Made by a program: the position numbers and the translations under genes
The notes under the pieces: generated by a model
What the model saw: only the letters and a program-made list of their open reading frames with translations
What the model was told of the DNA's origin: nothing
Database searches by the model: none
NCBI RefSeq assembly: GCF_963921235.1
Contig: NC_086108.1
Span: 10,602,001 to 10,666,000 of the forward strand
Length of the DNA: 64,000 bases
From: Mobula hypostoma
Taxonomy: Eukaryota
Direction: 5' to 3'
In this document: positions 1 through 64,000 of the stretch, in pieces
How the letters are laid out: each line of letters opens with the position of its first letter
Position numbering within the stretch: position 1 is the stretch's first letter

Positions 1-1135
1 TCACTGATCTGATCACATCTACATCACTGATCTGATCCATATCTACATCACTGATCTGACACACATCTACATCACTGATCTGATCCACATCTACATCACT
101 GATCTGACCCACATCTACATCACTGATCTGATCCACATCTACATCACTGATCTGATCCACATCTACATCACTGATCTGACACACATCTACATCACTGATC
201 TGATCCACGTCTACATCACTGATCTGACCCACATCTACATCACTGATCTGACACACATCTACATCACTGATCTGATCCACGTCTACATCACTGATCTGAC
301 CCACGTCTACATCACTGATCTGACCCACGTCTACATCACTGATCTGATCCACGTCTACATCACTTATCTGATCCACATCTACATCACTGATCTTATCCAC
401 GTCTATATCACTGATCTGATCCACAGTCTACATCACTGATCTGATCCACATCTACATCCCTGATCTGACCCACATCTACATCACTGATCTGATCCACGTC
501 TACATCACTGATCTGATCCACAGTCTACATCACTGATCTGATCCACATCTACATCCCTGATCTGACACACATCTACATCACTGATCTGACACACATCTAC
601 ATCACTGATCTGATCCACATCTACATCACTGATCTGATCCACATTACATCACTGATCTGACCCACGTCTACATCACTGATCTTATCCACGTCTATATCAC
701 TGATCTGATCCACAGTCTACATCACTGATCTGACACACATCTACATCACTGATCTGACCCACATCTACATCACTGATCTGATCCACATCTACATCACTGA
801 TCTGATCCACAGTCTACATCACTGATCTGATCCACATCTACATCCCTGATCTGACACACATCTACATCACTGATCTGACACACATCTACATCACTGATCT
901 GATCCACATCTACATCACTGATCTGATCCACATTACATCACTGATCTGACCCACGTCTACATCACTGATCTTATCCACGTCTATATCACTGATCTGACAC
1001 ACATCTACATCACTGATCTGACACACATCTACATCACTGATCTGACCCACGTCTACATCACTGATCTGATCCATATCTATATCACTGATCTGATCCACAG
1101 TCTCGGTCACTGATCTGACCCACAGCCTACATCAC
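1..1135. repeat. 24-bp tandem satellite/minisatellite (consensus ACATCTACATCACTGATCTGATCC), runs off the window start
   Basis: About 47 near-identical units. Occasional 25-nt (CCACAGTCTAC) and 23-nt (ACATTACATC) variants. Confidence 0.97.
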
Positions 1136-1599
1136 TGCACTGGTCAACAGTCAGTGCTCCCGGGTAGTAGAGCAGACCAAATCCTCCAGACCTTAGCACA
1201 AGTCTATCGATCTCTCATTGCCTTGAACATCACACCTCCCTCTTCCCCTAGTTTAGTGGCATCTGTCTATCCCGATGCACTTTGTAGATCCACCCTCTCT
1301 GTGTCCTGCAGAGGTGTGAGGTTAAAATACCCCAAGCCAATTGCAGAAACATTGGCAACAGAATTAACAAGTAATTGGAGTAATTTTAAAACAGACCTAC
1401 TATCCTCTGCCAAGGATTTCATTGTGGCTCTGCTCTCTAAATTGGTTGTGCCAGGTTATTGCCAGATAATGTCAAGCACTCTGACAAATTCAGGGAAGAA
1501 GTTTGGAAATCTGACCATTTAAGGTGGGAACATGCAGTCTACATCAGGACGTGAGAAAAAGAAGCCAAACAGGTTCTCTGAAGAGATTGCAAAACCTTG

Positions 1600-1900
1600 A
1601 GTCTAAACTCTCTTTATCCTGCCCTGGCTCTGTAAACCCCTCTTTCCTCTCCACCCCTCCCTGCATCTGTAACTCCCTCCCTCCCCAATACCCTCATCTC
1701 TGTAACCTCCTTTCTCCCTTACACCCCACCCTATCTCTGTAATATCCTCCCTCCCCTATACCCCTCCCTGTCTCTGTAACCCCCTCCCTCCCTTACCACC
1801 CTCCTGGTCTCTGTAATCTCTTCCAGCCCATGCACCACTCCTTATCTCTGTAATCCAACCCCTCCCTTACACTCATCTCCTTCTCTGTAACTTCTTCTGA
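1600..1900. repeat. Degenerate CT-rich minisatellite (CCCTCCCTRTCTCTGTAAC motif), left half
   Basis: TCTCTGTAA recurs roughly every 30-35 nt. The same motif resumes at 4381-4720 on the other side of the CR1. Confidence 0.8.
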
Positions 1901-1924
1901 AAATTTCAACCCCCAACTTTATAA

Positions 1925-4380
1925 AAACATAGAAACATAGAAAATAGGTGCAGGAGTAGGCCATTCGGCCCTTCGAGCCTGCACCGCCATTTATTATGAT
2001 CATGACTGATCATCCAACTCAGAACCCTGCACCAGCCTTCCCTCCATACCCCCTGATCCCCGTAGCCACAAGGGACATATCTAACTCCCTCTTAAATATA
2101 GCCAATGAACTGGCCTCAACTGTTTCCTGTGGCAGAGAATTCCACAGATTCACCACTCTCTGTGTGAAGAAGTTTTTCCTAATCTCGGTCCTAAAGGCCT
2201 TCCCCTTTATCCTCAAACTGTGACCCCTCGTTCTGGACTTCCCCAACATTGGGAACAATCTTCCTGCATCTAGCCTGTCCAATCCCTTTAGGATTTTATC
2301 CGTTTCAATCAGATCCCCCCTCAATCTTCTAAATTCCAACTAGTACAAGCCCAGTTCATCCAGTCTTTCTTCATATGAAAGTCCTGCCATCCCAGGAATC
2401 AATCTGGTGAACCTTCTTTGTACTCCCTCTATGGCAAGGATGTCTTTCCTCAGATTAGGGGACCAAAACTGCACACAATACTCCAGGTACTCCAGGTCTC
2501 ACCTAGGCCTTGTACAACTGCAGTAGTACCTCCCTGCTCCTGTACTCGAATCCTCTCGCTATAAATGCCAGCATACCATTCGCCTTTTTCACCGCCTGCT
2601 GTACCTGCATGCCCACTTTCAATGACTGGTGTATAATGACACCCAGGTCTCGTTGCACCTCCCCTTTTCCTAATCGGCCACCATTCAGATAATAATCTGT
2701 TTTCCTATTTTTGCCACCAAAGTGGATAACTTCACATTTATACACATTAAATTGCATCTGCCATGAATTTGCCCACTCACCCAACCTATCCAAGTCACCT
2801 TGCATCCTCTTAGCATCCTCCTCACAGCTAACACTGCCGCCCAGCTTCGTGTCATCCGCAAACTTGGAGATGTTGCATTTAATTCCCACATCCTAGTCAT
2901 TAATATATATTGTAAACAACTGGGGTCCCAGCACTGAGCCTTGCGGTACCCCACTAGTGACTGCCGCACATTCTGAAAAGGTCCCGTTTATTCCCACTCT
3001 TTGCTTCCTGTCTGCTAACCAATTCTCTATCCACATCAGTACCTTACCCCCAATACCGTGTGCTTTAAGTTTGCACACTAATCTCCTGTGTGGGACCTTG
3101 TCAAAAGCCTTTTGAAAATCCAAATATACCACATCCACTGCTTCTCCCCTATCCACTCTATTAGTTACATCCTCAAAAAATTCTATGAGATTCGTCAGAC
3201 ATGATTTTCCCTGGTTTCTATCTCCCTCCTTTTTTAAAAAGTGGGGTTACATTAGCCACCCTCCAATCCTCAGGAACTAGTCCAGAATCTAACGAGTTTT
3301 GAAAAATTATCACTAATGCATCCATTATTTCTTGGGCTACTTCCTTAAGCACTCTGGGATGCAGACCATCTGGCCCTGGGGATTTATCTGCCTTTAATCC
3401 CTTCAATTTACCCAACACCACTTCCCTACTAACATGTATTTCGCTCAGTTCCTCCATCTCACTGGACCCTCTGTCCCCTACTATTTCTGGAAGATTATTT
3501 ATGTCCTCCTTAGTGAAGACAGAACCAAAGTAATTATTCAATTGGTCTGCCATGTCCTTGCTCCCCATAATCAATTCACCTGTTTCTGTCTGTGGGGGAC
3601 CTACATTTGTCTTTACCAGTCTTTTTCTTCTTACATATCTATAAAAGCTTTTACAGTCAGTTTTTACGTTCCCTGCCAGTTTTCTCTCATAATCTTTTTT
3701 CCCCCTTCCTAATTAAGCCCTTTGTCCTCCTCTGCTAAACTCTGAATTTCTCCCAGTCCTCAGGTGAGCCACTTTCTCTGGCTAATTTGTATGCTTCTTC
3801 TTTGGAATTGATACTATCCCTAATTTCTCTTGTCAGCCACGGGTGCACTACCTTCCTTGATTTATTCTTTTGCCAAACTGGGATGAACAATTGTTGTAGT
3901 TCATCCATGCAATCCTTAAATGCTTGCCATTGCATGTCCACCGTCAATCCTTTAAGTGTCATTTGCCAGTCTATCTTAACTAATTCACGTCTCATACCTT
4001 CAAAGTTACCCCTCTTTAAGTTCAGAACCTTTGTTTCTGAATTAACTATGTCACTCTCCATCTTAATGAAGAATTCCACCATATTATGGTCTCTCTTACC
4101 CAAGGGGCCTCTCACGACAAGATTGCTAATTAACCCTTCCTCATTGCTCAAAACCCAGTCTTGAATAGCCTACTCTCTAGTTGGTTCCTTGACATGTTGG
4201 TTCAAAAAACCATCCCGCATACATTCCAAGAAATCCTCTTCCTCAGCACCTTTACCAATTTGGTTCACCCAATCTACATGTAGATTGAAGTCACCCATTA
4301 TAACTGCTGTTCCTTTATTGCACACATTTCTAATTTCCTGTTTAATACCATCTCCGACCTCACTACTACTGTTAGGTGGC
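1925..4380 (-). mobile_element. Young CR1 LINE, 5'-truncated ORF2 (end of endonuclease, RT) with stops and an internal deletion
   Basis: ORF pieces KADKSPGPDGLHPRVLKE, VYLDFQKAFDKVPH, GVPQGSVLGP, KFADD, FFTQRVVNLWNSLP. 8-nt (TTTCTATG)n tail at 1925-1945. Confidence 0.95.
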
Positions 4381-4720
4381 CCCCTTAATCACCTACACCC
4401 CTCCTCATCTCTCTAACACCCTTCATTCCCTGCACCCCTCCCTGTCTCTGTAACTCCCTCCCTCCTCTACAGCCCTCCCTGTCTCTGTCTCTTTTACCCA
4501 CCCCCCAAGTCCCCACAATTCTCCTAATTTCTGTAACTCCTTCTCATCCCCACAATTCTACCCCCTGGTAAGCACACCTCTCCTTATCTCTGTAAACCCC
4601 TCCAGCCCTTTCACCCTTCCCCGTCACTGTGACCCCCCCCCTCCAAACCTCACATCCCTCCCTGTCTCTGTAATTCCCCTCATGCCTCTAAACTCCTCTT
4701 TATCTCTGTTACCCTCTCTG
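4381..4720. repeat. Degenerate CT-rich minisatellite, right half
   Basis: Same CCCTCCCTGTCTCTGTAAC units as 1600-1900. Confidence 0.75.
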
Positions 4721-5045
4721 AGATCGCAGCCCCCTTCAAGTTCTGATCTCTGGATAAGACCAGCATGTAATCGCTCTGCTGAGGTGCCCATACTGCAGCC
4801 ACTTGGTCTGGAGATCCAGGCATTCCCTCACTATCTCCCCCTTTGATTAATACATTCCTTAACCTCTACCTTCACAAATAAACTCTTCCCCCTCAGCATC
4901 TCCTTCAGCCCATTGCTAATCTCTCACATGAGGCCCAGATCTCCTGTGATCCTCTTGGATCCCCTCTTTGTTACATTGAAGGCCCAACATGAGTGCAAGG
5001 TGTCACTTGTACTTGGCATTGTTCAGGACCTTTGGAGATCAAAAA

Positions 5046-5890
5046 AATCATTGGCCTTCACGAGATGGGATGTTATGTTGAAATTGTATAAGACATTGGT
5101 GAGGCTGAAATTGGAGTGTTGTGTGCAGTTTTGGTTACCTACCTACAAGAAGGTTGTAAATAAAGATTGAAAGAGTAGAGACAAAATTTACACAAATGTT
5201 GCTAGGTCTGGAGGAGCTGAGTTATCAGGAAAGATAGAATAGGTTAGGACTTTATTCCTTGGAAAATAGAAGATTGAGAGGAGATCTGATAGAGGTATAC
5301 AAAATTAAGAGGTGTATAGATAGGGTAAATGCAAGAAGACTTTTTCCACTGAGGATGGTGTGGTAAACCATATATATATGTTGTAACTGGGTTACCTGTC
5401 TGGACACGCCCTTCTGCTGACTGCCCCTGTGGCTCCTCCCACAGACCCCTGAATAAAGGTGATTGCGCCATTGCTCCTCCTCGCAGTCCAGGGCAGATAC
5501 TCAGCATGGTCGAGGTCACATTTTACTGCTAATAAAAGCCTTTCAGTATTTACTCTACTTCCAGTCTTTACTCTACTTCCAGTCTTTTGGAGTTATTGAT
5601 AGTGGACTATAATAAGAGTTCATGGGTTAAGATTGAAAGATGAAAAGATAAAGGGGGAACATAAGGGGAAACTTCTTCACTCAGAGGGTGGTGAGAGTGT
5701 GGAACATGCTGCCAGCACAAGTGGCACATGCGAGCTTGATTTCAACGTTTAAGAAACATTTGGATAGGTACATGGATGGTGGGGATATGGAGGGCTACGG
5801 TCCTGGTGCAGGTCAATGGGAGTTTAAATGGCTCAGCATTCACTAGATGGGCCAAAGGGCCTGATCCTGTGCTGTACTTTTCTGTGACTC
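5046..5890 (+). mobile_element. Older CR1 3' fragment, interrupted by a short LTR
   Basis: LKLYKTLVRLKLECCVQFW motif and TTCTTCACTCAGAGGGTGGTG. CR1-type 3' UTR GATGGGCCAAAGGGCCTG. Confidence 0.85.
5359..5604 (+). mobile_element. Probable short solo LTR (Gypsy-type), 3' end degraded
   Basis: Starts TGTGGTAAAC and interrupts the CR1. AATAAAA at ~5531. Internal 19-bp tandem duplication TTACTCTACTTCCAGTCTT. Confidence 0.5.
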
Positions 5891-5903
5891 TGTGGCTCCA
5901 CCT

Positions 5904-6135
5904 GTTCCTCATCTCGGTCCTAAAAGGCTTCCGCTTTATCCTCAAACTGTGACCCCTCGTTCTCGACTTCCCCAACATCAGGAACAATCTTCCTGCATCT
6001 AGCCTGTCTAATCCCTTTAGAATTTTCTATGTTTCAATCAGATCCCCCCTCAATCTTCTAAATTCCAGAGAGTACAAACCTAGTTGATCCAATCTTTCAT
6101 CATATGAAAGTGCTGCTAACCCAGGAAACAATCTG
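5904..6135 (-). mobile_element. Fragment of the young CR1 family
   Basis: Near-identical to 2175-2400 (MLGKSRTRGHSLRIK). Confidence 0.85.
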
Positions 6136-6254
6136 TACCCCAGGAGGGATTAGTTTTCTGGGGGTGGTTGATTTAATTTTCAGCTCATTTGGCACAACAT
6201 TGTGGGCCGAAGGGCGTGTTCCTGTGCTGGACTGCTCGATGTTCTTTGTTCTGT

Positions 6255-6690
6255 ATGAGGGGCTATACATGGCTCTGGGCCTGTACTAGCTGGAGTTTAG
6301 GAGAATGAGGGGGAGATCTCTTTTAAACCTACCGAACATTTAGAAGTCTAGATAGAGTGGACGCGGAGAGGATTTTTCCTCCAGTGGATGGAATCTAGGA
6401 CCAGTGGACACAGCCTCAGAATAGAGGGATGTCCATTTAGAACAGACATGAGGAGAAATTTCTTTAGCCAGAGTGCAGTGAATCTGTGGAATTCATTGCC
6501 ACAGGCGGCTGTGTATTTGGTGTTTTTAAAACGGAGGTTCATAGGTTCTCTATTAGTCAGGGTGTCAAAGGCTAAGGGGAGAATCAGGAGAATGAGGTTG
6601 AGAGGGATAATAAATCAATGATGTTGGAATGGCAGAGCAGACTTGATGGGCTGAATGGCCTAATTCCGCTCCTGTGTCTTATGGCTCCAT
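6255..6690 (+). mobile_element. Old CR1 3' fragment
   Basis: ALGLY, GHSLRIEGCPFRTDMRRNFFSQ motifs. 3' UTR GATGGGCTGAATGGCCTAATTC. Confidence 0.85.
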
Positions 6691-7063
6691 GCGCTGACTG
6701 CAACACTGCAGCCTGCATTGGGTGAACTCACTCAGCACTGCTGCAGAGCGCCAGAAACAGGTGTTACCCACAACCTTGCCACAGTGACTGAAGCCAGTTA
6801 AAGTTTATAATCATTATTCAGCTGCTGTAAAACAGGGGCCAGCCAGCTCTCCATCTGTTCTCCTGTGTGTCAGAATGAAATATTCACCACCGCCGCGCTG
6901 ATTTGCATCTGAAAACCAAAAGAAACATGCCCTGATTTATCAACCGCCAATTTTTATCATTTTTCAGTATACTGTAACAGTGTACAGTGACACATTCACA
7001 CATTGTCACACCCGCAGATACTGAGACACACTCACAGATCTGCAGGCGTACATTCCTGCACAC

Positions 7064-7064
7064 A

Positions 7065-7114
<50 letters not shown>
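7064..7114. repeat. (CA)n microsatellite
   Basis: Pure CA run within CA-rich flanks. Confidence 0.95.
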
Positions 7115-7120
<6 letters not shown>

Positions 7121-7547
7121 CACAAACAGACACACGCAAGACATAAATACTGACACCCAGCTATACAAAACGGACACACAAACACACGAACACACAAACA
7201 CATGTATGGCAACACTGTCACTCTCAGATACAGAGCCAAAAGTTCAATGTACATTTATTATCAAAGTACATATATGTCACCCTGACATTCATTTTCTTGT
7301 GGCACACACGGTAAAGCCAAGAAATGCAGTAGAATCAATGAAAGACCACACCCAACAGGATGGACAAATAAACAATGTGCACAAATCCTTCAACCTGATG
7401 GCATGAACGAAGTTGTATACTTTGATAACAGATGAATTTTGAACCTTTGGTGAATCAGTGGAATTCATTGCCATGGGCATCTGTGGACCAAGTCATTGAA
7501 TATATTTAAGGCAGAGATTAGTAAATTCTTGATAAGTCAGGGCGTGA

Positions 7548-8010
7548 AGAGTGAGAGTATCATAGAGGTCTCTCTGCTATCCATCAGGGACATTTATCAG
7601 GACCACTGTGTACCCAGGGCCCTTAGCATTATCGAGGATCCCACCTATTCATCTAGCATTCTCTTTGACTTTTCACCATCAGACAGGAGACTCCGATGCA
7701 TAAAGACAAGAACAGTCAGGATGGGAAACAGCTTCTTCCCTCAGGCTGTTAGGCTTCTGAACTCCCTGCCGCATCGTGTTCAAAGTGTTACTGGTTAATC
7801 TGCTCTGTACCTTACAAAATTTAATTTATGCATTTTGATTTATTTATGCATGAATTCATATGCAGATTTAATCCTTACTCTCCTAAATTACTGTATGTTA
7901 TATGTGTGTATGTGTACTACTGTGCTTTACAGCCTGGTCTGGAGAAATATTAACTTGTTGGACAATATTTATGTATGTAGTTAAAAAGCAATAAACTTGA
8001 CTTGACTTGA
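7548..8010 (+). mobile_element. Rex1/Babar-like LINE 3' end nested in a CR1 3' end (7450-8140)
   Basis: IIEDPTY...TRTVRMGNSFFPQAVRLLNS C-terminal motif. AATAAA followed by a (CTTGA)n tail at ~7990-8010. Confidence 0.75.
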
Positions 8011-9063
8011 TATGGGGAGAAGGCAGAAGTTTTGGGCTGAGGGAGAATGGATCAGCCATGATGAAATGATAGAGAAGATTCGATGGGCCAAATGGTCTAA
8101 TTTTGCCCCTATATCTGAAGGTCTTATGGTCTTATGGTCTTCATTCACTTTCAGTTGATACTATTGAAGGAATTTGTGGGTGGATCTCCAATAAAGTTGT
8201 GGTTATTTCTGCCAATTATGCTGGCCCTCCTGTTTTTACCACATACAAGCCCAATGTACCTAGTTGGTCATTGCATCTCACTCTTAATAATGTCATTCCC
8301 ATATGAGTTACCTTTTCACCAGTATAAGTTCTTAGTTGGAAAGCTGCAGGCTTCAGTTCAGTATCAGAAATGCTGATCAAACTCATTTTGTGGAATGACT
8401 GAAATAGCCGAGCCAGTGTCCAATTCCATTTTAATTAATTTGCCGTTCACTTCTGGTGTAAGCCATATTGCATGTCTAATGTTAGTTTTTACAAGCATGC
8501 AGATTAGTTTTCCTTTTGAAACTAAAACCTGACTCTTTACCTTTTCTTCTTTCATTTGCAGACAAGTTATCTTTGTCTGCCCAACATGATTTCTGTATGT
8601 ATCCTGCTTTGTTGCATTTTCTACAAGTTTCACCTTTAAACCTGCAATTGTCTGGTGTATGTGAGCCCCTGCCACAATGGTAATACAATTTATCATCTAG
8701 GCCAGTTTCTGTTTAATCATTGCAATTTTGTTCAAGCTCACTTTCATTCCTGACGACAACTCAGTTGCACCTCTGTCTGTAGTTTCCACTGAAACAGCGA
8801 TTTCAACTGCTGTGTTAAATGTAAGTTGTGTTTCACTTAGGAACATTGTTGAATGCTTTCTTGGAAGATTCCACAAATTATACAATTTCTTGGTGAATCA
8901 TTGAGTCCATTATTGAACTGGCAATGCTCAATGTCTTTAATTCAGCCACATACACTGAAATGGACTCCCCTTCCTTTTGATTCCACCTATGAAACCTAAA
9001 GAATTCTGCAATCAACAGTGGTTTTGGTTCTAAATGTTCCCGTATTACTTTCACAATATCAGC

Positions 9064-9922
9064 TGTTACGAGAATACACATAAAATTAAGATGTTTGCTG
9101 GCCTGGGCTAGCATCAGTGGCATCAGCAGTTGGTCTGCCACCTGCCCTCAGGGGAAGGAGAGATAAGGAACAATGGAGCAGCGTCTGGAGATGTGTAATG
9201 AAGGGATGTGGGAGGAAGAGCTGTCTGGAGCGGCTCCCCCCTTTGAGCCCTGAACTGTTTGAAGTGATGGACAGGCGATACCCCAGCAGGGGGATAAAAA
9301 GGGACAGGTTCGCTAAGACAGACACACACGCCACCCGAGGTAACGAGACCCTGGAAGCGGTGCGCTTCTCACGAGTGGGTGAGAAGTCCCAGACAACGAC
9401 AAGGGTGGAAAGGTACGATCAGCGGGAACCCGGTGTGTGTCCGCCCTTGCCTGGGTGCCGGGTTCACTGCAGAGGATCGACCGCATCTGGAGGAGGGGTC
9501 ACAGTCGGTGACCTCAGGTGACATCACCAAGGACCCGCCCAAAAGCTGTTTGTGAGCCATCTCGCTGGTCTGTGAGTGAAGCTGTGCTGAATGATGAGTT
9601 GTTCCTATTCTATGTCTCTCTTCCCCCACCTTGTCCATCGCCATGGCAACGATTACTGCGAACTGAACTACAAACTGGACTGAACTTTGAGTCATTTTGA
9701 AATTGGTCATTTACCCCTAGACAACGATAGAGCTTGATTGATGCTGTTATCTTAATTCTGTGCACATGTGTGGTTATCATTGTTGAATTGTTGCATTTAT
9801 TATCCTTTCGATTACTGTGTTGCTTGTTTCTGTAATAAAACTTTCTTAGTTCTAGTACTCCAGACTCCAACTGAGTGATCCATTTCTGCTGGTTTGGCAA
9901 CCCAGTTACGGGGTACGTAACA
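9064..9922 (+). mobile_element. Intact 859-bp solo LTR with 4-bp TSD
   Basis: Inverted termini TGTTACG...CGTAACA. TSD CAGC at 9060-9063 and 9923-9926. TATA-like GATAAAAA near 9293 and AATAAA near 9834. Confidence 0.92.
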
Positions 9923-10502
9923 CAGCCAACCCTATTTTGGCTGGTTTGGTTGGAGAAGTCAAACTCATAAGCAAACTGTACACTTTTCCACCCAAAGCAC
10001 TAGCAAAACTGGTACTTGCTTCTCATCAGCTATTCCATTTGCTTTAAAATACTGCTCAATTAGCTCAGTGAACATCACTCAGTTATCCATTGTGCAATCA
10101 AACATGTCTATGTTTCTGATGTAGCCTGTCATCCCTGCTTTTTAAAAATTTATTATTATCACCCAGTACTCATTGTTTATGAAGTCAGGGATTCTTTTGT
10201 TTTCTGCCCTTTTTTATTTGATTGTTTTTCCTTTTCTGAAGAAAACATGCAGCATGAAAAAATAAAAGAAATTGAGCTGTGCTTTTTTGCAACTAGACTG
10301 TTTCTCACTGTGCTTTTTTAAAACACGAATGTCTCAGTGTGCTTCAACAGGTAGGTAGTCACCTCAAGTTCATTTTAAAAATACCTCTTTGCCACTGTTA
10401 TGTTTCCAAACTCCAAAATATTAAACTAATTAAAAAGAGAACAAGAGAGCCGAGAGGTGCAAGTTTGTTTTACATTGAGCAGGATATACACGTATCATAT
10501 GA

Positions 10503-11589
10503 CAGACAGGAAGCAAAGAGTGGGAATAAACGGGACCTTTTCAGAATGGCGGTGACTAGTGGGGTACCGCAAGGCTCAGTGCTGGGACCCCAGTTGTTTA
10601 CAATATATATTAATGACTTGGATGAGGGAATTAAATGCAGCATCTCCAAGTTTGCGGATGACACGAAGCTGGGTGGCAGTGTTAGCAGTGAGGAGGATGC
10701 TAAGAGGATGCAGAGTGACTTGGATAGGTTGGGTGAGTGGGCAAACTCATGGCAGATGCAATTTAATGTGGATAAATGTGAAGTTATCCACTTTGGTGGC
10801 AAAAATAGGAAAACAGATTATTATCTGAATGGTGGCCGATTAGGAAAAGGGGAGGTGCAACGAGACCTGGGTGTCATTATACACCAGTCATTGAAAGTGG
10901 GCATGCAGGTACAGCAGGCGGTGAAAAAGGCGAATGGTATGCTGGCATTTATAGCGAGAGGATTCGAGTACAGGAGCAGGGAGGTACTACTGCAGTTGTA
11001 CAAGGCCTTGGTGAGACCACACCTGGAGTATTGTGTGCAGTTTTGGTCCCCTAATCTGAGGAAAGACATCTTTGCCATAGAGGGAGTACAAAGAAGGTTC
11101 ACCAGATTGATTCCTGGGATGGCAGGACTTTCATATGAAGAAAGACTGGATGAACTGGGCTTGTACTCATTGGAATTTAGAAGATTGAGGGGGGATCTGA
11201 TTGAAACGTATAAGATCCTAAAGGGATTGGACAGGCTAGATGCAGGAAGATTGTTCCCGATGTTGGGGAAGTCCAGAACGAGGGGTCACAGTTTGAGGAT
11301 AGAGGGGAAGCCATTTAGGACCGAGATTAGGAAAAACTTCTTCACACAGAGAGTGGTGACTCTGTGGAATTCTCTGCCACAGGAAACTGTTGAGGCCAGT
11401 TCATTGGCTATGTTTAAGAGGGAGTTAGATATGGCCCTTGTGGCTACAGGGATCAGGGGGTATGGAGGGAAGGCTGGGGCGGGGTTCTGAGTTGGATGAT
11501 CAGCCATGATCATAATAAATGGCGGTGCAGGCTCGAAGGGCCGAATGGCCTACTCCTGCACCTATTTTCTATGTTTCTATGTTTCTATG
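10503..11589 (+). mobile_element. Young CR1 LINE 3' part with an uninterrupted RT C-terminal frame
   Basis: Open from VTSGVPQGSVLGP through KFADD to the stop at 11490. (TTTCTATG)3 tail. Near-identical to 1925-3015. Confidence 0.96.
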
Positions 11590-11939
11590 TGATAACATGT
11601 GCCATTTACCTACTTTTATAGACAACTCACGATACCTTATGTAAACAGAAAAGAATGCTAATCAAACAACACATTTACAATATTGCGGGCTTATCACAAT
11701 GTTATATCACAACAAAGAATTTTTTCAAATCTGGTCAATCAGCCTGGGCAGCATGCACTCTCTCATCATTTAGGGCTCAAAGAGTTATCAGCAGTGGAGA
11801 GTTGCACTAGGGTGCATGCATCTAATCAGCCCCATTTAGAGGGACACCCTGGGCCCTTTGTAATGCATGTGTCATATCCCAGGTGGGGGAAATATGCTGA
11901 ACCAGGCCAGTTACAATGGAATGAAACATCGCCTGTTGG

Positions 11940-12640
11940 AATTAAAATTAGAATTAGGTTTAAAATCATCAGCATATGTTGTGAAATTTGTTGTCTTTGT
12001 AGCAGCAGTACAATGCAATACATCACAATAGAGAAAAAGACTGTGAAATACAGTAAGTATATACAAACGTATATAATAGTTAAATAGGTAGTGAAAAAAT
12101 AGAAATATAAAAAATAGTGAGGCAGTGTTTGTGGGTTCAACGTCCATTCAGAAATCTGATGGTAGAGGGAAAAAATTTGTTCCTGCATCTCTGAGTGTGT
12201 ACCTTCAGGCTTCTGTACCTCTCCCCTGCTGGTAGCTATGAGATCAAGGTTATGACCTGGGTGATGAGGGTCCTTAATGATGGCGGCCGCCTTTTTGAGG
12301 CATCGCTCCTTGAAGATGTCCTGGATGCTACAGAGGCTAGTGCCCATGATGGAGCTGACTGAGTTTATAATTCCTTGCAGCTTATTTCAATCCTTTGCAG
12401 TAGCCCCCCACCTCATACCAGACGGTGATGCAGTCAGTTAAAATGCTCTTCACTGTACATCTGTTTTTGGAAACATACCAGATTTTCTCAAACTCCGAAT
12501 GAAATATAGCTGCTGTCGTGCCTTCTTTGTAGCTGCATCAATATGTTGGGTCCAGGTCAGATCCTCAGAGGTATCGACACCGAAGGTTTTGAAATTGCTC
12601 ACACTCTCCACTTCTGATCCCTCTTTGAGGACTGGCGTGT
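11940..12640 (-). mobile_element. Rex1/Babar/L2-like LINE 3' fragment
   Basis: SIQDIFKERCLKKAAAIIKDPHHPGH motif. The same family recurs at 19965-20690, 24830-25935 and elsewhere. Confidence 0.8.
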
Positions 12641-13267
12641 GTTTATTCTGTGGTTAAGATCATTTGTGATTCTCCTGGTGTAGTTATTTATGAGATCTAA
12701 ACAAGTCTCTGGTGCAATGTCACCAGTGGAATTGTAAAAGGGTTATTATTGACACCTATACTGAGAAACAGTGAAAAGCTTGTCTACCATAACCGTTCAC
12801 ACAGATCAATTCATTAAAGTTCAGAAGTTCAAAGGACATTTATTTTCAAAGTATAGATGTGACACTATATACAACCCTGATGTTTATTTTCTTGTGGGCA
12901 TACTCAATAAATCTATAAAATAATGACCATAACAGAATCCACTGGGGTGTTCAATCAGAGTGCAGAAGACAACAAACTGTGCAAATGGAAATATAAACAG
13001 CAACAAATAATGAGAGCATGAGATAATGAGATAAAGCATCCTTGAAAAGTGAGTTCAGTGGTTGTGGGAACTTCTCACTGATGGGGCAAGTGAAGTTGAG
13101 TGTAGTTACCCCATTTTATTCAAAAACCTGATGGTTGAGGGGTAACAACTGTCCTTGAACCTGGTGGTACAAGTCCAGAGGCTCGTGTACCTTCTACCGA
13201 AAGGTTTTGTGTGTGTTGTTCAAGGTTTCCAGCATCTGCATAATCTTTTGTGTTTATTGTACTAGGG

Positions 13268-14104
13268 CAGGCATCCCCAATCTTTTTTGCACCGAGGACC
13301 GGTTTAATATTGACAATATTCTTGTGGTCTGGCCGACCGGGGGTGGTGGCGGGTGTTCAAGTAGGGTTAAACTCACCTCAACATGTCTTTACCAGTTAGG
13401 GTTGCCAACTTTCTCACTCCCAAATAAGGGACAAAAGTAGCAGTCAAATCCTGACGAAGGGTCCTGGCCCGAAACGTCAACTGTCCCTCTTCCTATAGAT
13501 GCTGCCTGGCCTGCTGCATTCACCAGCATTTTTTGTGTGTGTTGACGGGACACTTGTGTTTACCCTGAGAAAGACTACCATGACCATGAAGCCTTGCACG
13601 GACACCTGTGTGTGCATGCGTGGCGTGCGCGTACGTGCCGATTTTTTTTCTACAAATCAGTTTTGGCTTAATCTTCCCGACTACAGTGTACATACATTAT
13701 TTCTACTTTATATAGGCTGTGTATTTTTCATATCATTCCTGCTTTTACTATATGTTAGTGTTATTTTAGGTTTTATATGTTATTTGGTATGATTTGGTAA
13801 TTTATTTTTTGGGTCTGGGAACGCTCAAAAATTTTTCCCATATAAATTAATGGTAATTGCTCCTTCGCTTTACGCCATTTCAGCACGAACAGTTTCATAG
13901 GAACGCTCTACCTTAGCGGGGGGAATACGGGATAAGGGCGGTCCCGTATGGGACAAACCAATTTAGCCCAATATACGGGATGTCCCGGCAAATACGGGAC
14001 AGTTGGCAACCCTATGTTCAAGTTCAACAGTGCGTGACAGGGAATGAGGAAAGGTGCAGCTGACTCATATTGTTTCCTTGCGGCCCGGTGGTTGGGGACC
14101 GCTA
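13268..14104. mobile_element. hAT (Charlie-like) MITE with 8-bp TSD, carrying nested insertions
   Basis: Ends CAGGCATCCCCAATC and GGTTGGGGACCGCTA. TSD TACTAGGG at 13260-13267 and 14105-14112. Confidence 0.85.
13362..14014. mobile_element. Second hAT-type MITE (TAGGGTTGCCAAC ends) nested in the first
   Basis: TSD TGTTCAAG at 13354-13361 and 14015-14022. Ends TAGGGTT... and ...GTTGGCAACCCTA. Confidence 0.85.
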
Positions 14105-14299
14105 TACTAGGGAGTCATTCAATAGTCTGATAACAGTGGGGCGGAAGCTGTCCTGAGACAGGCGGTACGTGCTTTCAGGCTTTTTATCGTCTGCCTGATG
14201 GAGGGGATGAGAGAGAATCCAGGGTAGGTGGGATCTTTGATTATGCGGGCTGATCCTTGCTGCCCCGAGGCAGCAAAGAGCAGCCAGCACGTGATGGAT

Positions 14300-15255
14300 T
14301 ATAAGCAACAGCAAATCTGCAGATGCTGGAAATCCAAGCACCACACACAAAGTGCTGGAGGAACTCAGCAGGTCAGGCAGTATCTATGGAAAAGATTAAA
14401 CAGTCAAAGTTTCGGGCTGAGACCCTTCACCAGGATTGGAGGAAACAAATCAGAAGTCAGAGTAAGAAGGTTGGGAGGGAGGAAGAAGTACAAGGTAGTA
14501 GGTGATTGGTGAAACTGGGAGAGGAGGAGGGATGAACTAGAGAGTTGGGAAGTCAATTGCTAAAAGAGATATAGGGCTGGAGAAGGGGTGAATCTGATAG
14601 GAGAGGACAGAAGGCCATGGATGAAAGGGAAGGAGGGGGATAACCAGAGGGAGGTGATGGGCAGGTAAGGAGGTAGGGTAAGAGAGGGAAATGGGAATGG
14701 GGAATTGTGAAGGTCCTGGGGTGGGGCAATTACCAGAAATCAATAAATCAAGAAATCAGTATTCATGCCATCAGGTTGGAGGCTAACTAGACAGAATATA
14801 AGGTGTTGCTCCCCAAGCTGAGCATGGTCTCATCGCAGGAGTAGAGGATGTCTAAGTTGCATGCCATCTTGATCAATGTCTCCCATCCACTACATAATGT
14901 ACTGGTTGGGCACAGGAGTACATTCAGCCAGAGACTCATTCCACTGAGATGCAGCACAGAGCGTCATAGGAAGTCATTCCTGCCTGTGGCCATCAAACTT
15001 TACAACTCCTCCCTTGGAAGGTCAGACACCCTGAGCCAATAGGCTGGTCCTGGACTTATTTCATAATTTACTGGCATAATTTACATATTACTGTTTAACT
15101 ATTTATGGTTCTATTACTATTTATTATTTATGGTACAACTGTAACGAAAACCAGTTTCCCCCGGGATCAATAAAGTATGACTATGACTAAGACTAACATG
15201 TCAGAATGGGAATGGGAAGTAGAATTGAAGTGGTTGGCCACCTGGAAATCCCTCT
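14300..15255 (-). mobile_element. Penelope-like element 3' region (family A), interrupted by a Rex1 fragment
   Basis: Family A terminal motif TGCTGGAGGAACTCAGCAGGTCAGGCAG. Degenerate hammerhead motif near 14400-14438. Purine-rich UTR. Confidence 0.75.
14843..15195 (+). mobile_element. Young Rex1/Babar LINE 3' end
   Basis: SKLHAIL...RKSFLPVAIKLYNSSL. AATAAA plus (ATGACT)n tail. Matches the copy at 47832-48200. Confidence 0.9.
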
Positions 15256-15286
15256 CCCATTCTGGTGGATGGCACGTTGCAGATTA

Positions 15287-15987
15287 CACTAGGCAACACT
15301 TTTTTTAAAGTGTTGCTTCCACAGAAAATTTGTTTGTTTATGAAAGACCACTTGAAGCTGAACATAAATATAGTTTCAGACTACTTGTATCACATAGGAA
15401 TTTGGAGAAGCAAGAAATTAACTTTTATTGAATATCATGTGTTTAATTGTATAACAATGCTGATGCTTTGCAGTAGTTCAACTTAGCTAAGAATACTTTG
15501 TTGAAGATTTTCATCTGTACTCAGTGTCTGAGGCTCCTTGCTTGAGTGTGCAACAATCATCAGCCAGCTTTGATGAATTCCAGTTGCCCTGATACTATTT
15601 CTCCATGACCACAATGTCTTGGTGAAACCTTTCGCCATGCTCATTGCTGACAGTGCCAGGATTTGCAGGGAAGAAGTCTAAATGGGAATGCTTGAAGCAT
15701 GTTGTCAACGTAGCTTGGTGCTCTGTAATTGCCAAGAAAAATTTCAATGCGATCCTTGAATGCCTTCCATGCAATTTTCTCCGGTCCCACTAGAAGTTTT
15801 TCAAATTACCTGTCATTGATAAACTGTTTAATTTGTGGACCAACAAAAAATGCCTTCCTTATGAATTGAAATAACAAATGTGGGCGATTTCAAAAAAAAT
15901 TGATACATGATAGGGAAATTTCATGCTGATTTTCATGATCAGCTGCACAAAATCCATATGATATACACAGATCTTTGTTGCCCAGTG
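15287..15987 (-). mobile_element. Internally deleted CMC-Chapaev3-type DNA transposon with both termini and a transposase C-terminal relic
   Basis: Termini CACTAGGCAACA and TGTTGCCCAGTG, flanked by TTA/TCA. Minus-strand relic KEGIF/VGPQIKQ...AWKAFKDRIEIFLGNY...HLDFFPANPGTVSNEHGERFHQDIVVMEK*YQGNWNSSKLADDCCTLK. Confidence 0.8.
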
Positions 15988-16404
15988 TCACACATTTCCA
16001 CAGCTAGTGGAAAATACCTAATAAGTAGAGTGGCCACCATTGTTCACAGCAAGAGCCCACAAGCAACAATGAAAACTCCTCAAGTAATCTCTATTATAGA
16101 GGTATAAATGTGTTATGTCTCGTCCTAGAGCCATGTTTACATAGCTCATTTCAACCTTATTAATAATTTCACTTGCAAAATCAAACAGTGGTACTCTTGC
16201 CCAGTCAGATGAGTGCAATATGTTACATAATGAATATCTTCAATAAATATTATACAGCCTATAAAGCCATCAGCATTCATTATTAATAGTACTTGTTACC
16301 ATATACTGAAGTTTACTTTTTAGAACTGACATAAACATGGTTCTCTGATCCTTGAGAGAGTAATTACTACACCCAGTGCATTCTCTCTGTAATAGGATTT
16401 AAAG

Positions 16405-17070
16405 GCTGGTTGAGCATCTCCACATCATCCGTCTGAAGCAAGAGTTACCGGGGACTAAACATGTTAATTTCTATTCCCATTACCATTCCGACCTGTCGAT
16501 CCATGGCCTCCTTTTGTGCAAGGACAAGTCCACCCTCCACACCTGATATCCCGTCCGGGTACCCTCCAACCTGATGACATGAATATTGATTTCTCCTTTC
16601 AGAGAACATATCCCCTATCACCTTTCTCTATTCCCCACTCTGTCCTTTCACTTCTTCTCACCTGCCTATCACTTCCCCCGGGACCCCTCCTCCTTCCCTT
16701 TCTCCTGTGGTCCACTCTCCTCTCCTATCAGATTCCTTCTTCTCCCGCCCGTTACGTTTCCCACTCACCTGCCTTCACCTATCACCTTCTAGATATCCTC
16801 CTTCCCCTCACACCCCACATTTTTTATTCAGGCATCTTCCTCCTTCTTTCGCAGTCCTGTAGAAGGGTCTCGGCCTGAAACGTTGACTGTTTACTCTTTT
16901 CCATAGATGCTGTGGGGGGTTATATGGGAGGCAGGGTCTGAGGGTCGGCACAACATTGTGGGCTGATGGGCCTGTACTGTGCTGTACTATTCTATGTTCT
17001 ATGTTCTGTCTGACCTGTTGAGTTTTTCCAGGATTTTGTGTGTGTTTTTGACGATTTCCATCTCTTTGTA
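16405..17070 (+). mobile_element. Penelope-like element 3' region (family A) with a small CR1 tail inserted
   Basis: GIY-YIG C-terminal relic (GTLQPDDMNIDF). Pyrimidine-rich UTR. Degenerate hammerhead CAGTCCTGTAGAAGGGTCTCGGCCTGAAACGTTGACTG at 16852-16889. Confidence 0.75.
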
Positions 17071-17444
17071 CATGTTCCACCTTGGAATGAATTATGGTCA
17101 CCTTGAGTTTGGCGTAGGTTTGAATCCCACTTCTGACACCGTGTTGTGTTCATTCTTGAGGGAGAGTGCAGAGCACACCAGGACGCCATCATGCAGGATA
17201 TTGAACTGAACCTTATTGACAACACTGCCTGTACAGTATGTGGGAGCGGCTAGCTGAGTGGCATAATAATAAACCTATTCACCACCCCACTACAAGGTCT
17301 ATCATTCTTATTTTTTTCAACTGTTTAAATATTTTTATAGGTTGAAAAACATCCATTTCCTGTGCTGACAATGCTGTTGTCAAATCTACCGTATCATGAT
17401 AGGTAAATTCCTACATGCATATCACCTCCCTGGGCTCAGGACCT

Positions 17445-17953
17445 GGACTATTTTGTTGCACGTGTATTTGTCAACGTGGAGTGGAGAGCGAGTTTGAAAA
17501 TCTGGCAGGATCAAAGGATATTGGGAATGGTGAGGGTGGAGCACTGCAGGAGGGTTGTGGGACAGATGGCAGAGGAGGAGTGCCAAGAGTGGTGGGGTAT
17601 GTTTGGCACAGGTGCAGAAACACCCAGCCCTGAGACAGCAGGCAAAGTCATTTGATTGCAAACAATTGGTTTATTGATCATTACAGAATGTCTCTCTGGT
17701 GCTTCCTACTTCCTACTCCCCTCTCCCTTCCCCTTTTCCCAACCATGATCTCCCTCTCCTTGCTCCCTTCCTACTCTCAGTCCACAATATAGACCCGTAT
17801 CAGAATCAGGTTCATCATCACTCATATATATCATGAAATTTGTTTTTTTTTGTGGTAGCAGTACAGTGCAATATATAAAATTACTGTAGTACTGTGCAAA
17901 AATCTTTAGCACCCTAGCTTTATAAACGTGTGCCTAAGACTTTTTTACAGTAC
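17445..17953. mobile_element. Composite non-autonomous Tc1-type element, copy 1 (left end degraded)
   Basis: ~430-bp body shared with 32325-32735. Ends in a short palindromic unit AGTACTGTGCAAAAATCTTTAGCAC...GTGCCTAAGACTTTTTTACAGTAC. Confidence 0.65.
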
Positions 17954-18329
17954 ATCTCCAGTGAGTCGTGTGTAGATAACTTGTTGTGAAATACAACTTA
18001 AAGTAAGAAGGTATGGACTGGATGGAGTCGACTTGCAGAGGATATTTCCCAAAGTGGGGGAATCTAGGATTAGAGGGCACAGCCTCGGAATTCAAGGACA
18101 TTCCTTTAAAACGGAGATGAGGAGGAATTTCTTTATCCACAGAGTGGCGAATCTGTTGCCACAGAGGATTGTGGGGCCCAGGTAATCAGGTACATTTGAG
18201 AGTGATAAAGATTTAAAGATTAACTTATTTGTCACATGTCTCTCGAAGCATTGGAACACACAGCAAAATGCATCACTGGCATCAAATCAAATCATCGACG
18301 ATTGTGCTGGGCAGCCCACAACTCGCCAT

Positions 18330-18855
18330 TGAGTCATAGAGGAGTACAACACAGATATAGACCATTCAGCCCATCTAGTCTATTCCAAGCTCTTTAAACT
18401 GCACCAGGACCATAGCCCTCCATTCCCTACCACCCACATGGCCATCCAAACTTCTCTTAAACGTTGAAATCGAGCTTGCATGCACGACTTCTCATTCCAC
18501 ACTCTCACCATGCTCTGAGTGAAGAAATTTCCCCTTATGTATCCTTTAAACTTTTCTCCTTTCACTCTTAACCCATAATCTCTCGTAGTAGTCCCACCCA
18601 AGCTCAGTGGAAAAAGCCTGCTTGCATTTACCCTATCTGCACCCCTCATAATTTTGTTTACTTCTATCAAACCTCCTCTCAGTCTTCTACGTTCCGGGGA
18701 GTAAAGTTCCAACCTGTTCAATCTTTCCTTATAACTCAGGTCCTCCAGACCTGGCAACATTTGTGTAAATTTTCTCTGTACTCTTTCACACTTTATTTAC
18801 ATCTTTCCTGTAGGTAGGTGACCAAAACTGCACACGATGCTCCAAACTAGGCTAC
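18330..18855 (-). mobile_element. CR1 3' fragment
   Basis: MLPGLEDLSYKERLNRLELYS...GNFFTQSMVRVWNE. Confidence 0.9.
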
Positions 18856-18856
18856 A

Positions 18857-19017
18857 TGTCTTTGGAATGTGGGAGGAAACTGGAACATCCAGATGAACCC
18901 TACACGGTCATGGGGAGAACATACAAATTCCTTACAGGTAGCGGCCGGACTTGAACCTCAACTGGTGATCGCATGTGTTGAAAAGTTACGCACCAGCTGC
19001 TGTGCTACAGTGCCACT
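18857..19017 (-). mobile_element. V-SINE (HE1-like) 5' part
   Basis: The reverse strand has a tRNA-like head and the V-domain TGTTCTCCCCATGACC...CAGTTTCCTCCCACATTCCAAAGAC. Similar copies at ~33300-33607 and ~40290-40565. Confidence 0.7.
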
Positions 19018-19046
19018 CCCCAGGCAGAGACTGATAGGCTCTTGAT

Positions 19047-19705
19047 TAGATTAGATTATGAGGACACACAGTCCTCTTTTATTGTCATTTAGTAAAGCAT
19101 GCATTAAGAAATGATACAATGTTTCTCCGGTATGATATCACAGAAACACAAGACAAACAAGACTGAAAAACTGACAAAGACCACATAATTATAACATAAA
19201 GTTACAACAGTGCAAAACAATACTGTGATTTGATAAGAACAGACCATGGGCACGGTAAAAAAAAAGTCTCAAAGTCTCTTGAAAGTCCCATCATCTCACG
19301 CAGACGGAGAAGGAAGAAAAACTCTCCCTGCCATGAGCTTCCAGCACCGCAAACTTGCCGATGCAGCACCCGACCACAGCCGACTCTTGAGTCTGTCCGA
19401 AAACTTTGAGCCTCCAACACCGAGCACCGAGAACCATCTCTGCCGAGTGCTTTGACCCCGGCCCCGGCAACAGGCAATAGGCAAAGCCAAGGATTTGGGG
19501 CCTTCCCCTCCGGAGATTCTCGATCGCACAGTAGCAGTGGCAGCGAAACAGGCATTTCAGAAGTTTCTCCAGATGTTCCTCTGTGCTTCTCACATCTGCC
19601 TCCATCAAATCAGGATTGTGCACAGCATCCTACTTACAAATATGATATCATTTCAGAGCGGCCGCGCGTGCTGCGTCAAGCCGCCATCTTCTCCTCCCCT
19701 CCTCA
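19047..19705 (-). mobile_element. Short non-autonomous retroelement with CpG-rich 5' head and (TCTAA)n tail
   Basis: 5' end GGAGAAGATGGCGGC...GCGCGGCCGC. AATAAAA and a (TCTAA)n tail near 19047-19085. Interrupts a CR1 3' UTR. Confidence 0.6.
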
Positions 19706-19964
19706 GATAAGGGGATTAATTTTTACAGGGAGAAGGTGGTAGAATAGGGTTGAGAAAGAAATTAAATAGCAGAGGAGACTCGATGGACCAAAGGGCCTAA
19801 CTCTCTCTGCTCCTATGTCTTATTGACTTATGGTCACGTGGACCAATTCAGCAGATCATCAGAGAGAGTGCAACAGGTACAGTACTTGGTCAGTCAAAAG
19901 AAAGGTATAATTCTGGTCTTCCGTGTGCTTTTACAGAGTTTCGAATGGAGTGAGATATACCTGT

Positions 19965-20690
19965 TCAGAATCAGAATCTGGATTAATATCATGGGCATAT
20001 GTCATGGGATTTGTGAACTCCGCAGCAACATTACAATGCAGTACTTAATAATGAGAAGTAGCTGTAGATTACAGCAAGTATATCGGTGTATATTACATAG
20101 TTATATTAAATAAGTAGTGCAAATAAATAGGAAATTAAAAAGTAGTGAGGTCGTGTTTATGGGTTCAATGTCCATTTAGGAATTGGATGGCAGAGGGGAA
20201 GAAGCTGTTCCTGAATCACTGAGTGTGTGTCTTCAGGCTCCTGTACCTCCTCCCTGATGGTAACAGTGAGAAGAGGGCATGCCCTGGGTGATGGGGTCCT
20301 TACTGACGGATGCCAACTTTCTGAGGCATCACTCCTTGAAGATGTCTTAGATGATGGAGCTGACTAATTTTACAACTCCTGCAGCTTACTTTGAACCTGA
20401 GCAGTAGAACCCCCCCCCCATATTGGATGGTGATGCAGCCAGTCATAATGCTTTCCATGGTACATCTGCGAACATTTGCGAGTGTTTCAGATGACATACC
20501 AAACCTCCTCAGACTCCTAATGAAATATAGCCAGTGTTGTGCTCTGTTTGTAGCTGCTTTGATAAGTTGGGACCAGGTTAGGTCCTCAGAGATATTAACA
20601 CCCGGGAACTTGAAACTGCTCACTGTCTCCACTTCTGATCCCCCTGTGAGGACTGGTGTGTGTCCCCTCGTCTTACCCTTCCTGAAATCC
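19965..20690 (-). mobile_element. Rex1/Babar-like LINE 3' fragment
   Basis: EVETVSSFKFPGVNISEDLTWS...LYFIRSLRRFGMS...RCTMESIMTGCIT. Confidence 0.85.
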
Positions 20691-21952
20691 ACGATTACGT
20701 CTATCACCTGGCAGTTCTCATCTACCTGATTGTTCACTGCTTACCTGGATCCTTGGTGGTGCTGACTGAGAAGTGGTCTCTCTGCATTCTGTAGGTAGCA
20801 TCCAACCATGAACTGTCCAGGTGTGTATGAACATGGTGCAGGAAGAGCTGACAATGTCCTGGAGGGAGATGTAATGTTGCTTCCAAAGGGAGCTAACCTG
20901 AAGATATCCAGTGTTCCTTCTCTGATCTGGTGGCTACCTCTCACCTCCTGAGGCAGAGTGAATATTGTCTCCTCCCCCTCAGGACCCAGCACGAGGACAG
21001 GATCAGCCAACACAACCCTTACTCAGAGGGGGTGGCAGATCTCCCTGCTCTCAACAGCAATTGCTCATGTTAGGCTTTTTAAGAGAAACCTTCTCAATAG
21101 ACACCCAAATTATAAACTTTGCTTCAGTAATATGTTTCAGCTTTGAAATCTCACAGGCTAGCCTCTGATGAGATAGAAGTATGCCGCTCCATAAATGATG
21201 AAATTAGAAATGTATTTATAATAGGTTGGTGCATGATGTGGTCCTTGCAGCTGCCTCAGCTCAATTCATGAAAGATGGATCTCTTCTTCGCCCATTGGTC
21301 TCACCACGTGCAATTTGGATTTCTTAATCGTTCAACTAAATAATTCAGTTTATGTTAACACTAAGAATATTCGAAAGCTCATTATTTCTACAATCTTGGA
21401 TTCAAAATAGCCCACACTGCATGAATCCCAACTATTCTCCTCTGCGTCATTTGGATTTAGTATCTGGTACGGAAGCTCTGATGTAGAGGATCGGAAGAAG
21501 CTGCAGATGGTTGTAGACTCAGCCAACTCCACCAAGGGGACAACTCTCGTGAGCATCGAAGACTTCCTCAAAAGGCATTGCCTCAGGAAGGTGGCACCCA
21601 TCGTTAAGAACTCCCATGCTTTCTTCTCACTACTGCCATCAAAATGGGGGGTGCAAGATCCTGAAGGCACCCACTCAGTGTTCTAGGAATAGCTTCTTGC
21701 CCTCAGCAATCAAATTTCTGAATGGACCATGAACCCACGAACATCACTCACGCTGCACCACGCACACGGCAAGGATCCAGGCCTGAAACTCCGACTCTTA
21801 AGGCCTATCTGTAGATGTTGCCTCATCTGCTGAGTTCCTCCAGCATTTTGTGTGCATTATTCTGGATTTCCAGCATCTGCAGAATCACAAGTGTTCATTA
21901 TTTTGCTCTCCTTATTTATTTAAAAGAATATTTCGTATTGCAACTTCTTAGT

Positions 21953-22292
21953 TGTCAGGGTGGAGAAAATGCTCTACACAAGGAGGTGTCCCTCTGGTAA
22001 CCTGCAGATCACCCCTGAGCTTGGGCACCACCTGCTTAGCCACTCCCCCCCCACCCCGATCAGGGTCACGTGAAGCCATGGGAGCAGGTGGTGGATGGTC
22101 GTACGAGCAGCCGGTGCAGATCAAGTCCTGGTTATGCGACCACTGACACCAGGCAGACAATCTCTGAAGAGTATTGATAATGGCTGGGGGGGTGGTCACC
22201 GGTCTTGTAAAGAAACTGCCCAGAAGAAGGCAGTGGCAAACTACTTCTGTAGAAAAATCTGCCAAGAACAATCATGGTCATAGAAAGACATG
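21953..22292 (+). mobile_element. ~390-bp SINE-like element with RTE-type motif (copy 1)
   Basis: GGCAAACTACTTCTGTAGAAAAATCTGCCAAGAACAATCATGG. Other copies at 27928-28277, 29717-30104 and 48784-49151. Confidence 0.7.
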
Positions 22293-22879
22293 GCATATAG
22301 GTAGATGGATACTTTATTGACCTTGAAGGAAATTACAGTGTCATGGAAGCATTACAAATGTACAGATATAAATATTAGAGAAGAAGTAGAAAGAATAAAA
22401 AATAAGTTACCACAAACAGTCTAACAGGAGGGGGTCATCACTTCCCCGACTATAGGTTGACTCATTATAGAGCCTAATTGCCGAGGGCAAGAATGACCTC
22501 ATATAGCACTCTTTAGAGCAGCGCAGGTGTCTTAGAAGATGATGATTGCAACATACAGTGTTTTTTTAATGTATTGCACTATACTGCTGCTGCAAAATAA
22601 CAAATTTCACAATATATGCCAGTGATAGTAAACCAAGCTCTGATTCAGAATCCCAACTGTTGAGTAGTTGTCCTTAAGGTCAGTAGGGTCATAATTGTCA
22701 CGCCAGTGATGGTTCAAGAGTATTGGGATACTCTTAAGAAACAAATCTCTTGCTCTTGTCCAAGACCAGGAATACAAGGGGAGTCCATAATACCATAAAA
22801 CTAAGCCATAGTTTCTTAGCTGCACAGCCATCAACAGCTGGAAGGGGTGAGCCCAAAGGAGGTTTATGACCCTTGGGGT

Positions 22880-23300
22880 ATGTTTGATGGCTCCAGAGTT
22901 TTGCAGAAGGAGGAGGAATTTCATTGAAGCCTAATGAATATTGAACGCCCCAGATAAAGTGGAAGTGCTGAGGATGTTTCCCCATAGCCGGGGAGTCTAG
23001 GAGCAGAGGGCACAGCCTCAGAATAAAAGGACATCCTGTAAGAACAGAGATAAGGAGGGATTTCTTTCGCCAGAGGATGGTGAATCAGTGGAATTCATTG
23101 CAATAGACGGCTGTGGATGCCAAGTCACTGGCGATATTTAGAGTGGTGGTTGCTAGGTTCTTGATTAGTGGGGGGGTGGGGTTCAAGGTTTTGAGGAGAA
23201 GACAGGAGAATGGGGTTGAGAGAGATAATAAATGATGGAATAGTGAAGCAGACTTGATGGGCTGAATGGCCTAATTTTGCTGCTGTGTTTTATGGTATTA
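22880..23300 (+). mobile_element. Old CR1 3' fragment
   Basis: GGGCACAGCCTCAGAATAAAAGG...GTGAATCAGTGGAATTC, followed by a CR1 3' UTR. Confidence 0.85.
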
Positions 23301-23779
23301 CAGTGGGTAAAAAGGATAGCTCTTGGACAAATCTAGATTCAATAATATGAATTTCACAAAAATAGGATTATAGTAGAATTGTATTCGATGGGCTGAAGAG
23401 CCTTTAGTACATTGTCCAAGATGTGCATCAACTTTGGCAAGGACTCGTGAAGATAAAGCTTCCTAAATATTCAAGAGGTAAGATTCAGGGAATTATTTCC
23501 AAGTTTTATTTCTTAAAATTAAAATCCTGAAGAGGTTGAACTGAGCCCAGTATCAGTCACGAAAGAGTCCAAGGACTGAAGAAAGAGGCATAATTGATGG
23601 CACATCTCTGGAGCTCTGGGATTAGCATAGACTTGTGGAATTATACAGCAGGCAGAAGAAGCATTCAGTCCGTCGTTCATTGAAAGATCTCTGTGCCACA
23701 TCTTTACTCTACTGTCATGTTCCCTTGAATATTCCCTAATTAGTTCCACACTCCTGCTCTACCTTCATGGTCTTGTGCA

Positions 23780-25935
23780 TGTTCAAAGTTCAAGGTAAAT
23801 TTATTATCGAAATACATATATGTCACCATATACAACCCTGAGATTCATTTCCTTGTGGGAATACTCAATATATCTAAAGAATAATAACCAGAACAGAATC
23901 AATGAAAGCAATTATGGCGTTCAACCAGAGTACAGGTCAAAAATAACCTGTGCAAATACAAAAAGAAATATTAATAATAAACAAGTAATAAATATTGAGG
24001 AAATGAGGTTAAGAGTCTTTGAAAATGAGTCCATTGGTTGTGAGAACCTTTCAGTGAGAGGGCAAGTGAAGTTGGTTCAGGAGCCTGATGGTTGACGGCT
24101 AGAAACTGTTCTTGATCCTGGTGGAGTGAGTCCTCAGGCTCCTGTACCTTCTTCCCCATGGCAACAGTGAGAAGAGAGCATATATGGGTAGTGGAGGACC
24201 CTGATGATGGATGCTGCTTTCTTGTGACAGAGTTTCTCAGATGAAACTCTGTCACAAGAAATGGTTGTGAGGGCTTTACTCTTGATGGACTAGGCCATAT
24301 CCTCTACTTTCTGTAGGATTTTCTGTTCAAGAGCATTGGTGTTCCCATACCCCCTTCCAAAAAAAAAGATATGCATCTCTCTGGAAATAGCATATTGTTT
24401 CAGTTCTCAGGAACCATGTTCCACATTATTGCAATTCACGGCACCTGCTCTCATGTCTCTCTGCTGGATTGTCAGAGTGATTCTCCCAAGGTGGAAATGT
24501 GGAAATGTCAATCACTAGAGGGCATGGATTTACACGGAGGGGGTAAAAGTCTAGGGAGATTTGTAAGGCTGTGTACATACATCTATTGATGCTTCCGGAC
24601 ACATCTTCAGTGATGTTCCTGGAATCATCGGGTGTTTTGGGTCTTTCAACATCATACACCCTCCTCCAGGTGACCCAGCCAGGGCTGATCAGACCCCAGC
24701 TTGTGTCCAGATGGCTAGCTACTTTAGTCTTTTTACACAGAAAGTGGTAGGTTCCTGAAAGAAGTGCTAGTAGCAGATGCTCTGGGAGAAGAATTGCTGC
24801 AAACAGATTCAACAGACAGGTCAGAGATACACCTATTATCACTGGCATGAAATGTGCTATTTGAGGCAGCAGTTCAACATAATATGTAATAACAGAAAAG
24901 AATCTGTCAATTACAGTAAGTATAAAAAGTAGTTAAATTAAATAAGTAATGTAAAAAGGAAAAAAAGTAGTGAGGTAGTGTTCATGGGTTCAACGTCCAT
25001 TCAGAAATCAGATAGCAGAGGGAAGAAGCTGTTCCTGAATCATTGAGTGTGCGTCTTCAGGCTTCTGTATCCCCTTCCTGATGGTAGCAATGAGAATAAG
25101 GCATGACCTGGTAGATGGGGGTCCTTAATGATGGATGCCTTCTTTTAGAGGTATCACTGTTTGAAGATGCCCTGGATACTGCGGAGGCTAGTGCCCATGA
25201 TGGAGTTGATTGAGATTACAATTTACTGTGGCTTATTTTGACCCTGTGCAGTAACCCCCTCCCCCAGTACCAGATGGTGATGTTGCTAGTTAGAATGCTC
25301 TCCATGGTACATCTGTAGAAACTTGTGAGTGTCTTTGCTGACAAACCAAATCTCCTTAAACTCCTAATGAAATATAGCCACTGTTGTGCCTTCTTCCTAG
25401 CTGTATCAATATATTGGGTCATTCAGAAATCTAACAGCAGAAGGGAAGAAGCTGTTCCCAAAATGTTGTTTCTGGGTCTTTGGGCTCTTGTCCTCATTAA
25501 TGCCATCAGGAAGGAGATACATGTCCCGGAGTGTGGGCTGCCTTAACGATGGATGCCACCTTCTTGAGGCACAGCCTGTTGAAGTTGTCACCGAACTGGA
25601 TGGCAGAGGGGAAGAAGCTGTTCCTGAATCATTGAGTGTGTGGCTTCAGGCTCCTGTACCTCCTTCCTGATGGTAGCAATGAGAAGAGGGCTTGTCCTGA
25701 GTGCTGGGTGTCCTTAATGCTGGACCTGTTCCTTGCGGCACTGCTTGTTGTAGATGTCCTCAACTGTGGGAAGGCTAGTGCCCATGATGGAGCTGGCTGA
25801 GTTTACAACTCTCTGCAGACAGCTTCAGTCCTGTGCATTGGAGCCTCCATACCTGGCAATGATGTAACCAGTCAGAATGCTGTCCATGGTACTGTGATAA
25901 AATTTGTGAGACTCTTTGTTAACATACCGATTCTC
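23780..25935 (-). mobile_element. Cluster of Rex1/Babar/L2-like LINE 3' fragments
   Basis: Repeated GAAGCTGTTCCTGAATCATTGAGTGTG block (the NSFFP motif on the minus strand) and LYFIRSLRRFGLS. A non-LINE stretch lies at ~24360-24830. Confidence 0.7.
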
Positions 25936-25939
25936 ATAA

Positions 25940-26600
25940 AGTCACAGAGTCATAGAAAAGTACAGCACAGAAACAGGCCCTTTGCCCCATCTGGTTCCTG
26001 CCAAGCCATTTAAACTGCCTACTCCCATCGACCTGCACCTGGACCAAAGCCCTCCATACCCTTACCATCCATATACCTGTCCAAACTGCTCTTAAACATT
26101 GAAATCAAGCTGGCATGCACCACTGGTGCCGAAAGCTCATTCCACACTCTCATCATCCTCTGAACAAAAAAGCTTCCTCTCATGTTCCAACTAAACATGT
26201 CACCTTTCACCCTTAACCTAAGGCTTTGGGTTGTAGCCCCACCCAACCTCAGTGGAAAAAGCTTGCTTGCAGTTACCCTGTCTATACCCATGATCAAATC
26301 TTCTCTCAATCTTCTATGTTCCAAGGAATAAAGTACTAAGCTATTTAATTTTTCCACATAACTCAGGTCCTCCAGAACCGGCAACATCCTTGTAAATTTT
26401 CTCTGTAGTCTTTCAACTTTATTCACATTTTTCCTGTAGGTAGGTGACCAAGACTGCACACAATACTCCAATCTAGGCCTCACCAATGTCTTATACAACC
26501 TCAATATAACATCCCATCTCCCGTACTCAATAGCTTGATTTATGAAGGCCAATGTGCCAAATGCTTCCTTTATTACTCAATTAACCAGTAATGCCATCTC
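25940..26600 (-). mobile_element. CR1 3' fragment
   Basis: LRLYKTLVRPRLEYCVQSWSP...FFVQRMMRVWNEL. Confidence 0.9.
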
Positions 26601-27927
26601 CTCCACCTGCTAGTGAACTGTGAGGACAGATTCATGAACAGAAAGGGAATGGAGCAGTGTCAATCCCATGGAGTCAAATGGGCTTAGCTTTATCAGAGCT
26701 AGTACAGACCTGATGGGCCAAAGGGCCTGTTCTTGCGCTGTCCTGGGCTATCATCTACCTCTTAACTAATGATCAGAGATCTATGCTCCCTGCTGGTGGA
26801 ATAAATCTCCTTTTTCAAAGCCCTTGGTGATTTTGAACAACTTGTTAACGCTCTCCTCGACCTGTCCTGTTCTAAGATCACTCTCAGCACCTCTAGGCTT
26901 TCCACCTGATCTGAAGTCTCTCGCCTGCGGTCAGTATAAAATTAGATCCTGTGCCTCTGCAAGTGTACAGCCTGGAGCTGCAGTTGTCAGTAAATAGTTC
27001 TGGGTGAACCTTTCCATTAGTTCTGAAAACCAACCTTTCCTGACTTTCCTGGAGAAGGTGAGGGTGAACAATCTTCCAGAGACATTGAAAGTGTTCTTTC
27101 AGGGAGAGAGGTACAGGATTTAAACTCCTAGTTCTGCCGACTTCTTAAACCACAATTGCTCTCTTCAAAACCACACATCTTTATTCATCAAATATGTCTC
27201 TTTAAGTACACTGCTTTAAATAATCTGGTTTAGTTTTAGAACATACAGATTTATGTTTGACATAATGTTGCGCTTTGAAATGCTTCACAAACATACATCC
27301 TGGACTGAGAAAGGTCAATAATGAGTTTGTAAATTGGCTTGTTTGAAAGGACGTTTAATCAACAGCTCGCCATGACACAGTCTGGTTTCTGCAGTTCCCA
27401 GATGAAACCAATTTGCAAATCTTCCTGCTCATCATCTGCTGGCGCACGGTGCACCCCACTGAACCAAACCCCTCTGTCTCTTGGCCAGTCTTAATACACT
27501 GGCGTGGACAGTTTAAGTACGTCAAACTCTGACTCTCTGCCCACAGACTTTTTGCAGACACAACGATGTGAAAAAGCTGATCTGGAAATTCAAATTACAA
27601 AACACAAGAGATTCTGCAGATGCTGAAAATCCAGAGCAACACACAAAATGCTGGAGGAACTCAGCAGGTCAGGCAGCATCTTTGGAGGGGAATAAACAGT
27701 CGATGTTTCGGTTCTTCATCAGGACTGGAAAGGAAGATGGGGAAAGCCAGAATAAGAAAGTGGGGTGGAGAGGAGGGAAAGCCAGCTGGTATCTGGAATT
27801 TATAGAGGGAGTGCTGAGCACTGGTGTTCAGGGGGACTTTGTACGAGTGTTCAAGAGCTTTGCTGGCGACGTGAAAGATGCTGTTTATAAAATTATTTCC
27901 TCCTTTTTTGTTACCTTCTCAATTCCT

Positions 27928-28277
27928 CATCATCATCATGTGCCATGTCGTAAGACATGGGCGATCATGGTCTATATGAACATGATAGTTCTTGGCAAAG
28001 TTTTCTACAGAAGAGGTTTGCTATTGCCTTCTTCTAGGCAGTGTCATTACCAGACGGGTGACCCCAGCCATTGTCAATACTCTTCAGAGATTGTCTGCCT
28101 GGTGTCAGTGGTCGCGTTACCAGGACTTGTGATGTGCACCAGCGGCTCATATAACCATCCACCACCTGCTCCCATGGCTTCACTTGCCCCTGATGGGGGG
28201 AGGGGAAGCAGGTGCTACACCTTGCCCAAGGGTGACCTGCGGGCGAGCGGAGGGAGGCAGCTCCTTACACCTCCTTC
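27928..28277 (-). mobile_element. SINE-like element, copy 2
   Basis: (ATG)n tail on the minus strand. Colinear with 29717-30104. Confidence 0.75.
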
Positions 28278-28992
28278 CCAAAACAAATCAAATCAAGTCA
28301 AGTTTATTGTTATTTAACTATATACATGTATACCGCAAAACGACAGATTTCTTCGGGCCAGGGTGTAATGCACGGTACAAATACAAAAATGGTCATTTGT
28401 CAGTCTTTCTTTAAGCATCGCTTTTCATGAATTCTTTTGCATTCTTTATTTTCCCTGTAAATGCTTGCAAGAAAATGAATCTCAAGGTCATTTATGGTGA
28501 CACGTGTATTGTGATAATAAATTTATTTGGAACGTTGTACTTTGAACTTTATACGAGGGATGGCTGTATTTTCTCCAAGCAGCCCCACTATCTTCCTCTC
28601 CCTTCAACAATAAAGATGGAACCAGTTGTTTTTTTCAAATTACCTAGACACCCTCACAATATCCAGTATTCAGAGTCCTGGAGGTGATTTTGTATTTACA
28701 TTGACTCTCCAATGCCATCATGGGCACCAGCATCCGTGGTATCCAAGACATCTTCAAGGAGTGATGCCTCAAAAAGACTGTGTCTGCATTAGGGACCCCC
28801 CACCCAGGACATGCCCTCTTAATGCTATTCAGGAACAGCTTCTTTCCTTCTGCGATCAGACTTCTGAATGGATATTGAACCCATGAACCCTACCTCATTA
28901 TATATATAAAATATACAGGATAAAATATATTATACACCTATACAAGATGTAAATAAGGTTACAGAGCAAATTTGCAAGGATGTTGATGAGAC

Positions 28993-29103
28993 TGCTGGAC
29001 TAAGTGTGTAAATGCAGGAGGGGTCTATGTTGAAAAATAAATGTGCTGTTTTCTAAAATTGACTCCTCCTGCCTTAGGCCACGAACTTATCAATCACCCC
29101 TCG
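28993..29103. mobile_element. Mariner-type MITE terminal fragment
   Basis: Ends CCTTAGGCCACGAACTTATCAATCACCCCTCG+TA. Reverse complement of 53482-53592. Confidence 0.85.
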
Positions 29104-29716
29104 TAGATCGAGATAAACTAGTTAATTGGCTATGTAATTAAAAAGTAGCATGAAATAGGAAAAGTGCTAATACCTAGCCAATGAAAAATGAGAAAGGTGA
29201 TAACCCATTAGTTTAGCTGCTATACCGCTTTCTGACAGTGAGTGGGGATGAACCATCACATACTGTAAAAAATACGTAAGTTTGTTAAAAAGTACAGATC
29301 TTATAAAAAGTACTATTTAAAAACATAGTGTCTTCCAACAGCACGAACACACAACAAAAGCTGCTTCAGAAGCGTCTTGTTGAGTGACAATTGACTTCAA
29401 GGTGCACATGGAGATAAACAAGGTTCTTGGGCAAGGTTTAAAGGAATGATTTGTTGTGTCAGGTTGAATGTTAAGACTGTTAATAAATTCATGGAGGGTG
29501 TGAGGTTTGGTTTGGCTTTTTGTTAATTGTCATATATACCGTGATACAGTGAGAAGCTCTTTTTTTTGCCATCCAGACAGATGATTCCATACACAAGTAT
29601 ACTGAGGAAATAAAAAGAAAAGTTATAAAGAAAGGTTGAATAGGTTTGGGCTTTATTGCCTGGATCAAAGGAGAATGAGGGAAATTTGATAGAGGTGTAC
29701 AAAATTATGAGGGGTA

Positions 29717-30104
29717 TCATCATCATTATGTCTCATGTCATATGACAAGAGTGATCATGGTCATTCTGCGACCAGGACTGTTATTGGCAAATTTTTCCCA
29801 GAAGAGTTTTGCCATTGCTTTCTTCCGGGCAGTGTCTTTACAAGATGGGTGGCTCCCAGCCATTATCAAGAGATTGTCTGCCTGGCATCAGTGCTCACAT
29901 AACCAGGACGCGATGGGCACCGGCTGCTCATATGGCCATCCATCACCTGCTCCCATGGCTTCACATGACCCTGATCGGGGTGGTGGGGGCAGAGGGGGGC
30001 TAAGCAGGTGCTACACCTTGCCCAAGGGTGACCTGCAGGCTAGCACAGGGAGGGAGCACCTTACACCTCCTTTGGTAGAGACGTATCTCCACCCTGCCAC
30101 CCGA
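29717..30104 (-). mobile_element. SINE-like element, full copy with 10-bp TSD, inserted in a CR1 (29620-30510, +)
   Basis: TSD ATGAGGGGTA at 29707-29716 and 30105-30114. (ATG)n tail. Confidence 0.85.
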
Positions 30105-31895
30105 ATGAGGGGTAAGGGTAACTGCAAGCAGGCTTTTCTTCCACTGAGATGAGGTGAGACTAGAACTCGAAGTCATGGGTTAAGGGTGAAAGGTGAAATA
30201 TTTAAGGGGAACCTGAAGGAGAACTTCTTCACAGAGTGTGGTGCGAGTACAGAACAAGCTGCCAGCAGAAGTAGTGGATGCAGGTTTGATTTCAACATTC
30301 AAGAGAAGTTTGGATAGGTACATGAATGGGAGTGATATGGAGAACTCTGGTCCAAATCGGGGGCTTCCAACTTCGGATCCATGGATGCCTCGATTAATGG
30401 TAGTGGTCCATGACATAAAAAGGTTGGGAACCCCTAGTCTAGATGTTGGTCAATGGGATTAGGCAGAATAAGAGTTTGGCAAGGTCTAGATGGGCTGAAG
30501 GGCATGTGGGATACAGGCTGTCCTTGAGCCTGATGGGACATGCTTTCGGGCTTTTGTATCTTCTGTCCAATGGGCGGGGTGGAAGAGTGAATGCCCAGGA
30601 TGGGTAGGATCTGGCTGCTTTACCGAGACAGCGGGAAGTGTTGGTGGGGAGCATTGGTCTGGATTCTGTGGCCCGGACTGCAGCCACGGTAGCCAGTGTG
30701 GGAGAAAGGTGACATTGGCAGCTGTACATGTGTCATCTCCCTCATGAACAGCGGAAAGGCTGTAACAGCATGTGCAATTGCCAAAAATCTTTTGGTGGTG
30801 GGGGGGGGAGGGGGAGACATTCCAGCTGCAGTTACATTGCAAACCACTGGCTGCCAATCTCACTGCCTAATCAAGATTTACTTAACGAGGTGAAAAAGGT
30901 ACGAAACATCAGTTCTGCAGATTTCATTAGGCCCAGGCTTTGTTTAATGAAGGAATGTAGGAAAAGCAAATAATTGTTATTCTGTTCCACTATCAAATCC
31001 TGGGATGTGTGAGCTGTTTAATTGGTTAGCATATCAGGAATGTTTGATTAACCAGATTTAGTTAATTGCTGGAGTTCAGAAGAATAGCGGTGGTGGTGGG
31101 GGGAAAATCTCATTGAAACCTATCAAAAGCAACACACACAAAATGCTGGAGGAACTCAGCAGGTCAGGCAGCATCTATGGAGAAGAAATAACTGTCAACC
31201 TTTTTGGGACCGAGAAGAAAGGGGGAAAATGCCAAAATAAAAAGGTGAGGAGAGGAGGGAAATCTATCAAATATTGAAAGGCCTAAACATGGAGAGGATG
31301 TTTCCAATTGTGTGGGAGTCTAGGATCAGAGGGCACAGCCTCAGAATAGAGGGACATCCACTTAGAACAGAGGCAAGTAGGAATTTCTTGAGACAGGGGA
31401 TGGTGAATCTGTGGAGTTCAATGCCACTGACAGTTGTGGACGCCAGGTCATTTAAGATGGAGGTTGAAATGTTCTTAATAGTGAGTTAGAAGTCACGGAG
31501 AATAGGGTTGAGAGGGATAATGAATCTGACTCGAAGGGCTGAGTGGCCTCATTCTGCTCCAATGCCTTAGGTCGCAGTGAGTAAACAATATCACAATTAA
31601 TACACGGAAGGAAGAGGAAACACATCGTTGGTAAATGGAAAAGAGACCCTATGTCCATGGTGCAGGTGGATGGAACAGGCTTGAGGGGCTGAGTAGCCTG
31701 TTGCTTAGCAACAGAGATTCCTGTGAACTGTGTCCAGGCTTTAACAGCCGTAAGCTTTAGAGCCTATTTGTGACTTCCACAGGACCTTTCAATTGCAGAA
31801 TTATCACCTTCAACTAAAGTTCAAGCAGGTTAGGGCACCAATTCATCTTCCAAGAAAAGGACATCAAGCTCCAAGCTGCCTGAGTGACACACTGC

Positions 31896-32144
31896 CATTC
31901 AAGAGAAGTTTGGATAGGTACATGAATGGGAGTGATATGGAGAACTCTGGTCCAAATCGGGGGCTTCCAACTTGGGATCCATGGATGCCTCGATTAATGG
32001 TAGTGGTCCATGACATAAAAAGGTTGGGAACCCCTAGTCTAGATGTTGGTCAATGGGACTAGGCAGAATAAGAGTTCGGCAAGGTCTAGATGGGCTGAAG
32101 GGCATGTGGGATACAGGCTGTCCTTGAGCCTGATGGGACATGCT
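31896..32144 (+). repeat. 249-bp dispersed direct duplicate of 30296-30544
   Basis: 3 mismatches by eye, offset 1600 bp. Spans a CR1 tail, a nested hAT MITE and an adjacent LINE fragment. Confidence 0.95.
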
Positions 32145-32249
32145 AATGATGGAACTGCCTCAGTCATATTACAATTCCTTCCAATTGGAAATAACAACAA
32201 GATCATTGACAAAGTCAAAGTAAGTTTACTATCAAAGTACATATACTTT

Positions 32250-32804
32250 GGCAAAAAATGCAGAAGTCTCAGGCACTCATATATATACCATAGCCAGGAT
32301 GCCTAATACTTTTGTGCAATACTGTATTTGTCAACATGGAGCGGAGAGCAGGTTTGTCAATCTGATGGGAGCAAAGGACGTTGGGAATGGCGAGGGTGGA
32401 GAGCTGTGGGAGGGGTGTGGGACAAGTGGCAGAGAAGGAGTGCCAGGGTGGGGGTGGGGTTGGCACACATGCAGACACACCCAGCCCTGAGATACCAGGC
32501 AAGGTTATTTGATTCCGAGCAATTGGCTTTTTGATCATTACAGAATGTCTTTCTGGTGCTTCCCGCTCCCCCCTCCCTTCCCCTTTCCCCAACCATCACT
32601 CCCCTCTCCCTGTCCCCTTCCCACTCTCAGTCCACTACAGAGACCCATATCAGAATCAGGTTTATCGTCACTCACACAAGCCATGAAATTTGTTTTGTTT
32701 TTGTGGCAGCAGTACAGTGCAATACATAAAATTACTGTCGCTCTCTGCAAAAGTCTTCGGCACCCTAACTATATATATGTGCGCAAGACTTTTGCACAGT
32801 GCTG
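32250..32804. mobile_element. Composite Tc1-type element, copy 2 (MITE - passenger - MITE)
   Basis: Short palindromic GCAAAAGTCTTNGGCAC...GTGCNNAAGACTTTTGCACAGT units at ~32250-32325 and ~32735-32804 flank a ~410-430-bp body. Confidence 0.7.
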
Positions 32805-34767
32805 TGTTTTGCCCATTGCGTGAATCACGAGATATAGAAGGTAATGGATCCAGTGCTGGTCAATAGTATTGTGCAGGGGGTTCATTTGCTCATTATTATC
32901 ATTTGAGTTCATTGATAGATTTCCTCCACGATCTAATTGTAAATTTTTGGTACTTTTTTTTCCTTGCTGGCAGTTTGATGTTTATCTTTAGAAGCTTTTT
33001 GTGTGACGCATGGCTCCGGGGTTGTACACCTAATGGGTTTTTTCCCCCCACTTTTTCTTGCTTAGTAGGGTTTTTTTAATTATCATCAAAAATTTTTCAA
33101 TCTTTAAAATAATGTTTTTTTTCCTTGACACATTGTGAGTGTTGCTTACTTCCACATACTCGTGTTATTTTTGAATAATATAATAAAGATGTGAAAAGAA
33201 TAGTATTGTGCAGAGGGGCCCGTGCTTGTGTTGTGCTCGATGACTCAGTGTCAGTCAGCAGCTGTGGTTATGTGACTAAATAAAGAAAGGACTTATCTCA
33301 CGCACATTGTAACCTCAAAACATACAGTGAAATGCATCTTTGAAAGATCAATAGTGAAATGTATTGTTTGCCTCAATGGCCAACAAAGTGTGAGGTCGTT
33401 TGCTGCAAGTTTTGTCAATGTAGTACGCCCACATCTTATTAACCATAACCGGTATGCATTTGGACTGTGGGAGGAAACCAGAGCATCCAGAGGAAACCCT
33501 TGTGCTCACAGGGAGAGTGTAGAAACTCCTTGCAAACAGCAGTGGGAATTGAACACTGATTGCAGGAGCTTTAAAGGGTTTACGCTAACTCCTGTGCTAC
33601 CGTGCCATGGGAAGACTGTGCAGCTTTTGGTCAGGGAGGTGGGAGCTGAAAGAGGGGCAGAGCCAACTCCACCTCTCACGGGAAGGACAGAGGCCTCGTC
33701 CCTCAGTGATGGGGAGGACGCTGCTCTAATGCAGCCATGGGCTTCCCCCTTCAACCATCTGATGGCCACCTCTACAGCCCCATCAAGCCCATTCAAGTGT
33801 TGCAGGAGTACACTCTCCTCATATCATCATCCTGTCAGAGTCACAGAGCACTACTGCACAAAACAGGCCATTCAGCCCATCTAGACCATGCCAAAACATC
33901 TCATCAAACAGCACCCAGACCCCTACCAGCCACACACATCCAAACTTCTGTAAAATGTTGAAATCAAACCTACATCTACCAGTCCCACTGGCAGCTCATT
34001 CCACCCCTACACCCCTCCCCCCCCCCATGAGCAATGAAGTTCCCCCTCAGGTTACCTTTAAATATTTCACCTTTCACCCATAACTTTTAGTTCTAGTCCA
34101 TCATTCATTGGAATTAATCCACATTTGGAGGGACAGTACAGTTTCTGACCAAATCACATCCGAGTGTTAAATCAAGATCCTCCCCACCCCCATTCCAGGG
34201 CAGGAACTAGCCCCTCTCACCCTGACTTCCCCTCATCTCCATTCCATGTGTGGGGCCTGGCTGTCTACCTGCTGCCTGGCATGAAACTGAATCTAAGGCT
34301 GCTTTGTCCTGCATGTGTGCACAGAGAAGATTGTCCCAAAGCCTGTCAGATGCTGAGAAGGACTTTGGCGTATCCGGAGGTGAGGGGCATGCAGACTGGA
34401 CTCCCGCCCCCATGACCTGGGAAGCAGGCGCATCCCTTCCTGGTCTGAAAAGAAACTGATCTGCAGCTACCGGGCCATCTCTGGGACCTTGGAGCATCAA
34501 GTCAGTGGGTGAAGAGTGCGACACTGGAATGGGGCACCAGCAGTCAATTTGTAGATTGAGCAATGGCATGGCGGGAGCACTGAGCAGTGACAGTGAGGGA
34601 GGGCTGGAGGGGGTTTGGTGCTGCCAGGTTTGGGACTGGGAGATTGAGCGGGGTTGCCATGATTTCAGGTGTTCAGGTCCCACTTCGGCTCTGTTGAGAA
34701 GAGTGCGGTCGGCAGGAAACAGAAGCAGGCATCAGTGAGAGGACCAGGGAAACATCGTTTCAATGGC

Positions 34768-34929
34768 GCCCGTGTCCTTCGAGTGAGGGAGCCTGCCATT
34801 GTCAGCTGACATGGCCCATCTGTGACTGCAGAGCACAAGGGTTGCCCGTGTCCTTCGAGTGAGGGAGCCTGTCATTGTCAGCTGACATGGCCCATCTGTG
34901 ACTGCAGAGCACAAGAGTTGCCCATGTCC
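34768..34929. repeat. 76-bp tandem duplication (x2.1) in a non-repetitive island
   Basis: Units start at 34768, 34844 and 34920. 2 mismatches between the full units. Confidence 0.95.
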
Positions 34930-37900
34930 CTCCACCAGCAAGGCTCTGAATCAGCAGAAAGCCAGGTCCCCACCCTCCTCATGCCAGAAGGTGGTGCAGG
35001 CCTCTTGGCCCTCATTCTTGCTGTAAGTGCACTAATGTCACAACTGATCTTTCACATCAGCATTACCTCTCTGCAACCACCCCCACCCATATTTAAATCT
35101 GTGGCCGGGAGAGAAACTACACCTTACTTCCTTGAAAGATCACATTGGGCCTGCTGGGATGTGCTTTGCTTTGATTGTAGACAGTCTGAAATGGAACCCT
35201 TTTATTTCTAAGTTCCAAAGGCTGACTCATTCTGTGGAGTAGCAGTTTCGCTGTCTCTGCTCCACAGCGATCTCTCTGCCCATGTTGGCTTTGTTCCTTT
35301 TATTCCTGAGCTGTTGCCTCTAGCACAGTACCTTTGCAAAGATGTTTCTTTAGTGTATATGCAAAGCACTTTTTCTTTCAAGAATTATGCGACACAGTCA
35401 AGCACTTCTTTCACCAGTACTGAACCAGTTATTGCACAGTGGTACACAATAGACATAGAGCACTACAACACAGAAACAGGCCATTCAGCACACCTAGTCT
35501 GTGCCAAACTAATAATCCGCCTAGTCCCGTCAACACGCACCCAGGACATAACCTCCCATACCCCTCCCATCCATGTACCTATCCAAATGACACTTAAATG
35601 CTGAAATCAAAATTGCATCCATCACTTATGCTGGCAGCTCATCCCACACTCTCCTCACCCTCTGAGTGAAGAAGATTCCCCTTACCATTTCACCTTTCAC
35701 CCTTAACCATGGCCCCTAGTTCTTGTCTTACCCAACCTCGGGGTACATGCAAGCAGGCTTTTCCCACTATCTATACTTTTCATAATTTTGTATACCTGTC
35801 CAATCTCGCCTCATTCTCGTACGCTCCAGGGAGTAAAGTCCTAACAAACTGTACAAACAGGAATTATGATAAAGGTCTTTGTCTGTTACTGTTCCAGTTG
35901 GAAATCAGCTGGAATTCCTACTCATTAATTTCCATGCCTGCCTCTTTCATCAGTCTTTGGCCACACAGAGCGATCTGACTTCCCTGATCTTTGTGATCCC
36001 TCATCAGAAGGTAACATTTCCGACCTTACAAGTCTTTAACCTATCCTTTTTATCAGAACTTTGGGAAAACTAACAAAATCTCCAATGTTTCTGCCCTCTG
36101 GAAAATTTCAGTCTATCATTCATCTACCAAGGATTTCAAACCCAGGGTCCATAGACCTCTTGGTTAGTGGTAAGGATCCACGGAATAAAAAAGCTTGGGA
36201 ATCCCTGACCTACACCTTCTCTTCTTCACTTAGTCAAACCTACTGTCATTCAGTTGTCAACTAGCCCATCCTGCCAGAATACTCCAGATACTCTAAACTC
36301 TAAAACAAGTGACTTCATCTCCTCTCAACTGCCTGCTTGGACAGAGACACAAGAAACAATTCCTTTGGGGAGAGGCTGGATGAACTTGGGTTGATTTCTC
36401 TGGAGTGTCAGGGGCCGAGGGAGATCTGATAGAGGTGTAGAAGATTATGAGATGCATAGACAGAGTAGATGAGGAGTATCTGTTTCCCAGGGTAGAAACG
36501 TCTAAATCCAGAAGGTATAAATTGAAGGTGAGAGGGGGTAGGTTCAACGGGGATGTGAGGGGGTAAGTTTTGTTACTCAGATGCCTGGAATGTGCTGCTT
36601 GATATGGTGGTAGAAGCAAGTACATTAGAGGCTTTTAGGAGATGTTTAGATAGCCACATGGATGTGAGGAAGATGGAGGGATATGGACATTGTGTAGGCA
36701 GGAGAGATTAGTTTTTGGGTGTTTTTGATTTGCTTTTTAGCTGGTTCAGCACAACATTGCGGGCCGAATGGCCAGGTCCTGTTCTGTACTGTTCTATGTT
36801 TTACTCTGAGGATTCATTTGCTCACTATGAGATCCCCCTCTCCCAACTCAACCAGCACCTCAAAGCAGGAGGCACTTGAGAAGATGCTGGAACTTTACCG
36901 CTAAAACATCCGTCTTTCAAGGCCACTGCGAATATTCTCCTTAATGCTGTGTTAGCAAATTTCAAATCCTATTAATTTTTAATGTCAAACATTATAAATG
37001 GGAATTAGTAAGACAGTGTGGTAATGACCATTTTTAATTTGTGTTTGTGTATAGATTAAAATAATCAGATTGCTGTTTCCTGTGAAGGAGATTTTCTTCA
37101 TGACTTCATCTTTGTGCTTCAGGCTTTCCAGGTGATGTCACTGTTGGGAGAGGTGGGAAGCACTGATTCAAGAGATGTTGTCTGAAATAATTCCTAGTCA
37201 TACTGATCAGGAATGTTTTAGTGACATTGGAGAGGGTTCCAGGACTGAAGAGCTTATCACACGAGGAGCATTTGATGTTTTTGGGCCTGTACTCACTGGA
37301 ATTCAGAAGAATGAGTGGTGACCTCATTGAATGTTGAAAGCCCTCAGTAGAGTGGATCTGGGGTGGATGCTTCCTTGGGTGGGGGAGCCGAAGAGCAGTG
37401 GACACAGCCTCAGAATAAAGGGACATCCGTTTAGAAAAGAAATGAGGAGGAATTTGTTTAGCCAGAGAATGGTAAATCTGTGGGTTGCCATGGGCAGCTG
37501 TGGAGGCCAAGTCATTGGGTATATTTAAGACAGAGGTTGATCGATCTCTAGTTAGTCAGGGATACGGGCTGAAGGCAGCAGATTGGGGCTGAGAGGGAAA
37601 ATGAATCAGCCGTGATGAAATGGCAGAGCAGATTCAATGGAACGAAGGGCTGAATTCTGCTCCGATATTTTATGGTCTTACAAGTTGGAGCATTAGAAAC
37701 CTGACTGTGATGGTTGCTTTCCCTCTCTGCTGTCTTGCAAGCGTTAGGTCGGTGCAGCTTGTTGGGATGTTGATATGGAACACAGAATACTTACAGCATA
37801 GTAAAGATTGAACTGCGAGACAGAGAAAAACAAAACAATTTTACACTCTAATCCAACACCTCCAATATCTTGATCTCAACCCTGCAGCGAGAGATTGGCT

Positions 37901-38639
37901 GGTGGATGTGACCACCATTCATCTGAGTGGCAAAGACAAATGTAACATTAATGTCAGGTAGCAAAACAAGATAAATCTGGAGCAAACAACTCAGTGGTAG
38001 CCTGCTTGGAATCTTAATCAACTGATCAATAATTGGAATAGACTTTCCAGTGTGTTAGTGGATGTATTTAAGACATAGTTAGAAACTGTCACGGGGCAAA
38101 AAAAAAAAATCGGTCCTGAACAGTTGGATCCGCGGTGACAGGTCAAGTAACGGCTCTCATTCCTGTCAGGGGAAAACAAAAGGGAAATTAGGATTGGCTG
38201 GAATAATCTCTCAGAGTGCACTTGTCCAATGTTCCTCTTTGGTAAAGCAAATAACGGTTTGCTCTCTCAGGTAAAGATAGTGATCCAATGCCCATTGTGT
38301 CAGGGCCATTATAACCTGTGAACATCACATATGGTGAACATCCTGAAGAGCTGGTGCTTCAAGAAGATGGCGTCCATCACCAAGGACTCTCGTTACTACC
38401 ATTGAGGACCTTAAGACATAGGAGCAAAATTAGGCTATTCAGCTCATCGAACCTCTCTGCTGAGTTATTATCCCTCTCAACCCCATTCTCGCACCTCTCC
38501 CAGTAATCTTTGATGCTCTTACTAATCAAGATCCTATCAACCTCTCTTTCGAAGATCGCCAATGACATGGCCCTTACGGCCATCTGTGGCATTGAATTCC
38601 ACAGGTTCACCACCCTCTGGCGACACAAATTCCTCCTCA

Positions 38640-38925
38640 TCTGTCTTCTTGCGCTGGTTTGGTTGAGTTGTTCTCCGATCTTGGCAATCTTCTTGCAAAT
38701 GTTTTGTCACCATCTGAGGAGACCACCAGTGCGCTGTTGATTGTGGTGTGCCCTCCGAATGCTTGAAAACCACACTTCCAGGAATTCTCTTGCGTATGAC
38801 ATGTATTCGCTTGCGCCATGACTTTCACCGATACTGCAGCCGAATTTGTGCCCCTCTCGATCTTCATGGGTAGAGAGGTGGGAGAGTTGCTCACTCCACT
38901 TTACAGCCAGTTGATGTCTCATCAG
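38640..38925 (-). mobile_element. Penelope-like family B relic (GIY-YIG C-terminus plus degenerate hammerhead)
   Basis: YAREFLEVWFSS. Degenerate hammerhead at 38694-38733. Confidence 0.6.
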
Positions 38926-38927
38926 GA

Positions 38928-39055
38928 GAGCAAACAGTCAATGTTTCAGGCCAAGACCCTTCATTGATCCTGATGAAGGGAAAACATTGACTGTTTGCTC
39001 TTTTCCATAGATGCTGCCTGGCCAGATGAGTTCCCCCAGCACTTTGCTTATGTTG
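38928..39055. mobile_element. Short inverted pair of Penelope family A ends
   Basis: GAGCAAACAGTCAATGTTT ... AAACATTGACTGTTTGCTC arms around CTTCAT/CTGATGAAG. Confidence 0.75.
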
Positions 39056-39061
39056 CAAGAA

Positions 39062-39564
39062 GTTCAGCTGTTTTTCAGACCAAACATCAGAATGGGGAAG
39101 AAATGTGATCTAAGTGACTTTGACCGTGGAATGGTTGTTGGTGCCAGGCAGGGTGGTTTGAGCATCTCAGAAACTGCTGATCTCCTGTGATTTTCACGCA
39201 CAATGGTCTCTAGAGCAGGGGTTCCCAACCAGAAGTCCATGGACCCCTCAGTTAATGGTAGGGGTCCATGGCATAAAAAAGGTTGGGAACCCCTGCTCTG
39301 GAGTTTACAGACAATGCGCAAGAACAAAAGACATCCAGTGAGTGGTAGTTCTGTGGGTGAAAATGCTTTGTTAACGAGAGAGGTCAGAGAAGAATGGCCA
39401 GAGTGGTTCAAACTGACAGGAAGATGACAATAACTCAGATACCCACACATTACAATAGTGGTGTGCAGAAGAGCTTCTCTGAATGTACATCATCTTAAAC
39501 TTAACAGCAGTAGAAGACCACGCTGGGTTCTATTCCCGTACTAATAAACAGGCCACTGAGGGTA
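39062..39564 (+). mobile_element. Deleted Tc1-like transposon (transposase N-terminus plus right TIR); an inverted partial copy lies at ~39715-39915
   Basis: MGKKCDLSDFDRGMVVGARQGGLSISETADLL (paired-like HTH). End CTAATAAACAGGCCACTGAGGGTA. Confidence 0.85.
39216..39295. mobile_element. 80-bp palindromic hAT-Charlie-type MITE
   Basis: TIRs CAGGGGTTCCCAACC and GGTTGGGAACCCCTG. 8-bp TSD CTCTAGAG/CTCTGGAG. Diverged copies near 30358-30436, 31958-32036 and 36128-36208. Confidence 0.92.
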
Positions 39565-40589
39565 TGTCTTTGCACTGCACTGCTGCAGCAGAACAACATG
39601 GTGCACATTGTTGAAGCTGGTGATAACAGACCTTATTCAGATTCCGATTCTCTATTTCTGATTTGGAGAGCTTGTTCTACATCAACTTAATTGGCAAAAG
39701 AAAGGTTTCTAAGATACTCAAACCACCCCATCTGACACCAACAATCACTCCACACTCAGAGTCACTGAGATCACATTTCTCCCCCATTCTGATGTTTGGT
39801 CTGAACAATAGCCGAACTTCTTGACCATGTTTTTATACATTGAGTTGCTGCTGCATGATTGGCTGATTAGATACTTGCATTAACGAGCGGTTGTGCCAGT
39901 CTACCTCATAAAGCGGAGAAGATGGGCCAAAAGGCACACTTCGGTGCGGGACATCACCATGACTCTGAGAAATGTGTTTTGCATGTTACACTTAGTGGAA
40001 CCCTACTGCTATAACTCAGGCTGAGACAATTGAAAGGCACGATTGAAATATAACAGTTAAAGGCTGAAATTACACAGGCCATTAAATGTCGTGTGTTCTC
40101 TGGACTAATGGAGCATGTAGCTGTTACTTAGCGATTTCCCTCTCCACAAAACCATTAATGGATGCCACAGTTAATCATCCTTCCTTTTCCCAGAGAATCC
40201 TGCCTCCAATTACAGTTTTCACTCTTGCTGGGAATTCAATAGTCAGCATACACAGTGAAGGACATGGCAAGGCGAAGTGAACCATTATTATTGTTATTGT
40301 AATGGCGATATAACATGGAATTGGCTCTTCTGGCCCACCAAACCGCGCTGCTCAGCAACGCCTGATTTAATCCCAGCCTAATCACAGGACAATTTACAAT
40401 GACTAATTAACCTACCGACCGCAACATTTTTTGGACTGTGAGAGGAAACTGGAGCAATCGGAGAAAATCCATGCTTTCCATGTAAAAATTCCTTACAGAT
40501 GGCATCAGAATTGTACTCCTAACTCCAACGTCCCCAAGCTGCTGACCGCTACGCTACCACGGCTCCTGAATGTCTTTGATTAGAATCCT

Positions 40590-41360
40590 GGAGTCATAGA
40601 TAAATACAACACAGAAACAGGCTCTTCAGCCCATCATTCTGTGCTGAACCATTTAAACTACCTACTCCCATCAACCCGCACTGGGACCATAGTCTTCCAT
40701 ACCCTTACCATCCACGTACCTATCCAAACTTCGCTTCAATGTTGAAATCGAGCTGGCATGTACCACTTGAGCTGCAACTCATTCCACATGCTCGTGATCC
40801 TCTGAGTGAAGAAGTTTCCCTCATGATCCCCTTAAACTTTTCAGCTTTCATCCTTAACCTATGACCTCTAGTTGCAGTCCCACCAAACCCCAGTGGAAAA
40901 TGCCTACTTGTATTTACCCTTTCTATATCCCACATAATTTTGTATACCTCCGTCAAATCTTCCTTCAGTCTTCTCCACTCCAACAAATAAAGTCCTAACC
41001 TATTCAATCCTTCCTTATGACTCAGGTCCTCCAGACCTGGTAATATCCTTGTAAATTTTCTCTATGCTCTTTCAACTTTGTTTACATCTTTCCTGTAGGC
41101 AGGTGACCAAAACTGCACACAATACTCCAAATAAGGCTCACCAACATCTTATACAAATTCAACACAATATCCCATCACCTGTGCTCAGTACTTTGATTTA
41201 TGAAGGCCAATGTGCAAAAAGCTTTTTTTTTACCCTATCTACCTGTGAAATCACTTTCAATGTCTTATGGACCTGTATCCTCAGATCCCTTTGTTCTACT
41301 GCACTCCTCAGTGCCCTACTGTAGATTGTCTAAAATCTATCCTGGTTGGCTCTACCAATG
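40590..41360 (-). mobile_element. CR1 3' fragment
   Basis: NRLGLYLLEWRRLKEDLTEVYKIM motif and CR1 3' UTR. Confidence 0.88.
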
Positions 41361-41574
41361 TGAGTTATTGATTCTGAAACAATAATTTGAGAATGCTGAT
41401 CTGAAGTTTTCTAGGGTTTTTGGCTGTAATTCCTGTTTGAGGTCAACAGGGGGCATGTTATGTCCTATTCCCCATGACAACAAAGGGTCCAATGAGGAGA
41501 AAGATCAACAAAACCCATAGATGCTAGAAATAATCAGAAAGCTGAAGATGGTGGTGAATGTTGGTAGCTTGGGT

Positions 41575-41915
41575 TGAGATGTTTGATGTTGTGATGTTTA
41601 GTGAACTTGTTAATTAGGTTGCAGATGTTTCATCACCAGTCGAGGTGACATCCTCAGTGCACAGTGGTTGGTGTTTCTCTCTGGGAGTGCTTGCGTTTAT
41701 ATAGGCCCCCTATTCGCTTGCCTCTGTCCTGATCGGCTACCCCTTCAGTTGACCTTTGAATCCTATTACCTCACATTTCTTCTGCTCTTCAGCATTCGTA
41801 GATGGCATCTATTTCAATATGCTTACTTACGGAGTGATCAGAAGTGAACCACACTTCTAAAAACTCCCGTGGCTGCTTTGTATTTGCCTTTGCCAGAACC
41901 TCTGTGATAATAAAA
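41575..41915 (-). mobile_element. Penelope-like family B 3' end: GIY-YIG C-terminus plus pseudo-LTR
   Basis: LAKANTKQPREFLEVWFTSDHSVSKHIEIDAIY, followed by TATATAAA and a hammerhead motif. Confidence 0.75.
41620..41661 (-). ncRNA. Minimal type I hammerhead ribozyme motif, family B
   Basis: TGCA CTGAGGA T GTCACC TCGACT GGTGAT GAAAC ATC TGCA: helix I, CUGANGA core, 6-bp helix II, GAAA, NUC site. Confidence 0.75.
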
Positions 41916-44465
41916 TATAACCAATAGATTGCTGCTTCAGAACTCAATGTGAGTCCCCGCACCTTGCCCATCTCACCCTTCCACTCCTCAAAGATCTGTC
42001 GGCGAAATCAAAGTCAACTTTTATGAGAAAGAATAACGTTCATTCGGGAAAAAAAAACTGGAAGAAAGCATTTTGTCAGAAGAGCGTTCCTCTTAATGGA
42101 AAGCATAATGCACTTTGTAGAACAGGCAGTACCCCTAGAGGGTGAAGTTAGCCAACAGGAATCATCTGCTTAAATAGAAAATCACTTTCACATGTAGAAG
42201 ACACAATGTGCAGTCCTCAAAGCAAAAATTAACTCAACTGAAGTATGTAGGCCAGAATGGGTAAAGTTCTTTGGTTCTTCAACACTATCCTTTCATCTCC
42301 GCAGGCTCCACAAGCACAGAGTGGTTAAGAAGGTGTATGCTTTGTTGACCTTCATTAGCAGGATTGAGTTCACGAGCCACAAGGCAATGATGCAGCTCTA
42401 TAAAACCCTGGTTAGACCACACTTGGAGTATTATGTTCATATCTGGTCCCCTCATTATAGGAAGGTTGTGGAAACTTTAGTGGGGGTGCAGAGGAGGTTT
42501 ATCATGATGCTCAAACACAAGAAAATCTGCAGATGCTGGAAATCCGAAGCAACATGCACAAGATGTAGAGGAACTCAGCAGCCCAGACATCATCTATGGA
42601 TAAGCGTGAACAGTCGACGCTTTGGGCGGAGACCCTTCATCAGGACAGGAAGGGAAAGGGGAAAGAACCAGCAGACATAATTTTAAGGTGATTGGATGAG
42701 ATTAATGGGTTGGGGGGATGTCAGAGGAAGGTTTTTTTAAACAGCGAGTGGTGGACGCGTGGAATGCACTGCCAGGGGTGGAGGAAGAGACAGATACACT
42801 AGGACATTTAAGAAACTCTTAGATAGGCACATGAATGATAGGAAAATGGAGGGTTATGTGAAAGGAAAGAGTTAGATTAGTCTTAGAGTAGGTTAAATTG
42901 TGGGCCAAAGGGCCTGTACTGTTATACGTTCTGCCTTTACATGATGTAGAACACAGACCATAATACCAACCCTACTGAGACTGATATACTGTCTAGACCT
43001 AGGAGGACACCACCCTTACAGCAATTTTATTTAACCCAATTTCAAACCCATGACCTCTGTCACCAAGGACAAGGGCAGAAGGGTGCGAGGGAACAACACC
43101 ATCTCCAAGACCAGTAGAAATATTTCCATCTCCCCGAGTCTAAATCCTGGCACCCTCTCCAGAAAGGTGCTGGAAAAGGGCCAGTAACATCATGAAGGAT
43201 CCCAGCCACGCTGCTGATGGACTGTTTGTCCCACTCCCATCAGGGAGGAGGCTATGTAACGTCCATACCAGGACCACCAGGCTCAAAAACAGTTACTTCC
43301 CCCAAGCAGCAAGGCTGATCAACACCTCCACCCACTAACCCACCCCTCCACACCCCCAACCACCACTACTTTATCATTTCCTGTCAGTCACCTTATGTAT
43401 AGATACTCCTGTGCCCAGTGTCACTTTACGAACATATCATCAATCCATGTTTACAAGCTCAAAGTACATTTATTATCAAAGAATGTATAAATTATACAAC
43501 CTAGAAATTTGTCTGCCTCCAGGCAGCCTCAAAGCAAGAAACCCGAAAGAACCCCATTAGAAAAAATAAAGACCAACCCCCCAATGCACAAGCAAAAGGA
43601 ATAAAAAATCATGAAAACAATAGAAGCCATCAACAACATTCCTAACAAATTTGAGTCCTTGGATCCAAATCCATGGAGCAGCCTGGAGCAGGCCCAAAGC
43701 CTCGGTCTCAATTCATCAGATTAGCCAGGCAAATCACTGTGAAGCTCGCAGACACCAAGCACAGCAGCCGGGGCAGCCTCACAACCTCAACGTCATGGAG
43801 AGAGGAGCGAATCACAGGAGAGCGAGTGAAATCAGCCCGACTCTCGACACCCTGCCTTTCAGTCTATCGGGGCTGGCGTTTAAATTGTCCAAACAGTGGA
43901 TTTTACATCGCAATAGGACCTGGCCTACACCGCAGTGAAGTGCTCCAGGCCTAGACCACGCTGCCAAGCGGTTCGCTCTCGGCCTAGAGCCTGTCACCCA
44001 GCTGGAACTGTTTTCACTTTTCCAAATGGGCTTAGAAGGATTCAACCTCAACCTCGCACCCAGGTTCATTGGATGAGCATCGGCTCTTCTCTGCCTTGAC
44101 TCTTCCTTTCTGAATCGTTCAACTTCACCTGCATCCATTTTGTGACTCACCAGCGCAACTCATCTCTCAAATTCACTACGCCTCAGCTATCTTGCCTAGT
44201 TATTGTGTTTCTTTTTCACTATTATCGTGCCCGTTATCTTATCGTGTTGTTTCTTTGCATCCAGAGCCACAATTATTTCATTTGCCTTTATACTTCTGTA
44301 CTGGAAATGACACTAAACAATTCTGAGTCTTGAATCTCTCCATAAAATAAGAGTGCAGTGGCTTGAGAAGAGAGCTCACAATCAGCTTCTCAAGGGCAGT
44401 TGGTAATACACAATTATAACGCCCACACCCCACACAAACAAAAAACATTGTGTGTGTGCCGCATC

Positions 44466-44475
44466 CCTTATAAGG
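44466..44475. promoter_or_regulatory. Consensus CArG box (SRF site) in a non-repetitive island
   Basis: CCTTATAAGG matches CC(A/T)6GG. Motif match only. Confidence 0.25.
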
Positions 44476-44839
44476 CCTTTTTTTTACAGCCAGGTACACT
44501 CTGGTACAATGGCTGAATGTGGAAGGAGCTGACTGCAAAGATCTGGCATGGCTGTGGATATTTTCATCCCACACATCAATACAATAAGCATTGAGTTAGC
44601 TTGCAAATCGAACAGACCAGAATAACGGCTGAATCCATTTCCTTCACCAATTTGCCATAAATACAGGAGACATTAGCAAACATCAGCATGTTAAATTTTA
44701 ACTTTCTTTCAGCACTTTCCTCCTTTTTATTTGCTCTCTGGGCAGTTCATGGTGTTATTGAACGCAATATCTCTAACAAATGGAACCATTCAGCTGCTGG
44801 AAGGGATTCATTTATATAAATCCATGAATGGCTACACTT

Positions 44840-45690
44840 TCCATCAGCCTCCACATCCAACAGATTATCCTCTACAACATCCGCTGTCCCCAAAGGGATT
44901 CTACCACTAAACAGATCTTTAACTCCCTCCCCCTTGCTTGCTTTTTGCAAGGATCCCTCCCTTGTCTGTTCATCCCTCCCCACTAATCTCCCTCCAGTCG
45001 CTTATCTCTGTAAGCAGCCTATGTGCTACACCTCCATTCAGGGCTCCAAACAGTTCTCCCAGGTGAGTCAACACTTCACCTGCAAATCTGCTGGGACCAC
45101 CTATTGTGTCCGGTGCTCCTGATGCGGCCTCCTCTACATTGGTGAGACCCAACGAGCACCTCCATATGGAGCATCCACCATAAGTGGGACTACCAGTGGC
45201 CAAACATTTTAATTCCCGTTCTGACGTGCCAGCCCATGGCCTCCTCTTGTGCCGAGATGAGACTACCCTCAGGGTGGAGGAGCAACACCTTCTATTCCAT
45301 CTGGGTAGCCTCCAGCCTGAAGGAGTCAATATTAATTTCTCCTTCCGGTGAAAATGTTTACCCCCTCCACTATTCCCCTCTCTGACCTTTTACTTCTCGC
45401 CTGCCTATTACCTCCCCTGGGTCACCTCCTCCTTCCCTTTCTCAACTTGCACACCCTCCTCGCCTATCAGGCTCTTTCTTCTGCAGCCTTGGTCTTTTCC
45501 CACCCACTTGGCTTCACCCATCACCTTCCAGATGTCCTCGTTCCCCTACCCCCCACCTTTTTATTCCAGCATCTCCCACTTCCTTCTCAATCCTGAAGAA
45601 GGGTCTTGGCCCCAAAATATCAACTTTTTACTCTGTTCCCTAGATGCTGCCTGACCTGCTGAGTTCCACCAGTATTTGTGTGTCTGACAA
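44840..45690 (+). mobile_element. Penelope-like element family A, 3' ~850 bp including a GIY-YIG endonuclease relic
   Basis: FTCKSAGTTYCVRCS*CGLLYIGET at ~45075-45150 and EEQHLLFHLGSLQPEGVNINF. Degenerate hammerhead near 45589-45625. Family A terminal motif. Confidence 0.85.
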
Positions 45691-45728
45691 GCGCTGTTTG
45701 AGCTCATCTCTCCTGGAGTGAAAGGAAA

Positions 45729-45800
45729 TGGTCTGAACGGGAATCAAATTCCGGTTACTGGCTTGAAAGTCCAACACTCTTATCACTGTACCACTGAGGA
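45729..45800 (-). pseudogene. tRNA-like relic (possible tRNA-Glu pseudogene or SINE head)
   Basis: Minus strand TGGTACAGTGA (A-box-like), CTTTCAA (anticodon-loop-like), ATTTGATTCCC (B-box-like). Stems pair poorly. Confidence 0.3.
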
Positions 45801-46153
45801 TTGAGAGTGAACCTCACTGCAGAAGCTATGATGCAGACAGGAATTGATGTTCAAAGTAAATTTTATTATCAGAGTACATATATGTCACCACTTACAACCC
45901 TGAGATTCATTTTTCCTGCAGGCATACTTGGAAAATCTATAGAATAGTAACTGTAACAGGATCAATGAAAGATCAACCAGAGTGCAGAAGATAACAAACT
46001 GTGCAAATGCAAATATAAATAAATAGCAATAACATGAGATAGAGTCCTTAAAGTGAGATCATTGGTTGTGGGAACATCTCAATCGATGGGGCAAATGAGT
46101 GTAATTATCCCCCTTTGTTCAGGAGCCTGATGGTTGAAGGGGTAGTAACTGTT

Positions 46154-46890
46154 ACATGGAAACATAGAAAATAGGTGCAGGAGTAGGCTATTCGGCCCTA
46201 CGAGCCTGCACCGCCATTCAGTATGATCATGGCTGATCATCCAACTCAGAACCCTGTACCTGCCTTCCCTCCATACCCCCCGATCCCTTTAGCCACAGGG
46301 GCCATATCTAACTCCCTCTTAAATATAGCCAATGAACTGGCCTCAACTGTTTCCTGTGGCAGAGAATTCCACAGATTCACCACTCTCTGTGTGAAGAAGT
46401 TTTTCCTCATCTCAGTCCTAAAAGGCTTCCCCTTTATCCTCAAACTGTTCTGGACTTCCCCAACATCGGGAACAATCTTCCTGCATCTAGCCTGTCCAAT
46501 CCCTTTAGGATCTTATATGTTTCAATCAGATCCCCCCTCAATCTTCTAAATTCCAACGAGTACAAGCCCAGTTCATCCAGTCTTTCTTCATATGAAAGTC
46601 CTGCCATCCCAGGAATCAATCTGGTGAACCTTCTTTGTACTCCCTCTAAGGCAAGGATGTCTTTCCTCAGATTAGGGGACCAAAACTGCACACAATACTC
46701 TAGGTGTGGTCTCACCAAGGCCTTGTACAACTGCAGTAGTACCTCCCTGCTCCTGTACACGAATCCTCTTGCCATGAATGCCAGCATACCATTCGCCTTT
46801 TTCACCACCTGCTGTACCTGCATGCCCACTTTCAATGACTGGTGTACAATGACACCCAGGTCTCGTTGTACCTCCCCTTTTCCTAATCGG
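46154..46890 (-). mobile_element. Young CR1 3' copy inserted in an older LINE tail (45849-47250)
   Basis: Near-identical to 10836-11580. Small deletion at ~46448. CTGTT flanks both ends. Confidence 0.93.
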
Positions 46891-47831
46891 CCTGTTCCCC
46901 TGTTCCTGAACCTGGTAGTGTGAATCCTGGGGCTCTACTACCCTTATGGCACAGCTAGAGAGCACAACCTGGGTGTTGAGGATCTCTGACGATGGCTGCT
47001 GCTTTTCTATGGTAACATTTCATGTACATGTGCTCAATGGTTGGGAGGGCTTTATCCATGAGGGACTGGATTGAATCCACCTACCTTTTGTAGGATTTTC
47101 TATTCAAGGGCATTAGCCATGATGCAGCCAGTCAATACACTCACCACAACACATCTATAGAAGTTTGTCAAAGCTTTAAATATCATGCCAAATCTCAGCA
47201 GACTCCTTAGGAAGTAGAGTCACTGCCAGGCTCTCTTCACAATTTCATTTACAAATGCATTTAGTGTGCAGATTGTAGAGTATATTTTACTTCCTTTTAG
47301 CAAAGGTGGTTAAAAACAGTCAACCAGTCCAACTTGAAAATGCAGAAATCCAAACACAAATTTAGAAATCCAAGATCTCAACGCACAAATCAGACCCAGA
47401 AGTGGCAGGCAGTAAGCAGACAGCAAAACGCCACAGAAAAGACTCGAAAGAAAACTATACCAGAGACTCTTACACAACCACACTTTAGGCTGAGCAGAGT
47501 AAGGTATAGGAAGCAGGATTTAAATATACAGAATTAATTGGGGTCTTGTGCAGTCAATGATCAAGAGAGTCCGATCAGTTCCGAAAAAACCTTAGGTCTG
47601 CCCCCTGCTGGGCAACCCTGGAATAGACTGAGATAGACATCCTGATGCTAAACCTACATCAGAACAGCATCAGGTGAGAACAAACATTCCTGAAAATTCC
47701 CATCTCAATTTCCACATTGAAATTGACATGCTTTTTTGTTCAACTCTAGGCTGCCCAAAGTTTACTTTTGATGGTGTGGTGATGAGATAGCCGGTTGGCA
47801 CAGTCAAAAATCTTTGACTGCATGGTATCCA

Positions 47832-48693
47832 ATAGTCATAGTCATAGTCATACTTTATTGATCCCGGGGGCAATTGGTTTTCGTTACAGTTGCACCATAA
47901 ATAATAAGTAGTAATAAAACCATAAATAGTTAAATAGTAATATGTAAATTATGAAATAAATCCAGGACCAGCCTATTGACTCAGGGTGTCTGACCCTCCA
48001 AGGGAGGAGTTGTAAAGTTTGATAGCCATAGGCAGGAATGACTTCCTATGACGCTCAGTGTTGCATCTCGGTGGAATGAGTCTCTGGCTGAATGTACTCC
48101 TGTGCCCAACCAGTACATTATGTAGTGGATGGGAGACATTGTCCAAGATGGCATGCAACTTGGACAGCATCCTCTTTTCAGACACCGCCGTCAGAGAGTC
48201 CAGTTCCATCCCCACAACATCACTGGCCTTATGAATGAGTTTGTTGATTCTGTTGGTGTCTGCTACCCTCAGCCTGCTGCCCCAGCACACAACAGCAAAC
48301 ATGATCGCACTGGCCACCACAGACTCGTAGAACATCCTCAGCATTGTCCGACAGATGTTAAAGGACCTCAGTCTCCTCAGGAAATAGAGATGGCTCTGAC
48401 CCTTCTTGTAGACAGCCTCAGTGTTCTTTGACCAGTCCAGTTTATTGTCAATTCGTATCCCCAGGTATTTGTAATCCTCCACCATGTCCACACTGACCCC
48501 CTGGATGGAAACAGGGGTCACCGGTACCTTAGCTCTCCTCAGGTCTACCACCAGCTCCTTAGTCTTTTTCACATTAAGCTGCAGATAATTCTGCTCACAC
48601 CATGCGACAAAGTTTCCTACCGTAGCCCTGTACTCAGCCTCATCTCCCTTGCTGATGCATCCAACTATGGCAGGGCCATCCGAAAACTTCTGA
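47832..48693 (-). mobile_element. Young Rex1/Babar LINE, 5'-truncated, open RT C-terminal frame
   Basis: KFSDGPAIVGCI...LNVKKTKELVVD...YKYLGIRIDNKLDW...LYFLRRLRSFN. (ATGACT)n tail. Confidence 0.92.
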
Positions 48694-48783
48694 AATCGGC
48701 TGTGGGAAGGACGGCAGGGAGCTCTGAGAGCTAGTGGTGAAGGTATAGATATTGTGCCAATCTCTACTGGCTGCCCTAAATTA

Positions 48784-49151
48784 CATCGTTCGTCCATTAT
48801 GTGCCGTGTCATATGATGTGATCATCCTTGGCAAATTGTTCTACAAAAGTAGTTTGGCATTGCCTTCTTTTGGGCAGTGTCTTTACAAGATGGGAGACCC
48901 AAGTCATTACCATTACTCCTCAGAGGTTATCTGTCTGGTGTCCGTGGTCAGTGTCAGCGCTAGGACCTGTGGAATACACCAACTGCTCATATCATCATCC
49001 GCCACCTGCTCCCATGACTTCACGTGACCCTGGGGGGGTGGTGGGCAGCTAAGCAAGTGCCACACTCTGCCCAAGGGTGACCTGCAGGCTAGTAGAGGAA
49101 AGGAGTGCCTTACATCTCCTTTGATAGAGACGCATCTCCAGCTCGCCACCC
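48784..49151 (-). mobile_element. SINE-like element, copy 4
   Basis: Colinear with 29717-30104. Confidence 0.75.
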
Positions 49152-49600
49152 GTACAAACGTAGAAATCTGATGGCTGGGAGGAAGAAGCTGTTCCTCAGA
49201 TGTTGAGTGTGTGTGTTTAGGCTCCTGTGCCTCCTCCTCGATGGTAGCATTGAGAAGAGGGCATGTCCTGGGCGACAGGGCTCCTTGATGACAGATGCCA
49301 GCTTGCTGAGGCATCGCTCTTTGAAGTTGTCCTCTGTGTTGGGTAGGCTAGTGTGCATGATACAGCTGGCTGAGCCCACAAAGATGCAGTGTACAAGGGT
49401 TCATTGTCCACTCAGATATCTGAGTGTGTCTTCAGAATCCTGAACCTCCTCCTCGTTAGGTGACCATAAAATTAAATAGGTAGTTCAGAGGCTTGTGCGT
49501 TACTTAGCGACCGAGACACTGCCTTCAGATCCATTACTGATCACACTGAGTCAAAGGGACTGGAGGAACTCAGCAGGTCAGGCAGCATCCGTGGAAATGA

Positions 49601-49640
49601 TCAGTCACCGTTTCGGGCCGGAACCCTTCGTCAGGACTGA
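49601..49640 (-). ncRNA. Hammerhead motif family A, cleavage triplet mutated
   Basis: TCAGTC CTGACGA A GGG TTCCGG CCC GAAAC GGT GACTGA. Confidence 0.6.
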
Positions 49641-50324
49641 AGAACGGTGGGGGCAGAGGCCCTATAAAGAAGGTAGGGGGAGGGTGGGAAGGAGAAGGCT
49701 GGTAGGTCCCAGGTGAAAAACCAGTAAGGGGAAAGATAAAGGGGTGGGGGAGGGGGTAGAGTGAAACAGGGATAGGGGAAGGGATGGGGAGGTAATTACC
49801 GGAAGTTCTACGTTCATACCAAGGGGCTGGAGACTACCTAGATGGTATATGAAGTGTTGCTCCTCCAACCTGAGTCCACAACAGACAAGATCTCCCGGTA
49901 GCCACCCACTTCAACTCTGCTTCCCACTCCCATTCAGGTATGTCCATACGTGGCCTCCTCTACTGCCATGATGAGGCTAAACTCAAGTTGGAGGAGCAAC
50001 ACTTCATATACTGTCTAGGTAGTCTCCAGCCCCTTGGTATGAACATAGAACTTCTGGTAATTCCCTCCCCCTCCCTTCCTCTATCCCTGTTTTACTCTGC
50101 CCCCTCCCCCAGCTGCCTATCACCTCCCTCATGGTTCCACCTCCTTCTACTACCCATTGTGTTTTCCCCTATTCCTTCTTCACCTTTCCTGCCTGTCACC
50201 TCCCTGCCTCCCTTCCCCACCCCTTTATCTTTCCCCTTACTGGTTTTTCACCTGGAACCTACCAGCCTTCTCCTTCCCACCCCCCCCCCCACCTTCTTTA
50301 TAGGGCCTCTGCCCCTTCCCTCTA

Positions 50325-50362
50325 CAGTCCTGACGAAGGGTCTCGGCCCGAAACATTGACTG
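50325..50362 (+). ncRNA. Hammerhead motif family A
   Basis: CAGTC CTGACGA A GGG TCTCGG CCC GAAAC ATT GACTG. Confidence 0.65.
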
Positions 50363-50954
50363 ATGCTGCCTGACCTGCTGAGTTCCTCCAGCGTGTTGTG
50401 AGTGTTGCTTTGACCCCAGCATCTGCAGAGTATTTTGAGTCAAAGGGACTGTTCTCCTGTTCTATGATGGCATGAGTCCATGGCCCCAGTCCTGTTTACA
50501 CTGGTGGTCCAGAGGACAAGTTAATGGTCTTAGGAGAGCAGTTTGAAGGACATGAAGCAGCATCTCTACAATGCAAGGAATCTCACATGTGTGGTGAGTG
50601 AGCGGCATATCCTAATAGAAGCAGGAGCTGTGGCGGGAGGGAGTAATAACAGTCATCAAGAGGCAATCACTTGATTACGCCCTTGAAATCACTTCAGGGG
50701 CTCTGTTGCTTTTTCAATGGCAGCGTTAATGGTGGCTGGTTTTATTTAGCATTGAATCTTCCCTGTACTGCAGAATGTGTGAGCATGTGTGTTTGAATTC
50801 AGTCTGTGCGTCTCATCCTCTTCACTGGTTTGAACAATGGCAGGAATTTTCTTTTGTGTCTTTGGAAATAACTAAACTGCGGTCTTGGGGACAAAAGCCA
50901 CGTTAACCCAGTCTGTTCCATAGTGATAAATCATCTCAGGACAGCGTCCCAAAT

Positions 50955-51185
50955 CAGACAGGAGAAAGTCTGTAGATGCTGGGATTCCAAGGCAACTCGC
51001 ATAAAACACTGGAGGAACTCAGCAGGTCAGACAGCGTCTGTGGAAAAGAGTGCTGAAAAAGGGTCTTGGCCCAGAATGTCATCAGCTTATTCATTTCCAT
51101 AGATGCTGCCTGACCTGCTGAGTTCCTCCACCATTTTGTGTGTCTTGCTTTGGATTTTCAGCATCAGCAGACTTTCTTGTGTTTG
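50955..51185. mobile_element. Older inverted pair of Penelope family A ends
   Basis: AGAAAGTCTGTAGATGCTG...TGGAGGAACTCAGCAGGTCAG, mirrored by CTGACCTGCTGAGTTCCTCCA...CAGCATCAGCAGACTTTCT. Confidence 0.8.
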
Positions 51186-51279
51186 TGATGGTGCACCTTG
51201 GTCCAGAAGAACATTGTTTCATTTGCCAGGACACATATTTATAGTTGAATAAAAGTAAACCACCTCAAATTTCCTGTTA

Positions 51280-51630
51280 ACATATTTCTCCCCCACTCCC
51301 CCAACACTTCCTTCTATTCCCCACTCTGGCCTTTTACCTGCCTATCACCTCCCCCTGGGTCCCCTCCTTCTTCCCTTTCTCCCATTGTCCACTCCCCTCT
51401 CCTATCAGATTCTTTCTTCTCCACCCCTTGACCATTCCCACCCACCTGGCTTCACCTATCACCTTCCAGCTAGCCTTCTTCCCCACTCCCCCCACCTTTT
51501 TATTCTGACACCTTGCCCCTTCTTTTTCCGTCCTGATGAAGGGTCTTATCCTGAAACGCTGACTGTTTACTTTTTTCCATAAATACTGCCTGATCAGATG
51601 AGATCCTCCAGCATTTCGTATGTCACAAAT
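51280..51630 (+). mobile_element. Penelope family A 3' UTR
   Basis: Pyrimidine-rich UTR. GTCCTGATGAAGGGTCTTATCCTGAAACGCTGACTG near 51530-51565. Confidence 0.75.
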
Positions 51631-52054
51631 CAAATGCATAACAAAATATTAGGAACAATGGCGTTAATTTTTGGTCAGGATATCCGTAGGAACATAAGAC
51701 ATAGGAGCAGAAGTAGGCCATTCAGCCCATTAAGTCTTCTCAGCCATTTGATTATATCTGATATATTTCTCCCTCTCAACCCCATTCTCCTGCCTTTTCA
51801 AAGGCTCAATGATTCAATCCCTACAAACAGAGTGCCGATGGAACATCTGTTCTTCAATCGCTAAACCAGCCGAGCTGCTTTGTCAGACTGTGGATGGTTA
51901 TTCAGATAATCCTCGTGTGAGGTGTTTGCCCCAAGACACTTCAGCGCTGATCTTTGATGTGTTTCTGACTGACGTGACAAAATGTTAAACGTAGCTCGTG
52001 GTTATTTGTTTTAGCCTGTTCTATTGCTGTGACAGATAACTGGAATCAGAATGA

Positions 52055-52063
52055 ACACACTCA

Positions 52064-52140
<77 letters not shown>

Positions 52141-52159
52141 TCACACACACACACACACA

Positions 52160-52236
<77 letters not shown>

Positions 52237-52303
52237 ACACACACACTCACTCACACACACACACACACACACACTCACTCACACACACACACACACACAC
52301 TCA

Positions 52304-52341
<38 letters not shown>

Positions 52342-52377
52342 CACACACACACACACACTCACACACACACACACACA

Positions 52378-52415
<38 letters not shown>

Positions 52416-52449
52416 CCCACACACACAAATGCACTGACACACACACTCC

Positions 52450-52482
<33 letters not shown>

Positions 52483-52694
52483 TCACACTCACACACACAC
52501 ACACACTCACTCACACACACACACACACACACACTCACACACACACTCACACTCACACACACACACACACACACGCACACACACACACACAAATGCACTG
52601 ACACACACACTCCCACACACACACGCGCACACACACACACACACACACACATGCACACACACACACACAGACACACACACACAGACACACACAG

Positions 52695-52726
<32 letters not shown>

Positions 52727-52959
52727 ACACACACACACACAGACACACACACAGACACACACACACACGCACACACACACACACACACACGCACACACAG
52801 ACACACACACACACACACACTCACACACACACACACACACACACACACTCTCTCACACACACACACACTCTCACACACACTCACACACACACACACACAC
52901 ACACTCACACTCACACTCACACACACACACTCTCACACACACTCACACACACACACACT

Positions 52960-52991
<32 letters not shown>

Positions 52992-53011
52992 CACACTCAC
53001 ACACACACACT

Positions 53012-53042
<31 letters not shown>

Positions 53043-53069
53043 ACACAGACACACACACACACACACACA
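52055..53069. repeat. ~1-kb compound (CA)n microsatellite
   Basis: CA run with CT/GA/GC interruptions. The block AAATGCACTGACACACACACTCCC occurs twice. Confidence 0.98.
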
Positions 53070-53481
53070 GTCTCACTACTCAAACATACTTTATTTTACG
53101 TGCACAAGGAGAACAGCATGCTCCTGTCACCAAACTGTTCTGTACCCTGAACAGAGAAATGACATTTTTATGCAGAATTGACTAGCAGTTACAGATATTC
53201 ACCAATTGATAAACTATGTATGTTTTGAATTCTTTACTTTGCTCGAGGCTGTGCTTTGCAACTAGTGGACTTCTGTATCGGCTGCATTGATGCCTGGCGT
53301 TGTGAACTTCAGTTCGGAATGCTGTTTGCTTTTTTTATTGTTTGCACAATTTTTTTCCTCTCTCTCTCTGCAAATGAGGTGTTTGGTGGTCTTCTTTTGT
53401 TTTTAGTGGATTCCATTGGATTTCTTTGTTACGTGGCTGCCTGTAAGGAGACAAATCTCAAGCTTGCATAAAGTATACATA

Positions 53482-54502
53482 CGAGGGGTGATTGATAAGT
53501 TCGTGGCCTAAGGTAGAAGGAGTCAATTTTAGAAAACCTAGCACATTTATTTTTCAACATAGTCCCCTCCTACATGTACACACTTAGTCCAGCGGTCGTG
53601 GAGCAAATGGATCTTGGACCTCCAGAAAGTGTCCACAGCAGGGGTGATTGATAAGTTAGAAGGAGATGGTTATAAGTTAGAAGGCCTAAGGTAGAAGGAG
53701 ATGTGTTATACAGCTCTCTTTACATTCAAGTCAAGCCAAGTCACCTTTTATTGTCATTTCAACCAGAACTGCTGGTACAGTACACAGTAAAAATGAGACG
53801 ACGTTTTTCAGGACCATGGTGCTACATGAAACAATACAGAATCTCCACTGAACTACGTAAAACAATACAAAAACTACACTAGACTACAGACCTACCCCGG
53901 ACTACATAAGGTGCACAAAACAGTGCAGGCATTACAACAAGACAATAGGCACAGCGGAGGGCAGTAGGTTGGTAGTCCGATGGCTTGAGGGAAAAACTGT
54001 TACATAAATAAACAGCTGTACTCCTGCTGAGTATTTCGCCGGAGTCGGATGCAGTCCAATTTAATGTCCATTGGAGAGCAGAATGGACGGGAGAGCTGGC
54101 TGGCTAGGGCTTGCTTTTTTCCTGGCATGACTCCTGCCCACTCGCCTCGCTTCCGCTTCCTCGCACACCGCTTACGATGTCCCCACCTCTGGCCACTGGC
54201 ATCAGGCGACTCCGAGGGCTGATTCTCTCAGCAAGCCGAGGTCACGCAACTTAACCAGCGGCTCTTCATGAAGGTTTGTTTTCGGGCGATCTCTGTATTG
54301 TAGCAGTATCTGGCGATGGTAGATAGTCGCTCTGTTATCCATTGCCCTAAACCCTAATTGTGCCTTAAAATTAAATTAAAAAAAACTAAATTAAAGTAGC
54401 ACCAGATCCAGCACATGCAGTTCAACTCTTTGAGTGATTATGCAGAAAGTTTGAAGTTAATAACTCATCTCCTTAGGCCACGAACCTATCAATCACCCCT
54501 CG
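53482..54502. mobile_element. Non-autonomous mariner (irritans/Hsmar2-like TIR) with TA TSD and a nested retro-insertion
   Basis: TA+CGAGGGGTGATTGATAAGTTCGTGGCCTAAGG ... CCTTAGGCCACGAACCTATCAATCACCCCTCG+TA. Confidence 0.92.
53726..54410 (-). mobile_element. Internally deleted Rex1/Babar-type LINE (5' end fused to 3' end)
   Basis: RKRCARKRKRGEWAGV / PALPSILLSN / IKLDCIRLRR (start of ORF) joined directly to NSFFPQAIGL (end of ORF). 3' UTR, AATAAAA and (CTTGA)n tail follow. Confidence 0.7.
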
Positions 54503-55069
54503 TACTTCAAAAATCAATGTACTCTGAATTTATGAACTTGGGCATATTGGCAAGAACAATCCTGATTCACAACAGAGGTGTTAAAAAACTATAAGCTGAC
54601 CACCGATGATTCTTTGAAGCTAGTAAATTAATTGTCCCTTAGTTAGTATGTGTATGCGGCTTGGATCACTTATCTCGTCTCCAGACCCATGGTTGGCAAA
54701 GGGAAGCTATGCTCTTCAAAGACATTTTCCTGCCTGCCTCGCCTGTACTGTCTCTGCAGGATATCCTTGCCTGGACTTTGCCCTTCCACAGCACACACAG
54801 TATCACCTAGCAGTCCGTTCTTCCTTTGTTATTTTTCCTTGTTTCTTTATTTGGCTGTGGAAGTTCATCCCAGGACAGTATTTCTTGTCCATCCTGACTT
54901 AGAGAGTGTGTAGAGGAGATTTACCCAGATGTTGCCTGGATTAAATAGCATGTCTTGGGAGGAAAGAATGGAGGCGAGGACTTTTCTCTTTGGTGCACAG
55001 GAGGAAGAGATGTTACTTGATATATACATGCATATATACTATGATAACATGCATAGATCATCTTTGGTA

Positions 55070-56045
55070 ACACACACACAAAATGCTGGAGGAACTCAGC
55101 AGGTCAGCCGACAGCTATGGAAATGAATAAACAGTTGATGTTTCGGGCTGAGACCCTTCATCGGGACTGAGAAGGAAGGAGGAAAGTGACAGAATAAAGA
55201 GGTGTGGGGAGGGCAAGGAGGGCAGCTGGGAGGTGATAGGTCAAGCCAGGTGGGTGGGAAAGGTAAAGGGCTGGAGAGGAGAGTAGGCCATAGGAGAAAG
55301 AGAAGGAAAAGGGGCACAGGGGGAGGTGATAGGTAGGTGTGAAGAAATAAGAGGTCGGAGTAGGTAATAGAAGAGGGAGGGGAAGGAATTTTTTAATGGA
55401 AGGAGAAGTCGATATTTATGCCATCGGATCGAAAGATCAGGTATTGCTCCTCCACCCTGATGAAGTCCTCATCTTGGCACAAAAGGAGACCATGGACCAA
55501 CATGTCGGGATGGTAATGAGGATCAGAATTAAAATGTTTGGCCACCAGGAAATTCTACTTCTAGCAGATGGATCGGAAGTGCTCGATGAAGCAGTCCCCC
55601 CCCCCCGCCCGATTTACAACAGGTCTCACGAATATAGAGGAGGCCACATCAGGAGCACCAGACACAATAGACGACTCCAACAGATTCGCAGGTGAAGTGT
55701 TGCCTCACCTGGAAGGACTGGTTGGGGCCCTGAATGAAGATGAAGGAGGAGGTGAATGAGCAGGTGTAGCCTTTTGGCCACTTGCAGGTATAAGTGCTGG
55801 GGGGGAGGGGAGATTAGTGGGGAGGAACAAACGGGCACCCACAGAGAGAGGAGGGAAGTAAGGATGTGTTTGGTGGTAAAATTCCTTTGGAGATAGTGGA
55901 AGTTGTGGGGAAGGGACAAACGGGCACCCACAGAGAGAGGAGGGAAGTAAGGATGTGTTTGGTGGTAAAATTCCTTTGGAGATAGTGGAAGTTGTGGGGA
56001 AGGGTGTGCTGGATGCAAAGTCTCATGGGGTGTTAGATAAGGACA
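55070..56045 (-). mobile_element. Penelope family A 3' ~1 kb with an internal 89-bp tandem duplication (55827-56004)
   Basis: GIY-YIG relic (FTCESVGVVYCVWCS*CGLLY). Terminal motif. Degenerate hammerhead at 55131-55170. Confidence 0.85.
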
Positions 56046-56294
56046 AGAGGATCTCCACACCTGTACTAGTGATATAAAAGACAAGCAGGCAATTAATTGT
56101 TTAGCTGCAAAGAAAGTGACAATTAAACAGTCTAATCCAACAAGATGTTATCAGGAAGTATGTGCTGGGATTTAGACCCAGTGACCTAGTGATGGTGGAA
56201 GACTGTTGGATAGATTTCCATGTCAAGGTAGTGTGTAGCATAGAAGAGAACCTGAAGGTGGTGCTTTGCCCCCTTTGCTCACTGCCCTCGGTCC

Positions 56295-56795
56295 ATCGGA
56301 AGAATGAGGGGAAAATCTCATTGAAACTTTTCGACTGTTGAAAGGCCTTGACAGAATGGATGTGGAGAGGATGTTTCTTATGGTGAGGAGAGTCTAAGAC
56401 CAGAGGGTACAGCCTCAGAATAGAGGGGAGTTCTAGAACAGAAATGAGGACAAATCTGTTTAGCAAGAGAGTGGTAGGCTGTGGAGGCCGCACGATTGAT
56501 CCTGTTTGCAGTTACTATTCTAAAGGTTTGCTGAGTATGCCCACAGGAAAATGAATCTCAGGATTGTATATGGTGAAATGTACGTACTTTGATCAAAAAT
56601 TTAACTTCTGAACTTTATTATTTAAGACAAAGGTTGATAGATTCTTGATTAATCAAGGCATGAAGGGATATGGAGAGAAGGCAGGAGACTTGGACTGAGA
56701 GGGAAAATGGATCAGCCATGATGAAATAGTGGAGCAGACTCGATGGGCCAAATGGCCTAATTCTGCTCCTATATCTTGTGTTCTTATGGTCTTAT
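56295..56795 (+). mobile_element. Old CR1 3' fragment
   Basis: CAGCCTCAGAATAGAGGGG, followed by a CR1 3' UTR. Confidence 0.75.
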
Positions 56796-57619
56796 CAGGG
56801 TCAGGAGGTGTAGTTGGTGATTAATAGCAGTGCACTTTGTAAATAGTACAGATTACAATGACTGTAGTGTGTACCACTACAGTGTACAGTCTACAGTGAA
56901 GTAGTGGAGTGGGGGGAGAGTGAACATGGAGGATAATGGATGGAGGCACCAATCTCACAGAAAGAGTTAGCTGGACACTAACTCAGTGTTGCCTCCAATT
57001 GGTTGAAAGCAATAATCCGCCCTCTGAACATGGAGGCCTAACTGACACGCTGTGTGAGAAATCCAAATTAAACATCGGATGCCCTGTTGTCTTACAAGTC
57101 TTAACATCTCCCCACGTAAGGGAGGTTGGTGTTGGTAACTAACCCATTGGCTGATATACAGTCATCGAGACGGCACAGAAACAGGCCCTTCAGCCCATCT
57201 AGTCTATGCCAAGCCACTTAAACTGCCTACTCCCATTGACCTGCACCGGAACCGTAGCCTGCTATACCCCTGCCATCCATGTACTGAGCCAAGCTTCTCC
57301 TAAACATTGAACGTTGAAATGTTGAGAAGGTGGATGAGGATCCAGCTGGTTAGTTACTTCAGGAACCTAGCTACTTTTAAAGATTAACTATATTTGTTAC
57401 ATGTACATCGAAACAGCAAAACACACCAGAGGTGAGAGTGTGGAACGAACTTTCAGAGGCTGAAGAACCTGTTTTTGTGCTGTGGTGTTGTATGACTCCA
57501 TAAAGTGAAATGTAACATTTTACGTCAAATTGCATCAGAGAGGATTGTGTTGCTGTGCCTTTGGAGCCAAAATAACATGCCCTCAACATACCAACCCTAA
57601 CCCTAATCTCACTTCTATA

Positions 57620-58040
57620 GATGTGCAGTGGAGTATAAGCCAACTGGTTGCATCATGGCCTTTGAATAGAAAATCCTACACAAAGTAATGGATACAGCCC
57701 AGTCCATCATGAGTAAAGCCCTCTCAACCATTAAGCACATCTACATGAAATGCAGTCACATGAAAGCAGCATCCATCATCAAGGACCCCCACCACCCAGG
57801 CCATGCTCTCTTCTCACTGCTGCCATCAGGAAGAAGGCACAGGAGCCTCAGGACTCACACCACCAGGTTCCGGAACAGTTATTAACTCATAATCATCAGC
57901 TCTTGAAACAGGGGATAACTACACTCAACCTCACTCACCCCACCACTGAACTGTTCCTACAACCAATGGACCCACTCCGCAAGACTCTCCATTGTGTGTT
58001 CTCAATATTTATTGTTTATTTATTTACTATTATTTTGACT
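57620..58040 (+). mobile_element. Rex1/Babar-like LINE 3' fragment
   Basis: KAASIIKDPHHPGHALFSLLPSGRRHRSLRTHTTRFRNSY. Confidence 0.85.
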
Positions 58041-58189
58041 TATTTTACATCAGCGGGAATTGAACCTTGTTCTGTAATAGCATCCTACCATGCTGCCTTA
58101 ATCTGCGAAAAAATCAACACCCTCATTACAACACACATCAAAGTTGCTGGTGAACGCAGCAGGCCAGGCAGCATCTCTAGGAAGAGGCG

Positions 58190-58227
58190 CAGTCGACGTT
58201 TCAGGCCGAGACCCTTCGTCAGGACTA
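58190..58227 (-). ncRNA. Intact minimal hammerhead motif family A (minus-strand copy)
   Basis: Reverse complement of 58301-58338. Confidence 0.78.
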
Positions 58228-58300
58228 ACTGAAGGAAGAGTGAGTTCGTCAGGACTAACTGAAGGAAGAGTGAGTAAGGGATACTCACTCTTCCTTCAGT

Positions 58301-58338
58301 TAGTCCTGACGAAGGGTCTCGGCCTGAAACGTCGACTG
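58301..58338 (+). ncRNA. Intact minimal type I hammerhead motif family A; predicted cleavage after C58333
   Basis: TAGTC CTGACGA AGG GTCTCGG CCT GAAAC GTC GACTG. All core nucleotides present. Helix III reduced to the palindrome ACGT. Confidence 0.8.
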
Positions 58339-58639
58339 CGCCTCTTCCTAGAGATGCTGCCTGGCCTGCTGCGTTCACCAGCAACTTTGATGTGTGTTGC
58401 TTGAATTTCCAGCATCTGCAGAATTCCTGTTGTTTGCGTTTAAACACCCTCATTACCTAGAACTTGAAAGAGACTCTTTGAGCCCTTGAAACTGTTCACC
58501 CTTTTAGATAGATCGTGGCTGTAATCTACCTCAACTCTCTCCAGCCACCTCAGTTCCACAGCCATTGACAAACGCATACCCCAACTCTACACAAACAGCA
58601 GTGAACGTAGCTTCCCATTAATCTCCAGGCTCTGCAAAG

Positions 58640-59230
58640 TCCTGAAGTAAGAATGCAATGTTGAGGTTTTATAAAACACTGGCGAGGCCTCACTTGGAGT
58701 ATTGTGAGCAGTTTTGGGCCCCTTTTCCCAGAAAGGATGTGCTGACATTGGAGACAGTTCAAAGGAGGTTCACGAAAACGATTCTGGGATTGGAAGGTTT
58801 GTCATATGAGGAGCATTTGATGGCCCTGGGACTGTACTCACTGGAATTCTGAAGAATGGGGGATGACCTCATTGAAACCTATCGAATGTTGATGGAGTGC
58901 ATGTTTCTCATGGCGGAGGAGACTGAGACCAAAGGACATATCGTCAGAATAGGGATGCGTCCTTTCATAATAGAGATGAGGAGGAATTTCTTTAGCCAGG
59001 GAGTGGTGAATCTGTGGAATTTGTTGCCACAGCTGGCAATGTAGGCCAAGTCACTGGGTATATTTGAGGCAGAGATTGATAGTTTCTTGATTAGTCAGGG
59101 CATGAAGAGATATGGGGAGAGGGCAGGAGGCTGGGGCGGAGAGGGAAAATGGATCAGCCACGATGAAATGGCAGAGCAGACTTGATGGGCTGAATGGCCT
59201 AATTCTGCTCCCCTATCATATGGTCCTATG
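58640..59230 (+). mobile_element. CR1 3' fragment
   Basis: LRFYKTLARPHLEYCEQFWAP...RNFFSQGVVNLWNLLP. Confidence 0.9.
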
Positions 59231-59819
59231 AGCTGCATAGACCTGTATGCGGACCAGAGTACCTGCCATGAGCGCTGAGAAGCTTGGCTAAAACTTGTCA
59301 TCCTGTGTTCCAATCAACATCCCACCAGGACGCCTTTCAGTTCTGCTTCGCCCGCCAGCTCCTTCAGTCCTTGCATGAGCTGGATTAGAACCGTGTGCCA
59401 GTCACCAAACACCCATGTTTGAGGAAGGGGACAGCCCTTCCTCAGCAATGTCTCCAAAATGGATTAAGTCATCATTCATCTCCAACTGTGGAAATTGGAA
59501 GTCTAAAATAGAATCAGGAAATACTGGAAATACTGGCAAGATGCAGAATTAACTTTTCAGGTCAACAATTTCTCTTCACAGCTAATTATCCCAGATTTGC
59601 TTTGGAGAAGTGCTGCTGTTGTGACTGACTGTTACAATACTGCATTGATGAATGGGAAATTTTAGGATTCCAGTGTAAGGTCCTGTGCAGAAAGGCTGGC
59701 TCCTGGCTTCAAACTCACACTGTTCAGGCTGGTTAAGTGGCCACAGACTGCAGCCATTACCATCATCTACCAGTTGGTGCAATACTCTACCTACACACAA
59801 GAGATTCTGAAAACACCGA

Positions 59820-60240
59820 ATCTGGGTGTTGCCAGGTCTGGAGGACCTGAGTTGCAAGGAATGATCGAATAGGTTAGGACTTTATACCTTGGAACATAGA
59901 TGATTGAGAGGAGATTTGGTGGAGGTATACAAAATTTTGAAGGTAAGGGTAGGGTAAATGCAAGCAGGCTTTTTCCAGAGGTCATGGGTTAAGAGTGAAA
60001 GGTGAAAAGTTTAAGGGGAACATGAGGGGAAACTTCACTCGGGGGGTGGGTGAGAGTGTGGAATGAGCTGCCAGCATAAGTGGTGCATGCAAGCTGGATT
60101 TGAATGTTTAAGAGAAGTTCGGATAGGTACATGGATGGAAGCGGTATGGAGAACAATGGGATTAGGTAATTTAAATGGTTCTGCACAGTCTAGATGGGCC
60201 AAAGGGCCTGTTTCTGTGCTATATTTTTCTATGATTCTCT
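59820..60240 (+). mobile_element. CR1 3' fragment
   Basis: TTGCCAGGTCTGGAGGACCTGAGT...GTGTGGAATGAGCTGCCAG and (ATTCTCTG)-like tail. Confidence 0.85.
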
Positions 60241-60244
60241 GATT

Positions 60245-60435
60245 CAATGCTGAAAATCCAGCACAACACATAAACAAAATGTTGGAGGAACTCAGCAGGT
60301 CAGGCAACATCCATGGAAATGAACACATCGTCAATCTTTTGGACTGAGACCCTTTGGGCTGAAACATTGACTGTTTGTTCCTTTCCATAGATACTGCCTG
60401 ACCTGCTGATTTCCTCCAGTATTTTATGTGGGTTA
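60245..60435. mobile_element. Older inverted pair of Penelope family A ends
   Basis: TGGAGGAACTCAGCAGGTCAGGCA ... TGCCTGACCTGCTGATTTCCTCCA, with the centre at the hammerhead helix II. Confidence 0.8.
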
Positions 60436-60589
60436 CAATACCCTACCTCCCTTGTCCTCTCTGTGCTCCCTAAGAGCCTGAGCAGAATTAGGCCATTTGG
60501 CCCATCAAGTCTGCTCCACCATTTGTTCCATCGTGGCTGATTTATTATCTCTCAACCCCAATCGCTTGCTTTCAATAGGTTTCAATAAG

Positions 60590-61957
60590 TACATTTAATA
60601 TATTTTATACTTTATTGTCGCCAAACAATTGGTACTAGAACGTAAATCATCGCAGCGATATTTGATTCTGCGCTTCCCACTCCCTGGATTACAAATATTA
60701 AATATTATAAATATTAAAAATAGTTAAAATTAGTAAATATTAAATATTTAAATTATAAATCATAAATAGAAAATAGAAAAATGGGAAGTAAGGTGGTGCA
60801 AAAAAAACGGAGAGGCAGGTCCGGATATTTGGAGGGTACGGCCCAGATCCGGGTCAGGATCCATTCAGCAGTCTTATCACAGTTGGAAAGAAGCTGTTCC
60901 CAAATTTGGCCGTACGAGCCTTCGAGCTCCTGAGCCTTCTCCCAGAGGGAAGAGGGACGAAAAGGTTGTTGGCTGGGTGGGTCTTGTCCTTGATTATCCT
61001 GGCAGCACTGCTCCGACAGCGTGCGGTGTAAAGTGAGTCCACGGACGGAAGATTGGTTTGTGTGATGTGCTGCGCCGTGTTCACAATCTTCTGCAGCTTC
61101 TTTCGGTCTTGGACAGGACATCTTCCATACCAGGTTGTGATGCACCCTAGAAGAATGCTCTCTACGGAGTGAGGGTTTTAGGGGACAGGCCAAATTTCTT
61201 TAGTTTTCTCAGGAAGTAAAGGCGCTGGTGGGCCTTCTTGGCAGTGAACTCTGCTTGATTGGACAAAGTCAGGTCATTTGTGATATTGACCCCGAGGAAC
61301 TTAAAGCTTTTGACCTGTTCCACTTGTGCACCACCGATGTAAATAGGGTCGTGCGGTCCGCTACTCCTTCTGAAGTCAACAACCAATTCCTTTGTCTTGC
61401 TGACGCTGAGGGATAGGTTATTGTCTTCGCACCATGCCACCAGGTTCTTAATTTCCTCTCTGTACTCAAACTCATCATTACCTGAGATACGGCCTACAAT
61501 TGTTGTGTCATCAGCAAACCTATATATTGAGTTTGATGGAAACTTGGCTACACAATCATGGGTGTACAGTGAGTACAGCAGGGGGGCTGAGTACACAGCC
61601 TTGTGGGGCACCGGTGCTCAGAGTGATTGTAGAGGAGAGCTTGTCCCCTATTTTTACAGCCTGGGTCCTGTCTGTGAGGAAGTTGAAAATCCAGCTGCAG
61701 ATCTGAGTGCTAAGGCCCAGGTTCCAGAGCTTAGGAATCAGTTTATTTGGAGTAATGGTATTAAAGGCAGAGCTGTAGTCAATGAAAAGGAGCCTTACTT
61801 ATGCGTCTTTATTCTCCAGGTGTTCTAAGGAGGAATGTAGGGCCAGAGAGATGGCATCTGCCGTTGACCTGTTGCTCCGGTAGGCGAATTGCAAAGCATC
61901 GAGGTTGACCGGTAGGCTGTGGTTGATGTGTGCCATAACCAATCTCTCGAAGCACTT
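60590..61957 (-). mobile_element. Rex1/Babar LINE RT region and 3' end (frameshifted)
   Basis: [11 protein letters not shown]...[26 protein letters not shown]...RFADDTTIVGRI, NSFFPTVIRLLN. Confidence 0.93.
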
Positions 61958-61987
61958 TTGAGAGAAATGTATACAATATACATCCTG

Positions 61988-62400
61988 AAATTTCTCCCCA
62001 TAACCTTTGATGCCCTGACTAATCAAGAACCTATTAACCTTCACCTTAAATACACTCAATGATCTGGCTGCTACAGGCACCTGTGGCAACAAATTCCATA
62101 GATTTATCACCCTCTGGCTAAAGAAATTCTTCCTCATCTCCGCTCTAAACTTACGTCCCTCTATTCTGTGGCTGTTCTCTCTGGTTCTGGACTTCACCAC
62201 TATTGAAAATACCCTCCCCACGTCCACTTGATCTAAGCCTTTCAACATTTGATAGGTTTCAATCAGATTACCCCCTTCATTCTTCTAGACCCCAGTGAGC
62301 CATTAGACTCCTCATACAATAAGTCCTTCCTTTTCAGAATCATTCTTGAGCTCTCTCCAATGTCAGCAAATCCTTTCTCAAATAAGGCTCCCAAAACTGC
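61988..62400 (-). mobile_element. CR1 3' fragment
   Basis: [12 protein letters not shown]...[17 protein letters not shown]. Confidence 0.85.
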
Positions 62401-62979
62401 TCCCGACAATCCCTTGCCAGCAGGGCACGGAGATGTGCCCTGAATACAAACTGCATGATTAAGCTCTTGAAAAGGAAATGGAGTTGTTTTGTTACAGACT
62501 GTCACTTGGATCCCCAGCTCCAGAACAGAACTCCTGATGGAAGTTCTCAGCAATTATCAGAGAAGCCATCGACAGAACCTAGCCTGAGTACCAATGGGCA
62601 TGGTATCAAATGAATGGTTTTAGATTAGAGTCTAAGTGCAATTACAGGACTAAAAGCTATTTTTCAGCAAAGTAGCTGTGTCAGGGAACATTAATATGAT
62701 ATATCAAAGCAATTCCCGACACCTTCAGTATCCCCACGTCTTAGATCTCTCTGTGTAGTACCCAGTAATTGTTTCAGTCCCCACATAGTATCTGTTGGAT
62801 GTCAACATGACTTGGGTTTTAAAGCGTGCCTAGGATTCTGAAATTGCACTGGGAGAACTATTTTAAAAATGCATTCAGGAAGGCAGAGGAAGACAGGCCT
62901 GATTATTTCTCAGAGGAGGAAGGCTCGAGGCTCACAGCGCATACTGTATACAGACTGTTGCTGGTAATACACTGAGCTG

Positions 62980-63245
62980 TTGTTCTCCCAGGTAACAAAC
63001 CCTCGGGTATCAGCTTCCCAGCTGATGCATGCCCTGGTGTCGATGCTTTCAAAGGCAACAGTCCCTCAGAAATCCATTTCCTCTGGAACATGTCTGTTTC
63101 CCAGGTGATGGACACTAAAGTGACCGTGTCCAAGGTAACATCTCTCAGGTGTCTGTTTCCCAGGTGACTGACAGTCAGGTGACCGTATCCTGGGTAACAT
63201 CTCTCAGGGATTTGTAACTCAGGTTATGGACCCTCAGGTGACTCT
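62980..63245. repeat. Degenerate ~29/59-bp tandem repeat
   Basis: 59-bp units at 63091 and 63150 (TGTCTGTTTCCCAGGTGA...GGTAACATCTCTCAGG). Confidence 0.7.
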
Positions 63246-63399
63246 GATCATTGGGAATAGATAATGTCTTCCAGATCACTGCGAGGACACCCTAACCTTA
63301 CATCACAAGATCTGTAAGATCCAAGAAATTGCTGAGATCTTAATTCATACTTTGCTCTCTCAATCCACGATCCAGAGGCCTAGTAATGAATAGGAAAGG

Positions 63400-63620
63400 A
63401 TATGAGTTTGATGCTGTGGTGCTCGCCGAGCTTGGCGATTAGCTTGCAGACGTTTCATCTCCAGTCGAGGAGACATCCCCAGTGCACAGTTGTTGGTGTT
63501 TCAGTCTGGGAGTGCTCACATTTATATAGGCCCCCATTTGCTTGCCTCAGTACAGATTGGCTACCCCTCCGGTTGACCTTTGAATTCTATTGGCTCGCAT
63601 TTCTTTGGTCTTTAGGGATA
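63400..63620 (-). mobile_element. Solo pseudo-LTR of Penelope family B (CCAAT, TATA, hammerhead)
   Basis: Colinear with 41575-41790. The minus strand reads AGCCAAT twice, then CCTATATAAATG, then the hammerhead. Confidence 0.75.
63445..63486 (-). ncRNA. Minimal hammerhead motif family B (A6>G core mutation)
   Basis: TGCA CTGGGGA T GTCTCC TCGACT GGAGAT GAAAC GTC TGCA. Confidence 0.7.
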
Positions 63621-64000
63621 TGAGTGCTACGAGTGGATAAGTCGTGACTTATTTTGAGAACCTTCTTGAGCAACACACACAAGATGCTGGAGGAACTCAG
63701 CAGATCAGACAGCATCCATGGAAATGAATAAACAGTCGACGCTTCAGGTCTTGCGAAGCTCTTGCCATATGGGCGATGAAGTCAAATTCCTGGTCTGCGT
63801 TACCAATATTGAACTCCCAGCATGCTCCTGTACAATGGACCATGGGATTTTCCTCTGGATTTCCTGTTCTGCGTGTGGGAGTTTAACATCTTCACTTGAG
63901 TTTGTGGGAATGGGGAGAGTATGAAATCTTTAGAAAGCCACGTGGCATCAGGGAAGGCGTGGAGAAAATTTGTAGGAAACAGCTTGGATTAGAGAGCATG

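What the first reader, a model, noticed from the sequence alone, without database searches (positions are those of the whole stretch)
41575..41915. Second hammerhead family (B) with a compensatory stem-II change, inside a CCAAT-TATA-ribozyme pseudo-LTR
Seen: 41620-41661(-) has helix II GTCACC/GGTGAT, while 63445-63486(-) has GTCTCC/GGAGAT. This is a double A-T to T-A substitution that keeps the pairing. Helix I is TGCA/TGCA in both, and a third decayed copy is at 38694-38733. TATATAAA lies ~35 nt upstream in both copies, with CCAAT boxes further upstream in the 63.5-kb copy. A GIY-YIG C-terminal REFLEVWF motif precedes two of the copies. Inference: a second Penelope lineage uses a Pol II promoter followed directly by a self-cleaving ribozyme, and its sequence differs from family A. 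The covariation suggests selection on RNA structure in the source elements.
Basis: partly seen in the sequence, partly recalled or inferred. Interest (0 to 1): 0.72.

Follow-up and report, generated by a model that had tools for sequence, protein, structure and literature searches.

The report
Penelope ribozyme overlapping its start codon

Summary
The motifs, helices, TATA box, CCAAT boxes and endonuclease tail are all present as described. They are decayed ends of a high-copy Penelope/Poseidon-type retroelement; about 1,800-2,400 contigs match in each of 4 runs. All three copies match the N-terminus of a full-length RT + GIY-YIG protein (P0017), and two also match its C-terminus. The ATG sits inside the ribozyme core, as published for Anolis Poseidon. 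Helix II is therefore also codons 2-7.

The 'compensatory' pair is weak evidence. The left change is silent (Ser2) and occurs alone, as a U.U mismatch, in the third copy and in a published Clonorchis motif. The right change is Val6 to Glu and is under 8% of family depth in 4 of 4 runs. Linkage could not be measured. The U at 11.1 encodes Met7 and is probably native.

Two leads remain. The predicted cut at +28 would remove the cap and both start codons, a testable off-switch. The closest of 56 published motifs are liver-fluke ones (38 of 42 nt). The scan has noted this promoter-plus-hammerhead layout before, in this genome and in a lizard.

The parts
41523..41918 (-). B1 insertion, 5'-truncated Poseidon-type copy between candidate target-site duplications (41929-41919 and 41522-41512, 10 of 11 identical)
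   Evidence: TSD search; about 24 nt at the 3' end (41546-41523) match nothing tested
41777..41902 (-). B1 GIY-YIG endonuclease C-terminal tail (REFLEVWF), with an in-frame stop at 41791-41789
   Evidence: tblastn to P0017 residues 763-804, E 1.6e-7; P0007/P0008
41765..41769 (-). B1 upstream CCAAT box, decayed here, intact in the family majority
41732..41736 (-). B1 downstream CCAAT box, decayed here, intact in 98-99% of family depth
41696..41703 (-). B1 TATA box; predicted start site about 41672 (CA at +30/+31 from the TATA)
   Evidence: start site inferred
41620..41661 (-). B1 minimal type I hammerhead; core intact, 16.2 decayed; predicted cut between 41624 and 41623
41547..41651 (-). B1 first 35 codons of the element ORF (ATG 41651-41649 inside the ribozyme core), including the ~35-nt optional tail
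   Evidence: 22 of 35 residues identical to the P0017 N-terminus, E 1.5e-6
63406..63615 (-). B2 insertion, pLTR only, 82.5% identical to B1 over 212 nt; candidate TSD 63625-63614 and 63407-63396 (11 of 12 identical)
63556..63593 (-). B2 two intact CCAAT boxes (63593-63589, 63560-63556), 33 bp apart
63521..63528 (-). B2 TATA box
63445..63486 (-). B2 minimal hammerhead with the double change (63471, 63460) and a broken core (A6 to G); ATG at 63476
38755..38937 (-). B3 GIY-YIG C-terminal tail with two compensating frameshifts
38657..38733 (-). B3 decayed hammerhead of a second sublineage (U.U mismatch in helix II, GUU-type site decayed) plus ORF codons 2-23; promoter deleted
   Evidence: nhmmer E 3e-10

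Best explanation
The three segments are decayed, truncated 3' ends of a high-copy Penelope/Poseidon-type retrotransposon in which a likely polymerase II promoter (two CCAAT boxes and a TATA box) precedes a minimal hammerhead motif that overlaps codons 1-10 of the element's protein, and the paired swap in copy B2 is likely a silent lineage variant plus one chance mutation. Shown by sequence and calls: the anatomy, the match of the motif's reading frame to the N-terminus of a full-length RT + GIY-YIG protein, candidate target-site duplications, and copy ends at +69/+71 and +105 from the ATG. Inferred: in the active ancestor, transcription would start about 31 nt after the TATA (11 nt before helix I, 21 nt before the ATG), and the uncut capped RNA would be translated and reverse-transcribed from the AC-rich region behind the motif, giving ends with or without the ~35-nt tail. 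Inferred by analogy with Anolis PAc: the ribozyme would cut weakly, with help from the element's protein or a second copy, 28 nt after the A of the ATG. These three copies are likely inactive.
For: Reading frame: tblastn of P0017 (812 aa; Pfam RVT_1 E 7e-10, GIY-YIG E 0.002 below cutoff) against the window gave 5 hits, all on B1-B3: N-terminus 22 of 35, 14 of 23 and 16 of 21 identical, C-terminus on B1 and B3. PAc has its ORF starting at stem II, a cut 26 nt after the start codon, protein-assisted cleavage, and a 30-40-nt tail between two RT start sites (PMC11167929 section 3). A TATA + Inr in a pLTR holding the first 12-22 codons is published for Adineta Pen2a (PMC3846280 passages). Codons: the left change is TCA to TCT (Ser2, silent) and the right change GTG to GAG (Val6 to Glu); Val6 is kept in B1, B3 and P0017. 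Left change alone: B3 and Clonorchis(2). Right change rare: no A>T class at 8% or more anywhere in 41540-41900 in 4 of 4 runs, with high depth over 41631-41643. One private A/T swap at a given A/T site has a rate of about 3-4% between B1 and B2 (3 of 112 or 5 of 114 sites).
Against: Linkage of the two changes was not measured: one search gives unlinked columns, shows 40 of 100 rows, uses contigs that drop rare variants, and needs 80% likeness to B1; one search returned no difference rows. A minor subfamily under 8% with both changes is not excluded. The frequency of the left-arm T in the B1/B2 lineage is unknown (no row shown; under about 36% by inference from which rows were kept). If both changes were private, the chance for that pair would be only about 0.2%. 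No start-site, expression or cleavage data were obtained. D. virilis Penelope uses a TATA-less internal promoter (PMC2377424 passages), and 0 of 28 hammerhead-like motifs from metagenome contigs had a TATA at this spacing. No tree was built.
Confidence: 0.78

Rival explanations
1. One reading: B2 descends from a minor active subfamily that carried both changes, kept by selection on helix II, so the swap is true covariation.
For: Both changes are transversions at partner positions; chance about 0.2% if both are private. Covariation among PLE hammerhead families is general (PMC4209133 Discussion), and an invertebrate family shows it at pair 2 (21 A:T, 12 G:C, 2 other, of 35).
Against: Right-arm change under 8% in 4 of 4 runs. 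It changes Val6, kept in B1, B3 and P0017, to Glu. The left change stands alone in B3 and Clonorchis(2).
Confidence: 0.15
2. The second change arose in B2's DNA after insertion by hairpin-templated repair or template switching, copying one arm onto the other; it looks compensatory but involves no selection.
For: The arms are a 6-bp inverted repeat 6 nt apart, and the change perfects it. The mechanism is recalled general knowledge, from no call.
Against: No direct evidence. A plain point mutation at 3-4% per site is enough.
Confidence: 0.05
3. The CCAAT and TATA words are not the working promoter; the element is transcribed from an internal promoter or by host read-through, and the ribozyme mainly cuts tandem precursors. 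This concerns the promoter step only and does not exclude the best explanation's identity claim.
For: D. virilis Penelope has a TATA-less internal promoter. Cervera and De la Pena propose precursor processing. No start-site data here.
Against: Both boxes are kept by the family majority in 4 of 4 runs, match the recalled NF-Y consensus flanks, and are 33 bp apart as in the cyclin B2 promoter (PMC3287175 passage). A CA dinucleotide lies at +30/+31 in both copies.
Confidence: 0.15
4. The copies in this window still work for the host as promoter or ribozyme.
For: B2 keeps both CCAAT boxes and the TATA; B1 keeps the CUGANGA and GAAA core.
Against: Each copy has a core or helix III lesion, B1 has lost both CCAAT boxes and carries 2 stops in 35 codons, and B1 and B2 differ at 35 of 210 aligned sites.
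Confidence: 0.02

Closest known systems
Poseidon of Anolis carolinensis (PAc; PMC11167929, section 3 read whole, supplements 1-3 searched without hits, .gbk file not readable)
   Same: ORF starts at the beginning of stem II; cut site lies shortly after the start codon; copies end in an AC-rich region about 70-110 nt into the ORF, with an optional 30-40-nt tail; RT plus C-terminal GIY-YIG.
   Different: Cut predicted at +28 here (6-nt loop) versus 26 bp in PAc. The paper's main text does not mention a TATA box (0 occurrences). The copies here are dead; PAc was tested in vitro.
Minimal hammerheads of metazoan PLE pLTRs (PMC4209133; parts 1-2 of 4 of the text and parts 1-2 of 3 of the supplement read)
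   Same: Type I, no real helix III, palindromic 15.2-16.2, extra nucleotide between 9 and 10.1, long helix II, short helix I, many families per genome.
   Different: G.U rather than G-C at 10.1-11.1 in B1 and B2 (also seen in some listed rows). No shark or ray among the 56 rows.
Clonorchis sinensis PLE hammerheads (1) and (2) (PMC4209133 Fig. S3; (1) listed as 'Cercyon, partial')
   Same: By eye, B1 matches row (1) at 38 of 42 nt with identical helix II arms. B3 matches row (2) at 33 of 38 aligned nt plus a 2-nt gap, with identical arms including the U.U mismatch. No other of the 56 rows has these arms.
   Different: Only about 60 nt are available, constrained both as RNA and as protein; the core has G (B1) versus U at position 7. 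Whether the fluke elements have CCAAT or TATA boxes could not be seen.
Adineta vaga Pen2a_Av pLTR (PMC3846280, passages)
   Same: TATA box and initiator-like sequence in the pLTR; the pLTR holds the first 12 codons, 22 with the tail.
   Different: No tandem CCAAT boxes mentioned in the passages seen; Perere-related clade.
Drosophila virilis Penelope (PMC2377424, passages)
   Same: Promoter carried in the pLTR.
   Different: TATA-less internal promoter with DPE and an intron; family B has upstream CCAAT-CCAAT-TATA.

Membership tests
Penelope/Poseidon EN+ PLE | Single ORF with RT and C-terminal GIY-YIG endonuclease | tested here: met
   Shown through the relative P0017 (RVT_1 E 7e-10; GIY-YIG E 0.002, below cutoff), whose two ends match the copies. 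The window itself holds no RT part of this family.
Penelope/Poseidon EN+ PLE | No cysteine-rich linker between RT and endonuclease (separates it from Neptune; PMC3846280, PMC8557442) | tested here: met
   P0017 has a single Cys (637) between residues 608 and 710; tested on the relative, not on the window copies.
Penelope/Poseidon EN+ PLE | 3' end continues into a pLTR that includes the first codons, with optional 30-40-nt tail; 5' truncation | tested here: met
   B1 ends at +105, B2 at +71, B3 at about +69; difference 34-36 nt.
Penelope/Poseidon EN+ PLE | Tandem or inverted pLTR arrangement around a full ORF | not testable with these tools
   No whole genome held; all three copies are single fragments.
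Penelope/Poseidon EN+ PLE | RT phylogeny inside the Penelope/Poseidon clade | not tested
Minimal PLE hammerhead (min-HHR) | CUGANGA and GAAA...UH core | tested here: met
   Met in B1 (0 core mismatches) and by inference in the family majority. Broken in B2 and B3, which are filed as decayed copies.
Minimal PLE hammerhead (min-HHR) | Extra nucleotide between 9 and 10.1; G10.1 paired with 11.1; helix II longer than 4 bp; short helix I | tested here: met
   Extra U in B1 and B2; 6-bp helix II; G.U at 10.1-11.1 in B1 and B2 (as in listed row Clonorchis(1)), G-C in B3; helix I 3-4 bp.
Minimal PLE hammerhead (min-HHR) | Palindromic 15.2-16.2 allowing a dimeric helix III | tested here: met
   Met in B2 and in 46-56% of family depth; lost in B1 and B3 by a CpG-type change.
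Minimal PLE hammerhead (min-HHR) | Self-cleavage at the predicted site | not testable with these tools
   Needs a bench assay; contigs show no RNA ends.
CCAAT/TATA polymerase II promoter | CCAAT boxes and TATA at canonical spacing, conserved across copies | tested here: met
   Spacing 33, 32-33 and 42 nt in B1 and B2; family majority keeps both boxes; no TATA position among the 40 of 100 rows shown.
CCAAT/TATA polymerase II promoter | Capped transcripts starting about 30 nt after the TATA | not testable with these tools
   No raw-read or CAGE run was offered.

The most novel reading that the evidence does not exclude
In this Poseidon lineage the hammerhead is a translation off-switch. The TATA box starts a capped RNA 21 nt before an ATG that is built into the catalytic core, and the cut at +28 strips off the cap and both in-frame start codons (Met1 and Met7; the next Met in the relative P0017 is residue 102). 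Because cleavage needs the element's own protein in Anolis PAc, the protein would shut off its own mRNA by negative feedback, or convert it from message to template. I found no paper stating this in searches; earlier scan notes mention a cap-proximal motif.
Probability: 0.25. Interest if true: 0.6.

Novelty: new member of a known kind. Interest (0 to 1): 0.3.

Why it matters
As a finding it is ordinary: hammerheads in Penelope pseudo-LTRs, several families per genome, a TATA box in a pLTR and a start codon inside the motif are all in print. It carries a caution: where a helix is also coding sequence, one two-sided change cannot be read as RNA covariation. It would matter more if the geometry (TATA, start, ATG in the core, cut at +28) proves to be a protein-triggered off-switch, because the role of these ribozymes is stated to be unclear (PMC8557442 passage). 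It would also matter if the match of two sublineages to two liver-fluke families reflects horizontal transfer between fish and flatworm parasites.

Tried and rejected
Rfam found no hammerhead. Pfam found nothing on 4 of 4 short window peptides. Word-based protein searches with the B1 and B3 tails found nothing; HMMER on the B3 tail gave 6 hits, of which 5 were multi-stretch matches that I took as low-complexity and dropped unread, and 1 (P0005) was followed. The ESM Atlas gave leads only: B3 scored under 0.9, and B1 scored 0.90-0.92 to unnamed eukaryote clusters, some of them nematode or flatworm. Family-specific DNA patterns found 0 in metagenome contigs and 0 in prokaryote genomes. P0017 found no loci in viral or genome contigs. 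A relaxed pattern gave 115 loci, 98 unique matches, 28 with both helices; none was family B. The second read lay-over on 60 nt of B2 returned no difference rows, so it did not give the frequencies I wanted; 13 of 289 contigs in X1 were 95% or more alike, which is not interpretable. No RNA holder of the locus was listed. Two guessed-RNA runs had 30 and 23 family-like contigs; this is no evidence on expression. The pair-count tool call failed on a length slip and pairs were counted in a script instead. No TSD was found for B3. Rejected: that CpG decay explains the U at 11.1 in B1 and B2, since it is the Met7 codon shared with P0017 and Clonorchis(1). Rejected: that B3 is a decayed B1-type copy, since it shares Met5, Thr7 and the TTG Leu10 codon with Clonorchis(2) by my reading of the published row. 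The bioRxiv preprint 10.64898/2026.07.22.740005 (passages) and PMC6515669, PMC13725137 (passages) added nothing specific. The preprint's supplements are closed and the PAc GenBank file was unreadable; either could show CCAAT/TATA boxes or shark families.

Full report
Observation. B1 (41661-41620) and B2 (63486-63445) differ at the fourth pair of helix II, A:T versus T:A. TATATAAA ends 34 nt before helix I in both, and B2 has two CCAAT boxes 33 bp apart, the second 32 bp before the TATA. A strict descriptor finds 5 motifs in the window and 0 in 100 simulated windows. A profile of B1 and B2 finds only one more copy, B3 (E 3e-10). B3 carries the left change without the right one, a T:T mismatch, and has lost its promoter region. 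All three copies have lesions in the core or in the helix III palindrome.

Identity. The window is repeat-rich animal DNA (CpG observed/expected 0.29). Earlier scan notes call the host a ray (not tested by me). A HMMER search with the B3 tail led to P0005, then to RT + GIY-YIG proteins and to a full-length cluster member, P0017. Searched against the window, P0017 gives 5 hits, all on B1-B3. Its C-terminus matches the REFLEVWF tails of B1 and B3 (E about 1e-7). Its N-terminus, MSPRLVMKRLQ, matches the frame that opens at the ATG formed by hammerhead positions 9, 9.1 and 10.1 (10 of 11 residues in both B1 and B2). P0017 lacks a cysteine-rich linker, which points to Penelope/Poseidon rather than Neptune (PMC3846280 and PMC8557442, passages). 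B1 runs to +105 from the ATG, B2 to +71 and B3 to about +69. The 34-36-nt difference fits the optional 30-40-nt tail between two RT start sites in Anolis PAc (PMC11167929 section 3). B1 and B2 have candidate target-site duplications (10 of 11 and 11 of 12 identical). The family is abundant: 2409, 2206, 1829 and 2279 contigs were laid on B1 in four runs under four organism codes. One of these runs may be the window's own source.

Promoter. In one search the family majority restores both CCAAT boxes that B1 has lost (98-99% at 41734; 83-93% at 41768; 85-92% at 41769), and no TATA position is among the 40 of 100 difference rows shown. The 33-bp spacing equals that of the NF-Y boxes in the cyclin B2 promoter (PMC3287175 passage). 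A CA lies at +30/+31 from the TATA in both copies, which predicts a 21-nt leader (inference). A TATA box and initiator in a pLTR are published for Adineta Pen2a, while D. virilis Penelope is TATA-less. I found no paper on tandem CCAAT boxes in a Poseidon pLTR. The layout is not universal: 0 of 28 hammerhead-like motifs from metagenome contigs had a TATA 40-52 nt before the core (many may be truncated), and 0 of 4 family A copies scanned had a TATA or CCAAT word. Activity is untested.

The compensatory change. Helix II is also codons 2-7. The left change is the third base of Ser2 and is silent; the right change turns Val6 into Glu. Val6 is kept in B1, B3 and P0017. The left change occurs alone in B3 and in the published Clonorchis(2) motif, which has the same arms as B3 (PMC4209133 Fig. 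S3), so that mismatch is likely tolerated in a source lineage. In one search no A>T class reaches 8% in any of 4 runs, so the right change is under 8% of family depth. The left change has no shown row; its share is unknown and, judging by the rows kept (lowest best share 36%), below about a third. A single private A/T swap at a given site has a rate of about 3-4% between B1 and B2; two private swaps at one pair, about 0.2%. The simplest reading is a silent variant plus one chance hit. A small compensated subfamily is not excluded, because linkage could not be measured (one search gave no rows). General selection on helix II in PLE hammerheads is not in doubt (pair 2), but this pair is poor evidence for it. 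The U at position 11.1 is part of the Met7 codon, is shared with Clonorchis(1), and has no row among those shown, so it is probably native to the B1/B2 lineage.

Mechanism. Shown: anatomy, reading frame, copy ends. Inferred: a pLTR promoter in front of a tandem copy starts a capped RNA just before helix I; the uncut RNA is translated and serves as RT template. In PAc, cleavage needed the protein, was not needed for insertion in vitro, and no RNA-seq reads ended at the cut. The predicted cut here, at +28, would release a 49-nt piece with the cap and both Met1 and Met7; the next Met in P0017 is residue 102. That makes a feedback or message-to-template switch testable. The PAc RNA-seq result argues that cutting is rare in vivo, so I give it 0.25.

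A side lead. Among the 56 motifs in PMC4209133 Fig. S3, the two Clonorchis rows are the only ones with these helix II arms. By eye B1 matches row (1) at 38 of 42 nt, and B3 matches row (2) at 33 of 38 nt plus a 2-nt gap. The vertebrate rows are unlike family B. The segment is short and doubly constrained, the figure shows one example per family and no shark or ray, and PMC6515669 (passage) reads trematode Poseidon subfamilies as ancient. So horizontal transfer is a lead, not a result. Searches listed no paper on it, and the scan's notes held nothing.

Verdict. Observation confirmed; interpretation partly supported; new member of a known kind; interest 0.3. The scan has noted the same promoter-plus-hammerhead layout elsewhere in this genome (e1-9353515) and in a lizard (e1-10287245).

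Noticed in passing
window 41620-41661 and 38694-38733 versus PMC4209133 Fig. S3: B1 and B3 match the two Clonorchis sinensis hammerhead rows far better than any vertebrate row (38 of 42 nt; 33 of 38 nt plus a gap; by eye). Possible fish-fluke horizontal transfer of two Poseidon sublineages; my odds are about 0.3.
   Followed up: partly
window 41540-41900 (loose ends at 41614, 41659-41660, 41704): Loose-end consensus strings differ from the main family on both sides of the motif, so several more sublineages share this hammerhead.
   Followed up: no
window 58129-58435: Head-to-head fold-back of family A with two intact hammerheads (58190-58227 minus, 58301-58338 plus).
   Followed up: no
window 38927-39062 and 63669-63752: Family A pieces lie directly 5' of B3 (a fold-back) and about 50 nt 5' of B2; probably chance given how many family A pieces the window holds.
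   Followed up: no
window 49874-50420, 45020-45690, 55060-55700, 16450-16920: Family A copies end in a different endonuclease tail (LEEQ-type; Neptune label recalled and from earlier notes, not tested) and show no TATA or CCAAT word in 4 of 4 copies scanned.
   Followed up: partly
window 41638-41643 and 63463-63468: Loop II begins with the palindrome TCGA in B1 and B2 and in Clonorchis(1); it could form a kissing contact in a dimer, but it is also codons 3-5.
   Followed up: no
window 41546-41523: About 24 nt between the end of the protein match and the candidate 3' target-site duplication of B1 are unexplained.
   Followed up: no
L039 (hammerhead at 3001-3039, RT match at 1600-2172) and L034: Metagenome contigs holding a Penelope-like RT or endonuclease near a minimal hammerhead; a 35-member invertebrate family among L002-L111 covaries at helix II pair 2.
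   Followed up: partly
window 1-1150; 51980-53180; 1921-3014 with 10503-11588: A tandem array of a short unit, a long CA microsatellite, and young LINE RT copies 96% identical to each other.
   Followed up: no
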